Shown here: one piece after another, positions 1 to 64,000 of the stretch
Position numbering within the stretch: the first letter of the stretch is position 1
How the letters are laid out: each line of letters starts with the position of its first letter
Assembly (NCBI GenBank): GCA_038231275.1
Contig: JBBRLQ010000005.1
Span: 128,001 to 192,000 of the forward strand
Source: Polyangiales bacterium
GTDB taxonomy: Bacteria; Myxococcota_A; Polyangia; Polyangiales; Polyangiaceae
DNA length: 64,000 nucleotides
Direction of reading: 5' to 3'
Notes under the pieces: generated by a model
What the model saw: the letters and a program-made list of their open reading frames with translations, nothing else
Told to the model about the DNA's origin: nothing
The model's database searches: none
Program-made: the position numbers and the translations under genes

Positions 1-2
1 CC

Positions 3-695
3 GCCCCCGACGGCTGGCTGGCGCTCGTCGGGAAGTATCCGCTCGAAAAGGGGACCTCCAGGGTCGCAGTGGAGCGTGACGGGGGCGCGCCGCTCGATCT
101 CGGCGTCGCGTTCGACGGTGCGCGCGTGATGCTCGAGCTTTCGCCGGGCGACGTGCGTGAGCTCGGCCCGAGCGGCATCGCGCTCGGGAGCATCACGCTG
201 GAGCTCCTCCAGCGCGGCGAGGAGGCGTACTTGCGCGTGAAGGACGCCGCGTCGCGCGCCCGCACCGAATTCGCTGGAGTGCCGTATTTCCCCGTCGATC
301 CGCGCTTGCGCGTCGTCGCGAAGCTCGAGCCGTTCCCCTCGCCGCGGGAGATCACGCTCGACTACGAAGGCGGCGCGTCGACGACGTACGTGACCGCCGG
401 CGTCGCTCGCTTCGAGGTGGATGGGAAGCCGCAACGCCTCACGCTGCTCGTCGATCCCGACAAGCCGCGCCTCTACGTGCTCTTCAAGGATCTCACGAGC
501 CGCGACGCGACGTACGGCGCCGGTCGCTTCATGTACACGCCGCTCCCCGAGGGCGGAGAGGTCGTCGTCGACTTCAACCAGGCCTTCAACCCGCCCTGCG
601 CGCTCACGCCGTGGGCGAGCTGCCCGCTGGTGCCTCGCGAGAACTGGCTCGACGTCCGCGTCGAGGCAGGCGAGAAGCGGCCCGAGGAACACTGA
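3..695 (+). CDS. DUF1684 domain-containing protein (5' truncated by window)
   Basis: Frame open from window start (APDGWLALVG); motifs LFKD..S..TYGAGRF, DFNQAFNPPCA..PWASCP, ENWL..VEAGEK. Confidence 0.85.
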   Translation, partial: APDGWLALVGKYPLEKGTSRVAVERDGGAPLDLGVAFDGARVMLELSPGDVRELGPSGIALGSITLELLQRGEEAYLRVKDAASRARTEFAGVPYFPVDPRLRVVAKLEPFPSPREITLDYEGGASTTYVTAGVARFEVDGKPQRLTLLVDPDKPRLYVLFKDLTSRDATYGAGRFMYTPLPEGGEVVVDFNQAFNPPCALTPWASCPLVPRENWLDVRVEAGEKRPEEH

Positions 696-698
696 CTC

Positions 699-2027
699 AT
701 GTACGCGCGCGCCGAGTCGCGCGTGCCGCGCCGCGTCCTCGTCGTCGCGTGGGCGGCGCTGATCCTCTCGCTCGCGGTTCGCGAGACGTGGATCTTCGCG
801 GTTCAGTCGCCGTTCGACACGATCTACTCCGACATGGGCGGTTACATCGATCGCGCCCGCGAGCTGGTAGACGGCGTCGGACGCGTGTACCCGCGCCTTC
901 GGGCGTTCTATCCGTACGGCACCCACTACGTCTTCGCGGCGCTGTTCAAGATCATCGGGGAGCAGCATACCGTCGCCGTGCGCGTCGTGTACGCCGCGAT
1001 GGCGTCGTTTCCAGCGTTTCACTTCGTTCTGCTCGCGTCGCGCATGTTCCGCTCGACGTGGGTGCTCGCGCTTCTCGGGCTGCTCTTCGCGGTGTGGCAG
1101 CCGCTCGTGTGGATCGTCGGATTTTTCATCTCCGAGGTCCCGTTCACGTGGCTCCTCTTCTACAACGCCTGGCTGGCGGTGAAGTTTTCGGAGACGCGGC
1201 GGGGCGGCCTGCGTTTGGGCCTCACGTCGGCGGTGCTCTTCGCGGTGCGGCCGCAGTTCATCCTCACCTTCGCGCTCATGGGGTTCTTGTACGCGCTCCA
1301 GCGCGGGCCGCTCCTCGTCCGGAAATACGCGTGGGGTCCGTACGCGCGGGTCCTCGCGCCGTGGCTCGTCGTGCTCGCCTTCAGCGCGGTGCGCCTCCAC
1401 TCGCTGAGCGGTCGGTGGGGCCTCATCTCCGAGAACAGCGGCCTCAACCGCCTCTTGTCGGACACGACGTACTCGCGCATCGAAGCCAACTGGGACACGG
1501 AGGAGAACGGACACTTCTGGTTCTGGATCGACGCGCCGGCGAAGTCGTTCGTGAACGAGCGGGCGACCGTGAACATCAACGGCTACATCGGCGACGTCGC
1601 GTTGCTGGATGTGGAGCGCCGGCGCTTCCTCGCCGACAAGACGTTCGCGTGGCGGGTGCGCCGGGCGCTCCGCAACGTCCAGCTCCTCTACCGGTGGAAC
1701 GATCCCTGGCCGGAGGAGGAGATCAAATCGCCGCCGTGGCGTCACGCGCTCCAGGAGCACTTCAACGAAGCCGTGCGGTGGGTGGTACTACCGCTTGCCG
1801 TGCTCGGGCTCTTCTCGGCGAGACGTCGCGCGCTGCTCGGCGTCATCTTCGCGCACGTGGGCACCGCGATCGGGCTTGCGATGTTCTTCTTCCCGGAGGC
1901 TCGCTACCGCGTCCCCTACGATCCGATGCTCCTCATCCTCGCGTTCGTGGCGATCGGTGGCTTGTGGGGGGTCGCGCGGAAGGTCGCCGTCGGGTTGGGG
2001 GCCGCGCGCGTCACGAAATTCTGGTAG
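699..2027 (+). CDS. Polytopic membrane protein, GT-C/ArnT/PMT-like glycosyltransferase
   Basis: Many TM segments; SDMGGY after first TM, YPYG, SEVPF, VRPQ and EARYRVP motifs typical of GT39-like proteins. Confidence 0.6.
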   Translation: MYARAESRVPRRVLVVAWAALILSLAVRETWIFAVQSPFDTIYSDMGGYIDRARELVDGVGRVYPRLRAFYPYGTHYVFAALFKIIGEQHTVAVRVVYAAMASFPAFHFVLLASRMFRSTWVLALLGLLFAVWQPLVWIVGFFISEVPFTWLLFYNAWLAVKFSETRRGGLRLGLTSAVLFAVRPQFILTFALMGFLYALQRGPLLVRKYAWGPYARVLAPWLVVLAFSAVRLHSLSGRWGLISENSGLNRLLSDTTYSRIEANWDTEENGHFWFWIDAPAKSFVNERATVNINGYIGDVALLDVERRRFLADKTFAWRVRRALRNVQLLYRWNDPWPEEEIKSPPWRHALQEHFNEAVRWVVLPLAVLGLFSARRRALLGVIFAHVGTAIGLAMFFFPEARYRVPYDPMLLILAFVAIGGLWGVARKVAVGLGAARVTKFW

Positions 2028-2037
2028 GAACCGTCCC

Positions 2038-4446
2038 ATGAAGGCCTCGTTCCGCTGGCTCCGGGAGCTCGTCCCGAACCTCACCGCCACCGCTGAAGAG
2101 CTCGCCGCGCGCCTCACCGGCGCGGGACTCGCGGTCGACGGCGTGACGCGGTTCGGCCAGGGATCGAGCGCGTGCGTCGTCGCGAAGGTCACGTCCGTGC
2201 GCCCGCATCCGACGAAGAGCGGTCTGCGCCTCGTCACCGTCGATCGCGGCGGCGCGACGCAGGAGGTCGTGTGCGGAGCTCCCAACGTTCCGGAGCCCGG
2301 CGGCCTCGTCGTCCTCGCGCCGCTCGGCACGCACCTCCCGGCGAAGGGAATGACGATCGAGCGCCGCACCATCGCGGGCGTCACCAGCGAGGGAATGCTG
2401 TGCAGCGAGTCCGAGCTCGGCCTCACCGAGGAGAGCGACGGAATCATCGTCCTCCCCGCGGGCGCAGGCGCGCCGGGTGACGCGTTCACCAAGGCGAGTC
2501 CGTCCGCGGAGGACGTGATCTACGAGCTCGATCTGACCCCGAACCGCGCCGACGCCCTCGGGCACGTCGGCCTCGCGCGCGACGTCGCGGCGATCTTCGG
2601 CCTCGCGTGGGAGCCGCCGAAGGTCGCGCCGCCGTCCCGCACCGGCACGCAAGACGTCGCCGCGCTCGCGCAGGTCACCATCGACGATCTCGAGCGCTGC
2701 CCCCACTACGGCGCAGCCGCGATCGTCGACGTCACGATCGGACCGTCTCCCCTGTGGGCGCGATACCGCCTCTCCTCGCTCGGGGTGCGGTCGATCTCGA
2801 ACGTCGTCGACGTCACGAACCTCGTGATGCTCGAGTACGGCCACCCGATGCACGCGTTCGATCTCGATCTGGTGCGCGGCGCCAAGATCGTCGTGCGCCG
2901 CGCGAAGGACGGCGAAACGATGAAGACGCTCGACGGTGTGGAGAGGAAGCTCACCGCCGACGATCTCCTCATCTGCGACGGCGAGGGACCGACCGCGCTC
3001 GGCGGCGTGATGGGCGGCGCGATCAGCGAAATCAACGGGGCGACCAAGCGCGTCTTGTTCGAGTGCGCGTACTTCGAGCCGCGCGGCGTGCGGCGGACGT
3101 CGCGGCGCCATGGGCTCCACACCGAGTCGAGCCACCGCTTCGAGCGCGGCGTCGACCCGGGGGACGTCTCGGCGGTGCTGGCGCGCGCGGTGTCGTTGAC
3201 GAGCGAGCTCGCGGGCGGGGCGGCGGTAAAGGGAGAGCTCCACGCCGGCGACGCCACACCGAAGCGCCGCGTCGTGAAGCTGCGCGCGGATCGCCTCGAT
3301 CAGCTCGTCGGCGAGCCGGTCGCGTGGGACGAGGCACGCGCGATCCTGACGCGACTGGGCTGCGTGGTAGAAGACGCTGCGCAGCGTGAGGCTTCGGTGC
3401 GCGTGCCGACGCATCGCCCCGACATCCTCCGCGAGTGCGATCTCATCGACGAGGTCGCCCGCATCCGAGGCATCGATCGCGTGAAACCGGTGCTGCCGGC
3501 GATCCGCTCCACGCGCGACGAGGGGCCGCGCGAGGAGGCCGCGCGTCAGGCCCGCGCCGCCGCCGTCGAGATGGGCTTGTCGGAGGCGATCACGTTCGCG
3601 TTCGTCGCGCCCGGCGATCTCGCGAAGGTTGGCGCGCCGGCGGCGACCGTGATCCTGAAGAACCCACTCAACGAGCTGCAGACGGTCATGCGCACGAGCC
3701 TCCTCCCGGGCCTCCTGGAGGCGCTCCGGCGCTCTCGACGTCACGGTGTGCGCGACGTCCGCCTCTTCACGATTGGCGCACGCTACCTCGCGGGCAAAGA
3801 TCTCCCCGAGGAACGCCTCTCGTTCGCGGCGATCGTGGCCGGCGATCGACCGAGCTACCTCACCAAGCCCGTTCCCGTCGACGTGTGGGACGGCAAAGGC
3901 CTCGCGGAGGGGCTCGTCGCGCGCCTCGTTCGACGCTCGGCGGTCATCCGCGCGCTGGCGGCGTCGGACCGGCCCGCGCACCTCCACCCGCGCGGCGCCG
4001 CTGGAATTTACGTGCAAAATGCATGCGTTGGTACGGTCGGTCCTCTGCACCCCGACGTCGTGGAGTCGTTCGATCTCGGCGAAGGCTGCGTCGTCGTCGA
4101 GCTCGATCTCGCGCGTCTCGGTGAAATCGGCCGCGCGCCGCCTGCGTTCGTCGACATCCCGCGCTTCCCCGCGAGCACGCGCGATCTCGCGATCGTCGTG
4201 CACGACGACGTCGCGGCGGGAGACGTCCTCGGCGCGGTGCGCGAGGCAGCAGGCGCCCTCGCGTGCGACGTGGACCTGTTCGATCGCTTCGTCGGCGGCG
4301 CGATCCCCAAGGACCACGCGAGCCTCGCGATCCACGTCGTCTACCGCGCGCCCGATCGCACGCTGACCGACGCCGAAGTTGACCAGAGTCACGCGAAGGT
4401 CGTGGCCGAGGTCGGCCGGCGCTTCGGCGCGCAGCTGCGGGCGTGA
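2038..4446 (+). CDS. pheT: Phenylalanine--tRNA ligase beta subunit
   Basis: MKASFRWLREL start, VCGAPN, SEGMLCS, LTPNRAD, GHPMHAFD, RFERGVD, DLIDEVARI, C-terminal RTLTDAEV (FDX-ACB). Confidence 0.97.
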   Translation: MKASFRWLRELVPNLTATAEELAARLTGAGLAVDGVTRFGQGSSACVVAKVTSVRPHPTKSGLRLVTVDRGGATQEVVCGAPNVPEPGGLVVLAPLGTHLPAKGMTIERRTIAGVTSEGMLCSESELGLTEESDGIIVLPAGAGAPGDAFTKASPSAEDVIYELDLTPNRADALGHVGLARDVAAIFGLAWEPPKVAPPSRTGTQDVAALAQVTIDDLERCPHYGAAAIVDVTIGPSPLWARYRLSSLGVRSISNVVDVTNLVMLEYGHPMHAFDLDLVRGAKIVVRRAKDGETMKTLDGVERKLTADDLLICDGEGPTALGGVMGGAISEINGATKRVLFECAYFEPRGVRRTSRRHGLHTESSHRFERGVDPGDVSAVLARAVSLTSELAGGAAVKGELHAGDATPKRRVVKLRADRLDQLVGEPVAWDEARAILTRLGCVVEDAAQREASVRVPTHRPDILRECDLIDEVARIRGIDRVKPVLPAIRSTRDEGPREEAARQARAAAVEMGLSEAITFAFVAPGDLAKVGAPAATVILKNPLNELQTVMRTSLLPGLLEALRRSRRHGVRDVRLFTIGARYLAGKDLPEERLSFAAIVAGDRPSYLTKPVPVDVWDGKGLAEGLVARLVRRSAVIRALAASDRPAHLHPRGAAGIYVQNACVGTVGPLHPDVVESFDLGEGCVVVELDLARLGEIGRAPPAFVDIPRFPASTRDLAIVVHDDVAAGDVLGAVREAAGALACDVDLFDRFVGGAIPKDHASLAIHVVYRAPDRTLTDAEVDQSHAKVVAEVGRRFGAQLRA

Positions 4447-5333
4447 CGATGCTCACGCGTCCCTTCGGCGCCACGGGCATCATGGTCTCCGCCCTCGGCC
4501 TCGGCGCAGGACACATCGGCGACGCGGGCGCGTCAGAGGACGAGGTCGGGCATCTCCTCAACGCGGCCGTCGATCGCGGCGTCACGTTCATCGACACGGC
4601 GCGCGGCTACGGCCTCTCGGAAGAGCGCGTCGGGCGCCACCTCGCGCACCGCCGCAAGGACTTCGTGCTCTCGACGAAGGGCGGCTACGGCGCGGACGGC
4701 GCGGCGGACTGGACCGCCGAGTCGATCTCGTCCGGGATCGATCAAGCCCTCGCGCGGATGCGGACCGACGTAGTCGACGTGTTCTTCCTCCACTCCTGCC
4801 CGCGCGACGTGCTCGCGCGAGGCGACGTCCCGCGCGCGCTCGAGCGGGCGAAGGAGCAGGGCAAGGTGCGCGTCACGGCGTACTCCGGCGAGAACGACGC
4901 GCTGGCGTTCGCCGTCGCGTCGTCGTTCGGCGCGATTCAGTGCTCGGTGAACATCTGCGATCAGCGCTCGCTGTCGGCGGAGGTGGCGGCGGCGACGGCG
5001 CGGGGGATGGGCGTCGTCGCAAAGCGCCCCATCGCGAACGCGCCCTGGAGGTTCGCGGAGCGGCCGGCCGGTGACTACTGCGAGCCGTATTGGGAGCGCC
5101 TCCGGGCGATGGGCGGCGACGCGCTTCGGGCGGGCGGCGACTGGCTCGATCTTGCGCTCCGCTTCTCCGCGTTCGCGCCGGGCGTCTCGACGGCGATCGT
5201 CGGCACCCGCAGCCTCGTCAACCTCGAGGCCGCGGCCCGCGCGGTGGAGCGCGGCCCCCTCGACGACGCCACCCTCGCGCGGTTGCGCGACGCGTTCCGC
5301 GCCCACGACGCCAACTGGGCTGGCCAAGTCTGA
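4443..5333 (+). CDS. Aldo/keto reductase
   Basis: VSALGLG, FIDTARGYGLSEE, LSTKGG, D..FLH; 4-nt overlap with pheT stop. Confidence 0.9.
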   Translation: MTMLTRPFGATGIMVSALGLGAGHIGDAGASEDEVGHLLNAAVDRGVTFIDTARGYGLSEERVGRHLAHRRKDFVLSTKGGYGADGAADWTAESISSGIDQALARMRTDVVDVFFLHSCPRDVLARGDVPRALERAKEQGKVRVTAYSGENDALAFAVASSFGAIQCSVNICDQRSLSAEVAAATARGMGVVAKRPIANAPWRFAERPAGDYCEPYWERLRAMGGDALRAGGDWLDLALRFSAFAPGVSTAIVGTRSLVNLEAAARAVERGPLDDATLARLRDAFRAHDANWAGQV

Positions 5334-5339
5334 GCACCC

Positions 5340-6188
5340 TCACGTCGTCGTGAGATCACGTGCGCGTCGCGCCTGCGACGGAGGAACGCCGAAGCGCGCG
5401 CGGAAGGCCTCGCTGAACGCGGCGAAGCTCTTGTAGCCGACCTTGGTGGCGATCTCGCCGATCGCGAAGCGTCGTCCGAGCAAGAGGAGGCGCGCCTCGT
5501 CGAGCCTGCGTCCGCGGACGTACGCGGAAGGGGTGACGCCGAGCTCTCGCTTGAGCGCGCGCAGGAGCGAGGACTCGCTGGCGCCGCACGTCGCGGGCAG
5601 GGACGCGATCACGTCGTCGTCGAAGAGCTTGGCCTCGATCACTGCGAGCGCGCGCGCCAGCAGCGGGCTCTCGTCGCTCGCGACGCTCGGGCGCTCACCC
5701 TCCTTCTCGCGTTCGAGCGCCACGAAGTAGACCTCCTTCGGGATCTCCGTCTCGAGGAAGCGCGTCGCGTCGTTGTTGCGCTTTTTGCAGTGTGCGCGCT
5801 CGAACAAGTACCGGTGGCAGAGCTCGTTCAGCCAGGTCGTTCGCGGGAGGAGCGTCGTCGTGCGCAGCGTCCGCTCGAAGCGGCGTGCGTCGATGTCGCC
5901 GCCGTACGTCTCGCGCGTCTTCTGCGCGAGGGACGGCGAGACGGTCAGCGCGAGCAAGTGACCGACCGGCGTCTTGGGCGTCACGCGCGCCGTCTCGCCC
6001 TTCGCCACGACGAGCAGCGTCGCTTTGTCGATCACGTACGCCGCGCGGCCGACGCGCGCTTCCACGATGCCGGCGTCGGTCGTGACCATCAGCGTGGGCT
6101 TGGTCGCGTCGATCCGCGCGGTGTCGCCCCCGCGCTGCGGGACGAAGCGGATGCCCATCGGGCCGGTCGGATCGTCGAGCGGTTCCAC
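5340..6188 (-). CDS. AraC family transcriptional regulator
   Basis: C-terminal double HTH: RLDEARLLL..IGEIATKVGYKSFAAFSEAFRARFGVPPS; start codon uncertain. Confidence 0.88.
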   Translation of the reverse strand: MEPLDDPTGPMGIRFVPQRGGDTARIDATKPTLMVTTDAGIVEARVGRAAYVIDKATLLVVAKGETARVTPKTPVGHLLALTVSPSLAQKTRETYGGDIDARRFERTLRTTTLLPRTTWLNELCHRYLFERAHCKKRNNDATRFLETEIPKEVYFVALEREKEGERPSVASDESPLLARALAVIEAKLFDDDVIASLPATCGASESSLLRALKRELGVTPSAYVRGRRLDEARLLLLGRRFAIGEIATKVGYKSFAAFSEAFRARFGVPPSQARRARDLTTT

Positions 6189-6622
6189 TCCCGAAGGAGC
6201 GTATCACCGGGCCGGAGCGCGGCGCGCGGCGCGTCAGGGTGCGGCGCGGGGACGACGATGTCGTCGTCGGTCCCTTTGCGTTTGTCGGGACCGAAGCTCC
6301 GCACGCGCGTTTGCTCTCCCTCGCACGCGATCTCGTAGGGGACGTCCCACGGGTCCGTCATCTTCGAGGCCTCGTCGACCACGCCGGAGGCGACGAGCGC
6401 GTCGGCAGTCGGACAATCTTCCGGCACGTGCGAGAGGCGCCATGACTCGGCGGCCTGGCGGAGGCTGAGCGCTTGGGTGCGTGCCGTCGTCAGGCGCGCG
6501 CGCGTGAAGTGGCCCATCACGGCGATCGCCACGCCGCCGGCGATGAGGCCGAGGATCGTGACGACGACCATGACCTCGATGAGCGTGAAGCCGCGACGAC
6601 GGGAGGGTGCGTTGGTTGCCAT
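6089..6622 (-). CDS. Type II secretion GspG-like major pseudopilin
   Basis: Prepilin cleavage site RRG|FTLIEVMVV, DPW..PY and SFGPDK..GTDDDI motifs; true 3' end may be near 6234 (see findings). Confidence 0.8.
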   Translation of the reverse strand: MATNAPSRRRGFTLIEVMVVVTILGLIAGGVAIAVMGHFTRARLTTARTQALSLRQAAESWRLSHVPEDCPTADALVASGVVDEASKMTDPWDVPYEIACEGEQTRVRSFGPDKRKGTDDDIVVPAPHPDAPRAALRPGDTLLREWNRSTIRPARWASASSRSAGATPRGSTRPSPR

Positions 6623-6635
6623 GTTCCGTCCCTTC

Positions 6636-6650
6636 GCGAAACACGTGCCG
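6636..6650 (-). promoter_or_regulatory. Candidate sigma54 -24/-12 promoter of pseudopilin gene
   Basis: CGGCACGTGTTTCGC (GG-N10-GC), 14 nt upstream of ATG 6622. Confidence 0.5.
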
Positions 6651-6789
6651 GCGCCTGAGCCACGTCGTCCCGCGCGTTTTCAGGCGCGCCAACGCCCTCA
6701 CTGCGCCAACGCGGCAGTACGCGCGACCGGCGGCGACAAATCGTCAGCTGGCTTTGCGGGATTGAGCGGCAAACCGTAGGATGCGCGGG

Positions 6790-8079
6790 ATGGTCACCGC
6801 GGAGCCTAGGGACCCCAGCCTCGTCGGGGCGGTCCTCTCGCGACGGTTTCGCCTCCTGAAGAAGGTGGGGAGCGGCGGCATGGGATCGGTCTACACGACC
6901 GACCAGGTGATCGAGGGCCGCAAGGCCGCGGTGAAGCTGCTCCACCCCGAGTTCGTGCACGAGCCCGAGGTGAAGGCGCGCTTCGAAGAGGAGGCGCGGA
7001 CCATCCAGCGCCTCATCCACCCGAACATCCTCCGGGTCTTCGAGTGCACCGAGGCCGAGGACGGCACGCCGTACATCGTGATGGAGCTGCTCGAGGGCGT
7101 GCCCCTGAGCGCGTACACGGAGAACGGCGGGCGCGTGCCGCTCGCGCAGGCGGTGGTCATTGGGCAAGGCATCCTCGCGGGCCTCGCCGCGGCGCACGCG
7201 CAGGGCATCGTCCACCGCGATCTGAAGCCCGAGAACGTGTTTCTCTCGAACGAGGGCGGCGCGCACTTCGTCGTGAAGCTCCTCGACTTCGGCATCGCCA
7301 AGGTGATGGACGCCGCCGGCGGCATGGGCACCAAGACGCGCACCGGCATGCTCCTCGGAACCCCGGCGTACATGAGCCCCGAGCAAGTGAAGAACTCGAA
7401 GGACGTCGATCCGCGGAGCGATCTGTGGAGCGCCGGCGTCATGCTGTACGAGATGCTCACGGGGCGAACGGCATTCCCGGCGCCGACGGAGTACGCGCGC
7501 CTCTTCGCGGTGCTGAACAACACGCCGGAGCCGATCGAGCGCATCGATCCGGACCTCGCGCCCGTCGCCGCGTTCATGCTGCGCGCGATGGACAAGAACC
7601 GAGAGACGCGTTTCCAGTCGGCCCTCGAGATGGCGCGCGCGCTCACGCAGCTCGTGGGGCAGGGAGATCCGCTCAGCCGCGCGCAGCCGCTCTCGCGCTT
7701 GCCGGAGGTCGGCTCGCTCTACGCGCCGACCGGGATGGCGACGGCGGCGACCTCACCGCAGGCCAACAGCGCGTTCATCCCGCCGCCCACGCACGCCGTG
7801 GGTCCGGCGACGGTGCAGACCGGTCCGAGCGGCACGCTCACGAGCCCGGCGCGGCCCGACGTGGTCATCGCCGACGCGGTGCACTCGGTGCCGGTGGTCG
7901 TGGTCTCGAGCGGCGGCGGCACGCTGCCCTCCAACGATCTCCCGATGCTCGACGCGGTCACGCACGGCGCACCGCGCCTGCGCCGCGGGATCGACGCGAA
8001 GATCCTGGTCCTGCTCGTGGTGATCGCGCTCTTCGCCGGGTTCAGCCTCGGCTTCGCGGTAGGCCGCGGCTTCGGGTGA
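6790..8079 (+). CDS. Ser/Thr protein kinase with C-terminal TM helix
   Basis: GSGGMGSVY, AVKLL, HRDLKPEN, DFG, GTPAYMSPEQ; hydrophobic C-terminus; start 6781 or 6790. Confidence 0.93.
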   Translation: MVTAEPRDPSLVGAVLSRRFRLLKKVGSGGMGSVYTTDQVIEGRKAAVKLLHPEFVHEPEVKARFEEEARTIQRLIHPNILRVFECTEAEDGTPYIVMELLEGVPLSAYTENGGRVPLAQAVVIGQGILAGLAAAHAQGIVHRDLKPENVFLSNEGGAHFVVKLLDFGIAKVMDAAGGMGTKTRTGMLLGTPAYMSPEQVKNSKDVDPRSDLWSAGVMLYEMLTGRTAFPAPTEYARLFAVLNNTPEPIERIDPDLAPVAAFMLRAMDKNRETRFQSALEMARALTQLVGQGDPLSRAQPLSRLPEVGSLYAPTGMATAATSPQANSAFIPPPTHAVGPATVQTGPSGTLTSPARPDVVIADAVHSVPVVVVSSGGGTLPSNDLPMLDAVTHGAPRLRRGIDAKILVLLVVIALFAGFSLGFAVGRGFG

Positions 8080-8086
8080 TGCGCGC

Positions 8087-8223
8087 GCGTCTTGGCGGGC
8101 TTGCCCCTCCTTTGCCCCTGGCGGGGTGAGTCCTCGCGCCGGCGACGCCTTGCACTCGGGGAACAGGGGCGCCGGCGCGTGGCGTCCTTACGGGGCAAAG
8201 GAGGGGCAAGCCCGCCAAGACGC
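8087..8223. repeat. 137-nt palindromic element with perfect 32-bp terminal inverted repeats
   Basis: 8087-8118 GCGTCTTGGCGGGCTTGCCCCTCCTTTGCCCC is the exact reverse complement of 8192-8223; inner IR CGCGCCGGCG/CGCCGGCGCG. Confidence 0.9.
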
Positions 8224-8298
8224 TTCTTTGGGGGGTGATGTTTGGCCCGAGGGACGCCGATCAGCCGTGCGTGGTCGCGTAACGGAGCTGTCGCTCCG

Positions 8299-8838
8299 TT
8301 ACGCGAGCTTTGCGCTGAGGAACGCTTTCAGCTTGATCAGTGTCTTCTTGTCGCGTGTGAAGCTTGGGATTTGGTAGGCGGCTGCCCACGCCTTCACCTC
8401 GCCTAGGAACGTGGCGCGGACGCCGTCGTCGCCGACGATGTCGTCTACCGTGCGGCCCCGCGCGGCGCCTTTGCGGAGGTTTTTCACGTAGGCCTCGAGG
8501 CGCGCGTAGTCCTCACCCAGGAACTCCTTCACCGCGTGCGCGTCGTCGGCGAGGCGGCCGAGCGCGCCGTCCTTCGTCGAGGGCGCCTCTGCGATCGCGA
8601 GCGACGCGGCGACGCGGATGACGAACGCGTCGTCCAAAAATCCGAGATCGTCGATGCCGTCTGGGATGAGGTCGAGCGACTTGAAGATGTAGTTGAGGCC
8701 GGCGGTCACGTAGCGCCGCACGCCGTCGGGCGCGTCGGGCCCGACGAAGCCGCCGAGCGCGTTCGCGTCTTCTCCCAGCGAACGGAGCCACGAAGGGAAG
8801 ACCTCGAGAAATCGTTCGTCGACGTGCGTGTCGGTCAT
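8299..8838 (-). CDS. YkvA/DUF1232 domain protein
   Basis: LNYIFKSLDLIPD.I..LGFLDDAFV motif; AGGAG upstream of ATG 8838. Confidence 0.8.
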   Translation of the reverse strand: MTDTHVDERFLEVFPSWLRSLGEDANALGGFVGPDAPDGVRRYVTAGLNYIFKSLDLIPDGIDDLGFLDDAFVIRVAASLAIAEAPSTKDGALGRLADDAHAVKEFLGEDYARLEAYVKNLRKGAARGRTVDDIVGDDGVRATFLGEVKAWAAAYQIPSFTRDKKTLIKLKAFLSAKLA

Positions 8839-8980
8839 CGGGGAGCTCCTGCCGTGCGAGAGCCGCAAGGCTAACCCGAATCCTCGCGCGAAGCACCCTT
8901 CGGCGACCGGGCCGCGGAGGGGCGCACTCTTGACACGGGTACGCGGGCCAGGCCTCCTTCGGGCCCCCGGAGGCCCAAAA

Positions 8981-9595
8981 ATGAAACTCTATCAAAACCC
9001 GCTCTCGCCCAACGTCCGCCGCGTCCGGCTCACCGCCGCGGCGCTCGGGATCTCGCTCGACGAGAAGCTCGTCGACTTCGCGAAGGGCGAGCACAAGTCC
9101 CCAGAGTACCTCGCCATCAACCCCAACGGCGCCGTCCCCACGCTGGTCGACGGCGAGTTCATCCTGACCGAGTCGCGGTCGATCATGCAGTACCTGGCGT
9201 CCACGAAGCCAGAGAGCGGCCTCCTCCCGCGCGACGAGCGCGCGCGCGCCGACGTGACGCGCTGGCAGTTCTGGGACGCCTCGCACTTCTCGCCGCAGAT
9301 GGGCACGCTCGGCTACGAGCGCATGGTCAAAGGCATGATGGGCCTCGGCGATCCCGATCAGGCCAAGATCCAGGAGGCCATGACGAATCTGCGGAGGTGG
9401 TCCGCCGTGCTGGAAAAGCGCCTGAACGGCGCGACGTACATCGTCGGCAAGGCGCTCACGCTGGCAGATCTGACGATCGCCTCGTCGCTCATGTACGCCA
9501 AGCAGGTCGAGGCGCCGATCTCCGAGTTCCCGAACCTGCAAGCGTGGTTCGGTCGGATGACCGAGCTCGACGCGTGGCGCAAGGTTAGCGGCTAG
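8981..9595 (+). CDS. Glutathione S-transferase
   Basis: SPNVRRV, INPNGAVPTLVDG, LTESRSIMQYL, LTLADL; GGAGG RBS. Confidence 0.93.
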   Translation: MKLYQNPLSPNVRRVRLTAAALGISLDEKLVDFAKGEHKSPEYLAINPNGAVPTLVDGEFILTESRSIMQYLASTKPESGLLPRDERARADVTRWQFWDASHFSPQMGTLGYERMVKGMMGLGDPDQAKIQEAMTNLRRWSAVLEKRLNGATYIVGKALTLADLTIASSLMYAKQVEAPISEFPNLQAWFGRMTELDAWRKVSG

Positions 9596-9639
9596 GAGTC
9601 CACGGCGAGAAGTGGCGTCGGCGAGAGCTGCGGTCGTCT

Positions 9640-11376
9640 CTACGGACCGCGGCTCTCGGGCCCGCCGGGCTTGGTGAGGTTCGGCGCCTGCGGGGGCGCG
9701 TGCATGTTGCTCATGAGATCTTGGAGGAGGTCACGCGCCTCCGGCTTGGCCTTGAGGTGGTTCAAGAGCAGCGTGGACACCTCGCTGAACGCCTTCTCGA
9801 AGGCGAGTCCTTCGCGAGTGCGCGCCGCGACCTTCTCGCGGCCGCTCGCGAGATCCTCTTCGAGCGCCTCGGCGTAGCGCGAGAGCTGCGCGCGGAGCTC
9901 GTCGATCTGGCGACGCAGGTCGCGTGCGTGCGCGTCCTTCACGCTGGCCTTCTTGTCGCGCTCGATGAGCTGCTCGCGCCGAGCTTCGAGGAGGGCCTGC
10001 GCCGCGCCCGCGCGCTCGTACACCTGGCGCAGCTGTGCCGGAATCGACGCCGCGGCGCCCGGCGCGTCCGCCGCCTGCTTCGCCTGCGCCGCGCCGCGCT
10101 CGGCCTGCGCGACGAGATCGCGAATGCGCGCGGCTTCTTGCTGCTCGGCGGCGGAGTCGCGGAGCGCGCGCGACTCTTCGTGCGCGAGCTCCTCGACCTT
10201 TCGACCGATCTCCGCGCGCAGCGCGCGACCGCGACGCTCGAGCGACTCGAGCTTGCGCGTGTGGCTCGCGACCTCTCCCTCGAGGCGCGTCGCGCGCGAC
10301 GCCAAGTCCCACGCCTGCGACACCGCGCGCGTGATCTCCGGCGGCGCGTTCCCCTGCGGGTACGCGCGGCTCACCATGCGCGAGAACAGCGCGGCGCGGT
10401 TCGCCCACTCGATGACGCCCGGCGACTGCGGAGGCGGCGGCGGCGGCGGCGCGTTGACCTCGCCTGCCGAGTTGACCTCCCACGGCGTCGCGGGGAGCGA
10501 GCGCTGCAGCGCCTTCAGCTCCTCGTGCATGTGGTGGGCGTCTTGGAAACGCTTCCGACGATCCTTCTCGAGGAGCTTCAGCACCATCGCCTCGGCCGCC
10601 GGGAGCACGTCGGGCTTGATGGCGCGCGGCTTCGGCGGCGGGCTCGTGCGCTGCATCTCGAGCAGCGTCTCGCGATCGTTGGAGCGGAAGGGAAGCTGGC
10701 CGGTGAGCATCTCGAAGAAGAGGACGCCGAGCGCGTAGAGATCGCTCTGCGGCGTGGCCTCTTCGCCGCGCGCTTGCTCGGGCGACATGTACTCGGGCGT
10801 CCCGAAGACCGCGCCCTTCGGCGCGAGGCGCGGGTCCATCGCCAGGTGCGCGAGCCCGAAGTCGAGGATCTTGACGAAGTCCTTACGGCCGCCGCGCGTC
10901 GACAAGAGGATGTTGTCGCTCTTGAGATCGCGGTGCACGACGCCGAGGTCGTGCGCGCGCGCGAGTGCGGCGCACATCTGCTCGAGGATGTCGACGCTGC
11001 GCGAGAGCACCATCGGTCCACGCGCGAGCTCCGTCGAGAGCGCCGTGCCGACGAGGTACTCCATGACGAGGTAGAGCTCGCCCTCTTCCGTCTCGCCGAT
11101 GTCGTGGATGTCGATGATGTGCGCGTGGTCGACGCGGTTCGCCGCGCGCGCCTCGCGCAACATCCACGCGCGCAGGTGCGTCTCGCCGCGCAGGTCGGGC
11201 CGAATGAGCTTCAGCGCGACGACGCGATCGATGAGCACGTGGCGTGCGCGATACACGACCCCCATGCCGCCTTCCCCTGCGCGCGCTTCCAACCGGTAAC
11301 GTCCGGCGACGACGCGCCCGAGCATGGGATCTTGCGGCTTACCGGGACCAGAGGTCCTCTGGCTCGTCTGGTTCAT
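9640..11376 (-). CDS. Ser/Thr protein kinase with long C-terminal coiled coil
   Basis: GEGGMGVVY, HRDLKSDN, DFG, GTPEYMSPEQ; poly-Pro linker then E/R/A/L-rich helical region, no TM. Confidence 0.92.
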   Translation of the reverse strand: MNQTSQRTSGPGKPQDPMLGRVVAGRYRLEARAGEGGMGVVYRARHVLIDRVVALKLIRPDLRGETHLRAWMLREARAANRVDHAHIIDIHDIGETEEGELYLVMEYLVGTALSTELARGPMVLSRSVDILEQMCAALARAHDLGVVHRDLKSDNILLSTRGGRKDFVKILDFGLAHLAMDPRLAPKGAVFGTPEYMSPEQARGEEATPQSDLYALGVLFFEMLTGQLPFRSNDRETLLEMQRTSPPPKPRAIKPDVLPAAEAMVLKLLEKDRRKRFQDAHHMHEELKALQRSLPATPWEVNSAGEVNAPPPPPPPQSPGVIEWANRAALFSRMVSRAYPQGNAPPEITRAVSQAWDLASRATRLEGEVASHTRKLESLERRGRALRAEIGRKVEELAHEESRALRDSAAEQQEAARIRDLVAQAERGAAQAKQAADAPGAAASIPAQLRQVYERAGAAQALLEARREQLIERDKKASVKDAHARDLRRQIDELRAQLSRYAEALEEDLASGREKVAARTREGLAFEKAFSEVSTLLLNHLKAKPEARDLLQDLMSNMHAPPQAPNLTKPGGPESRGP

Positions 11377-11547
11377 TTACCGTTGTCTCTCCGAGGCGAT
11401 AAGTTCACGTCGCGAGTGAGGGTACCGCAACGACAAGGCTACATGGCCCAGGGCGCGCAAGGGAACTCCTACTCGTTCCGTCTACGAACGGCGCGGGCGC
11501 ATGTAAGATAAAGGGGCCAACGGCCACCCGACGCGTTTCGGCGCTCC

Positions 11548-12237
11548 TCAGAACGCGACGCTGAGAACCGGCATGCGGACCATCGTCTGCTGCGGCACGC
11601 CCAGCTCCTTCAGCTCGCGTGCAGAGTACACGGGTTTCACGTCCGGCACGGGGACGCCCATACGGAACGCGCCGCCGTGCAAATCGAACAGCGACTGCGG
11701 GGGCGGGGCGGGCGTGGGGGCCGGTGTCGGTGCCGGCGGGGTCGTCGCGCCGCCGCCTGCGGGCGGAGAGGCAGGGGAAGGCTCGGCGCCGAGCACCGAG
11801 CTGCCGCCGATCTTGCCGGGATCCGCGGCGGGGCCGACCGGAGCCTTGTCCTCGGTCGCGTCTTCGCTCGGCTTGTAGCGCGTCGCGTTCAGCATGAGGA
11901 CGACGGCCGGGATGACGAGCCCGAGCCCGCCAGCCAGCATGTACATGGGCACGCGCCCGTCGGTGGAGGCGTTTTCGATCGCCCAGCCGCCGAGGCCGCC
12001 GCCGATCGCGCCGGCGCCGGCGCCGACCGCGTACATCCAGCCTTCTTTCAGACCGATGAGCGACTCGGTGATCGTCACCACCTCGGCGCCGAGCAGGGAG
12101 CCGCCGACGATTCCCTTCCCGCGGGGGTTCACTTCTTCGGCGTGCGCTTCGGGCGCGAACGCAATGAGGGACGTCCCCGCGAGGATTGTGGCCGTCGCGG
12201 CGGCGGTGAAGCGCTTCAAGGTCTTGGTGGTGCGCAT
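11548..12237 (-). CDS. Hypothetical exported/membrane protein
   Basis: Signal peptide ending AHA, Gly-rich hydrophobic helices, Pro-rich linker, C-terminal Phe; AGAGGA RBS. Confidence 0.7.
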   Translation of the reverse strand: MRTTKTLKRFTAAATATILAGTSLIAFAPEAHAEEVNPRGKGIVGGSLLGAEVVTITESLIGLKEGWMYAVGAGAGAIGGGLGGWAIENASTDGRVPMYMLAGGLGLVIPAVVLMLNATRYKPSEDATEDKAPVGPAADPGKIGGSSVLGAEPSPASPPAGGGATTPPAPTPAPTPAPPPQSLFDLHGGAFRMGVPVPDVKPVYSARELKELGVPQQTMVRMPVLSVAF

Positions 12238-12400
12238 GAATCCTCTAGAGCGGAGCCTTTGGCGGAACGATGGCCTAACAAGAGCCTGATGCGTTAGGTG
12301 GCGTGAACCTATCACGGCGTTCAACCGCGCGTCACGATGGAGCCGCACGCCAAGGATTCGGGCGAAGACCGCAGCCGTGGGGGTGTGGTAGCACCGCGAA

Positions 12401-13399
12401 ATGCTTCGACGAACCGCGCTGCGCGCTTCGGCGTCCGTGACGGGGCTCGTCCTCGTCGCGGCGGGGCTCGCGGCCGCGGTTCGCCTCCTTCCGTGGCTGC
12501 TCGACGCGCGCGTGCCGGTGCATGTGGCGTTGCCGTTCGCGCGTGGGCTGCTCGCGATCGCGCTCGAGGCCGCGCTCCTCGTGGGGTGGCCGATCGGCTG
12601 GGCGCTCGCGACGCACAGGCTCGTCGAGCGAGGCGAGGCGCTGGTCCTGCAGTCCCTGGGGGAGGCGCCGCCCGTGACGCTCCGGCGGCTCGCTCCACAA
12701 GGGCTCGCGTTCGCGGCGCTGCTCGCGGCGGCGTCGCTCGTAGGTGGCCGCGACGCGCGTGAGCCCGGTCGCGTCGTCACCGAGCTTCTCGAGGAGGGTC
12801 GCGTTGCTTGCCAGCGCGCGCACCATCCCTCGTCGTTCGCGGTGCCGTTCTCCGGCACCACGTGGCTCTGCCGTCCCGACGCCTCGCCGCGCCTCGTCGG
12901 CCGCGCGCCCGGAGCTCTCACGGGCGTCTTCTTCAGCGCCCGCGCGGCGCGCGTCAGCGGCGACCTTCGTCAAATCGAGCTCGAGGACGCGCGCCTCGCG
13001 CTCGGAGGAGGTGGCGGCAGCGAGGCCGGGCACGCCGGCATCGTGCACGTCGGCACGCTCGCGCTTCGTGGCCTCCCGCCGTGGGCTCAAGCGTCGACCC
13101 TCCCTTCATGGCTCCGCGCCGCGCTCCTCGCGATCTCGGGCGCGCTCGCCGCGGTGCTCGCCGCGCTCGCCGCCCTTCGCCGTCGTCCTGCTCCGCGCGG
13201 GAGGATCCACGCGATCCTCGTGGGCGCGGCCGGCCCTCTCGCCGCCCTCGCGTTCCTTCGCGTGCTTGAGCGCACCGAGGCCGTCGCGGCCGTCTACCTC
13301 GCCGTCCCGCTGGCGTGCGCAGCGGTGGTCCTCGGCGCCGCGTACCTGGTGGAGCGCTCGCTTCGCTTGCTAGACGAGCGGGCCGCTGCTACCAAGTAG
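12401..13399 (+). CDS. Membrane protein, weak LptF/LptG-like
   Basis: 3 TM + soluble region + 3 TM layout; L.ERGEALVLQSLG resembles the LptF/G E..AL.A.G motif. Confidence 0.45.
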   Translation: MLRRTALRASASVTGLVLVAAGLAAAVRLLPWLLDARVPVHVALPFARGLLAIALEAALLVGWPIGWALATHRLVERGEALVLQSLGEAPPVTLRRLAPQGLAFAALLAAASLVGGRDAREPGRVVTELLEEGRVACQRAHHPSSFAVPFSGTTWLCRPDASPRLVGRAPGALTGVFFSARAARVSGDLRQIELEDARLALGGGGGSEAGHAGIVHVGTLALRGLPPWAQASTLPSWLRAALLAISGALAAVLAALAALRRRPAPRGRIHAILVGAAGPLAALAFLRVLERTEAVAAVYLAVPLACAAVVLGAAYLVERSLRLLDERAAATK

Positions 13400-13473
13400 A
13401 GGAAATCCGGGCACATCCCCGTCTTCGTCGTCGCCCCATCCTCGCCCACGCCAACGAACAAGAAGAGGCCACC

Positions 13474-13746
13474 ATGGGTAGCATCGGAGCCCCCGAGCTG
13501 ATCGTCATCGCGCTGATCGCGCTTCTCCTCTTTGGAGCCGGCCGCATCGCGGACATCGGCAAGGGCCTCGGGCAGGGCATCAAGAACTTCAAGCAGGGCT
13601 TGAAGGAAGCGGACGACGTCGGCAAGGACGGCAAGAAGGCCGACAAGGCCGATGCTCCGAAGGACGAGAAGGTCGACGCGAAGGCCGACAAGGCCGACAA
13701 AGAGGACAAGGTCGAGAAGACCGACGCGAAGGCGAAAGAGGCCTGA
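13474..13746 (+). CDS. tatA: Twin-arginine translocase TatA/TatE subunit
   Basis: MGSIGAPELIVIALIALLLFGAGRIADIGKGLGQGIKNFKQGL, charged tail. Confidence 0.93.
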   Translation: MGSIGAPELIVIALIALLLFGAGRIADIGKGLGQGIKNFKQGLKEADDVGKDGKKADKADAPKDEKVDAKADKADKEDKVEKTDAKAKEA

Positions 13747-13747
13747 C

Positions 13748-13828
13748 GTGGTCACCGGGGTCGTTCTCTTTTTCATCGTCGTCGCGGGCGCGGTGATCTG
13801 GTTTCGGATCGTCAAGGCGCGCAACTAG
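13748..13828 (+). CDS. Putative 26-aa single-TM small protein
   Basis: GTG 1 nt after tatA stop, AAGAGG upstream; MVTGVVLFFIVVAGAVIWFRIVKARN. Confidence 0.45.
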   Translation: MVTGVVLFFIVVAGAVIWFRIVKARN

Positions 13829-13841
13829 CCTCGCCCAGGCG

Positions 13842-14612
13842 TCATCGGACGATGTCGACGCGCACGTCGTCGATGTAGATCACGTAGTCGGCGCTGGAGT
13901 CGGGCAAAACGTACGTGACGCCGACACGAGCCGATGGCGCGATGCGCCCGTACGGGAAGCTCGCTTTTTTGCTCTCGATGAGAACGTCGTCGACCTTCAA
14001 CGTGACGTTGGCCACACCCTCGAGCACGACGTCGATCTCGATGTGCACGAAGGCATTCTGTGACAGCGGCGTCCTGGCGAAGGAGACGAGAGTCGACGCG
14101 TCGACCCTGAGCTCCTCCTCGGAGAGCTGCATGACTCCGTCCGCGATCGTGAGGAACAAAGTCTCCGTGCGATCGAGGTAGCTGAAGACCAGCTCGGTGA
14201 GGTTTGCCGGTCGAATGACCGGCGGCACGAAGAGGAAGAAGGAGAGCTTTATCTCGCGCGCGAGGTCGAAGGTCTTCGAGATCGCGCCGCGCGTCAGCGG
14301 GGACACCGTCGCGCGGACCGAGCGCTCGCCGAAATGGTGCTGCGCGGAGGTAATCGCCATGGAATCCGCTCCGAAGAGGCCGGCCGGTGGGTTCCAGGCG
14401 TCGCCCGTGAGATCAGCCCGCTCGAAGCCGTCGCAGAACGTCGCTCCAGTGCAGTAGCCGTCGGGCTCCGCGTCGCCGGTCTGGTTCATGAGCGCGTCGC
14501 TTGCGCCGTCCGCGGCGGCGTACCCGACATCGTCCAGGGCGAGGAGCTTCCCGCAGGCGATCGACGCCCACGCCGCGACTGCGACGAGCACGAGTCGGCG
14601 CGCGGACGTCAT
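13842..14612 (-). CDS. Hypothetical lipoprotein, beta-sandwich (lectin/lyase-like)
   Basis: Lipobox-like SIAC; FCDGFE and IYIDDVRV motifs. Confidence 0.65.
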   Translation of the reverse strand: MTSARRLVLVAVAAWASIACGKLLALDDVGYAAADGASDALMNQTGDAEPDGYCTGATFCDGFERADLTGDAWNPPAGLFGADSMAITSAQHHFGERSVRATVSPLTRGAISKTFDLAREIKLSFFLFVPPVIRPANLTELVFSYLDRTETLFLTIADGVMQLSEEELRVDASTLVSFARTPLSQNAFVHIEIDVVLEGVANVTLKVDDVLIESKKASFPYGRIAPSARVGVTYVLPDSSADYVIYIDDVRVDIVR

Positions 14613-14677
14613 TGGGTGAGTGTAGCCGAGCCGGGCGCGAGAGCCGCGGCCCATCGAGCTGTGATAGATCCGTTGGG

Positions 14678-15898
14678 GTGTCCCTCGCCCTCGCCAAGCG
14701 CCTCGAGGCTGTCCAACCGAGCGTGACCCTCGCCATGAACGCGCGCGCCGCGGCGCTCCGTGCGACGGGCGTCGACGTCTTCGCGTTCGGTGTCGGCGAG
14801 CCCGATTTCGAGCCGCCGCCGTTCGTCATCGACGCGGTGAAGCGCGCGCTCGAAAAGGGCGGCATCTCTAAGTACACCGCCGTCACCGGCATCGCGCCGC
14901 TCAAGCAGGCGATCTGCGATCGCGTCGAGCGGACGCGCGGGTTCCGGCCGACGCCCGACATGGTGACCGTCTCGGTCGGCGCCAAGCACGCGCTCTTCAA
15001 CCTCGCGATCGCGCTGTTCGAGCCAGGGGACGAGGTCGTCTTGCCCGCGCCGTGCTGGGTCAGCTACCCCGAGCAAGTGCGAATGATGGGGGCCACGCCG
15101 GTCCTCGTGCCGAGCGACGAGGCGAGCGGATGGCGAATCACGGCCGCTCAGCTCGAGGCGGCGATCACACCGAAGACGAAGGCCGTGCTCCTCTGCACGC
15201 CATCCAACCCGACCGGCGCCGCGTACGGCGAGACGGAGATGCGGGAGATCTGCGCCGTGATGCGCAAGCACGACGTCTGGCTCATCGTCGACGAGATCTA
15301 CTCGGAGCTCGTGTACGACGGCCAGTCGCACGCGTCGCCCGCCGCGCTCGCGCCGGATCTGTTGCCGCGCACGATCCTCGTCGACGGCGTCTCCAAGACG
15401 TACGCGATGACCGGCTGGCGCATCGGTTGGTCAATCGCGCCGAGCTCGCTCGCGAAGGCGCTCGACACGGTGCAGGGGCAGAGCACGACGAACCCGACGG
15501 CCATCGCCCAGTACGCGGCGCTCGCGGCGCTGACCGGCTCGCAAGAGGAGGTCGCGCAGATGCGCGCGACGTTCGAGAAGCGCCGCAACGCGATGATCGC
15601 CGGGCTCAACCACTTGCCGGGCGTCTCGTGCCGCACGCCGGAGGGCGCGTTCTACGCCTTCGCCGACTGCCGCGGCCTCTACGGCATCGACTACGGCGGC
15701 AAGCCCATCGCGAACGACGAGGACGTCGCGTTTTGGCTCCTCGAGAAGGCGCACGTCGCCAGCGTCCCCGGCGGCGCGTTCGGGGCGCCGGGGCACGTGA
15801 GGTTCAGCTACGCCACGAGCGAAGAGCGGATCGGCGCAGGCATCGCCGCCATGGCGCGCGCGATCGCCGGCGCCTCACGCATCGCGAAAAAGGGCTGA
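14678..15898 (+). CDS. PLP-dependent aminotransferase class I/II (aspartate aminotransferase-like)
   Basis: GEPDF, GAKHAL, PSNPTG, DEIY, SKTYAMTGWRIG. Confidence 0.94.
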   Translation: MSLALAKRLEAVQPSVTLAMNARAAALRATGVDVFAFGVGEPDFEPPPFVIDAVKRALEKGGISKYTAVTGIAPLKQAICDRVERTRGFRPTPDMVTVSVGAKHALFNLAIALFEPGDEVVLPAPCWVSYPEQVRMMGATPVLVPSDEASGWRITAAQLEAAITPKTKAVLLCTPSNPTGAAYGETEMREICAVMRKHDVWLIVDEIYSELVYDGQSHASPAALAPDLLPRTILVDGVSKTYAMTGWRIGWSIAPSSLAKALDTVQGQSTTNPTAIAQYAALAALTGSQEEVAQMRATFEKRRNAMIAGLNHLPGVSCRTPEGAFYAFADCRGLYGIDYGGKPIANDEDVAFWLLEKAHVASVPGGAFGAPGHVRFSYATSEERIGAGIAAMARAIAGASRIAKKG

Positions 15899-15901
15899 TC
15901 C

Positions 15902-18052
15902 GTGCGCATCCGACGGCTCGCGATCGTCGCAGCCCTCGTCGTCCTCGTGCTCGCCGCGGGCGGAATTTTTCTGTGGCTGCGACTGCGCGCGACGGAGCCG
16001 CGCGAGCGCACCGTCACGACGTACTGGGAGGCCGACGGGCCGAGCGTCAGGCCTCGACGCGAATCGTGCACGACGTGCCACAAGGCGCACCCGAAGGCCG
16101 AAGCGCTCGTCGCGAAGCATCCGACGCTCACCTTCGGTTGCACCTCCTGCCACGGCGGCGAGGGCGGGACGATGACGCTGCCGCACCCGCGCGTCGTGCT
16201 GAAGGAGGCCAAGAAGGGGAGCAAGGACAGCAAGGCGACCCTCGAGTGGGCGAGCGAAGGCCTCGAGCCCGGCGATCGACGCGAGCCGCTCCTTCGCGTC
16301 GGCGCGCCCGCACCCGATTTTCCGGCCGGCGTCGCGCCGTGGACGATCGCCGAGTCCTCGCGCGACGCGTTCCTCCTCGCGGTGCCCGAAGTGCAGGGAG
16401 GATGCTTCAAGTGCCACGCCGCCGATGTCGAGCTCGCGGGCGCGCCCGAGCTCGCGCGCGGCCGCACGCTCTTTCGCGATCTGGGCTGTCAGGTCTGTCA
16501 CGCGGTCGCGCGTCTTCCGCCGGTGACCAAGCCCGGGCTCCCGGTGTCGGACGTCTCGCAGCGCCTGATTCCGTCGCGCGTCCTCGCGTACCTGCGCGAT
16601 CCGCGCGCGGTCGATCACGGCGCGCGGATGCCGACCGCGTGGCCGGCCGGCACCGACGACGCGGCGCGGCGCGACGAGACGATCGCGATCGCGGCGTTCC
16701 TCTTCGAGCGAAGCGAGAGGCGTGAGCGTGAGCACGCCGGTCCGAACGTCGCACGCGCCGCGGTGGTCGCGGGCGCTTCGGCGGAGGAAGGGAAGCTCTT
16801 CTACGACGCGTTCGGGTGCAAAGGCTGCCACGACGACGCGCCTCCCGCGCGCGCGCTCGCGCCGAGCCTCGCCGCCGCGGGTGACGCGTGGACCGAGGAC
16901 TGGCTGGCGGCCTGGTCGCGCGATCCGAAGGGAATTTACCCGAGCGCGAGGATGCCGAGCGAGCGCCTCTCGGCGCGCGAGGCGGCCAGCGTGGCGAAGT
17001 ACCTCGCCTCTCGCCATGGCCTCGGGCGCGCGTCCGACGAGGACGTCGCGAAGGTGATGGATCCGACGCGGCGCGCGGAGCGGATGCGATGCGCGCCCGC
17101 GGGCGGTGGCGGCGAGATGTCACGTACGCAATGCGGCGAGCTCCTCGTCGTGCGCTACGCGTGCGTCGCGTGCCACGATCTCGAAGGTGCCGAGCCGGCG
17201 CGCGCGCCTGGGCCACCTCTCGACGGGTTCGCCGGTCGCGCCCGGCTGAGCCCGCGCGCGACCCTCGCGAAGCTCGACGCGCCGCGCGCAGCAGACCCGA
17301 ACGCGCGGATGCCCGACCACGATCTCTCGAGCGACGAGCTGCGTGCGGTGATGGTCTTCCTCGCGGGTCTCGGCGACGTGACGCCGGCGCCTCCCGCCGA
17401 CGCGTCCGAGCGCCCGGATCGTCGCGCGCGCGAGGCGGGCCGTGCCCTCTCGCGTGAGCTTCAATGCGGCGGATGCCACGACGCGGGGAGAATGCGCGGG
17501 GTCCCGTCGCTCGCGGGCGAGGCCGCGCGGGCACGCCCCGAATGGCTCTTTTCGATGCTCGATCGCCCCGAGCGGCACGGCGTTCGCCCCGAGCTTCATC
17601 CCGAGTGGGTCTACGGCGACCTCGTTCCGCGGTCGAAGCTCGCCGCGCGCATGCCGAGCTTCGCGCTGCCCACCGAAGGCGCGACGGCGATCGTGCGCGC
17701 CCTCGCCGCCGAGAGCAACGCGAGCTTCCCCTTCGCGCCCGCGCGCCCCAAAGCGCTGTCGCCGGACGAGCGCGCCGCGTCGGCCGCCGCCCTCAACGTC
17801 CAGTGCATGACGTGCCACTACCTCGGTGAGCTCCCGCGCGAGCGCGCAAAGTCCGACGCGCCGCTCGCGCCGAGCCTGTCGCGCGCAAACGAGCGCCTGC
17901 GCGAAGAGTGGGTCCGCGCCTTTTTGCCCGGCCACGTGAAGGCGACGCTGCCCGCGAGGCTCGTCGACTTCGTCTTCTGGCTCCGCGAAGGCACGGTCCT
18001 GCCGCGCCCCGGCGAAGAGGCGCGCGCACCGGTGCTCGGGTTGGGGGATTGA
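15902..18052 (+). CDS. Membrane-anchored multiheme cytochrome c (8 CxxCH)
   Basis: N-terminal TM; CTTCH, CTSCH, CFKCH, CQVCH, CKGCH, CVACH, CGGCH, CMTCH; repeated RMP distal-Met motifs. Confidence 0.85.
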   Translation: MRIRRLAIVAALVVLVLAAGGIFLWLRLRATEPRERTVTTYWEADGPSVRPRRESCTTCHKAHPKAEALVAKHPTLTFGCTSCHGGEGGTMTLPHPRVVLKEAKKGSKDSKATLEWASEGLEPGDRREPLLRVGAPAPDFPAGVAPWTIAESSRDAFLLAVPEVQGGCFKCHAADVELAGAPELARGRTLFRDLGCQVCHAVARLPPVTKPGLPVSDVSQRLIPSRVLAYLRDPRAVDHGARMPTAWPAGTDDAARRDETIAIAAFLFERSERREREHAGPNVARAAVVAGASAEEGKLFYDAFGCKGCHDDAPPARALAPSLAAAGDAWTEDWLAAWSRDPKGIYPSARMPSERLSAREAASVAKYLASRHGLGRASDEDVAKVMDPTRRAERMRCAPAGGGGEMSRTQCGELLVVRYACVACHDLEGAEPARAPGPPLDGFAGRARLSPRATLAKLDAPRAADPNARMPDHDLSSDELRAVMVFLAGLGDVTPAPPADASERPDRRAREAGRALSRELQCGGCHDAGRMRGVPSLAGEAARARPEWLFSMLDRPERHGVRPELHPEWVYGDLVPRSKLAARMPSFALPTEGATAIVRALAAESNASFPFAPARPKALSPDERAASAAALNVQCMTCHYLGELPRERAKSDAPLAPSLSRANERLREEWVRAFLPGHVKATLPARLVDFVFWLREGTVLPRPGEEARAPVLGLGD

Positions 18053-18055
18053 CGG

Positions 18056-18847
18056 CTACTGGCAGTTGCCCGACACGCAGGTCGTGTTGCCGGGACACTG
18101 CGCGTCGTGATGGCACCCCGGAACGCACGCGCCGCTTTGGCAAATCATGCCGGAGCCGTCGTTGCCCGGGTTGCAGTCGCCGTCCGACGCGCAGCTCGCG
18201 CCGCCGCTGCTCGATGTCGAGGAGCCGCTGCTCGACGACGACGATCCACCGCTCGACGATCCGCCGCTCGACGACGAAGAACCGCCGCTTGAGGAACCTC
18301 CGCTCGACGACGACGACGACGACGACGATCCGCCGCCACTGCCGTCGCACGGGCCGACCGGCAAGCTCGTCACCTCGACGTGCACGACGTACTTGCCGGG
18401 ATGCGAGTGGATGTCGCTCCACCCGAGGCTCGACTCGCCGAAGAAGTAGCGTCCCAGCGCAGGGGAGGCGTCGAGGACCGCGATGCCGGCGTTCGACTCG
18501 ACGAAGCTCGCAGGCCCGGCGTCGGCGGTGCGCGCGACGGCGCACTTTCCGTTCGCCGTGATCATGAGGCGCTTGTTGCAGCCGTAGCGCTGGCTCGAGG
18601 CGACGTACCAGTCGCCGGCGTTGCGCGAGTTGCCGCCGCACGCGAGGGGCTGGAAGTCGCCGGGGCCGCCGAACGTGGTCATGCCGTAGGAGGTGTGGAT
18701 GCTCTTGCTCATCGCCTCCTCGCTCGCGGTGCCGGCGGTGCCCTCCAGAGGAGCGCCGCTGCAGTGGACCGACAGAACGGCGACGGCGGCGAGGGCGACC
18801 GGCGACAAGGCGCGAACGAAACGGCTGGAAACGTGCAATTTTACCAT
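18056..18847 (-). CDS. Secreted lipoprotein with RlpA/expansin-like DPBB domain, Ser/Gly linker and Cys-rich tail
   Basis: Signal/lipobox; T.F...ACG...VA.....GC..L.IT.NG....DAGP...LDASPA pattern; (SSSSGG)n linker; C-terminal Cys repeats. Confidence 0.6.
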   Translation of the reverse strand: MVKLHVSSRFVRALSPVALAAVAVLSVHCSGAPLEGTAGTASEEAMSKSIHTSYGMTTFGGPGDFQPLACGGNSRNAGDWYVASSQRYGCNKRLMITANGKCAVARTADAGPASFVESNAGIAVLDASPALGRYFFGESSLGWSDIHSHPGKYVVHVEVTSLPVGPCDGSGGGSSSSSSSSSGGSSSGGSSSSSGGSSSGGSSSSSSGSSTSSSGGASCASDGDCNPGNDGSGMICQSGACVPGCHHDAQCPGNTTCVSGNCQ

Positions 18848-19116
18848 GATCAAAGAGCCTCCACGGGGACGAGCTAGTCCAAGTTCCGTGCCTTCCGGTG
18901 CCGCTGTACAATGATGGTGGCGCGGCCCGAAATGGCGACGAACCTGGCGAAACGTGCGACCCGCGCGTCCGGGCAGGCGGATCCTTTTTGCACCGGGTGG
19001 TCACCCGCGCGCGACACGATCGGGCTCGGAGACGCGCCTCCGCGGACGATTCCAGTGGCACGCGCACGCCCGGGCCTCGCGGTTGGAAGATTCCTCAGCG
19101 CGCTCCGGTGTCGCTC

Positions 19117-19131
19117 CGGCATCGCGCTTGC
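19117..19131 (+). promoter_or_regulatory. Candidate sigma54 promoter of the EBP gene
   Basis: CGGCATCGCGCTTGC (GG-N10-GC with TTGC), 15 nt before ATG 19146. Confidence 0.6.
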
Positions 19132-19145
19132 TGAGGAGGTGGGAG

Positions 19146-20291
<1,146 letters not shown>

Positions 20292-20488
20292 AAAATCTGG
20301 TCGGTCGATCGTCCACCACCGCGACGGGTCGCCCGGATGTCGACGGGATGTGGCGAAATTCCCCGCGTCTCCCGGTCTCGCGCGCGTCGCGGAAGGTGTC
20401 GCGAAATCGGCCCGCGTACCGGGCTACCCATGACAGCGGTGCCACCCTCTGCAGGCCTCCGTGCGATTTTTCCCGCGGGCTTTTGTCG

Positions 20489-20503
20489 TGGCCGAGAAAT
20501 TGT
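20489..20503 (+). promoter_or_regulatory. Weak candidate sigma54 promoter
   Basis: TGGCCGAGAAATTGT (GG-N10-GT; -12 deviates from GC) in AT-richer intergenic DNA. Confidence 0.3.
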
Positions 20504-20655
20504 GTACCCTCGGCCGCTGGTTCAAACTCAAATCGGGAAATGAAAAGACCGGAAGAATGGTTGGATGCTTTCCAGCCCTCCTCCGTCGATCAAAGGTCGG
20601 GCCGCCTCGATGGGGAGAGCGTCGATCAGCCCACAAACGAGAAGGAGAGCTTCGC

Positions 20656-21861
20656 ATGACGTCCAAGAGCTTTATCGGTCTGGCCCTCGCGGCCATGGCA
20701 CTGTCACCCGTGGCCCTCGAGGGCTGTAGCAGCAGCGGCAGCAATCCTCTGTGCTGCAACGAGTTCAAGGTCGGCGCCCAGGTGGACGTCAACATCGGCG
20801 GCACCGCCGCCAGCCAGGTCGCCGTCCAGGCCCTCGCAGACGTCGCCGGCATCGCCTCGGCGGCGATCGACAACCTCACGACGGCCTGCCGCGGAATCGC
20901 GACGGACCTCGGCGCGGCGCAGGCCGACCAGGACGCGGCCAACGCGTCGGGCGACAAGAACAAGATCATGAACGCGTGGTGCGGCCTCGCGGTCAAGTCG
21001 ATCAACGGCGCCCTCGCGGGCGGCGCGAAGGTCACGATCGACTTCCAGGCTCCGGTTTGCCAGGCGTCGGTCAGCGCGAAGCTCGACTGCCAGGCGAAGT
21101 GCTCCGGCACCGCAAAGTGTGATTTCAAGGCCAACCCCCCGATGTGTACCGGTGGCAGCCTGGAAGTCGACTGCAAGGGCAGCTGCACGGCGAACGCCGG
21201 CGCGACCCTGAACTGCGAGGGCTCGTGCGACGCAGAGTGTACCGGTTCGTGTACCGCGCAGGGCGGTATCAAGTGCGCCGGCAAGTGCGAAGGCACCTGC
21301 GAGGGTGCTGGCGGCGCCGGCACCAGCGGCGTCGATGCTAGCGGCAATTGCCAGGGCACTTGCAAGGGGACGTGCAGCGTCACGCCCCCCGGCGTCACCT
21401 GCACAGGGTCCTGCAAGGGCGGCTGCAAAGGGAGCTGCAAAGGCTCCGCGACTGCATCCGTCAAGTGCGACGGCAAGTGCGACGCGGACTTCACCCCGAT
21501 CTCGTGCTCGGGCGGCAAGCTCGAGGGGGGCTGCAAAGTCGACGCGAAGTGCGACGCGAACTGCAACGGCAGCGTCCAGGCGAAGGCCGAGTGCACGCCG
21601 GCGAAGCTCGCGATCAAGGCGAGCGCCGACGGCCTCGTCAAGCTCGTCGCTACGCTCGAGGCGAACCTCCCGCTCATCTTCGACATCAAGTTGCGCTTCC
21701 AGGCGATCGCAAAGCTCGCGGGCAACATCGACGTGTCGGCGGCGACCGACATCAAGGCCGCCTGCATCCCGCCGGTCATCGCCGCGGCCGCCCAGGCGGT
21801 CTCGGACCTCGGCGACGCGACCAGCGCGTCGGTCAGCGTGACCGCCAGCGTCGGTCAGTGA
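20656..21861 (+). CDS. Cys-rich lipoprotein with CxGxC repeats
   Basis: AAGGAG RBS, lipobox LEGC, central C.G.C.G.C repeats flanked by helical regions. Confidence 0.85.
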   Translation: MTSKSFIGLALAAMALSPVALEGCSSSGSNPLCCNEFKVGAQVDVNIGGTAASQVAVQALADVAGIASAAIDNLTTACRGIATDLGAAQADQDAANASGDKNKIMNAWCGLAVKSINGALAGGAKVTIDFQAPVCQASVSAKLDCQAKCSGTAKCDFKANPPMCTGGSLEVDCKGSCTANAGATLNCEGSCDAECTGSCTAQGGIKCAGKCEGTCEGAGGAGTSGVDASGNCQGTCKGTCSVTPPGVTCTGSCKGGCKGSCKGSATASVKCDGKCDADFTPISCSGGKLEGGCKVDAKCDANCNGSVQAKAECTPAKLAIKASADGLVKLVATLEANLPLIFDIKLRFQAIAKLAGNIDVSAATDIKAACIPPVIAAAAQAVSDLGDATSASVSVTASVGQ

Positions 21862-21910
21862 TCGGCTAACGCCGAAAGCGCCCGCGCGAGCGGACGTGAC
21901 CGGCGAGACG

Positions 21911-21955
21911 AGGCGACGGGCTTCTTCGTAGGAAGGGGCCCGTCGTTTCCTTTTT
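21911..21955 (+). terminator. Rho-independent terminator
   Basis: Stem AGGCGACGGGCTTCTTC-gtag-GAAGGGGCCCGTCGTTT (with G-U pairs) followed by CCTTTTT. Confidence 0.7.
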
Positions 21956-21981
21956 GGGGGTAGAGAATCAAGAAGGTCCCC

Positions 21982-22419
21982 ATGCGCTTCGCCCGTACGG
22001 CTTCGCTTTCGCTCGCGCTCGGTCTGTCGTGCCTCGCTGGCGCGCCTGCATGCAGCAGCGCGTCGTCGTCTTCCACGATGACGCCCACCACCAACGGCGT
22101 GAACGACGTCCTCAAGGCCTGCCAGATCCGCGCGACCTGGACGAACGCGTCGTCGACCCCTTGCACCAACTGCATCGGCAATTCGCTGGCGCCGCGCTGC
22201 CCCTGCTCGGACCACGACTACGCAGGCGCGTGCAGCGACCAGAACACGGCGAGGAACAAAGAGCCGACGTGCGACGGCACCGCCGACTGCGTCACCAAGT
22301 GCGCCCATGGCGACTGCGCGTGCGTCGACGCGTGCTACGCAAGCAAGGCCGCCTGCCGCACGCTGGCCTCCGCGGCAGACGGCTGCGTCGCGGAGATTTG
22401 CGTGCAGTACTGCAAGTGA
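21982..22419 (+). CDS. Small Cys-rich secreted/lipoprotein
   Basis: Signal peptide with APAC; many CxxxC pairs; GC3-biased codons. Confidence 0.75.
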   Translation: MRFARTASLSLALGLSCLAGAPACSSASSSSTMTPTTNGVNDVLKACQIRATWTNASSTPCTNCIGNSLAPRCPCSDHDYAGACSDQNTARNKEPTCDGTADCVTKCAHGDCACVDACYASKAACRTLASAADGCVAEICVQYCK

Positions 22420-22462
22420 GCGGGTGACGGCCCCGCGGCCGCCCCTCTGCTACGATCCTCCC

Positions 22463-23074
22463 ATGGTCGCCGCGTCCACCCTGCCCGAGCCCGAGCCGTC
22501 GGAGAGCTCCGACCAGCGCGTTTTTCTGCATGGGCGCACGTGGTCGGAGTTCGAGATCCTGCTCGCGGTCCGGGGCGACCAGGCGGGCGTGCGGATGTTC
22601 TACGCGGACGGGGAAATCGAGCTCATGAGCCCTTCGGAGAGCCACGAAGCGATCAAGAAGACCATCGCGCGTCTGGTCGAAGCATATGCGGACGAGCGAG
22701 GGCTGGAGTTCAACGGCTTCGGCTCGTGGACGCTGAAGAGCGCACCGAAGGAACGCGGCGCCGAGCCCGACGAGTGCTACGTGGTCGGGGCGACGAACAA
22801 GGCGAAACCCGATCTCGTCATCGAGGTCGTGTGGTCGCGGGGCGGGCTCGACAAGCGGTCGCTCTACGCGGGGCTCGGCATCGGCGAGCTGTGGATCTGG
22901 ACGCGTCCCGGGAAAATTTCCGTCTACGTTCTTCGCGGCAATGCTTACGAGGAAGTCGCGAAGAGTGAGGCTCTCCCGGGCATCGAGCTCGACGTGCTCG
23001 CAGGGTTCGTCGGGATGCCGAGCCAGAGCCAGGCCGTTCGCGCCTACCGCGCCGCGCTTCGAGCGCGCGTGTAG
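22463..23074 (+). CDS. Uma2 family endonuclease
   Basis: TWSEFE, GEIELMSP..H, EPDECY, PDLVIEV, DK..Y...GI.ELW. Confidence 0.9.
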   Translation: MVAASTLPEPEPSESSDQRVFLHGRTWSEFEILLAVRGDQAGVRMFYADGEIELMSPSESHEAIKKTIARLVEAYADERGLEFNGFGSWTLKSAPKERGAEPDECYVVGATNKAKPDLVIEVVWSRGGLDKRSLYAGLGIGELWIWTRPGKISVYVLRGNAYEEVAKSEALPGIELDVLAGFVGMPSQSQAVRAYRAALRARV

Positions 23075-23214
23075 CATCGTCTCGCACGCGGCGGCGCAGC
23101 ACCGTGTGCAGACCGCTCCCTGACGAGCGTGCACGTCGCGTGCACCGGCTGCACTCGGGCGCGGCCAGCTCGTTGATCCCACAATCGGTCCAGGCCTTGC
23201 TGTAGCAGCCGTTC

Positions 23215-25275
23215 ATGACCCGCGTGGCACGCGCTCGGATCGGCATCGTGAAGGGCTCCGAGCGGACGCTCGCGCGCTACGCGAGCGACGCCGCGGCGCT
23301 TGGTGGGCTCGTCGTGCCGGCGTCGTGTCCCGGTTTGCCCTACGCCGCGGCGCACGCGCTCCTCGCCGCGTTGTGCGAGCGCACCGGGAGCGTCGTGGAC
23401 GCGCCGACGCCTGGATCGTCGACGATAGGGCGCGCGATGTTGCCGCGCGCAGACGCGACGGACGGCGATCGCGTCGACGCGTGGCAGCAGGCGCTCGCAT
23501 TCGCGCTCGATGGGGAGAAGGGGCCGGTCATCGTCCACGCGCGGCGGATCGATCTGTCGAGCCTGCGCCTCCTGCGCCCGACGTGGCGACGGGCGTGCGC
23601 GCCGCCGCTGCTCGTCGTGCTAGACGCGCCGCTCCCTACGGAGGACGAAGTCGATCCGATCGCGCGCGTGCTCCAAGAGCGGGTGGGGGAGGAGATTGCG
23701 CAGCTACGCGCGCTTCCGTGGGCGCGGCGCGAGCTGTTGACCGACACCGACGTCTTCCGGCGCGAGCCGCCGCGCGCGGCCGAGCCCGCGGCCGGCACGG
23801 TGGATGACGTGCGCCGTGCGTTCGCCGAGCACGCGTTCGACGCCGCGCTGCTCCTCGGGAGGACCCTCCTCGATCGCGCCGGCGAGCTCGCACCTCGCGA
23901 TCGCGCCGAGCTCCACGCGATGTGCGCGCTCTCCGCGGCGTCCGTGGGCGCCGCGTCGCTCGAGACCTTCGTCGAGCACCATCTGCGCGCCGCGCTCGGT
24001 GGAGGCCTCGGCGCCGCGGACCGCGCGTCGATCCTCTTCGCGCAATGCGCGGCGATGCCCTCGCTCGAGTCCGCGCGTCGTGCGATCGAGGCGGCGCGCC
24101 GTGTCCCGCCGGCGACGGGTCGGTACCTGGAGGCATGGGGTCGACGTGCGCGCGCCGAGGAGCTCGCGATCGCAGGGCGCATCGAGGACGCGATCGACGA
24201 TCTCGAGGAGGGCGTCGCGCTCCTCTCGTCGGCGGCGCTCGACCTGCCGGAGCCGGAGATTCACCGCACGCAGCACCTCCTCGCGCTCGACTTGTCGCGC
24301 GCGAACGCCGCGCGTGGAGACGCCGACGGGGCCGCGGGGTGGCGCGCACAGGCCTCCGCGTGCGCCGCGCTCCTGCCCGTGGGGTGGACGCTCCCGCGCG
24401 TCCCCTTGGATCTGAAGTTGGAACGGTCGCGGCTCGGCGACGCGATCGCCGAGCGCGAGGCATGCGCCGCCCGCGCGCGCTCGGAATGGGATCCGGTCGC
24501 CGAGTCGGCGTACCTGCGCGAGCTCTCGGCGCTTCATGCGTGCCGCGGCGAGGCGACACGATCCCACGCGTGCGCGCGTCTCGCGAAGCGCATCGCCGAG
24601 GCCTCGCGCGCCTGCCCCGCGGCGCTCCTGATCGCCGAGCTGACGTGCGCGCAGGCCGCGTTTCGTGCGGGAAAGCTCGAGTCGGCGGCGGCCGCGGTGG
24701 AGTCGGCGCTGGGAGCCGTCGCGACGAGCGCGGACGAGGCGGACCTGCACGGGATGCTCGCGTGCATCGCCGCCAAGCGCGGCCAGACGTCGCGCGCGGA
24801 GGACTCGAGCCTCGAAGCGCTGGCCCGCCTCGACGCGAACGCGCCGGCCGACGTCGCCGCGAGCGTGCTCGTGCGGGTGGGTGAGGCGTACCTCCTCCTC
24901 GGCCGCGCCGACGCCGCGCGCCGGGTCTTCGCGCTGGCGCTCGGATGGTCGGACGCGCTGACGCACGATCTCATCGGCCCGGCCGATCGCCTCTCGCTCC
25001 TGCTCGGCATGTGGGCGACCGGCGCGCGCGACCGCGAGCTCATCGACGACGCGCTCGGCTGCGCGAGCGAAGCGCTGCTCGATCCGGACGCGTGGTGGCA
25101 GCTGCCGCGCCTCCTCGAGATGATCGAAGGGGTCTACCTCGACGTCGACGACGCGCTGCTCGAGGTGGTCGTCGAGATCCGCCACCTGGCAGCGCAGCGT
25201 CGCACTAGCGATTGGCCACCGTCAGAGCGTCTGCACTCCGAGCAGCCACAAAAGAAGGCCCTTCTGTACGTGTAG
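23215..25275 (+). CDS. Hypothetical Ala-rich helical-repeat (TPR-like) protein
   Basis: 686-aa ORF with TPR-like helices; 3' end overlaps argF by 54 nt. Confidence 0.6.
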   Translation: MTRVARARIGIVKGSERTLARYASDAAALGGLVVPASCPGLPYAAAHALLAALCERTGSVVDAPTPGSSTIGRAMLPRADATDGDRVDAWQQALAFALDGEKGPVIVHARRIDLSSLRLLRPTWRRACAPPLLVVLDAPLPTEDEVDPIARVLQERVGEEIAQLRALPWARRELLTDTDVFRREPPRAAEPAAGTVDDVRRAFAEHAFDAALLLGRTLLDRAGELAPRDRAELHAMCALSAASVGAASLETFVEHHLRAALGGGLGAADRASILFAQCAAMPSLESARRAIEAARRVPPATGRYLEAWGRRARAEELAIAGRIEDAIDDLEEGVALLSSAALDLPEPEIHRTQHLLALDLSRANAARGDADGAAGWRAQASACAALLPVGWTLPRVPLDLKLERSRLGDAIAEREACAARARSEWDPVAESAYLRELSALHACRGEATRSHACARLAKRIAEASRACPAALLIAELTCAQAAFRAGKLESAAAAVESALGAVATSADEADLHGMLACIAAKRGQTSRAEDSSLEALARLDANAPADVAASVLVRVGEAYLLLGRADAARRVFALALGWSDALTHDLIGPADRLSLLLGMWATGARDRELIDDALGCASEALLDPDAWWQLPRLLEMIEGVYLDVDDALLEVVVEIRHLAAQRRTSDWPPSERLHSEQPQKKALLYV

Positions 25276-26148
25276 ACGGTTCTCGGCCTGGTCCCAGACG
25301 CGCGAGCGCGGTCCTTCGAGCGTCGCCTCGGCGATCTCCTCGCCGCGGTGCGCGGGCAAACAATGGAGCACGATGGCGCCCGCCGTCGCGCGCGCGAGCA
25401 TCGCGTCGTCCACCATCCAGCCCGATAGCGCGGTAAGGCGCGCGTGCGCCTCTTCTTCTTGGCCCATGCTCGTCCACACGTCGGTGTTCACGATGTCGAC
25501 GCCGTCGAGCGCCGTCTTCGGATCGTGGCGCTTCGTGACGCGTGCGCCGGCGCGCGCGAGCTCCTCCTTCGGCGGCATGAACTCTTCGGGGCCTGCGAGG
25601 ACCAGCTTGAAATCGAACAGCTCCGCCGCCTCGACCCACGAGCGCGCCATGTTGCTCGAGCAGTCGCCCACGAATCCCACGCATTTGCCGGCGATCGACG
25701 CATTGGTGGCCTCCTCGATCGTGAACACGTCGCAGAGGACCTGCACGGGGTGACCGTCGTCGGAGAGCGCGTTGATGACCGGGCCGCTCGAGTACGTCGC
25801 CATCTCGCGGAGGCGCGACGTTGCGTACGTGCGGTAGACGATCGCGTCGCAATAGCGCGAGAGGACGCGGGCTGTGTCTTTGAGCGGCTCGCCGCGTCCG
25901 AGCTGGCTGCCCTGGATGCCGAGCACCACCGGCGCTCCGCCGAGCTGCGCCACGCCGACTTCGAACGAGACGCGTGTCCGCGTGCTGGCCTTCTCGAGGA
26001 GGATCGCCACCGAACGGCCGCGCAGGAGCTCCGTGCGGCGCCCCTTGGGCTCGTGCTTCATCGTCGTCGTGAGCGCGTAGATCTCGCGCGCCTCGGCGTG
26101 GGACAGATCGAGCAGCGAAAGGAAATCTCGTTTTCGGGGTGCCGTCAT
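25222..26148 (-). CDS. argF: Ornithine carbamoyltransferase
   Basis: KASTRTRVSFE, HPVQ, TDVWTSMGQE, HCLPAHRGEE, QAENRLH. Confidence 0.96.
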   Translation of the reverse strand: MTAPRKRDFLSLLDLSHAEAREIYALTTTMKHEPKGRRTELLRGRSVAILLEKASTRTRVSFEVGVAQLGGAPVVLGIQGSQLGRGEPLKDTARVLSRYCDAIVYRTYATSRLREMATYSSGPVINALSDDGHPVQVLCDVFTIEEATNASIAGKCVGFVGDCSSNMARSWVEAAELFDFKLVLAGPEEFMPPKEELARAGARVTKRHDPKTALDGVDIVNTDVWTSMGQEEEAHARLTALSGWMVDDAMLARATAGAIVLHCLPAHRGEEIAEATLEGPRSRVWDQAENRLHVQKGLLLWLLGVQTL

Positions 26149-27584
26149 CACAATGCCTCGTCCTCGATGCCGCGGGCCAGCGCTGCCGCGGAGAATCCGC
26201 CTGCCTCGCCGGCCTTCGTGAGCGCCTCCGCGCGCGCGCGCAGATGAGTGAGCTGCGCGGCGACCGAGCGGGGTCCGGTGCCGCCAGGGCTCTCCTTTGC
26301 CGCGACCGCGCGCGCCGGATCCAAGACGGCCAACGCCGCGGCGTCGAGCTCCGGATGGATCGCCATCGCGCGATCGCCCATCGCCGTCAGCGGCTCGCTG
26401 GCCTCCAGCGCCGCACGCACGAGCGCGCCGACCGCCTTGTACGCCTCCCGAAACGGCACGCCTCGAAGCACGAGCGCCTCGGCGAGATCGGTCGCCTGCG
26501 TGAAGCCGTCGGCCAGCGCCGCACGACCGCGCGCGCCGTCGAACGAAACGTGGGGCAAGCACAACGTCAGCGCACGCAGCGCCCCCCGCGCGCGGGGACC
26601 GGCCTCGAGGAGCGCGCGGCGATCTTCCTGCTGGTCGCGGTTGTAGCCGCTGGCCAGCCCCTTCACGAGCGTCAGCATGTGCACGACGTCGGCGACAGCC
26701 GCCGCGGACTTTCCGCGCGCGAGCTCGAAGATGTCCGGGTTCTTCTTCTGCGGCATCATCGACGAGCCCGCCGCGATCTCGCCGCCGAGGCGCACGAGGC
26801 CGAACTCGCTCGTCGACATGTCCACGACGTCCGCCGCGAGCTTCCCTACGGCGAGGACCACGCGCGCGGCGCCCCACACCAAATCAAGGGCAAATCCCCG
26901 GTCGCCAACGGTGTCGAGCGCGTTCACGCTGAGGCGATCGAACCGCAGCAGGCGCCGCACCAACTCGCGATCGATCGGGAGGCTCGTCCCCGAGCACGCG
27001 CCCGATCCGAGCGGCAGCTCGTTCGTTCGTTCCAGCGCGAACGCGACCGTCTCCGCCGCGCGCACCAGATCGCTCGCCCACGCCGCCATCAGGAACGCGC
27101 CGCTGATCGGCTGCGCGCGCTGCCGGTGGGTGTACGCCGGAAGAAGCACGTCGATCTCACGCGTCGCGCGCTCGGTCAGATCGCTGGCGAGCCGCCCCGC
27201 CGCCGCCAGCGTCGCCGCCGCCTCCTCGCGCGCGAACAGCCGAAGATCGAGCGCCACCTGATCGTTGCGCGACCGCGCCGTGTGCAACCGACCCGCGACG
27301 GCCGGTCCGAGGCGACGCGTCAGCTCCGCCTCCACCGCCATGTGCACGTCCTCTTCGTGCCCCTCCGCGACGCCTTGCCCCGCCGCCATCGCGAGCAGCT
27401 CTCGTCGCAGCGCCCGCGCGTCGTCCAGCGGTACGAGGCCGGTCTTGCCGAGCATCGTCACGTGCGCTGCGCTCCCGACCACGTCGTGCGCGAAAAACGC
27501 TCGATCCTCGGCGAACGACGACGACCAGTCGACCAGCTCCGGCAGCATGGCAGTCCCGGTGGCGTCGGTGCGCGCGATGCCCAT
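26148..27584 (-). CDS. argH: Argininosuccinate lyase
   Basis: EDVHMAVE, HTARSRNDQ, PAYTH.Q.AQP, GSSMMPQKKNPD, YNRD.QE. Confidence 0.95.
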   Translation of the reverse strand: MGIARTDATGTAMLPELVDWSSSFAEDRAFFAHDVVGSAAHVTMLGKTGLVPLDDARALRRELLAMAAGQGVAEGHEEDVHMAVEAELTRRLGPAVAGRLHTARSRNDQVALDLRLFAREEAAATLAAAGRLASDLTERATREIDVLLPAYTHRQRAQPISGAFLMAAWASDLVRAAETVAFALERTNELPLGSGACSGTSLPIDRELVRRLLRFDRLSVNALDTVGDRGFALDLVWGAARVVLAVGKLAADVVDMSTSEFGLVRLGGEIAAGSSMMPQKKNPDIFELARGKSAAAVADVVHMLTLVKGLASGYNRDQQEDRRALLEAGPRARGALRALTLCLPHVSFDGARGRAALADGFTQATDLAEALVLRGVPFREAYKAVGALVRAALEASEPLTAMGDRAMAIHPELDAAALAVLDPARAVAAKESPGGTGPRSVAAQLTHLRARAEALTKAGEAGGFSAAALARGIEDEAL

Positions 27585-27652
27585 GGCCCCTCACGTATCC
27601 CAAGGCGACCGCCGAATCCAGCGCCAGCGCCGCGCTTGCGCCGTCGCCGGCA

Positions 27653-29639
<1,987 letters not shown>

Positions 29640-29803
29640 CCGCGCGCCACATCTCGACCTGACTCGGGAGATCCACCCCCTGGGCCATTTGAGAGGTTGT
29701 TCGTCTGCGCCTGCACGCGAATCCGGTGGGAGGCGACCCCACCTTCGAACGCTGGGAGGCTCTCCTTTCCACTGGAGCTGCTCGTGCGCGCGCTCGCTCG
29801 ACG

Positions 29804-29818
29804 TGGCCCGCACCTTGC
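29804..29818 (+). promoter_or_regulatory. Candidate sigma54 promoter of peptide unit
   Basis: TGGCCCGCACCTTGC, close to TGGCAC-N5-TTGC consensus; GGAGG RBS at 29833. Confidence 0.65.
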
Positions 29819-29843
29819 GATGCATGGGAATCGGAGGATGCAG

Positions 29844-30182
29844 ATGAAGACCCCGAAGTTCCAGGTGATCGAGCTCGATGCGCTTGAGCGCGTCTCTGGT
29901 GGCATGAACCTGGATGGGCTCCCCTTGAGCGACAACATCGAGGACCGGCGCCCGCAATCGGACGGAGGCCCGGTCCCCGACGCCGAGTGGCAAGCCGAGC
30001 AGAACGGCTACAACAACTCGTGCTTCACCGGCGCCGACGGGCAGGAGTACTCCGGCGATCCGAGCGGCGGCCCCGCGCAACCGATGGATGTCGGTGGCGA
30101 TGGCGGCGGCGGTGACGGCGGCAGTGGCGGAGACGGCGGCGGTGGCGGAGATGGCGGCGGTGGCGACGGGGGCGGCGAATGA
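29844..30182 (+). CDS. Double-glycine-leader peptide (bacteriocin/RiPP precursor-like), Gly/Asp-rich tail
   Basis: MKTPKFQVIELDALERVSGG|MNLDGLPLSDNIEDRR...; GGAGG 6 nt upstream of ATG. Confidence 0.7.
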   Translation: MKTPKFQVIELDALERVSGGMNLDGLPLSDNIEDRRPQSDGGPVPDAEWQAEQNGYNNSCFTGADGQEYSGDPSGGPAQPMDVGGDGGGGDGGSGGDGGGGGDGGGGDGGGE

Positions 30183-30337
30183 GCACCGTGACCTTGCCCG
30201 GTCAGTTCGGCTACGTCGATCTCGACGATCTCGACTTGGTCAGCGACGACGATGCGGACGAGCTCCACTCCTTCGAGAGCGCGCTCGCCGACATGCCCCG
30301 CTCCGAGCCACCGCGCTCGTGTCCTCCGGAGGGCTAG
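30179..30337 (+). CDS. Putative 52-aa acidic peptide, translationally coupled
   Basis: ATGA overlap with upstream stop; MSTVTLPGQFGYVDLDDLDLVSDDDADELHSFESALADMPRSEPPRSCPPEG; GC3-rich codons; too short for the ORF track. Confidence 0.55.
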   Translation: MSTVTLPGQFGYVDLDDLDLVSDDDADELHSFESALADMPRSEPPRSCPPEG

Positions 30338-30389
30338 GCTCTACGAGAAGCTTCGCCGCCTCGCGGAGAAAGAAGCGCGCTCGCCGTGG

Positions 30390-32486
30390 TCAATCCCGCG
30401 CGATGAGCGTGCCGACGCCGCGGTCGGTGAAGAGCTCGGCGATGATCGAGTGCGGAGTGCGGCCGTCCAAGATGTGGACGCTGTCGACGCCGCCGTCGAG
30501 GGCAGCGAGCGCGGCGGTGGCCTTGGCGACCATGCCGCCCTTGATGGCGCCGCTCGCGATCTTCGCGCGGAGCTGGCTCGCGCGGATCTCGCTGATCAGC
30601 TCGCCGTTCTCGAGGATGCCGGCGACGTCGGTGAGGTAGATGAGCTTGCCGGCCTTGAGCGCGACGGCGATCGCAGCGGCGGCGGTGTCGGCGTTGATGT
30701 TGTAGGCCTGCCCGTCCTCGCCCATGCCGATGGGGGAGATGACCGGGACGTACGCCTTGCCGAGGAGCGTCTCGAGGAGCTCGGCGTCGACCGACTCGAC
30801 CTCGCCGACCATGCCGAGATCGCGGCCCTCGCGCGAGAGGAGCTTCTTCGCGCGGAGGAGACCGGCGTCTTTTCCGGAGAGCCCGACCGCCTTCGCGGTG
30901 CGCTGGTTCAAGAGCTGGACGAGCTCGGTGTTCACCTTGCCGGTGAGCACCATCTCGACGACCTTCACGTCTTCTGGACCGGTGATTCGCTGGCCGTCGA
31001 CGAACTCGCTGCGGCCGCTGCCGAGCTTCTCGAGCGTGTGTGTGATCTCAGGGCCGCCGCCGTGGACGACGATGGGGAGGAGGCCGGCCGAGCGGAGCAG
31101 GTTGATGTCGTTGGCGAAGGCGACCTTGAGCGAGTCCTTCACCATCGCCGCGCCGCCGTATTTGACGACCGCGCGCGTGCCTGCGAACTTCGAGATGTAG
31201 CTCAGCGCCTCGACGAGGAGCGCGCGCTTGAAGCCGGGGCTGTAGTTGGTGAGCCGGTCGTCCTTGGTGACGGTGCCGTCGGGCGCGGCGCTGGTGAGAC
31301 TCGTGTAGTCTGCATTGATCTTGACGTAGTCGTACGAGAGATCGCAGCCCCACGCGCGCGCGAGCGTCTTCGGATCCCCGGGGAACGCGACGTCGATGAG
31401 GATCGTCGGCTCGCGCATCTTCGCGCGGAGGGCCGCCGAGTCCATTCCGGTGGGCGCGCCGTTCGCGAAGACCTCGGAGCCTTGGATGGAGACGGTGGCG
31501 CGCATCGGCTCGGCGCCGAACTTCTGTGAGCCGTCCCGCGCGCCGACGGTGGCGAGGACGCGGCCCCAGTTGGGGTCGGCGCCGAACATCGCCGCCTTGA
31601 CGAGGCTCGAGCCGGCGATGGCGCGCGCAAAATCGCGGCCGATCTCCTCGCTCGTCGCGCCGCGTACGGTCACCTCGAGGAGCTTCGTCGCGCCTTCGCC
31701 GTCCTCGGCGATCGCACGCGCGAGATCGGTGCAAACGTCATGGATCGCGGCTTCGAAGAGCGCGAAGTCGGGGGTGCCTTCGAGGAGCTCGGGGTTCTGC
31801 GCGAGGCCGTTGGCGAGGGCGAAGACCGCGTCGTTGGTGCTCATGTCGTTGTCGACGGTGAGCATGTTGAACGAGCCGCCCATCGCGCGCACGAGCGCGG
31901 CCTGCAGCGCCGCGGGGCCGATGGCGGCGTCGGTCGTGATGAAACCGAGCATCGTCGCGAGCTCGGGGGCGATCATGCCGGAGCCCTTCGCGAACGCGGC
32001 GATGGTCACGTCCTTGCCGCCGAGGCGGAGCGAGCGACCCGAGAGCTTCACGCGGGTGTCGGTCGTGAGGATCGCCTCGGCGGCGAGCTCGATCGCCGCG
32101 CCGCGCGCCGAGACGAGCAGGGCAGCGCCATCCTCGAGCTTCTTGGTGGGCAGCCGCACGCCGATGACGCCCGTGGACGCGCACAAGACGCTGTCGCCGG
32201 GGACGCCGAGCGCTTTGCCCGCGGCGTCGGCCACCGCGCGCACGTCGCGCTCGCCCTCCGGTCCGACGAGCGCGTTCGCGTTGCCGCTGTTCACGACGAT
32301 GGCGCGGATGGTGGTGCTCGGCACGCGCGCGCGCGCGTCGACGATGGGGGCGGCGCACGCGGTGTTGACGGTGAAGCAGCCAGCGGTGGTGCACGGCGCC
32401 TCGCTGAACACGAGCGCCATGTCCTTGCGCGCCGCCTTGATGCCGCAGTTGATGCCGGCGTACGCGAAACCGAGGGGCGTCTTCAT
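30390..32486 (-). CDS. argJ-argB: Fused ornithine acetyltransferase ArgJ - acetylglutamate kinase ArgB
   Basis: ArgJ: NSGNANA, STGVIG, TTDT, KGSGMIAPELATML, STND, DGEGATK, WGCDLSYDYVKINADY. Then in frame ArgB: EALSYI, VVKYGG, VHGGGP, NINAD, TDVAG, GGMVAK, ELFTDRGVGT. Confidence 0.93.
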   Translation of the reverse strand: MKTPLGFAYAGINCGIKAARKDMALVFSEAPCTTAGCFTVNTACAAPIVDARARVPSTTIRAIVVNSGNANALVGPEGERDVRAVADAAGKALGVPGDSVLCASTGVIGVRLPTKKLEDGAALLVSARGAAIELAAEAILTTDTRVKLSGRSLRLGGKDVTIAAFAKGSGMIAPELATMLGFITTDAAIGPAALQAALVRAMGGSFNMLTVDNDMSTNDAVFALANGLAQNPELLEGTPDFALFEAAIHDVCTDLARAIAEDGEGATKLLEVTVRGATSEEIGRDFARAIAGSSLVKAAMFGADPNWGRVLATVGARDGSQKFGAEPMRATVSIQGSEVFANGAPTGMDSAALRAKMREPTILIDVAFPGDPKTLARAWGCDLSYDYVKINADYTSLTSAAPDGTVTKDDRLTNYSPGFKRALLVEALSYISKFAGTRAVVKYGGAAMVKDSLKVAFANDINLLRSAGLLPIVVHGGGPEITHTLEKLGSGRSEFVDGQRITGPEDVKVVEMVLTGKVNTELVQLLNQRTAKAVGLSGKDAGLLRAKKLLSREGRDLGMVGEVESVDAELLETLLGKAYVPVISPIGMGEDGQAYNINADTAAAAIAVALKAGKLIYLTDVAGILENGELISEIRASQLRAKIASGAIKGGMVAKATAALAALDGGVDSVHILDGRTPHSIIAELFTDRGVGTLIARD

Positions 32487-33508
32487 GGCATGATCCGCAT
32501 CAGGTGATCGAGGCCGAGGGTCTCGGGGAGATCGAAGAGGAGGTTCAGGTTCTGCACCGCCTGACCGGCGGCTCCCTTGAGCAGGTTGTCGATCGCCGCG
32601 ACGCTGACGACGACGTCGGCGTTGGCGGTCGCGCCGACGCGCGCGTGGTTGGTGCCGGTGACGCTCTTCAGCGTGGCCTCGGCTGGCGCGCACGCGTGGA
32701 CGAACGGCGTCTTCGCGTACGCGTCGGCCAGGCATTCGGCGACGCGCGCGGCCGTGGTGCCCGGCCGCGGGCGCGCGTAGCACGTCGTAAGGAGGCCGCG
32801 CTTCAACGGAAGAAGGTGCGCCGTGAACGTCACCGCGTTCGGCCGCGCGCCGACGCGCCCGAGCGCGCGCGCGATCTCCGGCGTGTGCTGGTGCGTGAGG
32901 ATCTTGTAAGCGCGCGCGTCCTCGTCGACCTCCGAGAACGAGTACTCCTCTTTTGCCTGCCGCCCAGCGCCGGTGACGCCGGACTTGCCGTCGACGACCA
33001 GCCCCGCCGGCTCCACGAGGCCCGCCTTCACGAGCGGCGCGAGCGCGAGGATCGCCGCCGTCGCGAAGCACCCGGGGTTGGCGACGAGCGCGCCCTTCGG
33101 CGGCGCACCGAAGATCTCCGGCAACCCGTAGTGCGCTTTCGCCAGCCATCCCGGCGCAGGGTGCTCGAGGCCGTACCAATGGGTGTAGTCTGCACCCGTC
33201 TCCAAGCGGAACGCGCCAGAGAGATCGACCACCGCGGTCCCTCGCTCGCCGAACGCCGGTCCGAGCACGGCGCTCACCTCGGCGCTCGTCGCCAGGAGCA
33301 CCGCGTCGCACGATTCACGCAGCTCGAGGGCCGCGCCGTTCGACGCGAACGCTCCGGCCACCGGGAGGAGCAGGTGATCGGCGATTGGCTTGCCGGCGAG
33401 CTTGTCGCTCGTCACCCACGCGAGCGAGAGCCCCGGGTGCGCAGCGACGAGGCGCGCCGCGACGCCCCCCGTGTACCCGGTCCCTCCGACGACTCCGACC
33501 CGCACCAT
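32483..33508 (-). CDS. argC: N-acetyl-gamma-glutamyl-phosphate reductase
   Basis: GGTGYTG, DLSGAFRL, ANPGCF, SGVTGAGR, HQHTPEI, DNLLKGAAGQAVQNLN. Confidence 0.96.
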   Translation of the reverse strand: MVRVGVVGGTGYTGGVAARLVAAHPGLSLAWVTSDKLAGKPIADHLLLPVAGAFASNGAALELRESCDAVLLATSAEVSAVLGPAFGERGTAVVDLSGAFRLETGADYTHWYGLEHPAPGWLAKAHYGLPEIFGAPPKGALVANPGCFATAAILALAPLVKAGLVEPAGLVVDGKSGVTGAGRQAKEEYSFSEVDEDARAYKILTHQHTPEIARALGRVGARPNAVTFTAHLLPLKRGLLTTCYARPRPGTTAARVAECLADAYAKTPFVHACAPAEATLKSVTGTNHARVGATANADVVVSVAAIDNLLKGAAGQAVQNLNLLFDLPETLGLDHLMRIMP

Positions 33509-33550
33509 CGGCGGCGCTTATAGCCCAGGCGGAAGGGCGGGGAAGCGATA

Positions 33551-34075
33551 TTAGAAGACCACTTCGGGGCGATCGAAGACGCTCCGGAGTAGGCCTTCGA
33601 GCAGGTCCGCCTCGGCGCGCGAGAAGGCGGCGACGTGCGGCGAGTCCAGGTCGAGAACGGCGCGGAGGAGGCCGCCCGCCACGACCGGCACGACGAGCTC
33701 GGAGCGGCTCCGCGCATCGCAGGCGATGTGGTCGGCGACCGCGTGCACGTCATCGACGAGCTGCACCTCGCGGGTGCTCGCGGCCTTGCCGCAGACTCCT
33801 CGCGCGAAGTCGATGCGGAGGCACCCCATCGATCCCTGATACGGCCCCACCGCGAGCGTCGTCTCGGCGATGCGCCGGTAGAAGCCGCAGAAGTTGGCGT
33901 GGGCGAACGTCTCCCAAAGCAGGCACGCGAGCGTCGCTTCGATCGCGACCGCGTCGGTCTCTCCCTCCACGGCCGCCGCGATGTAGCCGATCGCCTCCGA
34001 GAGACGCGCCACGCGCGCCGCCTCCGGCAACAAGACTTCGCGCTCCAGAGGAGGGAGGGGAATACCTTCGGCCAT
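33551..34075 (-). CDS. msrC: GAF protein, free methionine-(R)-sulfoxide reductase-like
   Basis: FCGFY, GPYQG..GC..I....GVCG, HIACDARSRSELVVP, LDLDS. Confidence 0.8.
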   Translation of the reverse strand: MAEGIPLPPLEREVLLPEAARVARLSEAIGYIAAAVEGETDAVAIEATLACLLWETFAHANFCGFYRRIAETTLAVGPYQGSMGCLRIDFARGVCGKAASTREVQLVDDVHAVADHIACDARSRSELVVPVVAGGLLRAVLDLDSPHVAAFSRAEADLLEGLLRSVFDRPEVVF

Positions 34076-34258
34076 CGCGCCCACGCTGGCGCGAACAATG
34101 GTCGCTGTAAAGACCTCGGCCCCTCTCCGCTGGGTCATGCGATCCCGGGACGTGCTTTGCGTAGCGGGCGAAGTGCCGCGGCCATGGCCAAATTCGGCCG
34201 AAAACGCGCGATGTAAGGTCACGTCGCACGCTGGCCCGTCGGTTGCTCTACGGCGATC

Positions 34259-35341
34259 ATGCTCGAACGCATCTCTCTCGCCGTCGCCGCCGCGCTGGTG
34301 CTCTCTCCCATTCTCGCCTGCGGAGGCCGCGAGGTCACCGACGGGCCTCCGAGCCCGGGCGCGCCCGAGATCGCGCTCGTTCCCGCGGCGTGCGAAGGAG
34401 CGCTGGAGACCATCGCCGAGCTCGATGGCATGGCCCTCGGCGGGCTCGCCGCGGCGCCGGATGGAACCTTGTTCTACTCCATCGCCAAGCCGACGGATGC
34501 CGCCGGCATCTACACCGTCCGCGCCGGCGGCGCCCCTTCGCGGATCTCGACCGAGATAGCGATCCTCCAGATTTTCGTCGATGGGCCGAGCCTCTTTCTC
34601 GTTGGCCCTCACGGGATCCGGAAGCTTCCGATCTCCGGCGGCGAGTCGACTCCCATCGCTACCCCCGCGCCGTCGACGTTCGTCAGGGCGGCTCGACTCG
34701 ACGCGACCTCCGCGTTCTACGTCACTCAACCCCTCATCACCGGACCGAGCCTGGGAGTGCCGTTTACCGTGAACCGGGTCTTGCTTCAGGGAGGCGAGCC
34801 CTCTGTGGTCTTCGCCTCCGACGAAGGGAAGCTCCGACCCGGCTCGCTCGTCTTGAACGGCGATGAGATCTTGATCGGCGGCAACGACTCGGGGATCTAC
34901 CACGCGCCAAAATCCGGTGGCTCGCCGGTGCTCCTCCACGAGAACGCGACGATGTCGTTGCTCGTCGCGTCGGGCGGAACCATCTTCTCGGATCGGTGGG
35001 AATCCGGGCTCCTCATCAGCACGAGCGACCCAAGCGCTCCGCCGACGTCCATCGGTTGGCCGCTCGGCAGCGCGCTCTCGTCCGGAGGGCCAGCGCTGAA
35101 CGTGGTCGCCGACGACGCATGGGCGTACATCGGATTCCAAATTTTCCAAAACGGTACGGCGCGCACGGCGATCGCACGCCTTCCCCGTGGCCACGAGTCG
35201 GTGAACGTCGGCGGATGCACGGTGCCGGGCACACAGGACCTCGAGCTCGATGAAGGAATGGCGCTCGACGCGTCCTACGTCAACATCATGCTGACCGATC
35301 CCATTCGGCCGCACTCGCGCATCGTGCGGATGGTGCGCTGA
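34259..35341 (+). CDS. Hypothetical lipoprotein, probable beta-propeller
   Basis: Lipobox ILAC; repeated I...P.SGG and LDA..(Y/F) blade-like units. Confidence 0.7.
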   Translation: MLERISLAVAAALVLSPILACGGREVTDGPPSPGAPEIALVPAACEGALETIAELDGMALGGLAAAPDGTLFYSIAKPTDAAGIYTVRAGGAPSRISTEIAILQIFVDGPSLFLVGPHGIRKLPISGGESTPIATPAPSTFVRAARLDATSAFYVTQPLITGPSLGVPFTVNRVLLQGGEPSVVFASDEGKLRPGSLVLNGDEILIGGNDSGIYHAPKSGGSPVLLHENATMSLLVASGGTIFSDRWESGLLISTSDPSAPPTSIGWPLGSALSSGGPALNVVADDAWAYIGFQIFQNGTARTAIARLPRGHESVNVGGCTVPGTQDLELDEGMALDASYVNIMLTDPIRPHSRIVRMVR

Positions 35342-35365
35342 AACGGACCCTCGACGAAACCTCGC

Positions 35366-35569
35366 TTACTCGCCGGACTCGATCGGCGGCGGCGGGAAGC
35401 TCGATTGCAGCCGTGCGCGAAGGCGCTCGGTGGAGGCGCGCAGGCGCTGGACGCTCTGGCGCAGCTCGTTGGTTCGCCCGCTGAGCCGACGCCGTCGCCG
35501 CTCCAGCCGATCCGTCGTCGCCTGGAGCTCCGCCGTAAGCTCGGCGTTGTCCTTGTCGGCGGGGATCAT
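35366..35569 (-). CDS. Small coiled-coil protein (67 aa)
   Basis: Leu heptads LTAELQATTDRLERRRRRL..LRQSVQRLRASTERL, ending SFPPPP; GGGAG upstream. Confidence 0.5.
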   Translation of the reverse strand: MIPADKDNAELTAELQATTDRLERRRRRLSGRTNELRQSVQRLRASTERLRARLQSSFPPPPIESGE

Positions 35570-35584
35570 GGCTCCCCCCATAGT

Positions 35585-35599
35585 GCAACTGGCGCTCCA
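35585..35599 (-). promoter_or_regulatory. Candidate sigma54 promoter
   Basis: TGGAGCGCCAGTTGC, 16 nt upstream of ATG 35569. Confidence 0.45.
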
Positions 35600-35727
35600 T
35601 CCGCCGGCCTCGCGTCCGCCAAGGGCAGAATCCTGTAGTTTCAACCTTCCCTCGCACCTTTGGCGCGCCCGAACTTGGCCTTGGTCCGGATCGCCGCTAG
35701 TCCATGGGGAGGGCTCCACGCCTCACC

Positions 35728-37170
35728 ATGTTGCTTCCCGACCCCCGCCTTTTCGTGGCCTCGACGTCGCACGAAGGGGGACCTTTCCTCGACGTTCACG
35801 ACCCTTGGTCAGGGGAGCGGCTCGCGCAGGTGACGATGGCCGATCGCGCCCGCGCCGAAGAGGCGACGAGCGCGGCAGTTCGTGCGTTCGAGCGGACGCG
35901 CGCGATGAGCAGCCACGCCCGTCGTGAGCTTCTTCGACGGGTCGCGCGCGGGCTCGAGGCGCGCAAGGACGGGCTCGCGGATCTCATCGCGCGGGAGGCG
36001 GGCAAGCCGCTGCCCCTCGCGCGTAGTGAGGTCGCGCGCGCGATCGCGACGTTCGAGCTCGGCGCGGAAGAAGCGACGCGCGTGGGCGGCGAGGTCATGC
36101 CGCTCGACGTGACCGCGCCTTCGCAGGGCTACCGCGGCGAGTGGACGCGCGTCCCCGCGGGGCCCGTCATCGCGCTGTCGCCGTTCAATTTTCCGCTCAA
36201 CCTCGTCGCGCACAAGATCGCGCCGGCGCTCGCGTGCGGTTGTTCGATCGTGCTGAAGCCCGCGCCGCAAGCGCCGCTGACCGCGCTCGCGCTCGGCGAG
36301 ATCTTGCGCGAGGCCGACATGCCGGACGACGCGGTGCAAATCGTGCCGTGCCCGGTCGACGTCGCCGAGGCGATGGTCAAAGACGATCGCTTCGCCACGC
36401 TGTCGTTCACGGGAAGCGCCAAGGTCGGCTGGTACCTCAAGTCGATCGCCGGCAAGAAGCGGGTGCTCCTCGAGCTCGGCGGCAACGCAGCGGCGATCGT
36501 GCACGAAGACGCTCCGGAGCGCGCCGCCGCCGCCGTCGTCGCCAGCGCGTTCGGCTACGCGGGGCAGGTGTGCATCAAGACGCAACGCCTCTACCTCCAT
36601 CGCCCGATCGCCGACGCGTTCTTGGCCGACCTCGTCCACCGCGCGCGCAGCCTCCATCCAGAGGAGCCGCGCCTCGCGAAGGGCATCCTCGGGCCGCTCA
36701 TCGACGAAGCAAACGCGCGGCGCGTCGAGTCGTGGGTGCAAGAGGCGCGCGACGCCGGCGCCGACGTCCTCATCGGCGGTACTCGCGACGGCGCGCGCCA
36801 CGCCGCGACGGTGATCGGGATCGAGGGCGACGGTCGCGGCCTCGACGTCGTCGACGAAGAGGTGTTCGGCCCGGTCCTCACCGTTCACGTCTACGACACC
36901 TGGGACGACGCGCTCGCGATGGCGGACGGCACGCGCTACGGCCTCCAAGCGGGCGTCTTCACCGACTCGCACGCGCGCATCCGCGAGGCCTTCGAGCGCC
37001 TGCACGTCGGTGGCCTCATCGTGAACGACACGGCGACGTTCCGCGTCGACGCGATGCCCTACGGCGGAACGCGCGACTCCGGTCTCGGCCGCGAGGGCGT
37101 GCGCTTCGCGATCGAGGAGATGACCGAGCGAAAGATGCTGGTCTCGTACGGCGCGCCGCGCGGCGGCTGA
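35728..37170 (+). CDS. Aldehyde dehydrogenase family protein
   Basis: PFNFP, LKP, FTGS, LELGGN, GQVCI, EEVFGPV, MPYGG..SG.GREG. Confidence 0.94.
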   Translation: MLLPDPRLFVASTSHEGGPFLDVHDPWSGERLAQVTMADRARAEEATSAAVRAFERTRAMSSHARRELLRRVARGLEARKDGLADLIAREAGKPLPLARSEVARAIATFELGAEEATRVGGEVMPLDVTAPSQGYRGEWTRVPAGPVIALSPFNFPLNLVAHKIAPALACGCSIVLKPAPQAPLTALALGEILREADMPDDAVQIVPCPVDVAEAMVKDDRFATLSFTGSAKVGWYLKSIAGKKRVLLELGGNAAAIVHEDAPERAAAAVVASAFGYAGQVCIKTQRLYLHRPIADAFLADLVHRARSLHPEEPRLAKGILGPLIDEANARRVESWVQEARDAGADVLIGGTRDGARHAATVIGIEGDGRGLDVVDEEVFGPVLTVHVYDTWDDALAMADGTRYGLQAGVFTDSHARIREAFERLHVGGLIVNDTATFRVDAMPYGGTRDSGLGREGVRFAIEEMTERKMLVSYGAPRGG

Positions 37171-37179
37171 TCGCGGCGA

Positions 37180-38439
37180 CTACGGGGTCGCGACCTCGAC
37201 GGCACGGCCCTCGACGACGTCGACGTTCGGGAGCTTCACGATGCGCGTCGTCTCGTCCACGCCGCTGGCGATCTCGATCTCCTTGCCGGTGTCGCGCTCG
37301 ATGGTGACCGAAACGAAGTGCACCGTCCCCTCCGCGGTGACGGTCGCGACGCGAAGGCCCTTGGCGTCGTCGATCAGCGCGGTGCCGGGGATCCCGTAGA
37401 CCTTGTGCGGGACCGAGAGGGACAGCGCGACTTGCGCGTACATGCCGGAGAGCAGCTCGCCCTTCGGGTTGGGGACGCGTACCTCCGTCGTCATCGTGCG
37501 AGTCGTGGCGTCGAGCGAGCCGGCGGAGCGCGTGACCTTGCCTTCGAAGTTGCGACCGCCGAACTCGCGGATCGTGACCTGTGCGGGAACGTCGAGCTTC
37601 ACGGCGTTCGCGACGTCCTGCGGGATCTGAACGTAGACGCGCACCGTGTCGGTGTTCGCGACCTTGAAGAGCGGGCTCGTGTTGCCAGCCGTGACGAGCG
37701 CGCCCCGCTCGACGCTGCGGAGGGTCACCCGACCGGAGAACGGCGCGACGACGTGCGCGAACGACTTGAGCCGCATGAGTCGCTGGATGTTCGCGCGCTG
37801 CGCGTCTGCGTTCGCTCGCGCGACGGCGATGTTCGCCTCGTCGACCTTCGCCTGCGCGCCCTTCTGCTCGAGGTCCTGTTCGCTGGCGAGGCCCGCCGGC
37901 GTGAGGCGCTTGTAGCGCTCGAGGTTCTGCTGCGAGAAGACGGCGTTCGCTTGCGCCTGCAGGATCATCGCTTCGGTCTGCGCGAGCTGCGCCTTGGCCT
38001 GGACGAGCTCCTGCTCGAGCTCGGGGGTGTCGATCTCGGCGAGGACGTCTCCCTCCTTCACCTTGTCGCCCAGGTCGAACGCCCAGCTGCGCACGTAGCC
38101 GCTCGCGCGCGGGTACAGCACCGTCTCCTCGAGCGGCTGCACGCTGCCGGGCAGGCTGATGGAGCGATCGCTCGTGCTCGCCTTGGGCTGCACGATGACG
38201 ACGCGCAGCTGCGCGCCCAGGCTGGACTGCGACTCGCTCTCCAGGGCCGCGCGCGCCTGACGCTTGGGGAGCCACCCGACGAAGAACGCGCCACCGATGA
38301 CCACCGCGGCCACCAGCATCAAGGCCATCGCGCGCGCGGGCGTGAACGTGGCGGGCGCGGGCAGCTCGAAGCCGAGGTCGTCGCCTCCACCGCCTCTGGC
38401 CGGTGCCTTCTCCTTGGGCTCGTTCGTTTCGCTCGTCAT
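37180..38439 (-). CDS. RND efflux periplasmic adaptor (membrane fusion protein)
   Basis: N-terminal TM, RASGYV...D.GD.VKEG..LAEID, APFSG, TRTM..E. Confidence 0.93.
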   Translation of the reverse strand: MTSETNEPKEKAPARGGGGDDLGFELPAPATFTPARAMALMLVAAVVIGGAFFVGWLPKRQARAALESESQSSLGAQLRVVIVQPKASTSDRSISLPGSVQPLEETVLYPRASGYVRSWAFDLGDKVKEGDVLAEIDTPELEQELVQAKAQLAQTEAMILQAQANAVFSQQNLERYKRLTPAGLASEQDLEQKGAQAKVDEANIAVARANADAQRANIQRLMRLKSFAHVVAPFSGRVTLRSVERGALVTAGNTSPLFKVANTDTVRVYVQIPQDVANAVKLDVPAQVTIREFGGRNFEGKVTRSAGSLDATTRTMTTEVRVPNPKGELLSGMYAQVALSLSVPHKVYGIPGTALIDDAKGLRVATVTAEGTVHFVSVTIERDTGKEIEIASGVDETTRIVKLPNVDVVEGRAVEVATP

Positions 38440-41400
38440 GTCGCGATCGCCTCCAGCTCCGGGTCCTCTGCGGGCGCCTTGCGCCTGAGGATGCCGTACA
38501 TCACCGGCACGAAAAACAGGGTCATGAACGTCGCCAGCGCGAGGCCGCCGATGACGGCGCGGCCGAGCGGTGCATTTTGCTCGCCGCCCTCGCCGAGCCC
38601 GAGCGACATGGGCAGCATACCGATCATCATCGCGAGCGCGGTCATGATCACCGGGCGGAGGCGCGTCATGCCCGCGGCGAGCGCGGCCTCGCGCGCATCG
38701 CGGCCGTACGCGCGCTGCTCGTTGGCGAACGTGACGACGAGGATGCTGTTGCTGGTCGCGACGCCGACGCACATGATCGAGCCCATCAGCGCCGGCACGC
38801 TCAGGGTGGTCCCCGTGAGGAACAGCATCCACGCGATGCCGGCGATCGCGCCGGGCAGCGCCATCAGGATGATGAAGGGGTCGAGCCACGACTGGAAGTT
38901 CACGACCATGAGCAGGTAGACGAGGAGCACCGCGAAGAAGAGGCCGATGAGCAGGCCGCGGAACGACGACTCCATGCTCTCGACCTGCCCCTTCACGCGC
39001 AGGGTCGTGCCGCGCGGGAGCTCGGGCCCCATGGCGTCGACGATCTTGTGGACGGCGGTCGCCACGGAGCCGAGGTCCGTGCCGTCGACGTTGGCTTGCA
39101 CGTCGAAGGTACGCGCCGCGTTGTAGTGCGTGATGTTCACCGGCCCGGTGATGCGGGAGATCGTCGCGACGTTCGCCAAGAGCGCCGGAACGCCGAGCTC
39201 ACCGCGCGACAGCGGCGTGTTCTGCAGCGCCGCCATCGTGCCGTTGTCGTACTGCGGGGTCTGGATCGCGATCGGGTACTGCACGCCGAACTTGCCATCG
39301 AGCCAGTACGATGGCGACACCTGCGCGCTCGACGACAGCGAGGTGAGCAGATCGCTCGCGACGTCGCGCTGCGAGAGGCCCGCTTGCTGCGCCATCGTGC
39401 GGTCCACGTCGATGCGCAGCTCGGGCTGGGCGGAGACCTGGGCGAGGTGCACGTCGGCCGCGCCGGGGATGCGCTTAACCCGCGCCGCGATCGTGCGTGC
39501 GACTTCGAGCGTCTTGTCTTCGTTGCCGGGCGCGCCGGTGACCATCACGTCGATCGGCGCAGCGATTCCGAAGTTGAGCACCTGGGTCGAGATGTCCGGC
39601 GCGAGGAAGAAGAAGGTGGTGTCGGGGTATTTCGCGTTCAGCGTCTTTCGCAGCGCGCGCACGTAGTCGGCGGTCGGCGCGTGCTCGGGCTTGAGGGAGA
39701 TGAAGATCTGCCCGTCGGACGCCGAGATCTGCGCGCCTTCGCTGAGCGAGAGGTTGATGCCGCTGTAGGGGATGCCGATGTTGTCGAGCATCGTCCCGAT
39801 CTCGCCCTTGGGGATGACCGTGCGGATCGTCTTCTCGATGTCGGCGAAGCGCTTCTCGGTCTCCTCGATGCGGACGCCGGGGGCGCCGCGTACGTGCAGC
39901 TTGATGAGACCGGCATCGACCGTCGGGAAGAAGTCGCGCCCGAGCATCGGCCCGAGCCCGAGGGAGAGGACCGCAAAGCCGAACAACGTGCTCGCCGCGC
40001 GCCGCGGCCGCGACAGGGCCCACGCGAGGAGGCTGCCGTACGCGATGCGGAGCCCGTTGAAGCCGCGCTCAAACGCCGCGTTGAAACGCCCGAAGAAGCC
40101 CTTGGACGGCGCCGCCTGGCCGTCGTGCCCGTGCACCTCCTTCGCGAGCAGGAAGCGCACCATCGTCGGCACCAGCGTGCGCGACAGGAGGTACGACGTG
40201 ATCATCGCGAAGACGACTGCCAACGCGAGCGGGATGAAGAGGGACTTCGCCGCGCCGGTGATGAACGCGACCGGCACGAAGACGATGCAGATGCACAGCG
40301 TCGACACGAACGCCGGCACCGCGATCTGCTGTGCGCCGTCGAGGATGGCGTTCACCAGCGTCTTTTTCTGCGCGAGGTTGCGGTGGATGTTCTCGATCTC
40401 GACCGTCGCGTCGTCGACGAGGATGCCGACAGCCAGCGCCATGCCTCCGAGCGTCATGACGTTGAGCGTCTGCCCCAGCGCGTAGAGCACGACGATCGAG
40501 ACGAGGATCGACAGCGGGATCGACACGATCACTACGAGCGTCGCGCGCCAGCTGCGGAGGAAGAGGAGGATCATGAGCGCGGTGAGGCCGGCAGCGATGA
40601 GCGCCTCCTTCACGACGCCATCGATCGCGGCGCGCACGAAGAGCGATTGGTCGAAGAGCGTGCTGAGCTTGAGCTCCTTGGGAAGCCGGGCGGCCGTCGC
40701 CGAGAGCAGGGCCTTGATACCGGCGACGACGTCGAGCGTGCTCGCGCTGCCGTTCTTCATGACCGACAGGAGCACGCTGCGGCGGCCCTCGACGTGGACC
40801 ATGTTCGTTTGCGGCGCGTAGCCGTCGCGCACGCTGGCGACGTCGCGGATGTAGACCGTCGTGCCCTTTACGGTTTTTATCGGTAAATTCGCGAGATCCG
40901 CGAGGGCGGTGGGGCTCGAGTTCGTGAGCACCGGGTACTCGTTTACCCCCATCTTGGCGGTGCCGGTCGGCATGATCACGTTCTCGGCGAGGACCGCGGC
41001 GGTGACGTCGCGCGGCGACAGACCCCACGCGAAGAGGCGCGACGGGTCGATGTCGACCATGACCTGCCGCATCTTGCCGCCGTACGGCCACGGGATCTGC
41101 GTCCCCGAGACCGTCGCCGCGTCGGCGCGTACGTAGTTGGTCGCGTAGTCGAAGAGCTGCTGCTCGCTGAGCGAGTCGCTCTCCAGCGCCATCTGCAGGA
41201 TGGGCACGTTCGACGCGCTGTACCGGATGATGAACGGCGGCGTCGCGCCGGGGGGCATCAGCTTCACGACCGATTGGGAGATCGCGGTGACCTGCGCCGT
41301 GGCCGCCTCGATGCGCGCGCCGGGGTGGAAGTAGATCTTCACGATCGCCAGCCCGGTCAACGACTGACTGTCGATGTGCTCGATGTCGTTGACCGTCGTC

Positions 41401-41615
41401 GTGAGCGCGCGCTCGTAGTTCGTGATGAGCCGCTTCTCCATCTCTTCGGGCGGGAGGCCGCCGTAGAACCAGATCGCGGAGATGACGGGGATGTCGACGT
41501 CGGGAAAGATGTCCTTCGGCATGCGAAGGGTAGTCCCCACCCCCAAGATGACGATGAGCATCGCCATCACGACGAAGGTGTAGGGGCGCTTGAGCGCGAT
41601 GCGTACGAGCCACAT
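38436..41615 (-). CDS. RND efflux permease (AcrB/CusA superfamily)
   Basis: [44 protein letters not shown]. Confidence 0.96.
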
Positions 41616-41688
41616 GCCGACGGCTCCGATGCCGTGACCAAGAGTCCGGCTTCGCGCGGCGCCTGTCCAATAGCTCCAGCGACGGCTG

Positions 41689-41707
41689 TGATACCTTTTG
41701 GGTATCA
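41689..41707. promoter_or_regulatory. LysR-type operator (ATAC-N7-GTAT palindrome)
   Basis: TGATACC-ttttg-GGTATCA between the divergent RND and LysR genes; fits T-N11-A. Confidence 0.8.
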
Positions 41708-41709
41708 CC

Positions 41710-42627
41710 ATGGACGTCGAGCTGCGTCACCTGAGGTACTTCGTCGCGGTGGCCGAGGAGCGCCATTTCGGCCGCGCGGCGCGCCGGCTCGGGATCGCGC
41801 AGCCGCCGCTCAGCCGGCAAATCCAGGCGCTCGAGGGGGAGCTGGGGCTGCTCTTGTTCGAGCGCACGCGCCGAATGGTCGAGCTCACGCAGGCCGGCGA
41901 GGCCCTCCTCCAACGGGCACGAACGGTGTTCGAGGCCGTCGACGTCGCGATCCACGAGGCGCAGCGCGCCGCGCACGGCCAGGCGGGGCGCATCGCGATT
42001 GGGTACCCGTCGTCGGTCGCCTACAGCGGCCTCGTCGAGCTCCTCCGCGCGTTCCGGCAGCGCGCGCCCGACGTGCAGATCGCCCTGAGCGAGCTACCGC
42101 CCCAAGATCAGATCGACGCGCTCAAGGATCGCCGCCTCGACGTCGGGTTCGTCCGCAGCGCGCTCGACGATCCACAGATCGCCGTCGAGCACGTGCGGAG
42201 CGAGCCGTTCGTCGTTGCGCTGCCCGCCGATCATCCGCTCGCGTCGCGCCGTCGCATCCCCCTCGAGCTGCTCCGCGACGAGCCGTTCGTGTCGATCCAG
42301 CGCCACCGCGCGCCGGCGTTCTTCGATCACATCATGCGCCTCTGCCACGCCGCCGGCTTCGTCCCTCGGATCGCGCAGGAGGCGTCGCAGCTCGATCTGG
42401 TGAGCCTCGTCGCCGCGGGGTTCGGCGTTGCCATCGTCCCGAGCTCGCTGCGCGACGTCCGGCGCGGCGGCATCGTGATGCGCCCCATCCCCGGCGCCCC
42501 ACGCACCGAGCTGCTCCTCGCGTGGCGACCCGACAACTCGTCGCCGGCGCTTCGTGGTTTCCTGGAGTTGGTGCGCAACGTCGGCGTCCGCCGGGCGAAG
42601 CGCTCCCGCCGCGCCCGCGTTGCCTGA
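41710..42627 (+). CDS. LysR family transcriptional regulator
   Basis: [39 protein letters not shown]. Confidence 0.96.
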
Positions 42628-42695
42628 CTCCGGGCCGCCGGCAATTTTGCCGTCTCCGCCGACCCACCTACGATGACTCGGGCTGGGAGGCGACC

Positions 42696-43385
42696 ATGAA
42701 GCAGCGAATCGCAGCTGAATTCTTCGGGACGATGTGGCTGGTCCTCGGCGGCTGCGGCAGCGCGGTCCTCGCCGCGGCGTTTCCGCAGCTCGGGATCGCC
42801 TTCCACGGCGTCGCGCTGGCCTTCGGCCTCACGGTCCTCTCGGGCGCCTACGCGTTCGGGACCATCTCGGGGGGTCACTTCAACCCCGCGGTCACGCTGG
42901 GCCTCACCGTCGCCGGCCGCTTCCAGTCGAAGGACCTCCCCGCGTACTGGGCGGCGCAGGTCGCGGGCGGCATCGCGGGGGCCGGCGTCCTCTTCTTCAT
43001 CGCGAGCGGCAAACCCGGGTTCGCGCCGGGCGGCTTCGCGTCGAACGGCTTCGGCGAGCACAGCCCGGGCGGCTACTCCATGACCTCCGCGCTCGTCTGC
43101 GAGGTCGTGATGACCTTCTTTTTCCTCCTCGTGATCCTGGGCGTCACCGCGAAGAAGGCGGCGCTCGACCTGGCGCCTGTCGCGATCGGCCTCTGCCTCA
43201 CGCTGATCCATCTCATCAGCATCCCGGTGACCAATACGTCGGTGAACCCCGCGCGCAGCACGGCGGTCGCGCTCTTCGCCGAGGGAGGGTGGGCGATGCC
43301 GCAGCTGTGGCTCTTCTGGGTCGCGCCGCTCATCGGCGCCGCGATCGCCGGCTTCGTCTTCCCGAAGGCCTTCAGCGCGGAGTAG
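42696..43385 (+). CDS. aqpZ: Aquaporin Z
   Basis: [35 protein letters not shown]. Confidence 0.96.
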
Positions 43386-44169
43386 TTGCCGTCGGCGGCG
43401 CCGGGTAGCAGCCCGCCTCGAGCAGCTCGGGGCGGTACTCGAAGTGCATCGTGTCGTAGTGGAACCACCGTCCGCCCCAGATGAAGCCCTCGGCCTCGAA
43501 GGCGTCGACGATGACCTGCGGCACGCGGTTTTTACACACGCGCTGCTTCTCGGGGACGTTGCGCCAGTAGTGGGCGACCGACGGATCGAGATCGATCGCA
43601 ATCCCCCACGAGTGCATGCTCAGCTCCTTCGTGCCGGCGATGACGCGCCAGTTGAAGGTGCCGCCGGGATTCACGAAGAAGCGATCCATCCCGCGCCCTT
43701 CTTTGGTTCGCGCGGCGGCGTCGAGGCGCGCGGCGACGCGACGAAACGGCTCGGCGATGCGCTTGTGCACGTGGAACGTCTGTCCGCGCATGCGCACGCC
43801 GACGAGCTGTGATTGCACGGCGGTCGCGGTCGCACCGAAGGCGGCGCGCATCACCGCGTCGATGCGCACGCGACCCGGATCGTAGTCGGGATCGGTGATC
43901 GGCGTGATCTCGCCGGTCTTGTAGACGAGCTCGTAGACGTCCTGGACCTCCGCCATCGAGACGCTCTCGCCGCTCGGCAGCTCGAGAGACCACTCCGCGG
44001 CTTGGAGCCGCGGAGTGCCGCCGTAGTGCTTCGCGATGCAGGCCATCGTCGTCGGAGTCGGAGTCGGAGTCGGAGTCGGAGTCGCGTTCGGAGTCGGAGT
44101 CGGAGTCGGAGTTTTCGGAGTCGGAGTCGCCGCCGTGGCCGCCGCAAAGAGCAGCACGAACGGCGTCAC
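43372..44169 (-). CDS. M15 family metallopeptidase (peptidoglycan peptidase), secreted, PT linker
   Basis: FNWR.IAG...[11 protein letters not shown] (SxHxxGxAxD), [22 protein letters not shown] overlap with upstream gene. Confidence 0.88.
44051..44129. repeat. Hexanucleotide (GGAGTC)n repeat encoding a Thr-Pro linker
   Basis: Roughly a dozen near-identical units with two interruptions. Confidence 0.85.
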
Positions 44170-44855
44170 GACGTTGCCCGCGGGTGCGCGAGGAGCCAAT
44201 TCATGATCGCCGCGCCGTGCGAGGGGAGGGCGGCCCACTCGCCGCCGTGATCCGCGCCGCGAACGAGATCCCACGTGAGGTCCGCCCCGCACGCGGCGTC
44301 GTGATCGCGCAAGCGAACGGACAGGTAGTGGAGCGGGTTCTTGTCGCCCACCAGGAAATACACGGGCGTCTTCGGCGCCTCGCATGCCGTGTCGGCAGGC
44401 GGAACGCCGCCCCCGTGAACGACCATGGCCGCGAAGTCGCGCGCGAACGTCTGCGCGTTCATCCCCATCCACGTCGCGCCGCCCGACCACCCGACGAGCC
44501 AGAGCCGATCGCGATCGACCGCGCGTGTCCCTTCCACCTTCGCGACCTGCGCCTTCACCCACGCCGGATCGCCCGCCCACTGCCAGTAGCTGCCTTTGCA
44601 GCCGAGGTCCTTCGGGCACGCGAGCGTGAGCACGCCGACGCCGCGCTTCGTCGCGAGGCGCGTCCACGCGTCGTGCGGCGTTTGCGTGGGTTGATGATCG
44701 CCGTGGAGGACGACGAGGAGCGGCGCGGGTGCGTCGCCCGCAGGAAGCGAGAGGCGGCACCCGGCGCACGGCGGCTCCGCGTGGGCTGCCGTCGCGAACG
44801 CGAACGACGCGGCGAACGACGCGAGCGCGGCGGCGATGGCGACGGCGCGCGTCAT
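44166..44855 (-). CDS. Secreted alpha/beta hydrolase (esterase-like)
   Basis: Signal peptide AHA, VVLHG, GWSGG nucleophile elbow, GDKNP, GADH. Confidence 0.8.
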   Translation of the reverse strand: MTRAVAIAAALASFAASFAFATAAHAEPPCAGCRLSLPAGDAPAPLLVVLHGDHQPTQTPHDAWTRLATKRGVGVLTLACPKDLGCKGSYWQWAGDPAWVKAQVAKVEGTRAVDRDRLWLVGWSGGATWMGMNAQTFARDFAAMVVHGGGVPPADTACEAPKTPVYFLVGDKNPLHYLSVRLRDHDAACGADLTWDLVRGADHGGEWAALPSHGAAIMNWLLAHPRATS

Positions 44856-45685
44856 GGCATACGCCGCAGCGTGCGCATCGGGAACGGGGCCCAGAACGGT
44901 GTCTTCACCTCGGTCGCGCCTGGCTCCACGACGAACCAGGTCGCGTCGCGCGCCGGGCGCAGCAGCTGGAAGCTCTGCGCGGGCATGTAGCTCTGGCCGA
45001 GCAGCAGCGCGGTCCTCCCGCTCACGTCCTTCGCGACGTCGAGGACGAGCACCGCGTGGCCGAACGGCGAGCCGGTCATGACGAAGAAATCGCCCGGCCG
45101 CACCTCGGCGAACGGGACCTGCGTCCCTTCCTTCGTGAGCGACGACGTGTTGGCCCACGTGAAGACCTCGTCGAGCCACGCACGGAATGCCGCGTGATCG
45201 TCGCGCCGCGGGCTCGCGACGTCGCGCAGCGAGGCTTTCCCGCCCTCGCCGGCGACCATGCGCGCGCCGCCGAGCCACCTCTTGTACGAGAGCAGCGTGC
45301 CCGACGCCGCGTGGTACGCCTGATCGCGATCGCCCCGGCCGTAGTGCCACTCCGCGTGCATACGAATCACCGCATCCGCGCACTGCTGGAGATCGCGCGC
45401 GCCGACGTCGATGTCGATCACGCCGGCGATGCCCGGGTGCCGCCCGTCCTCATAGAGAGGCGCGCCTCGGAAGTCTTTCACCTTCGCATCGGACTGCGCG
45501 ATCGGCACGGTGCGGAGGAACGCGCCGAAGCTCCCATCGTCCACCGAGGTTCGCGTGAAGCCTGCCAACGCGGGCACGCGCGTGTCGAGCGTCTCCGCCG
45601 AGGTGAACGACCACGGATGCGTCGTCGCGTCGGGGACGCTCAGGAAGGTGATCGTCATCCACAGAACGCCGGCCGCTCGGATCAT
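44852..45685 (-). CDS. DUF4846 domain-containing protein
   Basis: D.G.RDLQQCADAVIRM.AE, ANTSSL, PGD.F...GSP.GHAV.VLD, QSYMPAQ. Confidence 0.8.
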   Translation of the reverse strand: MIRAAGVLWMTITFLSVPDATTHPWSFTSAETLDTRVPALAGFTRTSVDDGSFGAFLRTVPIAQSDAKVKDFRGAPLYEDGRHPGIAGVIDIDVGARDLQQCADAVIRMHAEWHYGRGDRDQAYHAASGTLLSYKRWLGGARMVAGEGGKASLRDVASPRRDDHAAFRAWLDEVFTWANTSSLTKEGTQVPFAEVRPGDFFVMTGSPFGHAVLVLDVAKDVSGRTALLLGQSYMPAQSFQLLRPARDATWFVVEPGATEVKTPFWAPFPMRTLRRMP

Positions 45686-45743
45686 CTCGCAAGGTTGGAC
45701 CCACGGGCCGGCTGGCTATTGGGTGAGCCGGCAGGACGTTATC

Positions 45744-47018
45744 TCATAGGCAGGTAGGCGTAACCACGTAGACCCCATGCTCGCCGACGATCACGAGCTC
45801 CGGAGCGGCATCGCCGAAGAGGTTCGCGGCGAGGACGAGCGTACCTCGGTCGGCGGCGACCGTGGCCGCCCGCGGAGCCTCGAAGCGCCGCCCGCCAAGT
45901 CCGCGCCAGGTCACGACGACGCCGGCGTCCGCGTCCGAACCGAGGATGTCGGGGGTGCCGTCACCATCGAGGTCCGCGACCACGAGCGCGCGTACCCGGA
46001 AAGCGGAAGTCGGGAGGTTCATGATGTCGGTCGCGCTCGGTCCGAACGCCACATGGACCGTCGGGGTCGACAGCGAATCAGACGGGCCGAGGTCCGAGAA
46101 GACGACGTCGTCCTTGCCGTCGCCGTCGACGTCGCCGAAGCGCGCGGTCGTCGCGCGTCGATGGCCGAAGATCGTCAAGGTGCCGCCTCCGGAGGAGACC
46201 ACGCGGGTCCCGTCGAGCACCTCGATCATGCCGTCTCCGTCGATATCGCCGACGCCTGCGCTAGCGCGCCGCGCGGTCACTTTCCACGGCGCGTCAACGC
46301 CCGCGGCGAAGCCGGTGGAGGTGGCCGTCCAGAGCTTCGGTTTCAAGCTGGCGTCGATCCCGATGACATCCAATCGGCCGTCTCCGTCGACGTCGACCGC
46401 GCCCGCCGCGTCGAACCTCCCGGTCGCTTGGGCGGCGACGGACGACAGCGAGCCGTCGCCGCCCCCCCGCAGTCGGTGAAGCGCAAGCCCGTCGGCGACG
46501 ACAACGTCTGCCTTGCCGTCGCCGTCGAAGTCTCCGGCGAAGAGGCGCGCGCTCGCCCAAGCCACCGCGGCCGACGTGGGAACGCCGGCCGCGCGCGTCT
46601 CGAAGGTGCCATCGCCTCGATTCGCCAGCACCACGACGTCCTCGCCGGCGAGGGTCACGACATCGAGCCGCCCGTCACCGTTCATGTCCGCGAGCGCCGC
46701 GGTCACGTGCACGTTGGGGTCGTCGAGGCTCTCGGTAATCGGCGCGGTCAAGAGTGGTGGCTGCGAGCTGCACGTCGCCGCCACCGCCGCGGGGCGGCAC
46801 ACGGCCGTGTCCGGCCGAAGCGAGGCGCACGAGGCGCACGCGTCGCGGACGATCTCGTTGTGCTCGGCGCCGTGGTAGCAGGAGAGTCGCGTCTGCCCCT
46901 CGCAGTGCTCGACGAAGTCGTTGCCACACTGATCGCTGCCGATGAACCCGCACGCGGCTTGAAACGCCAGGAGCGCGCCACCGAGGAGGAGCGCTGAGAA
47001 GAGCTTCGTGATCCTCAT
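45744..47018 (-). CDS. FG-GAP/VCBS repeat lipoprotein
   Basis: Lipobox QAAC; six D.(N/D)GDG..(D/E) repeats. Confidence 0.85.
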   Translation of the reverse strand: MRITKLFSALLLGGALLAFQAACGFIGSDQCGNDFVEHCEGQTRLSCYHGAEHNEIVRDACASCASLRPDTAVCRPAAVAATCSSQPPLLTAPITESLDDPNVHVTAALADMNGDGRLDVVTLAGEDVVVLANRGDGTFETRAAGVPTSAAVAWASARLFAGDFDGDGKADVVVADGLALHRLRGGGDGSLSSVAAQATGRFDAAGAVDVDGDGRLDVIGIDASLKPKLWTATSTGFAAGVDAPWKVTARRASAGVGDIDGDGMIEVLDGTRVVSSGGGTLTIFGHRRATTARFGDVDGDGKDDVVFSDLGPSDSLSTPTVHVAFGPSATDIMNLPTSAFRVRALVVADLDGDGTPDILGSDADAGVVVTWRGLGGRRFEAPRAATVAADRGTLVLAANLFGDAAPELVIVGEHGVYVVTPTCL

Positions 47019-47031
47019 GGGGCGCGAAACA

Positions 47032-47046
47032 GCAAGCGACATGCCA
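47032..47046 (-). promoter_or_regulatory. Candidate sigma54 promoter of FG-GAP gene
   Basis: TGGCATGTCGCTTGC(T), near consensus, 14 nt upstream of ATG 47018. Confidence 0.7.
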
Positions 47047-47271
47047 TGGTCGTGTGCGCGGAGAAGCCCTTCGCGCCTGGCCGGCGTGGAGAGACGTTGG
47101 TATGGGCCGCGACACTCATGTCGGCCGATACTTTCCGACACCGCGAATCGCCCAGCCCCGTTCCTCCTCGTCTCGAGGATGGCCCGCAACGAGAACATCT
47201 CGGTCGGCCTCGTCGTGCCATGCATTCACTTCCCGCTTGTTTTTCCCATCGATTGACGTAGTTCGGTGGGG

Positions 47272-48362
47272 ATGGATCTCACCAAAGACCTGGTCCTCGG
47301 AGCTCTCACCAAGGTCAAAGGCCCCGCCGCGCTGGGAGAAATCGCGATCGCCGGCGGCGCCGTCACCGTGACCGCGTCCCCCGAAGGCGGCTCCCGCGAG
47401 GAGCTCGGCCGTGCGATGCGCAAGGCGGTTACCGCGCTCGACGGCGTTTCGAGCGTCGAGGTGCGATGGACCGGCGAGATGCCCGGCCGCACCATCTCGG
47501 ACACCGATCCGATCCCCGGCGTGAAAAACATCGTCCTCGTGATGAGCGGCAAGGGCGGCGTCGGCAAGAGCACGTGCGCGACGAACCTCACGATGGCGCT
47601 CCACCGCGCCGGCTTCCGCGTCGGCCTGCTCGACGCCGACATCTACGGCCCGTCGATCCCGACGATGCTCGGCGTCACCGGCCGCCCGGTGTCGATGGAC
47701 GGAAAATCGATCGAGCCCCTCTCTCGCTTCGGCGTGAAGCTGATGAGCATCGGCTTCCTCCTCGAGGATCCGAAGGCCGCGGTCATCTGGCGCGGGCCGA
47801 TGCTTCACGGCGCGCTCCAGCAGTTCTTGAACGACGTCGCGTGGGGCGAGCTCGATTTCCTGGTCCTCGATCTGCCGCCCGGCACCGGCGACGTGGCGCT
47901 CACGCTCTCGCAGAAGGTGAAGGTCACCGGCGCGGTCGTCATCACGACGCCGCAGCCCGTCGCGACCGACGACGTCTTCAAGAGCGTGTCGATGTGCCAA
48001 AAAGTGAACATCCCCATCCTCGGCGTCGTCGAGAACATGAGCTTCTTCATCGATTCGGCCGGCGTGAAGCACGAGCTCTTCGGCAAGGGCGGCGGGCAAG
48101 CGGTCGCCGAGTTCGCGCACGCGCCGCTGCTCGGGCAGGTGCCGATCGATCAGACCGTCCGCGAATGGGGCGACAAGGGAACGCCCGTCGTCCAGGCCGC
48201 CCCGCCAGCTCCATCGCGCGCGCGTTCGTCGAGATCGGCGAGCGCCTCGTCGACGTCATCGCCGCGCGCCGCGACGCCGGCGAAGGCAACGTGGCTCCTC
48301 CGACGATCGATCGCAGCGGCGGCCAAGGCGGCCGAAGGCGCCTCCCCGTCACGAAGGGCTGA
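47272..48362 (+). CDS. mrp: Mrp/NBP35 family ATPase (Fe-S cluster carrier), frameshifted at about 48200
   Basis: SGKGGVGKST, DADIYGPS, WRGPM, DLPPGTGD, VENMS; the plausible C-terminus (ASSIARAFVEIGERL...) lies in another frame. Confidence 0.88.
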
Positions 48363-48448
48363 TCGCGCTCCGCCGTGCGCGGGTACGCGAATTCTTCACC
48401 TTCCCGCGATTTTTCCGCTGGTCCGGAAACTGCTTCGTTCGAGCCTTC

Positions 48449-49492
48449 ATGCGGCTCTCCATCCTCTTGTTCGTCCTGTGCGTGGGAATCCTCGCGGCAT
48501 GCGGCGCGAACAACTCCAGCACGTTCGGGGATGGAAACCCCGACGGGAGCGTCGGAGGCGGAGACGACGCGAGCTTCGATCTCGACGCCGGTCCCGACGT
48601 GGATCCCTACAAAAATGATCCACCCCCCAAGTGGTGCGGCGCAGACGGTGGTCCTCCGGCGCCCCCCCCAGTCGGCGGCACGCCCGACTGCCCGAGCGAC
48701 AAGAACAAAGAGGGATGCGACTGCGCCTCCGCGGGCATCGGCGCGACGGCGCCGTGCTGGATGGGCCTCCGCGCGAACCGCAACCTCGGCATCTGCAAAG
48801 ACGGCACGACGACGTGCATCCACAAGAGCGAGACGACGAACCAGTGGGGTCCGTGCGTCGGCGAGGTGCTGCCGCAGCCTGGTGGCAAGGGCAAGGCCGC
48901 GTGCAAGTGCTTCAGCGCAGGGCAGTGGAAGCTCTCCAATTTGATCCCCTGCTTCTTCACGTACTCGCCGAGCAACGCGGTGTACGGGATCTCGACGGTG
49001 CTCGACACCGCGGGCACCGCGAAGTGCGAGGACCCAGTCCCCCCGGAGCCGCCGCCGGCGCCGCCGACGAAGTGGTCCGACGACACGCTCAACGTCGACT
49101 GCGCGGGTCACTTCCGTCTCTGCTACGAGCTCAAGGCCGGCGACTTCGCCAACCCGAAGGCGACCGACTGCGCCGTCACGCCGCGCGACGCGAGCGGCAA
49201 GCCCGCGCTCTGCGTCGAAGGCGACTACTTGAAGGAAGGCGTCGAGCAAGCCTTCCCGTCGATCGGCCCATGGGTGAGCGCGAACACCGCGTGCTCCGCG
49301 CAGTTCAAGAACAGCGGCGGTTACGGCGAGATGACGGTCATCGGCCTCAGCGTCCAATGCGACAAGGTCGACGACGGCGCCGGCAATCCCGAGGTCTTCC
49401 ACCGCATCCAGTATTGCCCCTTCTCGTGCGGCCAAAACCCCAACGGCCCCGGCTGCACGAACTGCCAACAGGGCGGGAGTGGTCAGTTCTGA
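48449..49492 (+). CDS. Cys-rich hypothetical lipoprotein
   Basis: Lipobox LAAC; C..G......GICK.G...C.....WGPC.GEVLP module. Confidence 0.8.
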   Translation: MRLSILLFVLCVGILAACGANNSSTFGDGNPDGSVGGGDDASFDLDAGPDVDPYKNDPPPKWCGADGGPPAPPPVGGTPDCPSDKNKEGCDCASAGIGATAPCWMGLRANRNLGICKDGTTTCIHKSETTNQWGPCVGEVLPQPGGKGKAACKCFSAGQWKLSNLIPCFFTYSPSNAVYGISTVLDTAGTAKCEDPVPPEPPPAPPTKWSDDTLNVDCAGHFRLCYELKAGDFANPKATDCAVTPRDASGKPALCVEGDYLKEGVEQAFPSIGPWVSANTACSAQFKNSGGYGEMTVIGLSVQCDKVDDGAGNPEVFHRIQYCPFSCGQNPNGPGCTNCQQGGSGQF

Positions 49493-49526
49493 AAACGCGC
49501 TACGCGGCGACACCCTCGCCGTGCGC

Positions 49527-50219
49527 TTACTTGACGAGGATCGCGCTGCCGCACGGAACGTCGACGTCGACGGTGTCCCCGTGGCTGCCGACTTTGATCG
49601 CGTGCTTGCCGCAGCGGACGTCGATCAGGCCGTCGGACTCGCCGAGGACGACGCCGTCGACGTAGACGCGATGGCCGTGCGCCTGCGTGGAGAAGGTGAG
49701 CGTGCCGCGCGTCGAGGGCACGATCGGCAGCGTGTCGACGCGGACGCTCGGTACGTCGCCCGATGCAGACTGCGGGGGCTTTGCGGGTGAGGCGGCAGCG
49801 GGGGTCGCCGTCGATGCGGAGCGGCCCGCGGCCTGAACGACGTCGACGTGCGTGCGCGGGTACGGCGTGCGCGTGTCGACGACGCGCGCGAGCACCGCGA
49901 CGGACAGGCTCACGAGCACGCCGATCGCGACGCCGCCGGCGATCCATGGCCCGATGCTCCGCGGCCGTGATGTCATCGGCGCTGACGAACCCATGGTGCG
50001 ACGCGGCGGCGTCACCGGCGGAGGGAGCACGCTCGCGACCGTCGGCGCCACCACCAGCTCCTCGAGGATGTCGTCGACGAGGATCTCCTCCGTCGCGTAC
50101 GGCACCGGAACCACGGGCACTTCCAGCGTGCGAATGGACTCCTGCTCGTCCACCGCACGAAATTCCCCGACCAACGTAGCCGCACGCGGCGCGTTCTTGG
50201 GGGGGAGCGGAATCCTCAT
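49527..50219 (-). CDS. Hypothetical single-TM protein with PEGA-like C-terminal domain
   Basis: TM helix; RVYVDG..LGE....V.CG.H.I.V. Confidence 0.65.
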   Translation of the reverse strand: MRIPLPPKNAPRAATLVGEFRAVDEQESIRTLEVPVVPVPYATEEILVDDILEELVVAPTVASVLPPPVTPPRRTMGSSAPMTSRPRSIGPWIAGGVAIGVLVSLSVAVLARVVDTRTPYPRTHVDVVQAAGRSASTATPAAASPAKPPQSASGDVPSVRVDTLPIVPSTRGTLTFSTQAHGHRVYVDGVVLGESDGLIDVRCGKHAIKVGSHGDTVDVDVPCGSAILVK

Positions 50220-50272
50220 ACGCGGCAGAAGCTATTTCTCGGCGGAGCCCCGGGCGCAAGTCGGACTCGACC

Positions 50273-51118
<846 letters not shown>

Positions 51119-51162
51119 GGACACCAGATGGTTAGCACACGAACTAGCTGCCGAAAAACGGC

Positions 51163-51894
51163 TTAGAGATCGAAAAAAGCCCCGACGCCGCCCAGCACCG
51201 CGAACTGGAAGATGCTCGCGTTGGCGGTGAACGTGGTGCCGTTGCGCGACAGCGAGTGCGACGCGCCGAGCGTCGTCGACAGCTCGGGGCCGAGGTGGAA
51301 AAAGACGGCCTCCACGGGGCGGTAGAGGAAGCCCACGTCTACGTCGAGCAAGAACCCGTACGTGGTGGTCTTCCCCTGCGCGGCGGGATCGGCGTCGGCG
51401 GTCAAGCTCTGGCGTGACGCGTACCCGATGCCCGCGCGCGGCCAGATCCCGAACTTGTCGCTGAGCGCGAACAGGTAGCCGACGCGCGGGATGAAGGCGA
51501 AGCCGGTGGTCGTGGGCAGCTCCACCGTCTGCGTCGCGTTCTGGTTGGTCGGGCGCTGGATGGACTGCGACTGCGTGGTCAGCTCGATGAGGCCGCCGAT
51601 CGACAGGTGATCGATGATGAAGAAATCCGCGGACGGCGCGAACCAGAACGTCGTCGTCTTCACCGTGGTGTCGCCGGCGTTGTTGAAGCCGGTCTCGGTG
51701 ACGCTCTGCGTCGCGAAGCCGATGGGACCCGCGTACGAGAGGCCTCCGCTGTTGACGCGGAAGCCGGCCACTTGATCGATCGAGAGCGTGTGCTTCGCGC
51801 CCATCGTATTGAGGAGCTCGCGCTGGGCGAGGGCCCCGCGGGCGGACGTGAAAACCAGGGCAAATGCCAGGAGGCGGACCATCGTTCGCAGCAT
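51163..51894 (-). CDS. Outer-membrane beta-barrel protein
   Basis: Signal peptide ALA, amphipathic strands, aromatic C-terminus (GVGAFFDL). Confidence 0.75.
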   Translation of the reverse strand: MLRTMVRLLAFALVFTSARGALAQRELLNTMGAKHTLSIDQVAGFRVNSGGLSYAGPIGFATQSVTETGFNNAGDTTVKTTTFWFAPSADFFIIDHLSIGGLIELTTQSQSIQRPTNQNATQTVELPTTTGFAFIPRVGYLFALSDKFGIWPRAGIGYASRQSLTADADPAAQGKTTTYGFLLDVDVGFLYRPVEAVFFHLGPELSTTLGASHSLSRNGTTFTANASIFQFAVLGGVGAFFDL

Positions 51895-51914
51895 GGTGGT
51901 GCTACGGTATCACG

Positions 51915-53348
51915 GTGCTGATCGCTGCTTCCCCGGTGCCGCTTCCGTCCGCGAGCGCGGTCGAGCGCGTCAAGATCGCGCTGGACCGACGTCTGGGGAG
52001 CTCGAAGGTGGACGTGTCGGAGGCGCGGTGCCTCGCCTACGCGCGCGACGAGAGCGAGGCGATCGGCCGGCCGCCCGACGTCGTCGTGATCGCCGAGCGC
52101 GCGGAGGACGTCGCGCTCACCCTCGCCATCGCGGAGGAGCACGGCGTCCCGGTCACCCCGCGCGCCGGAGGCACCGGAAGAACCGGCGGCGCAGTGCCGG
52201 TCGCCGGCGGCATCGTCCTTCGAACGGATCTCCTCGCGCAGATCAAGGAGATCGATCGCAACGATCTCGTCGCCGTCGTGCAGCCGGGCGTCGTCACCGG
52301 AGATCTGCACGCGGCGTGCGAAAAGGAGGGGCTCTTTTATCCGCCCGATCCCAACTCCCTCAAGACATGCATGATCGGCGGCAACGTCGCCGAGAACGCG
52401 GGCGGACCGCGCGCGTTCAAGTACGGCGTCACGCGCGAGTACGTGCTCGGGCTCGAGGTGTGCCTCATGGGCGGGCGCGTGCTTCGGCCTGGGCGGCGCA
52501 CCGTGAAGGGCGTGACCGGCTACGACGTCACCGCGCTCCTCGTCGGGAGCGAAGGGACGCTCGGCGTCTTCACCGAAGCCACGCTGCGCCTCGTCCCCAA
52601 GCCGCCGGAGGTGGTGACGGTGCTGGCCCTCTTCGACGACGTGCAGGCGTGCGGTGACGCCGTGAGCGCGATCGTTGCCGCCGGTCTCGTTCCGCGATGC
52701 CTGGAGCTCCTCGATCGGGCGACGCTCGACGCGGTGCGCGCGAGCGGCGTGTCGGTCGACACGCGCGCCGGCGCGATGCTCCTCGTCGAGATGGACGGCG
52801 AAGCGGCCGCGCTCGAGCCGCAGATCGAGCGTCTCGGAGAGGTCGTGTCGAAGGGGCGCGGCGTCGTCGATCTCCTCGTCGCGCAGGATGCGGCGCAGCG
52901 CGGGCGACTGTGGGAGGCGCGGCGGCAGCTGTCCTCGGCGACGCGGAAGCTTGCAAAATACAAGCTCTCGGAGGACATCGTCGTGCCGCGCTCGCGCGTG
53001 TCGGAGCTGCTCGCTCGCGTCGACGCGATCGGCGTGGCGACCGGCGTCCGGCACCTCACCTACGGGCACGCCGGCGACGGGAACCTGCACGTGAACTTTC
53101 TCTGGAACGACGACGGCGAGAGGCCGGCGGTGGATCGCGCCATCGAGGCGCTGATGCGCACGACCGTGGAGCTGCGCGGCACCCTTACCGGCGAGCACGG
53201 CATTGGTGTCACGAAGGCGGCGTACTTGCCCCTCGAGCAGTCCGAGGACCTCATCGCCCTACAGCGCGACCTGAAGCGCGTCTTCGACCCGCGCGATCTC
53301 CTGAATCCTGGGAAAATCTTCCCCGCCGTCGGCCACGCCGCCTGCTGA
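51915..53348 (+). CDS. FAD-linked oxidase, GlcD/D-lactate dehydrogenase-like
   Basis: PRAGGTG, YPPDP, GGNVAENAGG..KYG, GSEGTLG, GHAGDGNLH, GEHGIG, LNPGK. Confidence 0.92.
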   Translation: MLIAASPVPLPSASAVERVKIALDRRLGSSKVDVSEARCLAYARDESEAIGRPPDVVVIAERAEDVALTLAIAEEHGVPVTPRAGGTGRTGGAVPVAGGIVLRTDLLAQIKEIDRNDLVAVVQPGVVTGDLHAACEKEGLFYPPDPNSLKTCMIGGNVAENAGGPRAFKYGVTREYVLGLEVCLMGGRVLRPGRRTVKGVTGYDVTALLVGSEGTLGVFTEATLRLVPKPPEVVTVLALFDDVQACGDAVSAIVAAGLVPRCLELLDRATLDAVRASGVSVDTRAGAMLLVEMDGEAAALEPQIERLGEVVSKGRGVVDLLVAQDAAQRGRLWEARRQLSSATRKLAKYKLSEDIVVPRSRVSELLARVDAIGVATGVRHLTYGHAGDGNLHVNFLWNDDGERPAVDRAIEALMRTTVELRGTLTGEHGIGVTKAAYLPLEQSEDLIALQRDLKRVFDPRDLLNPGKIFPAVGHAAC

Positions 53349-53467
53349 GCGGACGCATAGAAGATGTGGGGCGCGCGTAGCACGGCGTGGGATGGCCACC
53401 TCCGGCATTGACCGAGACGCGTTGACTTTCGTCCTGGTGAGCCGTTCTCTCACGATTGGAGAATCGT

Positions 53468-54616
53468 ATGCGCATCGCACAATCTCGCTGGACCGGCTCG
53501 GCATGGATAGACGACGGAGCTGTCCTCGTGGACGCGGATCTCGTCCTCGCGTTCGGTACGCGCGCGGTCCTCACGGCGGCGGTCGTCGAAGATCTTCGCG
53601 GTCGTCATCCGTCGGCGCGCGTGCTCGGCTGCTCGACCGCGGGCGAGATCGCCGGGACGCGCGTCCACGAAGGGCAGGTCGTGACCACCGCCGTGAAGTT
53701 CACGACGACGCGCGTCGAGGCCGCGCGCGAGCACATCGCGACGCGCGCAGACAGCCAGCGCACGGGAGCTCGCCTCGCTGCGGCCCTCGCAAAGGACGAT
53801 CTCGTCCACGTCTTCGTGCTCTCCGACGGGCTGCTCGTGAACGGGAGTGAGCTCACACGCGGGCTCGCCGAGGGTCTCCCGCGCGGCGTCGCGGTGACCG
53901 GTGGGCTCTCCGGCGACGGCGCGCGGTTCGAAACGACGGAGGTGTTTTTGGACGGCGCGCCGACGAGCCACGAGGTCGTCGCGCTCGGCTTCTATGGCAA
54001 GGAGCTCCGCGTCGGCTACGGCTCGCTGGGCGGTTGGGACCCGTTCGGTCCCGATCGCCTCGTGACGCGCTCGGAGGGCAGCGTCGTGTACGAGCTCGAC
54101 GGCCGCCCCGCGCTCGACCTCTACCGCGAATACCTCGGCGAGCACGCCGCCGGCCTCCCGGCCAGTGGCCTCCTCTTTCCGCTCTCGATCCGCAACGAGC
54201 ACGCGGGCCTCGTGAGGACGATCCTCGACGTCGATCTGGAGGCGCGGAGCCTGACCTTCGCCGGCGACGTGCCGCAAGGCGCGTACGCCCGCTTGATGCG
54301 CGCGAACTTCGATCGGCTCATCGACGGCGCGACCGGTGCCGCGAAGGACGGCGCGCTCGCGCTCGCGGGAGCGCGCACCGAGCTCGCGATCCTCATCAGC
54401 TGCGTGGGACGAAAGCTCGTGTTGAAGCAGCGCGTGGAGGAGGAGCTGGAGAGCGTTCGCGACGTCCTCGGCGAGGGCGCGGTCCTCACCGGCTTCTACT
54501 CCTACGGCGAGCTCTGTCCCGGCGCGACCGGTGCGTGCGCGGATTTGCACAACCAGACGATGACCGTCACGACGCTCTCGGAGGGCACTTGCACAAGCTC
54601 CTCGCCCGCCAGCTGA
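53468..54616 (+). CDS. FIST domain protein (NosP-like)
   Basis: GCSTAGEI, TGGLSGD, GGWDPFG, YELDG.PAL, SCVGR, GFYSYGE, LHNQTM. Confidence 0.92.
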   Translation: MRIAQSRWTGSAWIDDGAVLVDADLVLAFGTRAVLTAAVVEDLRGRHPSARVLGCSTAGEIAGTRVHEGQVVTTAVKFTTTRVEAAREHIATRADSQRTGARLAAALAKDDLVHVFVLSDGLLVNGSELTRGLAEGLPRGVAVTGGLSGDGARFETTEVFLDGAPTSHEVVALGFYGKELRVGYGSLGGWDPFGPDRLVTRSEGSVVYELDGRPALDLYREYLGEHAAGLPASGLLFPLSIRNEHAGLVRTILDVDLEARSLTFAGDVPQGAYARLMRANFDRLIDGATGAAKDGALALAGARTELAILISCVGRKLVLKQRVEEELESVRDVLGEGAVLTGFYSYGELCPGATGACADLHNQTMTVTTLSEGTCTSSSPAS

Positions 54617-56298
54617 AGCGCGCGGGTCTAAACGAGCCCGCGATCCCGGCGGAGGTTCGCGCGTTGCTCGATCTCGTCGACGCCGCATACCAAGAAGCGG
54701 ACGCCGAGCGCGGCCTGGTGGAGCGGTCGCTCGAGCTCATGTCCCACGAGCTGACGGAGCGGAACAAGACCCTGCGCGAGGAGCTCAACGCGCGGCGCCG
54801 CGGCGAGCAGGAGGTCTATCGAATCGTCGAGAACCTGCCGCAGGCGATCGTGGTGCGGCGCGGCGATACGATCGTGTACGTGAACGGGACGACCGTTCGC
54901 CTCCTCAGGTACGACAGCACCACCGAGCTGATCGGCCGTCCGGCGCTGGACATCGTCGCGCCCGACGATCGCGCCGTCGTGGCCGACGACATTGCGCGGA
55001 TGGACGCAGGTAAGGGCGTCCTGCGCCGCGAGCACCGCCTCCTGGCGAAGGACGGGACGACGGTGCTCGTCGAGCGCAGCACGGTCGAGCGCGTCGAGTT
55101 CGCGGGAGACGCCGCCGTGCTCGTGGCGTACACCAACGTATCGGAGCTCCGCGAGCTCCAGTCTCGAATGCAGATCGCCGACCGAATGGCCTCGCTCGGC
55201 ACGATGGCGGCTGGCGTCGCCCACGAGATCAACAACCCGCTCGCGTACGTGCTCGCGAACCTCGACTTCGCGTCAGAGCTCGTCGACACGGCGCGCGGCG
55301 GGGGCGCCGTCTCGTTCGAAGACTGCCTCTCCGCCCTCGCCGACGCCATGAACGGCGCTACGCGGGTCCAGCGGATCGTCGCGTCGCTGAAGACGTTCTC
55401 GCGGGTGGACGAGGAGGTGCGCGCGCCGGTCTCGTTGAACGACGTCCTCGAGACTGCGATTCAGCTCTCGATGAACCAGATCCGTCACAGCGCGCGGCTG
55501 GTGCGCCGCCTCGAGTCTTCGCCCACCGTCTACGCGAACGAGGGGCGGCTCGCGCAGGTCTTCGTGAACCTCCTCGTCAACGCCGCGCAGGCGATCCCTG
55601 AGAGCAAGCGCACGATGGCGACGATCACCGTTCGCACGCGCGTGAGCACGAAGGATCGCGCGATCGTCGAGATCTCGGACAACGGCGATGGCATCCCCGC
55701 CAACGTGCTCCCGCGCATCTTCGAGCCCTTCTTCACGACGAAGCCGCAGGGGATGGGCACCGGGCTCGGCCTCAGCATCTGCCACGGCATCGTGCAGGCG
55801 CTCGATGGCACCCTGGAGGTCGACAGCGTCGTGGGGCAGGGAACGACGTTTCGCGTCACCTTGCCGCGCCGGAACCGCAAGAGCCTGCCGCCCAGTGCGC
55901 CGCCCGTGGAGGCCACGCGCGCGACGCAAACGAGAGCGCGCATCTTGATCGTCGACGACGAGGAGGCCATTGGCATGGCGATCCGCCGCTTGCTCGTCGA
56001 TCACGAGGTGGTGCCCGTCGTCGACGCACGCGCCGCGCTCCGCGTCTTGCGGGAAGGAAAGCCGTTCGATGTGGTCCTATGCGATCTCATGATGCCCGAG
56101 GTGAGTGGCGCCGAGCTGTTCGAGGCGGTGAGCGTCACCGATCCGGCGCAAGCGTCGCGCTTCGTGTTCTTGACCGGCGGCGCCTTCACGGCCCAAACGC
56201 ACGATTTTCTCGAGAAGTGCGATCGCCCGAAGATCCTGAAGCCGTTTACCGCGGCGGACTTGCGCCGGGCGGTCGCCACCGTCCTCGCCGCGCGGTAG
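54589..56298 (+). CDS. PAS hybrid sensor histidine kinase with receiver domain
   Basis: TTG start MHKLLARQLKR after GGAGGG; PAS; AHEINNPL, NLLVNA, DNGDGI, GTGLGL; receiver VDDE..CDLMMP..KP. Confidence 0.9.
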   Translation: MHKLLARQLKRAGLNEPAIPAEVRALLDLVDAAYQEADAERGLVERSLELMSHELTERNKTLREELNARRRGEQEVYRIVENLPQAIVVRRGDTIVYVNGTTVRLLRYDSTTELIGRPALDIVAPDDRAVVADDIARMDAGKGVLRREHRLLAKDGTTVLVERSTVERVEFAGDAAVLVAYTNVSELRELQSRMQIADRMASLGTMAAGVAHEINNPLAYVLANLDFASELVDTARGGGAVSFEDCLSALADAMNGATRVQRIVASLKTFSRVDEEVRAPVSLNDVLETAIQLSMNQIRHSARLVRRLESSPTVYANEGRLAQVFVNLLVNAAQAIPESKRTMATITVRTRVSTKDRAIVEISDNGDGIPANVLPRIFEPFFTTKPQGMGTGLGLSICHGIVQALDGTLEVDSVVGQGTTFRVTLPRRNRKSLPPSAPPVEATRATQTRARILIVDDEEAIGMAIRRLLVDHEVVPVVDARAALRVLREGKPFDVVLCDLMMPEVSGAELFEAVSVTDPAQASRFVFLTGGAFTAQTHDFLEKCDRPKILKPFTAADLRRAVATVLAAR

Positions 56299-56301
56299 CC
56301 G

Positions 56302-57336
56302 CTACTCGAGTGGCAACACCCACACTTCGTCGCCCGCCTTGACGCCGAGGTGCTCCGCCGCGTCCTCGCCCAGGCGCCCGACCCCGTCGTCCTCCGACCA
56401 CGCCGCGAGCGTCGCGCGGAAATACGGGGCCAGCGGGAGCGTGATCGCCACGACGGCGCGCTGATCGGCCATCTCGTCTTTTCCTAGCGCCGCGCCGAGC
56501 GTGACCTTGTGCGTGCGCTGAACGAGCGAGACCTCGTCGGTCATCGCCGTGAAATGCGGGCCGCCGTCGAACGGATCGACGCGCTCGGCGTACCGGAAGC
56601 CGACCCGCCGCAGCATCTTCTCGACGCCGCGCGTCTGGTGGCCGACCTTGCCGATCACGTCCTGCGCCTGCTTCGGCAGGAGCGACGCGTAAATCGGGTG
56701 CTCGGGAAAGAGCGCCTTGATGAACTCTTTGTTCTGCTTGCTCAGCCGATCGGCCTCCGCGTACGTCAGGCCGGTGAAGTGACGGCCGACCGCGTCCCAC
56801 AAATGCGACGTGCCGTCCGGCTCGAGCGGGGGCAAGAGCTCGGCGAGGATCTCGTCGCGGAACAGCTCGCGGTTCATCTTGATGAAGAGGAAGCGCACGT
56901 ACGACAAGAACTGCCCCAAGCGCTCGGGCACGCGGCGGTAGTCCGGCAGGAGGATGAGGCCGCCGATCTCCGTCGGGCCGTTGTACGAGTAGCCGATGTT
57001 GAGCGTGCGGTGGTTGAAGTGCCGATCGATCGTCGCCGAGTAGCGCTCCTCGTCGATGACGTCGACGTAGATGTACGGCGCGTCGCGGCGCCCGAGCTGC
57101 GCGATGATCATCGACGTGCCGATCAGCTGCTGCTTCTCGACGTCGACGAGGACGAAGACGTACTCGCGGCGCTTCGGATCTTTGATCGCGCCGGTCCAGC
57201 TCTTCAGCGCCTGCTCGAGGATCGTGTGGATCGCCTCGCGGTCCTCCGGCAGGTTGACGGTGTTCAGGTGATGCGCGACCCGGAGGAGCTGATCCTCGTC
57301 GCTGGGCAGCGCGCCTCTGATTTCGTAAGGGAGCAT
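56302..57336 (-). CDS. astA: Arginine N-succinyltransferase
   Basis: NLP, Y.FVL.D, TEIGGL.L.P.YR, LS..RFLF, LW..VG.HF.G..Y.EAD, Y..LLP..AQ.VIG.V, DPFDGGP. Confidence 0.85.
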   Translation of the reverse strand: MLPYEIRGALPSDEDQLLRVAHHLNTVNLPEDREAIHTILEQALKSWTGAIKDPKRREYVFVLVDVEKQQLIGTSMIIAQLGRRDAPYIYVDVIDEERYSATIDRHFNHRTLNIGYSYNGPTEIGGLILLPDYRRVPERLGQFLSYVRFLFIKMNRELFRDEILAELLPPLEPDGTSHLWDAVGRHFTGLTYAEADRLSKQNKEFIKALFPEHPIYASLLPKQAQDVIGKVGHQTRGVEKMLRRVGFRYAERVDPFDGGPHFTAMTDEVSLVQRTHKVTLGAALGKDEMADQRAVVAITLPLAPYFRATLAAWSEDDGVGRLGEDAAEHLGVKAGDEVWVLPLE

Positions 57337-57401
57337 GGAGAGGGAGGTCACACGCGCGACGAGCGGGCCGCCGCGAGGGGGAACCTTTCTACCACGAGCC
57401 G

Positions 57402-58013
57402 CTATTTGATGGGGATTCGGCGCAAGCTCGGGGCGTGCGCCTGGCAGAGGCCGCGCGCGCGTGTGTGCGGGTCGAACGTGATCTTCTCGCAGACCTTGCA
57501 GACCGTGAGGAGCGCGAGGTAGTCGCTTGGCCGCATCAGGTAGTCGACCGCCGCGAGCGACAGGACGCGATCGCTGAGGCGCATGCGTTCGTGATCGACG
57601 GGGGCGTACCCGGCGCGGCCGCTGGCGTCGCGCGTGCGGCGTACGTAACCGGCGTGGAGCGACGATCGCGCGAAGCTCCCGTTCTCGGGCGCGAGGCGGA
57701 GCGTCGTGAGCACCTCCTGGCGTGCGCCGGCGACGATGCCTTCGACGCTCTGCGAGGCGAGCTGCGTGCGTACGGACGCGGGGACGACGTCGCTCCTGCG
57801 CGGCGGTCCCTCGACACGGGGCGTGTGGCGCACGAGGAGGCGGTAGGGCCCGCCGAGCCACACCGCGAGCCCCGACTTGCCCCAGCTCGTCGCGCTACCG
57901 ACGACGAACGACACGATCGCGTCCCGACACGCGTCGGCGATCGAGATCGCGGTCACTCCGTCGGCGAGGGCGACGGGAGGGCGCGGATCGAGGAGGGGAG
58001 CCTGCATGGCCAT
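57402..58013 (-). CDS. Hypothetical protein with C-terminal CxxC...CxxH zinc-ribbon-like motif
   Basis: CKVC...CQAH; start (58013 or 58007) uncertain. Confidence 0.55.
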   Translation of the reverse strand: MAMQAPLLDPRPPVALADGVTAISIADACRDAIVSFVVGSATSWGKSGLAVWLGGPYRLLVRHTPRVEGPPRRSDVVPASVRTQLASQSVEGIVAGARQEVLTTLRLAPENGSFARSSLHAGYVRRTRDASGRAGYAPVDHERMRLSDRVLSLAAVDYLMRPSDYLALLTVCKVCEKITFDPHTRARGLCQAHAPSLRRIPIK

Positions 58014-58126
58014 TCGAAGGAATCTTGAATGCACCGAAGGGGCCAACTCCCTCGGTGGATCATTGGTCCCCCGAATCGAGGGATTAGGGGGTGTCGGAAG
58101 GGGCGCGCGTGGATCGCTGGATCCAC

Positions 58127-58153
58127 CGTGCGGTCCCGAGACCGCACGTTTTT
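58127..58153 (+). terminator. Terminator-like hairpin upstream of the znuA-like gene
   Basis: CGTGCGGTC-ccga-GACCGCACG-TTTTT. Confidence 0.5.
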
Positions 58154-58167
58154 GATAGCCTCGCGGC

Positions 58168-59124
58168 GTGCGCACATTCCCTTCTACGTTGGCGGCGGTC
58201 ACATTGCTCCTCCTGGCGGCGCCCCTGGTCGGCGTGTCCGGCTGCTCGAGCTGCAGAAAAGAGGAGAGCGGGCGCACCAAGGTCGTCGTCTCCATTTTCC
58301 CGATCTACGATCTCACCCGAACGGTTGCGGGGCCCGACGCCGACGTCGTCCTCCTGCTTCCCCCCGGCAAGAGCGAGCACCATTTCGACCCGACCCCCAA
58401 GCAGGTCGAGGACGTCGCGAGCGCCAAGCTCGGGATCATGGTCGGGTTGGGCCTCGATCCGTGGATGGAGAAGATCCTGAAAGACGCCGCCCCCAAGGCG
58501 CGCGCGCTCAAGGTCGGCGAGCGTGTCCCGACGCTCACGGTGAAGGACGACATGCTCGGCGACGAGGAGGCCCACGCCGGCGCGAAGGACGACGACGATC
58601 ACGATCACGAGAAGGGCGCGACCGATCCCCACTGCTGGCTCGATCCCAAGCGCGCGCAAAAGATGGTCGACGCGATCAAGGAGGAGCTCGCCGCCACCGA
58701 TCCTCCGCACGCTGCCGGGTACCGCGCGCGCGCTGCGGAGCTGACGACGAAGCTCGGCGAGCTGGACGCCGAGATTGAGAAACGCGCGGCCGCCTGGTCA
58801 CGCCGCGACTTCGTCACGTTCCACGGCAGCTTCGGGTACTTCGCCGATCGCTATCACCTCCAGATCGTCGCGGTGATCGAGCCGTTCCCGGGCTCGACGC
58901 CGACCGGCAAGTACATCGAGGCGGTGCGCGCGGTCGTCGAGAAGAAGAAGGTGCCGGGCCTCTTCAGCGAGCCGCAGCTCGATCCGAGGCCGGCGAAGAT
59001 CCTCGCCGACGAGCTCAAGGTCCCACTCGGCGTCCTTGATCCCGTCGGCGGCTCGCCGGCCACCGACTCGTACGCCAAGCTCCTTCGCTTCGACGCCGAC
59101 GCGCTCGAAAAGGTCCTCAAGTGA
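58168..59124 (+). CDS. Metal (Zn/Mn) ABC transporter substrate-binding lipoprotein
   Basis: Lipobox VSGC, PG.SEH.F.PTP, short His/Asp loop, DPHCWLDP, FH..F.YF, E metal ligand. Confidence 0.92.
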   Translation: MRTFPSTLAAVTLLLLAAPLVGVSGCSSCRKEESGRTKVVVSIFPIYDLTRTVAGPDADVVLLLPPGKSEHHFDPTPKQVEDVASAKLGIMVGLGLDPWMEKILKDAAPKARALKVGERVPTLTVKDDMLGDEEAHAGAKDDDDHDHEKGATDPHCWLDPKRAQKMVDAIKEELAATDPPHAAGYRARAAELTTKLGELDAEIEKRAAAWSRRDFVTFHGSFGYFADRYHLQIVAVIEPFPGSTPTGKYIEAVRAVVEKKKVPGLFSEPQLDPRPAKILADELKVPLGVLDPVGGSPATDSYAKLLRFDADALEKVLK

Positions 59125-59900
59125 CGGGTCGGCGGACGCTGCCGCCCGACGACGCCGAGAAGGTGCTCGACGTGCGCGGCGTCACCGTCCGCTTCGGCGC
59201 GAAGGTCGCGCTCGAGGACGTGTCGTTTTTCGTGCCGCGCGGGGAATTCTTGTGTCTGTGCGGCCCGAATGGGGCGGGAAAGTCGACGCTCCTGAAGGCG
59301 ATCCTCGGCCTCGTGACCCCCTCGAGCGGCTCGCTCGAAATATGTGGGCTTTCGCCCGACAAAGCGCGGGCCAAGGTGGGCTATGTGCCCCAACGGAAGA
59401 GCTTCGATCGGGACTTTCCGGCGTCTCCGTTGGAGGTCGTCGCGGCCAACCTCCGAGGTCGCTGGCCGCTCCGCATCACCGCCGATGAGCGTGCCCGCGC
59501 GATGGAAATGCTCGAGCGGACCGGGGCCGCGACGCTGGCGAACGCGCAAATGCGTGATCTGTCGGGCGGCGAGACGCAGCGCGTGTTCCTGGCGCGCGCG
59601 CTCGTCACGAAGCCCGAGCTCCTCGTATTGGACGAGCCCACCGCGGGCGTCGACGTGACGGGGCGCGCGGCCATCATCGATTTGATGGCGGAAATCAGCG
59701 CGTCAGAGACGATCACGGCGGTGCTCGTGACCCACAACATGCAAGCGATCGCGCGCTGCGCCGAGCGCGTCGTCTACCTGGAACGCACGTTAAAAGCCTG
59801 GGGCCTGTGGAACGAGCTGTCCTCGGACCGCGAGCTCAGCGCCATCCAGATCACCGCCGGCGATCATCGAGCGTCTTCTGCCGAAATGGACGGCGATTAG
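59121..59900 (+). CDS. Metal ABC transporter ATP-binding protein (ZnuC-like)
   Basis: GPNGAGKST, GYVPQ, LSGGETQR, LDEPT, VTH. Confidence 0.92.
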   Translation: MTGRRTLPPDDAEKVLDVRGVTVRFGAKVALEDVSFFVPRGEFLCLCGPNGAGKSTLLKAILGLVTPSSGSLEICGLSPDKARAKVGYVPQRKSFDRDFPASPLEVVAANLRGRWPLRITADERARAMEMLERTGAATLANAQMRDLSGGETQRVFLARALVTKPELLVLDEPTAGVDVTGRAAIIDLMAEISASETITAVLVTHNMQAIARCAERVVYLERTLKAWGLWNELSSDRELSAIQITAGDHRASSAEMDGD

Positions 59901-60088
59901 AGCGAACGTCGTTTAAACGGCGCGGGAGAACGAACGGCGGCGACCCACCAGAAGCGCCGCGCGCGTGATCGGTCGCGCTCGCTTTTGTCCACAGGGGAAG
60001 GCGCCAGCAGAATCGCTACGGGGCGGCGCGGCACTTGCGTCCAGGGACGCAGGCCGCACGTTGTTTTTGGCAGGGGCGCGCGTGTGGC

Positions 60089-60103
60089 GGGCACTGGGTT
60101 TGC
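60089..60103 (+). promoter_or_regulatory. Candidate sigma54 promoter
   Basis: GGGCACTGGGTTTGC; a second GG-N10-GC match CGGCGCGGCACTTGC at 60024-60038. Confidence 0.45.
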
Positions 60104-60151
60104 GATGTAGCCTCTACAGGTCGGGTTTCCCGAAAGGTTTCAAATCGGTCG

Positions 60152-61876
60152 ATGGCGCGAGAGACAAATACGCCCCTGATCCTCTGGATCTGTGCGGCCG
60201 TTTGCACGCACTACGCCTTCGCCGACGTTGGTGGTGTCGTCGCGCAAATTCACGAGGACAAGAGCTTCATGGCCGTCCTCGGCCGCAACGTGCGTGAGCG
60301 CGTCCGCGCGAGCGAGCAGACATTCGAGCTCGCCCTGGGAGACACGCCGAACGCGGAGAAAGAAGCCGAGCCTCCGCCTCCTCCTCCTCCGCCCCCCAAG
60401 CCGACCGCCGCGCCGAAGCCCGAGAAGACGCCGCCTCCGCCCGAGAAGCCCAAGCCGAAGAAGGAAGAGCCGAAGAAACCCGAGCCGAAGACCATCGTCC
60501 TCAAGCACGAGGAGCCGAAGCCGCAGGACCTCGCGGCGCCGCTCGCCGACAAGCGCATCGCGGTGCGCCAGCACGCGAAGGCCAACCAGGCCGACAACCC
60601 CAACGCGCACTTCATCGGCGACGAGGGAAACCACGTCGAGAAGGAGACCGTCGCGACCCAGACGGTCCACGACAAGGACGACGAGAACCCCACGCCCGGC
60701 GGCAACCACGCCGGTCCGCCCGATCGCGTCGGCGACAGCGACCGCACCAAGATCGCCGACAGCGAAGAGCACGAAGGCGAGAAGAACAAAGGGCCTGGCG
60801 AGCGAGGGACCGAGTTCGACATCCAGAAGGATCCGACGCCGCTTAAGAACCCGCAGCAGGTCGCCATCCTCGCGCCCAAGGCGCCCGAGCCTCCGAAGGC
60901 GGGCGGCGACGGGCGGACCTCGCAGCAGCCGACGCCGTCGACCGCGCCGCAGCTCGCGCCCGGCGGAGCCGCACCCGCTGCGCCCGACGTGAATCAAGCG
61001 CCGAACGGCAACTGGACGTTCAATCCGATGCGCCCGTCCGGTGGAAGCGGCGCCGCGGCCGATCAAGGCGCGGGCGCGTCGACGAACAAGCCCGACGTGC
61101 AGAAGCAGGGGAACACGGCGTGGCTCGGCCTCGGAGGTCAGCCCGGCCCCGGCCAGGTGAACCTGAATTTGACCCACAACGGCGTCGTCGCGGTCGTCGG
61201 CGCGGACCAGCTCCGCAAAGAGCGCGAGGCCGACGGCGAGCGTCGCCGCAGCGAGCACCGCGGCGCGTGGACCGCGTCGAACTTCGAACGCTGGCGCAGC
61301 GCGATCGAGAACTACGTTTCCAGCGTGAAGCCCGGCAACCAGACCGCGCTCAACACCGCGGCGGTGCCGTTCGCGTCGTACCTGAACGGGATGCACAACC
61401 GCATCCACCCCATCTTCGCGGACAACTTCCTCGGGTCGCTCGACAGCCTGCCGAAGACGCACCCCATGAACGATCCGAAGGTGATGACGCGCCTCGAGAT
61501 CGTCATCACCAAGGACGGGCACCTCGTCAAGATGGGCATCATCAAGACGAGCGGCATCACCGCGTTCGACATCGCGGCGCTCGACTCGGTGAACCGCGCG
61601 CAGCCGTTCGGACCCGCGCCGGGCGCGATCGTGTCGCCGGACGGGAACGTGTACCTACACTGGGAGTTCCACCGCGACGAGGTCTTCGCGTGCTCGACGA
61701 TGAACGCGCGGCCGTACCTGCTGACGACGCCGCCGAAGAGCACCGATCCGCCGCCGCCCGCGCCGGGCACGCCCAAGACGCCATCGCACGAGCCGGGCGC
61801 GCCGCCGCCGGTGAACATCAACGAGACGCGCGAGGGGCTCTTGCCCGCGAAGCCCCGCGACTGGACGCCGACGTAA
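60152..61876 (+). CDS. TonB-family energy transducer-like protein
   Basis: N-terminal helix with S/A...H motif, Pro/Lys-rich linker, TonB_C-like I..DG.L......SG...FD.AAL.SV..A.PF..P. Confidence 0.75.
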   Translation: MARETNTPLILWICAAVCTHYAFADVGGVVAQIHEDKSFMAVLGRNVRERVRASEQTFELALGDTPNAEKEAEPPPPPPPPPKPTAAPKPEKTPPPPEKPKPKKEEPKKPEPKTIVLKHEEPKPQDLAAPLADKRIAVRQHAKANQADNPNAHFIGDEGNHVEKETVATQTVHDKDDENPTPGGNHAGPPDRVGDSDRTKIADSEEHEGEKNKGPGERGTEFDIQKDPTPLKNPQQVAILAPKAPEPPKAGGDGRTSQQPTPSTAPQLAPGGAAPAAPDVNQAPNGNWTFNPMRPSGGSGAAADQGAGASTNKPDVQKQGNTAWLGLGGQPGPGQVNLNLTHNGVVAVVGADQLRKEREADGERRRSEHRGAWTASNFERWRSAIENYVSSVKPGNQTALNTAAVPFASYLNGMHNRIHPIFADNFLGSLDSLPKTHPMNDPKVMTRLEIVITKDGHLVKMGIIKTSGITAFDIAALDSVNRAQPFGPAPGAIVSPDGNVYLHWEFHRDEVFACSTMNARPYLLTTPPKSTDPPPPAPGTPKTPSHEPGAPPPVNINETREGLLPAKPRDWTPT

Positions 61877-61917
61877 GCGCGTAAGCACGCCGCTCCGTGC
61901 TAGATTCGCCGCTCCCC

Positions 61918-63060
61918 ATGCAGGAGAGCTCGACCCCCGAGGGCGTGCCGGAGGACGCCGCCCCGAGCGCGCCGGCCGAAGCGCCGCGCGCGACCGACAG
62001 CGCGCCGGGTGATGACCGCGGGACGGCCGCGCCGATGTCGCCGACGCTGCGCGCCGCGTGGATCCTCCGGGCGACCACGATCGTCGCGGTCGTGGGGAGC
62101 GTCTTCGGAGTGCTCGTCGCGCCGGGGATTCCGGGCAACGCGACGGGGCGAATCGTCGAGGCGTGCCAGGACGTGTCGGACGTGTTCGCCTACGCGACGG
62201 CGGGGCTGCTGATGGTGCTCGTGTTCATGGGGTCGTACGAGCTGGCGCGCGCGCCGCGGATCGCCCTCGCGCCGCGCGTGCTCGCCGTGGGCGCGGCGGG
62301 GCTCGTCATCGCGCTCGCGGCGCCGGCGATGCGCGACAAGCTCCACCCGGTCGCGGCGATCTTCCTCGCGCTCGCGTCGAGCGTGGTGGCGTTGACGACC
62401 GCGTGGCAAGGCATGCGCGCCGCGCACACGCGCGCGGTGTCGGTCATCGTCCTCGCGATGACGGTGGCCTCGGTGTTCCGCGTGGGCGCGTGGGAGCTCG
62501 CGGGCGCCGCCGGCGAGCGTGTCAGCACGACCCTCTACGACGTGGCGTCTGGGCTCGCGACGGCGGGCGTCGTGCTCGAAGGCCTCGGTCAGCTCGCCGC
62601 CGCGGCGTGGCTGGGCACGCGCGGGGGCGTCGCCGGGCGCGTCATGTCGAACCTCGCGATCGCGGGCGCGTTCGTCGTCACGTGGGGCGCCGCGCGCGGA
62701 GTGCACCCGGGCGCGCCGACCTGGCAGGCCGTCCTGCACACCGCCCTCGCCGACGCTCCGGGTACGCCGCCGCCGTTCGGCCTCTCGGCGGTCGCGACGT
62801 TCCTCGCATGCTGCGCGATCTTCCTCGCGCTCGTGGCCATCAGCCTCCGCGGCCAGATGATCGCCGTCCTCGCCGCGCTGAGCCTCGCGCTGCTCTCACG
62901 CGGCACCTTCGACGTCCCGATCCGCGCGCTCGCGATCGTCGCGGCCGGGCACTGGCTGCTCCTCTGCACGGTCGACGATCGCTCGATGTGGCAAACGCTC
63001 GTCGCCTCCCGCGCGCCGCGGTCTCCCCCGCCGCGTCCGACCGACGCGACCCTCTCGTGA
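61918..63060 (+). CDS. Hypothetical polytopic membrane protein
   Basis: About 9-10 hydrophobic segments, GC3 bias. Confidence 0.75.
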   Translation: MQESSTPEGVPEDAAPSAPAEAPRATDSAPGDDRGTAAPMSPTLRAAWILRATTIVAVVGSVFGVLVAPGIPGNATGRIVEACQDVSDVFAYATAGLLMVLVFMGSYELARAPRIALAPRVLAVGAAGLVIALAAPAMRDKLHPVAAIFLALASSVVALTTAWQGMRAAHTRAVSVIVLAMTVASVFRVGAWELAGAAGERVSTTLYDVASGLATAGVVLEGLGQLAAAAWLGTRGGVAGRVMSNLAIAGAFVVTWGAARGVHPGAPTWQAVLHTALADAPGTPPPFGLSAVATFLACCAIFLALVAISLRGQMIAVLAALSLALLSRGTFDVPIRALAIVAAGHWLLLCTVDDRSMWQTLVASRAPRSPPPRPTDATLS

Positions 63061-63084
63061 TCGACGCTTGGACGCTCGCCTCGC

Positions 63085-64000
63085 CTAACGCGGCTTGGTC
63101 CAGCAACCCGGGACGTAGTTCTTGTCGAGCAGCACCTGCCCGAAGCAGAAGTTGTTCGGGATGTTGGGCCACGAGTTCGCGCTGCCCCCCACGGGGTTGC
63201 CGTTCGAGTCGACCAGGCTGCAGGTGTTCTGCTTCCCGCTGAACGTGCAGCTCGTCTTCGATCCCGCGACCGGGTTCGTCGGGCACTTCGCGTTCAGCTT
63301 GCACGTGCCGGCGGAGTCCGCGTACGTGCACCCTCCGTCGCTCGGCGTCGTGCAGAAGTGCTCGGTGGAGTAGGAGCTCGATACGCAGGCGCCGCCGGTG
63401 CAATCGGCGTCCGAGCGGCACGGCGAGCAGAAGGAGCCGTCGCCTACGCACGCGCCGGCATTGGGCGTGCACACCTGGGCGCCCGCCTCCGCGCTGTCGG
63501 CGCACTTCGCCTCTTGGTTGCACTGCGAATCCGAGCCGCACTCCGGCGCGCAGTACTTGCCGCCCGCGGCGTCGCTCACGCAGTGCTGGCGCGCGCCGTC
63601 CACCGACACGCAGTCGACGTCGCTCGCGCACGGAGCGCAGTACGTCCGCGGCAAGCACGCCGTACGGGTCTGACCCACGGTGCGCGCGGCGGTCCGAACC
63701 TCCGGAGCCGCGTTGATGGTCGCGCAGTACCAACCTCCGCGGCACTCGGCGTCGGTCGCGCAGTCGTACTGCGTGCAGAAGGCTGCGCCGTCGGTAGGCG
63801 ACTGGCCGTAGCACCAGAAGTTCTGATCGGAGTCGCACGCGGGGTTCGCGTCGAATCCGCCGGTCGGCGAGCAGGGCGCGCCCCAAAGGCCCTTGCCGGT
63901 CTTGGTGTACTTCACCTGATCTGGCGCGCAGTAAGGGATCTTCCCTCCTGCGCAGTGGTAGTTGATCGGGCAGGTCTGCTGGCCCCCGGTCCCGTCCGCC
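63085..64000 (-). CDS. Cys-rich repeat protein (5' end beyond window)
   Basis: Frame open to window edge; repeated C..C..D.DC units. Confidence 0.8.
   Translation of the reverse strand, partial: ADGTGGQQTCPINYHCAGGKIPYCAPDQVKYTKTGKGLWGAPCSPTGGFDANPACDSDQNFWCYGQSPTDGAAFCTQYDCATDAECRGGWYCATINAAPEVRTAARTVGQTRTACLPRTYCAPCASDVDCVSVDGARQHCVSDAAGGKYCAPECGSDSQCNQEAKCADSAEAGAQVCTPNAGACVGDGSFCSPCRSDADCTGGACVSSSYSTEHFCTTPSDGGCTYADSAGTCKLNAKCPTNPVAGSKTSCTFSGKQNTCSLVDSNGNPVGGSANSWPNIPNNFCFGQVLLDKNYVPGCWTKPR

Follow-up and report, generated by a model that had tools for sequence, protein, structure and literature searches.

Class II microcins are produced as small precursors with a double-glycine signal and are secreted by a PCAT together with an MFP and TolC; in the main text of the same source their immunity proteins are described as adjacent, small and membrane-spanning, and the string 'Myxococc' has 0 occurrences there (PMC12219008). 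The peptide studied here is the product of ORF1, a gene in a 64,000-nucleotide stretch of DNA that was analysed as a whole (the window). It resembles the double-glycine/PCAT peptides, including class II microcins, in its leader of about 20 residues with a GG end, in its small precursor (112 aa) and in a three-part exporter of a C39 ABC protein, HlyD and a TolC-type protein, which is present in trans (OEP, HlyD and PCAT on contig C28). An adjacent membrane-spanning immunity protein was not found, as ORF2, the next gene, has no hydrophobic stretch. The family of ORF1 differs from the double-glycine/PCAT peptides in having sigma-54 promoters as a hallmark and a protease-derived mature N-terminus, in that most of its genes are encoded away from the exporter, and in a core that is not named by Pfam or NCBIfam. 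Also unlike these peptides, ORF1 has a highly acidic and hydrophilic core and is not accompanied by a membrane immunity gene. Export by means of a double-glycine leader is well known; the sigma-54 promoters, the YpfJ motif and the large, unmodelled family are what set the ORF1 family apart.

The second system with which the locus has to be compared is YpfJ, a widespread zinc protease that is present in E. coli. KPN_02809, a YpfJ / PF04228 putative neutral zinc metallopeptidase, is described as an active Zn protease (PMC3269727), and a physiological role for YpfJ did not turn up in a literature search. The first 21 mature residues of ORF1 are homologous to YpfJ 1-21. In contrast to YpfJ, ORF1 lacks a hydrophobic segment and the HExxH domain, and a double-glycine leader precedes the motif. 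An earlier note on this DNA missed this copy of the YpfJ N-terminal motif, with which the mature peptide starts and which is the most distinctive feature of the locus.

Organization of the locus and the putative sigma-54 promoter

All sequence features that had been listed in the earlier note were found at the locus (Table 1), i.e. a sigma-54-like box (TGGCCCGCACCTTGC, 29804-29818) with a ribosome-binding site, the 112-aa ORF1 with its 20-aa GG leader and an acidic core ending in a Gly/Asp repeat tail, and the 52-aa ORF2 that overlaps it by ATGA. Position 29804 is the start of the promoter and not of ORF1 itself, which begins at 29844. Of the conditions under which the earlier note would have dropped its model, none was observed: ORF2 is conserved, the genome does encode a C39 transporter, and the GG motif is retained in the homologues of ORF1.

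Table 1. Positions of the features of the locus in the window
Feature	Position	Strand	Basis or remark
Palindrome GTGGG-N7-CCCAC	29726..29742	+	possible activator site (putative role); 61 nt upstream of the sigma-54 box
Predicted sigma-54-type promoter (-24 GG / -12 GC), TGGCCCGCACCTTGCG	29804..29819	+	9/11 consensus positions
Ribosome-binding site GGAGG of ORF1	29833..29837	+	sequence reading; 6 nt before the ATG at 29844
ORF1, 112 aa	29844..30182	+	
ORF1 double-glycine leader, residues 1-20	29844..29903	+	predicted cut after G20
YpfJ-like N-terminal module, mature peptide, residues 21-41 (MNLDGLPLSDNIEDRR...)	29904..29966	+	hhalign
Rest of ORF1 core: conserved PQSDGGPVPDAEWQ stretch, acidic region, Gly/Asp-rich repeat tail, stop codon	29967..30182	+	
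ORF2, 52-aa acidic protein, ATGA overlap with ORF1	30179..30337	+	homologues, codon pattern, dN/dS

The box has the -24 GG and the -12 GC at canonical spacing. The window contains 3 occurrences of the loose pattern TGGC-N7-TTGC where 1.29 are expected; since 16 of 100 shuffles gave 3 or more, the box taken alone is not significant. It was found at the same place in the two sister genomes of the genus (G001 and G002), with unchanged GG and GC and a variable spacer. The upstream palindrome is kept in 3/3 genomes of the genus. Since the composite of palindrome and box has a single occurrence in the 9.3-Mb genome, namely the present locus, this pattern defines no regulon. The sigma-54 activator domain PF00158 gave 89 matches in the genome, one of them at 18954-20288 of the window. 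For the FHA-type activator that adjoins the peptide gene in G076 a unique orthologue could not be singled out, as 8 paralogues are 43-50% identical to it.

The GC content at codon positions 1/2/3 was 0.67/0.45/0.87 in ORF1 without its tail and 0.68/0.43/0.87 in ORF2, compared with 0.67/0.44/0.94 in the neighbouring argG and 0.68/0.63/0.68 in intergenic DNA; both ORFs carry the coding pattern. An Rfam search of 29500-30500 detected no RNA family. As had been stated before, a modifying enzyme is not encoded nearby (Pfam search of 19 ORFs in the window, from 14.5 to 47.2 kb), and among 140 neighbour ORFs at other family loci no enzyme was recurrent. Contigs from four DNA runs were compared with the region. 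One run, from a second study, gave short contigs that match 29786-30079 at about 94% identity and 30203-30331 at about 88%; none of them spans both ORFs, and joints with short sides or low likeness were left unused.

ORF1 as a precursor with a double-glycine leader

Double-glycine leaders follow a rule of hydrophobic residues at -4, -7, -12 and -15. The leader of ORF1 (MKTPKFQVIELDALERVSGG) has V17, L14, I9 and F6 at these positions, and its homologues show the same pattern with the exception of that in G026, which has a T at -4. L14, G19 and G20 are invariant in 8/8 aligned sequences of the family, and the GG is kept in 7/7 genome homologues. ORF1 did not match any of the leader and bacteriocin models at E<=10. 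With TIGR01847 (bacteriocin_sig) the family member P0025 reached 17.1 bits, which is over the cut-off of 15.7, and P0028 13.2 bits, which is under it; P0011 showed weak ComC and Bacteriocin_IIc matches (E about 0.1). The reading of ORF1 as a double-glycine-leader precursor behind a sigma-54-type promoter is supported, and its product is probably secreted.

By our own count the mature part contains 18 acidic versus 2 basic residues. The Gly/Asp tail is encoded by an 18-nt tandem repeat in 3.6 copies, and the core was predicted by AlphaFold to be disordered (mean pLDDT 54.6). ORF1 has neither a Pfam match nor an HExxH or a hydrophobic segment, and a search of PHROGs yielded nothing for ORF1, ORF2 or P0035.

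A putative exporter in trans

The earlier note had pointed out that the window is without a transporter and had proposed that an exported peptide is processed in trans. The first statement holds for C39 transporters, and the second is supported. The whole genome has one C39 match (118 bits), which is on contig C28, and the window has none. The C28 protein is a PCAT with C39, ABC_membrane and ABC_tran domains, in which the Cys and His motifs are readable, and its operon consists of OEP (TolC-type), HlyD and PCAT. Two other genera are represented by G076 and G314, in which a PCAT adjoins the ORF1 orthologue; identity of the C28 protein to these PCATs is 65% and 59%, respectively. In one sample of 101 genomes of the taxonomic family, a PCAT orthologue with >=59% identity was found in 6 genomes, and these include 5/5 peptide holders. 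The co-occurrence comes from 4 related genera and thus lacks phylogenetic independence; because the PCAT search was done in a stricter mode, the PCAT tallies are a floor. The linkage in two genera and the 5/5 co-occurrence thus support export in trans, with a putative ORF1 exporter encoded elsewhere in the genome. Of the 7 genomes that were first examined, only 2 have the peptide gene beside the exporter, and at 0/19 other assembly loci was C39, HlyD or OEP found within 6 kb.

A YpfJ-like module at the mature N-terminus

Comparison with 24 YpfJ N-termini by hhalign (probability 97.6%, E 4.2e-12) aligned residues 21-41 of ORF1 with YpfJ 1-21, the first Met included, and the motif M-R-W-x5-6-S-x-N-V-E-D-R-R of YpfJ / PF04228 is present in ORF1. 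The genome's own YpfJ starts MRWNEDGQVSADIEDRRG. A scan of 301 genomes of the order gave about 35 matches that are confined to profile positions 21 to about 40 and lie at the beginning of frames of about 290-350 aa; the frames that were inspected among them are YpfJ genes. Positions 1-22 of the PF04228 profile align with residues 21-42 of P0006. Judged from its sequence, ORF1 is not a member of YpfJ / PF04228 because the HExxH peptidase domain is missing; it shares one module with that family.

Across 43 YpfJ sequences the invariance of the motif is close to that of the HExxH site. The predicted secreted peptide would have as its business end a copy of the most conserved non-catalytic part of YpfJ. 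When the genome's own YpfJ was modelled with AlphaFold, residues 1-20 had a pLDDT of 86-88 with a short strand at 13-15, and the linker that follows (24-62) fell below 50; in a model of ORF1 alone the motif had 56-57. A sequence search for a solved YpfJ structure returned 0, and the best Foldseek E-value was 0.038. The confident placement of the copied motif in the YpfJ model is a hint of docking on the protease domain. A further step, which is speculative and for which the odds are poor, is that in YpfJ the N-terminal motif would bind the protease domain of its own molecule (e.g. as an autoinhibitory pro-segment), and that Myxococcota would secrete the motif in free form, controlled by sigma-54, to act in trans on YpfJ-type proteases. 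The targets may then be proteases of neighbours or of the producer, and the peptides may inhibit them, activate them by displacement or serve as their substrates. Should the motif bind to the protease domain, the family would offer a direct handle on the role and control of YpfJ.

Size, range and promoters of the peptide family

With residues 1-60 of ORF1 as query 5 metagenome homologues were found (65-95% identity). A leader-plus-motif profile matched 121 clusters (50% identity) at E<=1e-3 among 1.84 billion representatives, and leader-type peptides accounted for 43 of the 53 clusters that were inspected out of these 121. In the copies of Pfam and NCBIfam that were searched no model matches or names the family core, and the literature search gave no relevant paper with the family's signature motif. 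An Atlas search with residues 1-75 of ORF1 gave as nearest clusters (0.79-0.82) double-glycine bacteriocin-like peptides of Bacillota, which serve as leads only. Metagenome contigs searched with ORF1 yielded no relative; searched with alignment A2 they gave one short contig, L095, which entered only the ORF2-profile scan of family loci. A tblastn search of member P0035 against plasmids was without a match. Further family loci in genome contigs were gathered by a DNA pattern scan.

A sigma-54-like box (>=8/11, within 120 nt upstream) precedes 11 genes in a set of 15 from the family and 13 in a set of 18 taken from other Myxococcota assemblies. This amounts to 24/33 family genes versus 3.8% of random windows, and the same score was reached in 2 of 27 YpfJ genes of the same scan. 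The ORF1 family is an unannotated, sigma-54-linked family, found here in Myxococcota. As its promoters are almost uniformly sigma-54-type, secretion would be tied to activator-gated signalling, about 80 such activators being carried. In the G082/G339 pair dN/dS was 0.14 over the whole ORF. Ser/Thr kinase genes recur near family genes; no conclusion was drawn from this, because the genomes are kinase-rich and several loci are orthologous.

ORF2 and its occurrence without ORF1

ORF2 has matches in both sister genomes (E 4.6e-15 in G002 and 1.4e-11 in G001) and in metagenomes (P0008, 84%; P0009, 73%). The alignment contains 22 invariant columns, GC3 is 0.87, dN/dS is 0.36-0.42 and indels are in frame. 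On the basis of this codon pattern, a dN/dS of about 0.4 and in-frame indels, ORF2 is considered a real gene. Apart from near-identical metagenome sequences it was found solely in the source genus. In G001 and G002 the sigma-54 box is followed directly by ORF2, without ORF1, at 15-16 nt from the ORF2 ATG. A profile scan of the 38 other loci holding ORF1-family genes detected no ORF2-like gene. An Atlas search for ORF2 gave no usable match.

The conservation of ORF2 expected by the earlier note is thus seen in the sister genomes, and that of the pair is not, as the ORF1-ORF2 pairing is absent from the sisters and from the 38 other family loci.

Proposed course of events and alternative explanations

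The following explanation is probably correct. An enhancer-binding activator would fire the sigma-54 promoter, from which ORF1 and the ATGA-coupled ORF2 would be transcribed. The 20-residue leader of ORF1 would be recognised by the genome's single PCAT, which belongs to the TolC-HlyD-PCAT operon on C28, and this PCAT would cut after G20 and export a strongly acidic peptide of 92 residues. With this cut the exported peptide would begin with the motif copied from the conserved N-terminus of YpfJ/PF04228. ORF2 would be a separate, genus-restricted, small acidic protein that the sisters would express alone from the same promoter. The pairing would be lineage-specific and not a conserved two-peptide system, ORF1 having been inserted, or lost in the sisters, a comparison that spans three genomes. 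For the locus, the model of two peptides with a decoy is replaced by a simpler one, in which promoter and downstream gene were already there and a single gene was placed between them or lost from there.

The likeness between ORF2 and the leader, on which the earlier note had relied, was recovered in its register but is weak: hhalign picks the same alignment of QFGYVDLDDLDLVSDD with KFQVIELDALERVSGG (16 columns, P 0.0068), with a homology probability of 5.6%. Because of this weak in-register likeness and the shared sigma-54 hallmark, ORF2 could be a decayed relative and not an unrelated gene. It would then be a decayed tandem paralogue, likewise small, with a relic leader that lost its GG and a core that was replaced; the promoter would originally be the family's own, as a sigma-54 box near the start codon marks the family and precedes ORF2 in G001 and G002, and ORF1 would have been lost in these two genomes, not inserted in the present one. 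This is unlikely, since ORF2 is without a trace of the NVEDRR motif or of GG, the hhalign probability is low, and ORF1 orthologues of other genera are found at other loci, two of them beside the exporter. The latter implies that the position at the arg locus is derived in any case.

It is improbable that ORF1 is a class II microcin, i.e. a secreted antibacterial toxin, with ORF2 as its immunity protein. The double-glycine signal, the precursor of 112 aa and the exporter of PCAT, membrane-fusion protein and TolC-type protein fit the definition in the main text of PMC12219008, and some G026 paralogues are near ADP-ribosyltransferase-like and Imm33 genes. However, ORF2 has no hydrophobic segment and occurs without ORF1, whereas the immunity proteins described there are adjacent, small and membrane-spanning, and the core of ORF1 is extremely acidic and predicted to be disordered.

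The proposal of the earlier note, in which ORF2 is an uncleavable leader mimic that binds to the exporter's C39 domain, or to some other protein that recognises leaders, and acts as decoy, inhibitor or ORF1 partner, is slightly more improbable still. The register of the alignment agrees with it, as do F10, V13 and L18 of ORF2 (-15, -12 and -7), which are invariant in 5/5 homologues, the putative translational coupling to ORF1 at this locus, and the PCAT orthologue in both sister genomes that carry ORF2 (87% and 80% identity). On the other hand, position -4 varies (V, S, G, A), the GG of G001 is shifted by two residues from the register, and in both sisters the promoter is followed by ORF2 without ORF1. 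ORF2 was found in one genus only, but the sample of the taxonomic family has the peptides and their exporter in at least 4 genera; together with the low homology probability and the 0/38 family loci with an ORF2-like gene, this leaves the coupled two-peptide unit unsupported. A complex prediction of ORF2 with the C39 domain of the PCAT, run without controls, scored 0.02 and 0.01, the mark being 0.32, and was counted for neither side.

Least probable of all is that ORF1 is not exported and that, with a start at Met21 or an uncut leader, its product is an intracellular free copy of the YpfJ N-terminus, for although Met21 aligns with the initiator Met of YpfJ and an exporter is missing from the surroundings of most family loci, the leader shows conservation at the protein level with its three invariant residues, GGAGG precedes Met1, the low dN/dS of the G082/G339 pair extends across the whole ORF, and the family co-occurs with the PCAT orthologue.

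Two minor observations concern the sequences that were collected. A weak ORF2 match in G089 (E 0.0067) is located inside a 304-aa open frame. P0003 and P0008 are from the same source, with a longest contig of 1399 for both.

The ORF1/ORF2 locus

The two reading frames lie in a 750-nt gap separating two convergent arginine genes, in high-GC DNA belonging to contig C5 of a 9.28-Mb, 164-contig assembly (G000). The sigma-54-like box, the GGAGG sequence, ORF1 and the overlapping ORF2 that an earlier note had described were all found at the positions listed in the table, and the observation as a whole was confirmed from the sequence. The interpretation put on it, a GG-leader precursor coupled to an uncleavable leader mimic, was supported in part: ORF1 is a double-glycine-type peptide, whereas the small protein encoded by ORF2 is real but stands apart from it. 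Both frames showed the codon-position GC pattern of real G000 genes, which was absent from the flanking intergenic DNA. No RNA family was recognized by Rfam at the locus. The ArgJ-acetylglutamate kinase frame is uninterrupted in the window, and a fusion of the same kind can be read in the sister genome, G001.

Features of the locus and of related sites in the window
Feature	Position	Strand	Remark
Sigma-54 enhancer-binding protein	18954-20288	+	~10 kb upstream of ORF1
Argininosuccinate synthase	end at 29639	+	upstream arginine gene
Sigma-54-like box TGGCCCGCACCTTGC	29804-29818	+	read in sequence
GGAGG	29833-29837	+	read in sequence
ORF1	29844-30182	+	112 aa
ORF2	30179-30337	+	52 aa; ATGA overlap with ORF1
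Fused ArgJ-ArgB reading frame	30393-33311 (end at 30390)	-	ArgJ, Pfam residues 285-671; acetylglutamate kinase, residues 713-949
Second box TGGCCCGTCGGTTGC	34232-34246	+	
Lipoprotein-like ORF	34259-35341	+	360 aa; 12 nt after second box

ORF1 belongs to a family with an invariant double glycine

A genome search revealed no paralogue of ORF1 in G000. With ORF1 residues 1-60 as query, five metagenome homologues of 65-95% identity were obtained, and weak matches in relatives were traced to a peptide of 53 aa in the sister genome G001 and, in another genome of the family (G026), to a protein of 194 aa. The homologues have in common a GG-terminated leader, after which the core starts M/L-x-W/L-x4-5-S-x-N-[IV]-E-D-R-R. 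In eight aligned sequences L14, G19, G20, S29, N31, E33, D34, R35 and R36 are invariant, and the GG noted in ORF1 is thus conserved among its homologues. Neither ORF1 nor ORF2 was named by Pfam or NCBIfam at E≤10. The family member P0025 exceeds the curated cut-off of the TIGR01847 double-glycine leader model. Across the entire ORF, dN/dS was 0.14 (G082/G339 pair).

A 45-column profile of leader and motif, searched against 1.84 billion proteins, matched 121 representative clusters at E≤1e-3, nine of them at E≤1e-10. The 53 that were read comprised 43 short leader-type peptides, five long repeat proteins taken to be false hits, three leaderless YpfJ-like fragments and two larger proteins, each with the motif twice, internally. 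A pattern scan with one genome per species gave 46 loci. Nineteen hold 20 leader-type peptide genes in all, and every one of these loci carries an assembly title of Myxococcota type (Kofleriaceae, Haliangiales, Polyangiaceae/Polyangiales, Myxococcales or 'Deltaproteobacteria'); the remaining 27 are ordinary YpfJ genes of many phyla, with GG codons before the ATG by chance. Among 401 sampled genomes of the phylum, leader-plus-core matches (A2 profile) came from the window's own family only, to be read as 'found in' and not as 'restricted to'.

The predicted mature peptide starts like YpfJ

The N-terminus of enterobacterial YpfJ, a zinc metallopeptidase (PF04228), carries a motif similar to the start of the ORF1 core. 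Profile-profile comparison of the ORF1 family with 24 YpfJ N-termini gave a probability of 97.6% (E 4.2e-12). ORF1 residues 21-41 align with YpfJ residues 1-21, and therefore the residue after GG pairs with the YpfJ initiator methionine. PF04228 profile positions 1-22 correspond to residues 21-42 of the protein P0006, a match that stays below threshold (E 0.029); in P0007, residues 21-41 correspond to profile positions 1-21. About 35 family-profile matches in the 301 genomes searched from the order were limited to positions 21 to ~40 and fell at the starts of frames of ~290-350 aa; those that were read are YpfJ genes starting MRWQ..S.NVEDRRG. One of the two PF04228 genes of G000 starts MRWNEDGQVSADIEDRRG. 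The forward cloning primer given in PMC3269727 encodes M-R-W-Q-G-R-R. No peptidase domain was found in ORF1, which differs in this from YpfJ: it has one module in common with PF04228 but falls outside that family.

Predicted sigma-54 promoters

Boxes of the form GG-N10-GC, up to 120 nt upstream of a gene, were scored against TGGCAC-N5-TTGCA over 11 positions. Of 15 peptide-family genes in the taxonomic family of the window, 11 scored at least 8 and eight at least 9, compared with 3.8% and 0.6% of random windows drawn from these loci. The independent pattern-scan set, from which two further peptide genes too close to a contig end were left out, gave at least 8 in 13, at least 9 in nine and at least 10 in four of 18 peptide genes. 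All these counts overstate independence because several loci are mutual orthologues or paralogues. YpfJ genes of the same scan scored at least 8 in 2/27 and at least 9 in 0/27. Predicted sigma-54-type promoters are thus a hallmark of the ORF1 peptide family, and the locus itself would be transcribed with sigma-54.

For many genes of the family, just 12-14 nt separate the end of the box from the assigned start codon, and near-leaderless transcripts would be expected. The second box in the window has the same unusual TGGCCCG -24 half, and the lipoprotein-like ORF behind it belongs to no Pfam family. The upstream enhancer-binding protein is without a recognized N-terminal sensor domain and is one among 89 PF00158 matches in G000. 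Ser/Thr protein kinase genes adjoin or lie near several family genes and also adjoin the G000 exporter operon (loci L118, L121, L124, L141, L151, L088, L085 and L090); in G076 and G026 the peptide has FHA-type sigma-54 activators in its neighbourhood. This could reflect a kinase-FHA-activator route, or chance in kinase-rich genomes.

ORF2 is a separate small protein

ORF2, which the earlier note had pointed out as an ORF, has homologues in the sister genomes G002 (E 4.6e-15) and G001 (E 1.4e-11) and in two metagenome proteins (84% and 73%); the other 98 family genomes searched gave no convincing match. Five aligned sequences have 22 invariant columns and indels that are all in frame, and dN/dS was 0.36-0.42. 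Together, these features indicate that ORF2 is a real gene.

In a three-locus alignment of G000, G001 and G002, the sigma-54 box downstream of argG, a palindrome GTGGG-N7-CCCAC upstream of it and other short blocks are conserved. In G001 and G002, ORF2 directly follows the box at a spacing of 15-16 nt. The ~340 nt of ORF1 are present in G000 only, among these syntenic loci, and the conserved flanks are 184 nt apart in G001 and 561 nt apart in G000. An ORF2 profile matched no loci other than these three, and 38 loci of the ORF1 family gave no match to it at E≤1. ORF1 and ORF2 are thus paired in a lineage-specific way and do not make up a conserved two-peptide unit. One close relative from metagenomes probably has the pairing too, because P0003 (95% to ORF1) and P0008 (84% to ORF2) come from one source and have the same longest-contig figure, 1399.

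ORF1 may have been inserted behind the promoter of ORF2. Rather unlikely is the alternative, in which ORF2 descends from a tandem member of the ORF1 family and has decayed, and ORF1 was lost from the sister genomes: the family promoter hallmark in front of ORF2 speaks for it, but the similarity is weak and the motif is absent. Under insertion or loss alike, the position of ORF1 in the arg locus is derived, since its orthologues in other genera are at other loci. The in-register leader likeness claimed for ORF2 was recovered by hhalign in the same register (16 columns, P 0.0068), but with a probability of 5.6%; F10, V13 and L18 (positions -15, -12 and -7) are invariant, but position -4 varies (V, V, S, G or A), and in G001 a GG is present but two residues out of register. 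That ORF2 is a functional leader decoy is very improbable, this weak likeness and its coupling to ORF1 being all that speaks for it.

A candidate exporter

The single C39 match in G000 is an ABC transporter on contig C28, in an operon with a TolC-type protein and an HlyD-type adaptor; no peptide gene was found beside this operon. In G076 the ORF1 orthologue divergently adjoins a TolC-HlyD-PCAT-type operon (PCAT, C39-peptidase ABC transporter), and in G314 TolC-type and PCAT genes adjoin it. The G000 PCAT is 65% identical over 752 aa to that of G076 and 59% over 815 aa to that of G314. Its orthologues in G001 (87%), G002 (80%), G082 (65%), G339 (64%) and G026 (59%) do not adjoin a peptide gene. 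Within a single sample of 101 family genomes, G000, G001, G026, G076 and G082 had the peptide (E≤1e-6), and PCAT orthologues of at least 59% identity were found in all five and in G002, with homologues at 47-49% in four further genomes; the PCAT tallies are lower bounds because that search used a stricter mode, and the co-occurrence represents only four related genera. The earlier proposal of an orphan peptide exported in trans gains from the C28 exporter and from its orthologues beside the peptide in G076 and G314, but C39, HlyD or OEP genes were found within 6 kb at 0/19 other assembly loci. In the best reading, the ORF1 peptide would be exported in trans by the C28 TolC-HlyD-PCAT system.

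Possible role of the mature peptide

Beyond the predicted cut site, the peptide contains 18 acidic but only two basic residues. A model of it in isolation points to disorder (mean pLDDT 54.6; 56-57 at residues 21-40; alignment of eight sequences). The AlphaFold model of G000 YpfJ (43 sequences) has a mean pLDDT of 85.7, with 86-88 at residues 1-20, a short strand at residues 13-15 and values below 50 in a Gly-rich, hydrophobic linker (residues 24-62). In the 43 sequences M1, S10, D15, R16, R17 and the HExxH site are invariant, and W3, N12 and E14 nearly so. The YpfJ N-terminal motif would thus pack on the protease domain, although the ORF1 and YpfJ models come from alignments of unequal depth and a membrane-spanning linker would count against packing. 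Because of this presumed packing, the mature peptides could be secreted copies of the protease's own ligand segment, which we consider unlikely. The conventional alternative is a microcin-like antibacterial role. ORF2 is unlike an immunity protein as described in PMC12219008.

Relation to known systems

Among the literature matches listed for NVEDRR/NIEDRR there were only food or signalling peptides, and on YpfJ the KPN_02809 enzyme paper alone was relevant. No published description of the ORF1 family was found in the literature searched. ORF1 represents an undescribed variant of the known double-glycine exported peptide class, from which the family is set apart by its sigma-54 link and its YpfJ motif.

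Variation among family members

P0095 (293 aa) and P0115 (383 aa) each contain two internal copies of W-x3-R-x-S-x-N-V-E-D-R-R, which may be a mobile short module; P0095 also weakly matches a phage tape-measure family (E 0.0027). The C-terminal tail of the family member P0007 (147 aa) is Cys-rich, hydrophobic and Arg-rich, and weakly resembles the MYXO-CTERM sorting domain (13.9 bits versus a cut-off of 20). A subfamily in Kofleriaceae-titled loci (L118, L119, L128, L141 and L160) has mature peptides of ~49 residues with two conserved Cys, and L128 holds a tandem pair. G026 has nine profile matches (L082-L085, L091-L094) with very different tails. Some have ADP-ribosyltransferase-like, Scabin-like and Imm33 genes as neighbours, one adjoins an FHA-type sigma-54 activator and a secretin, and one lies just downstream of FtsH.
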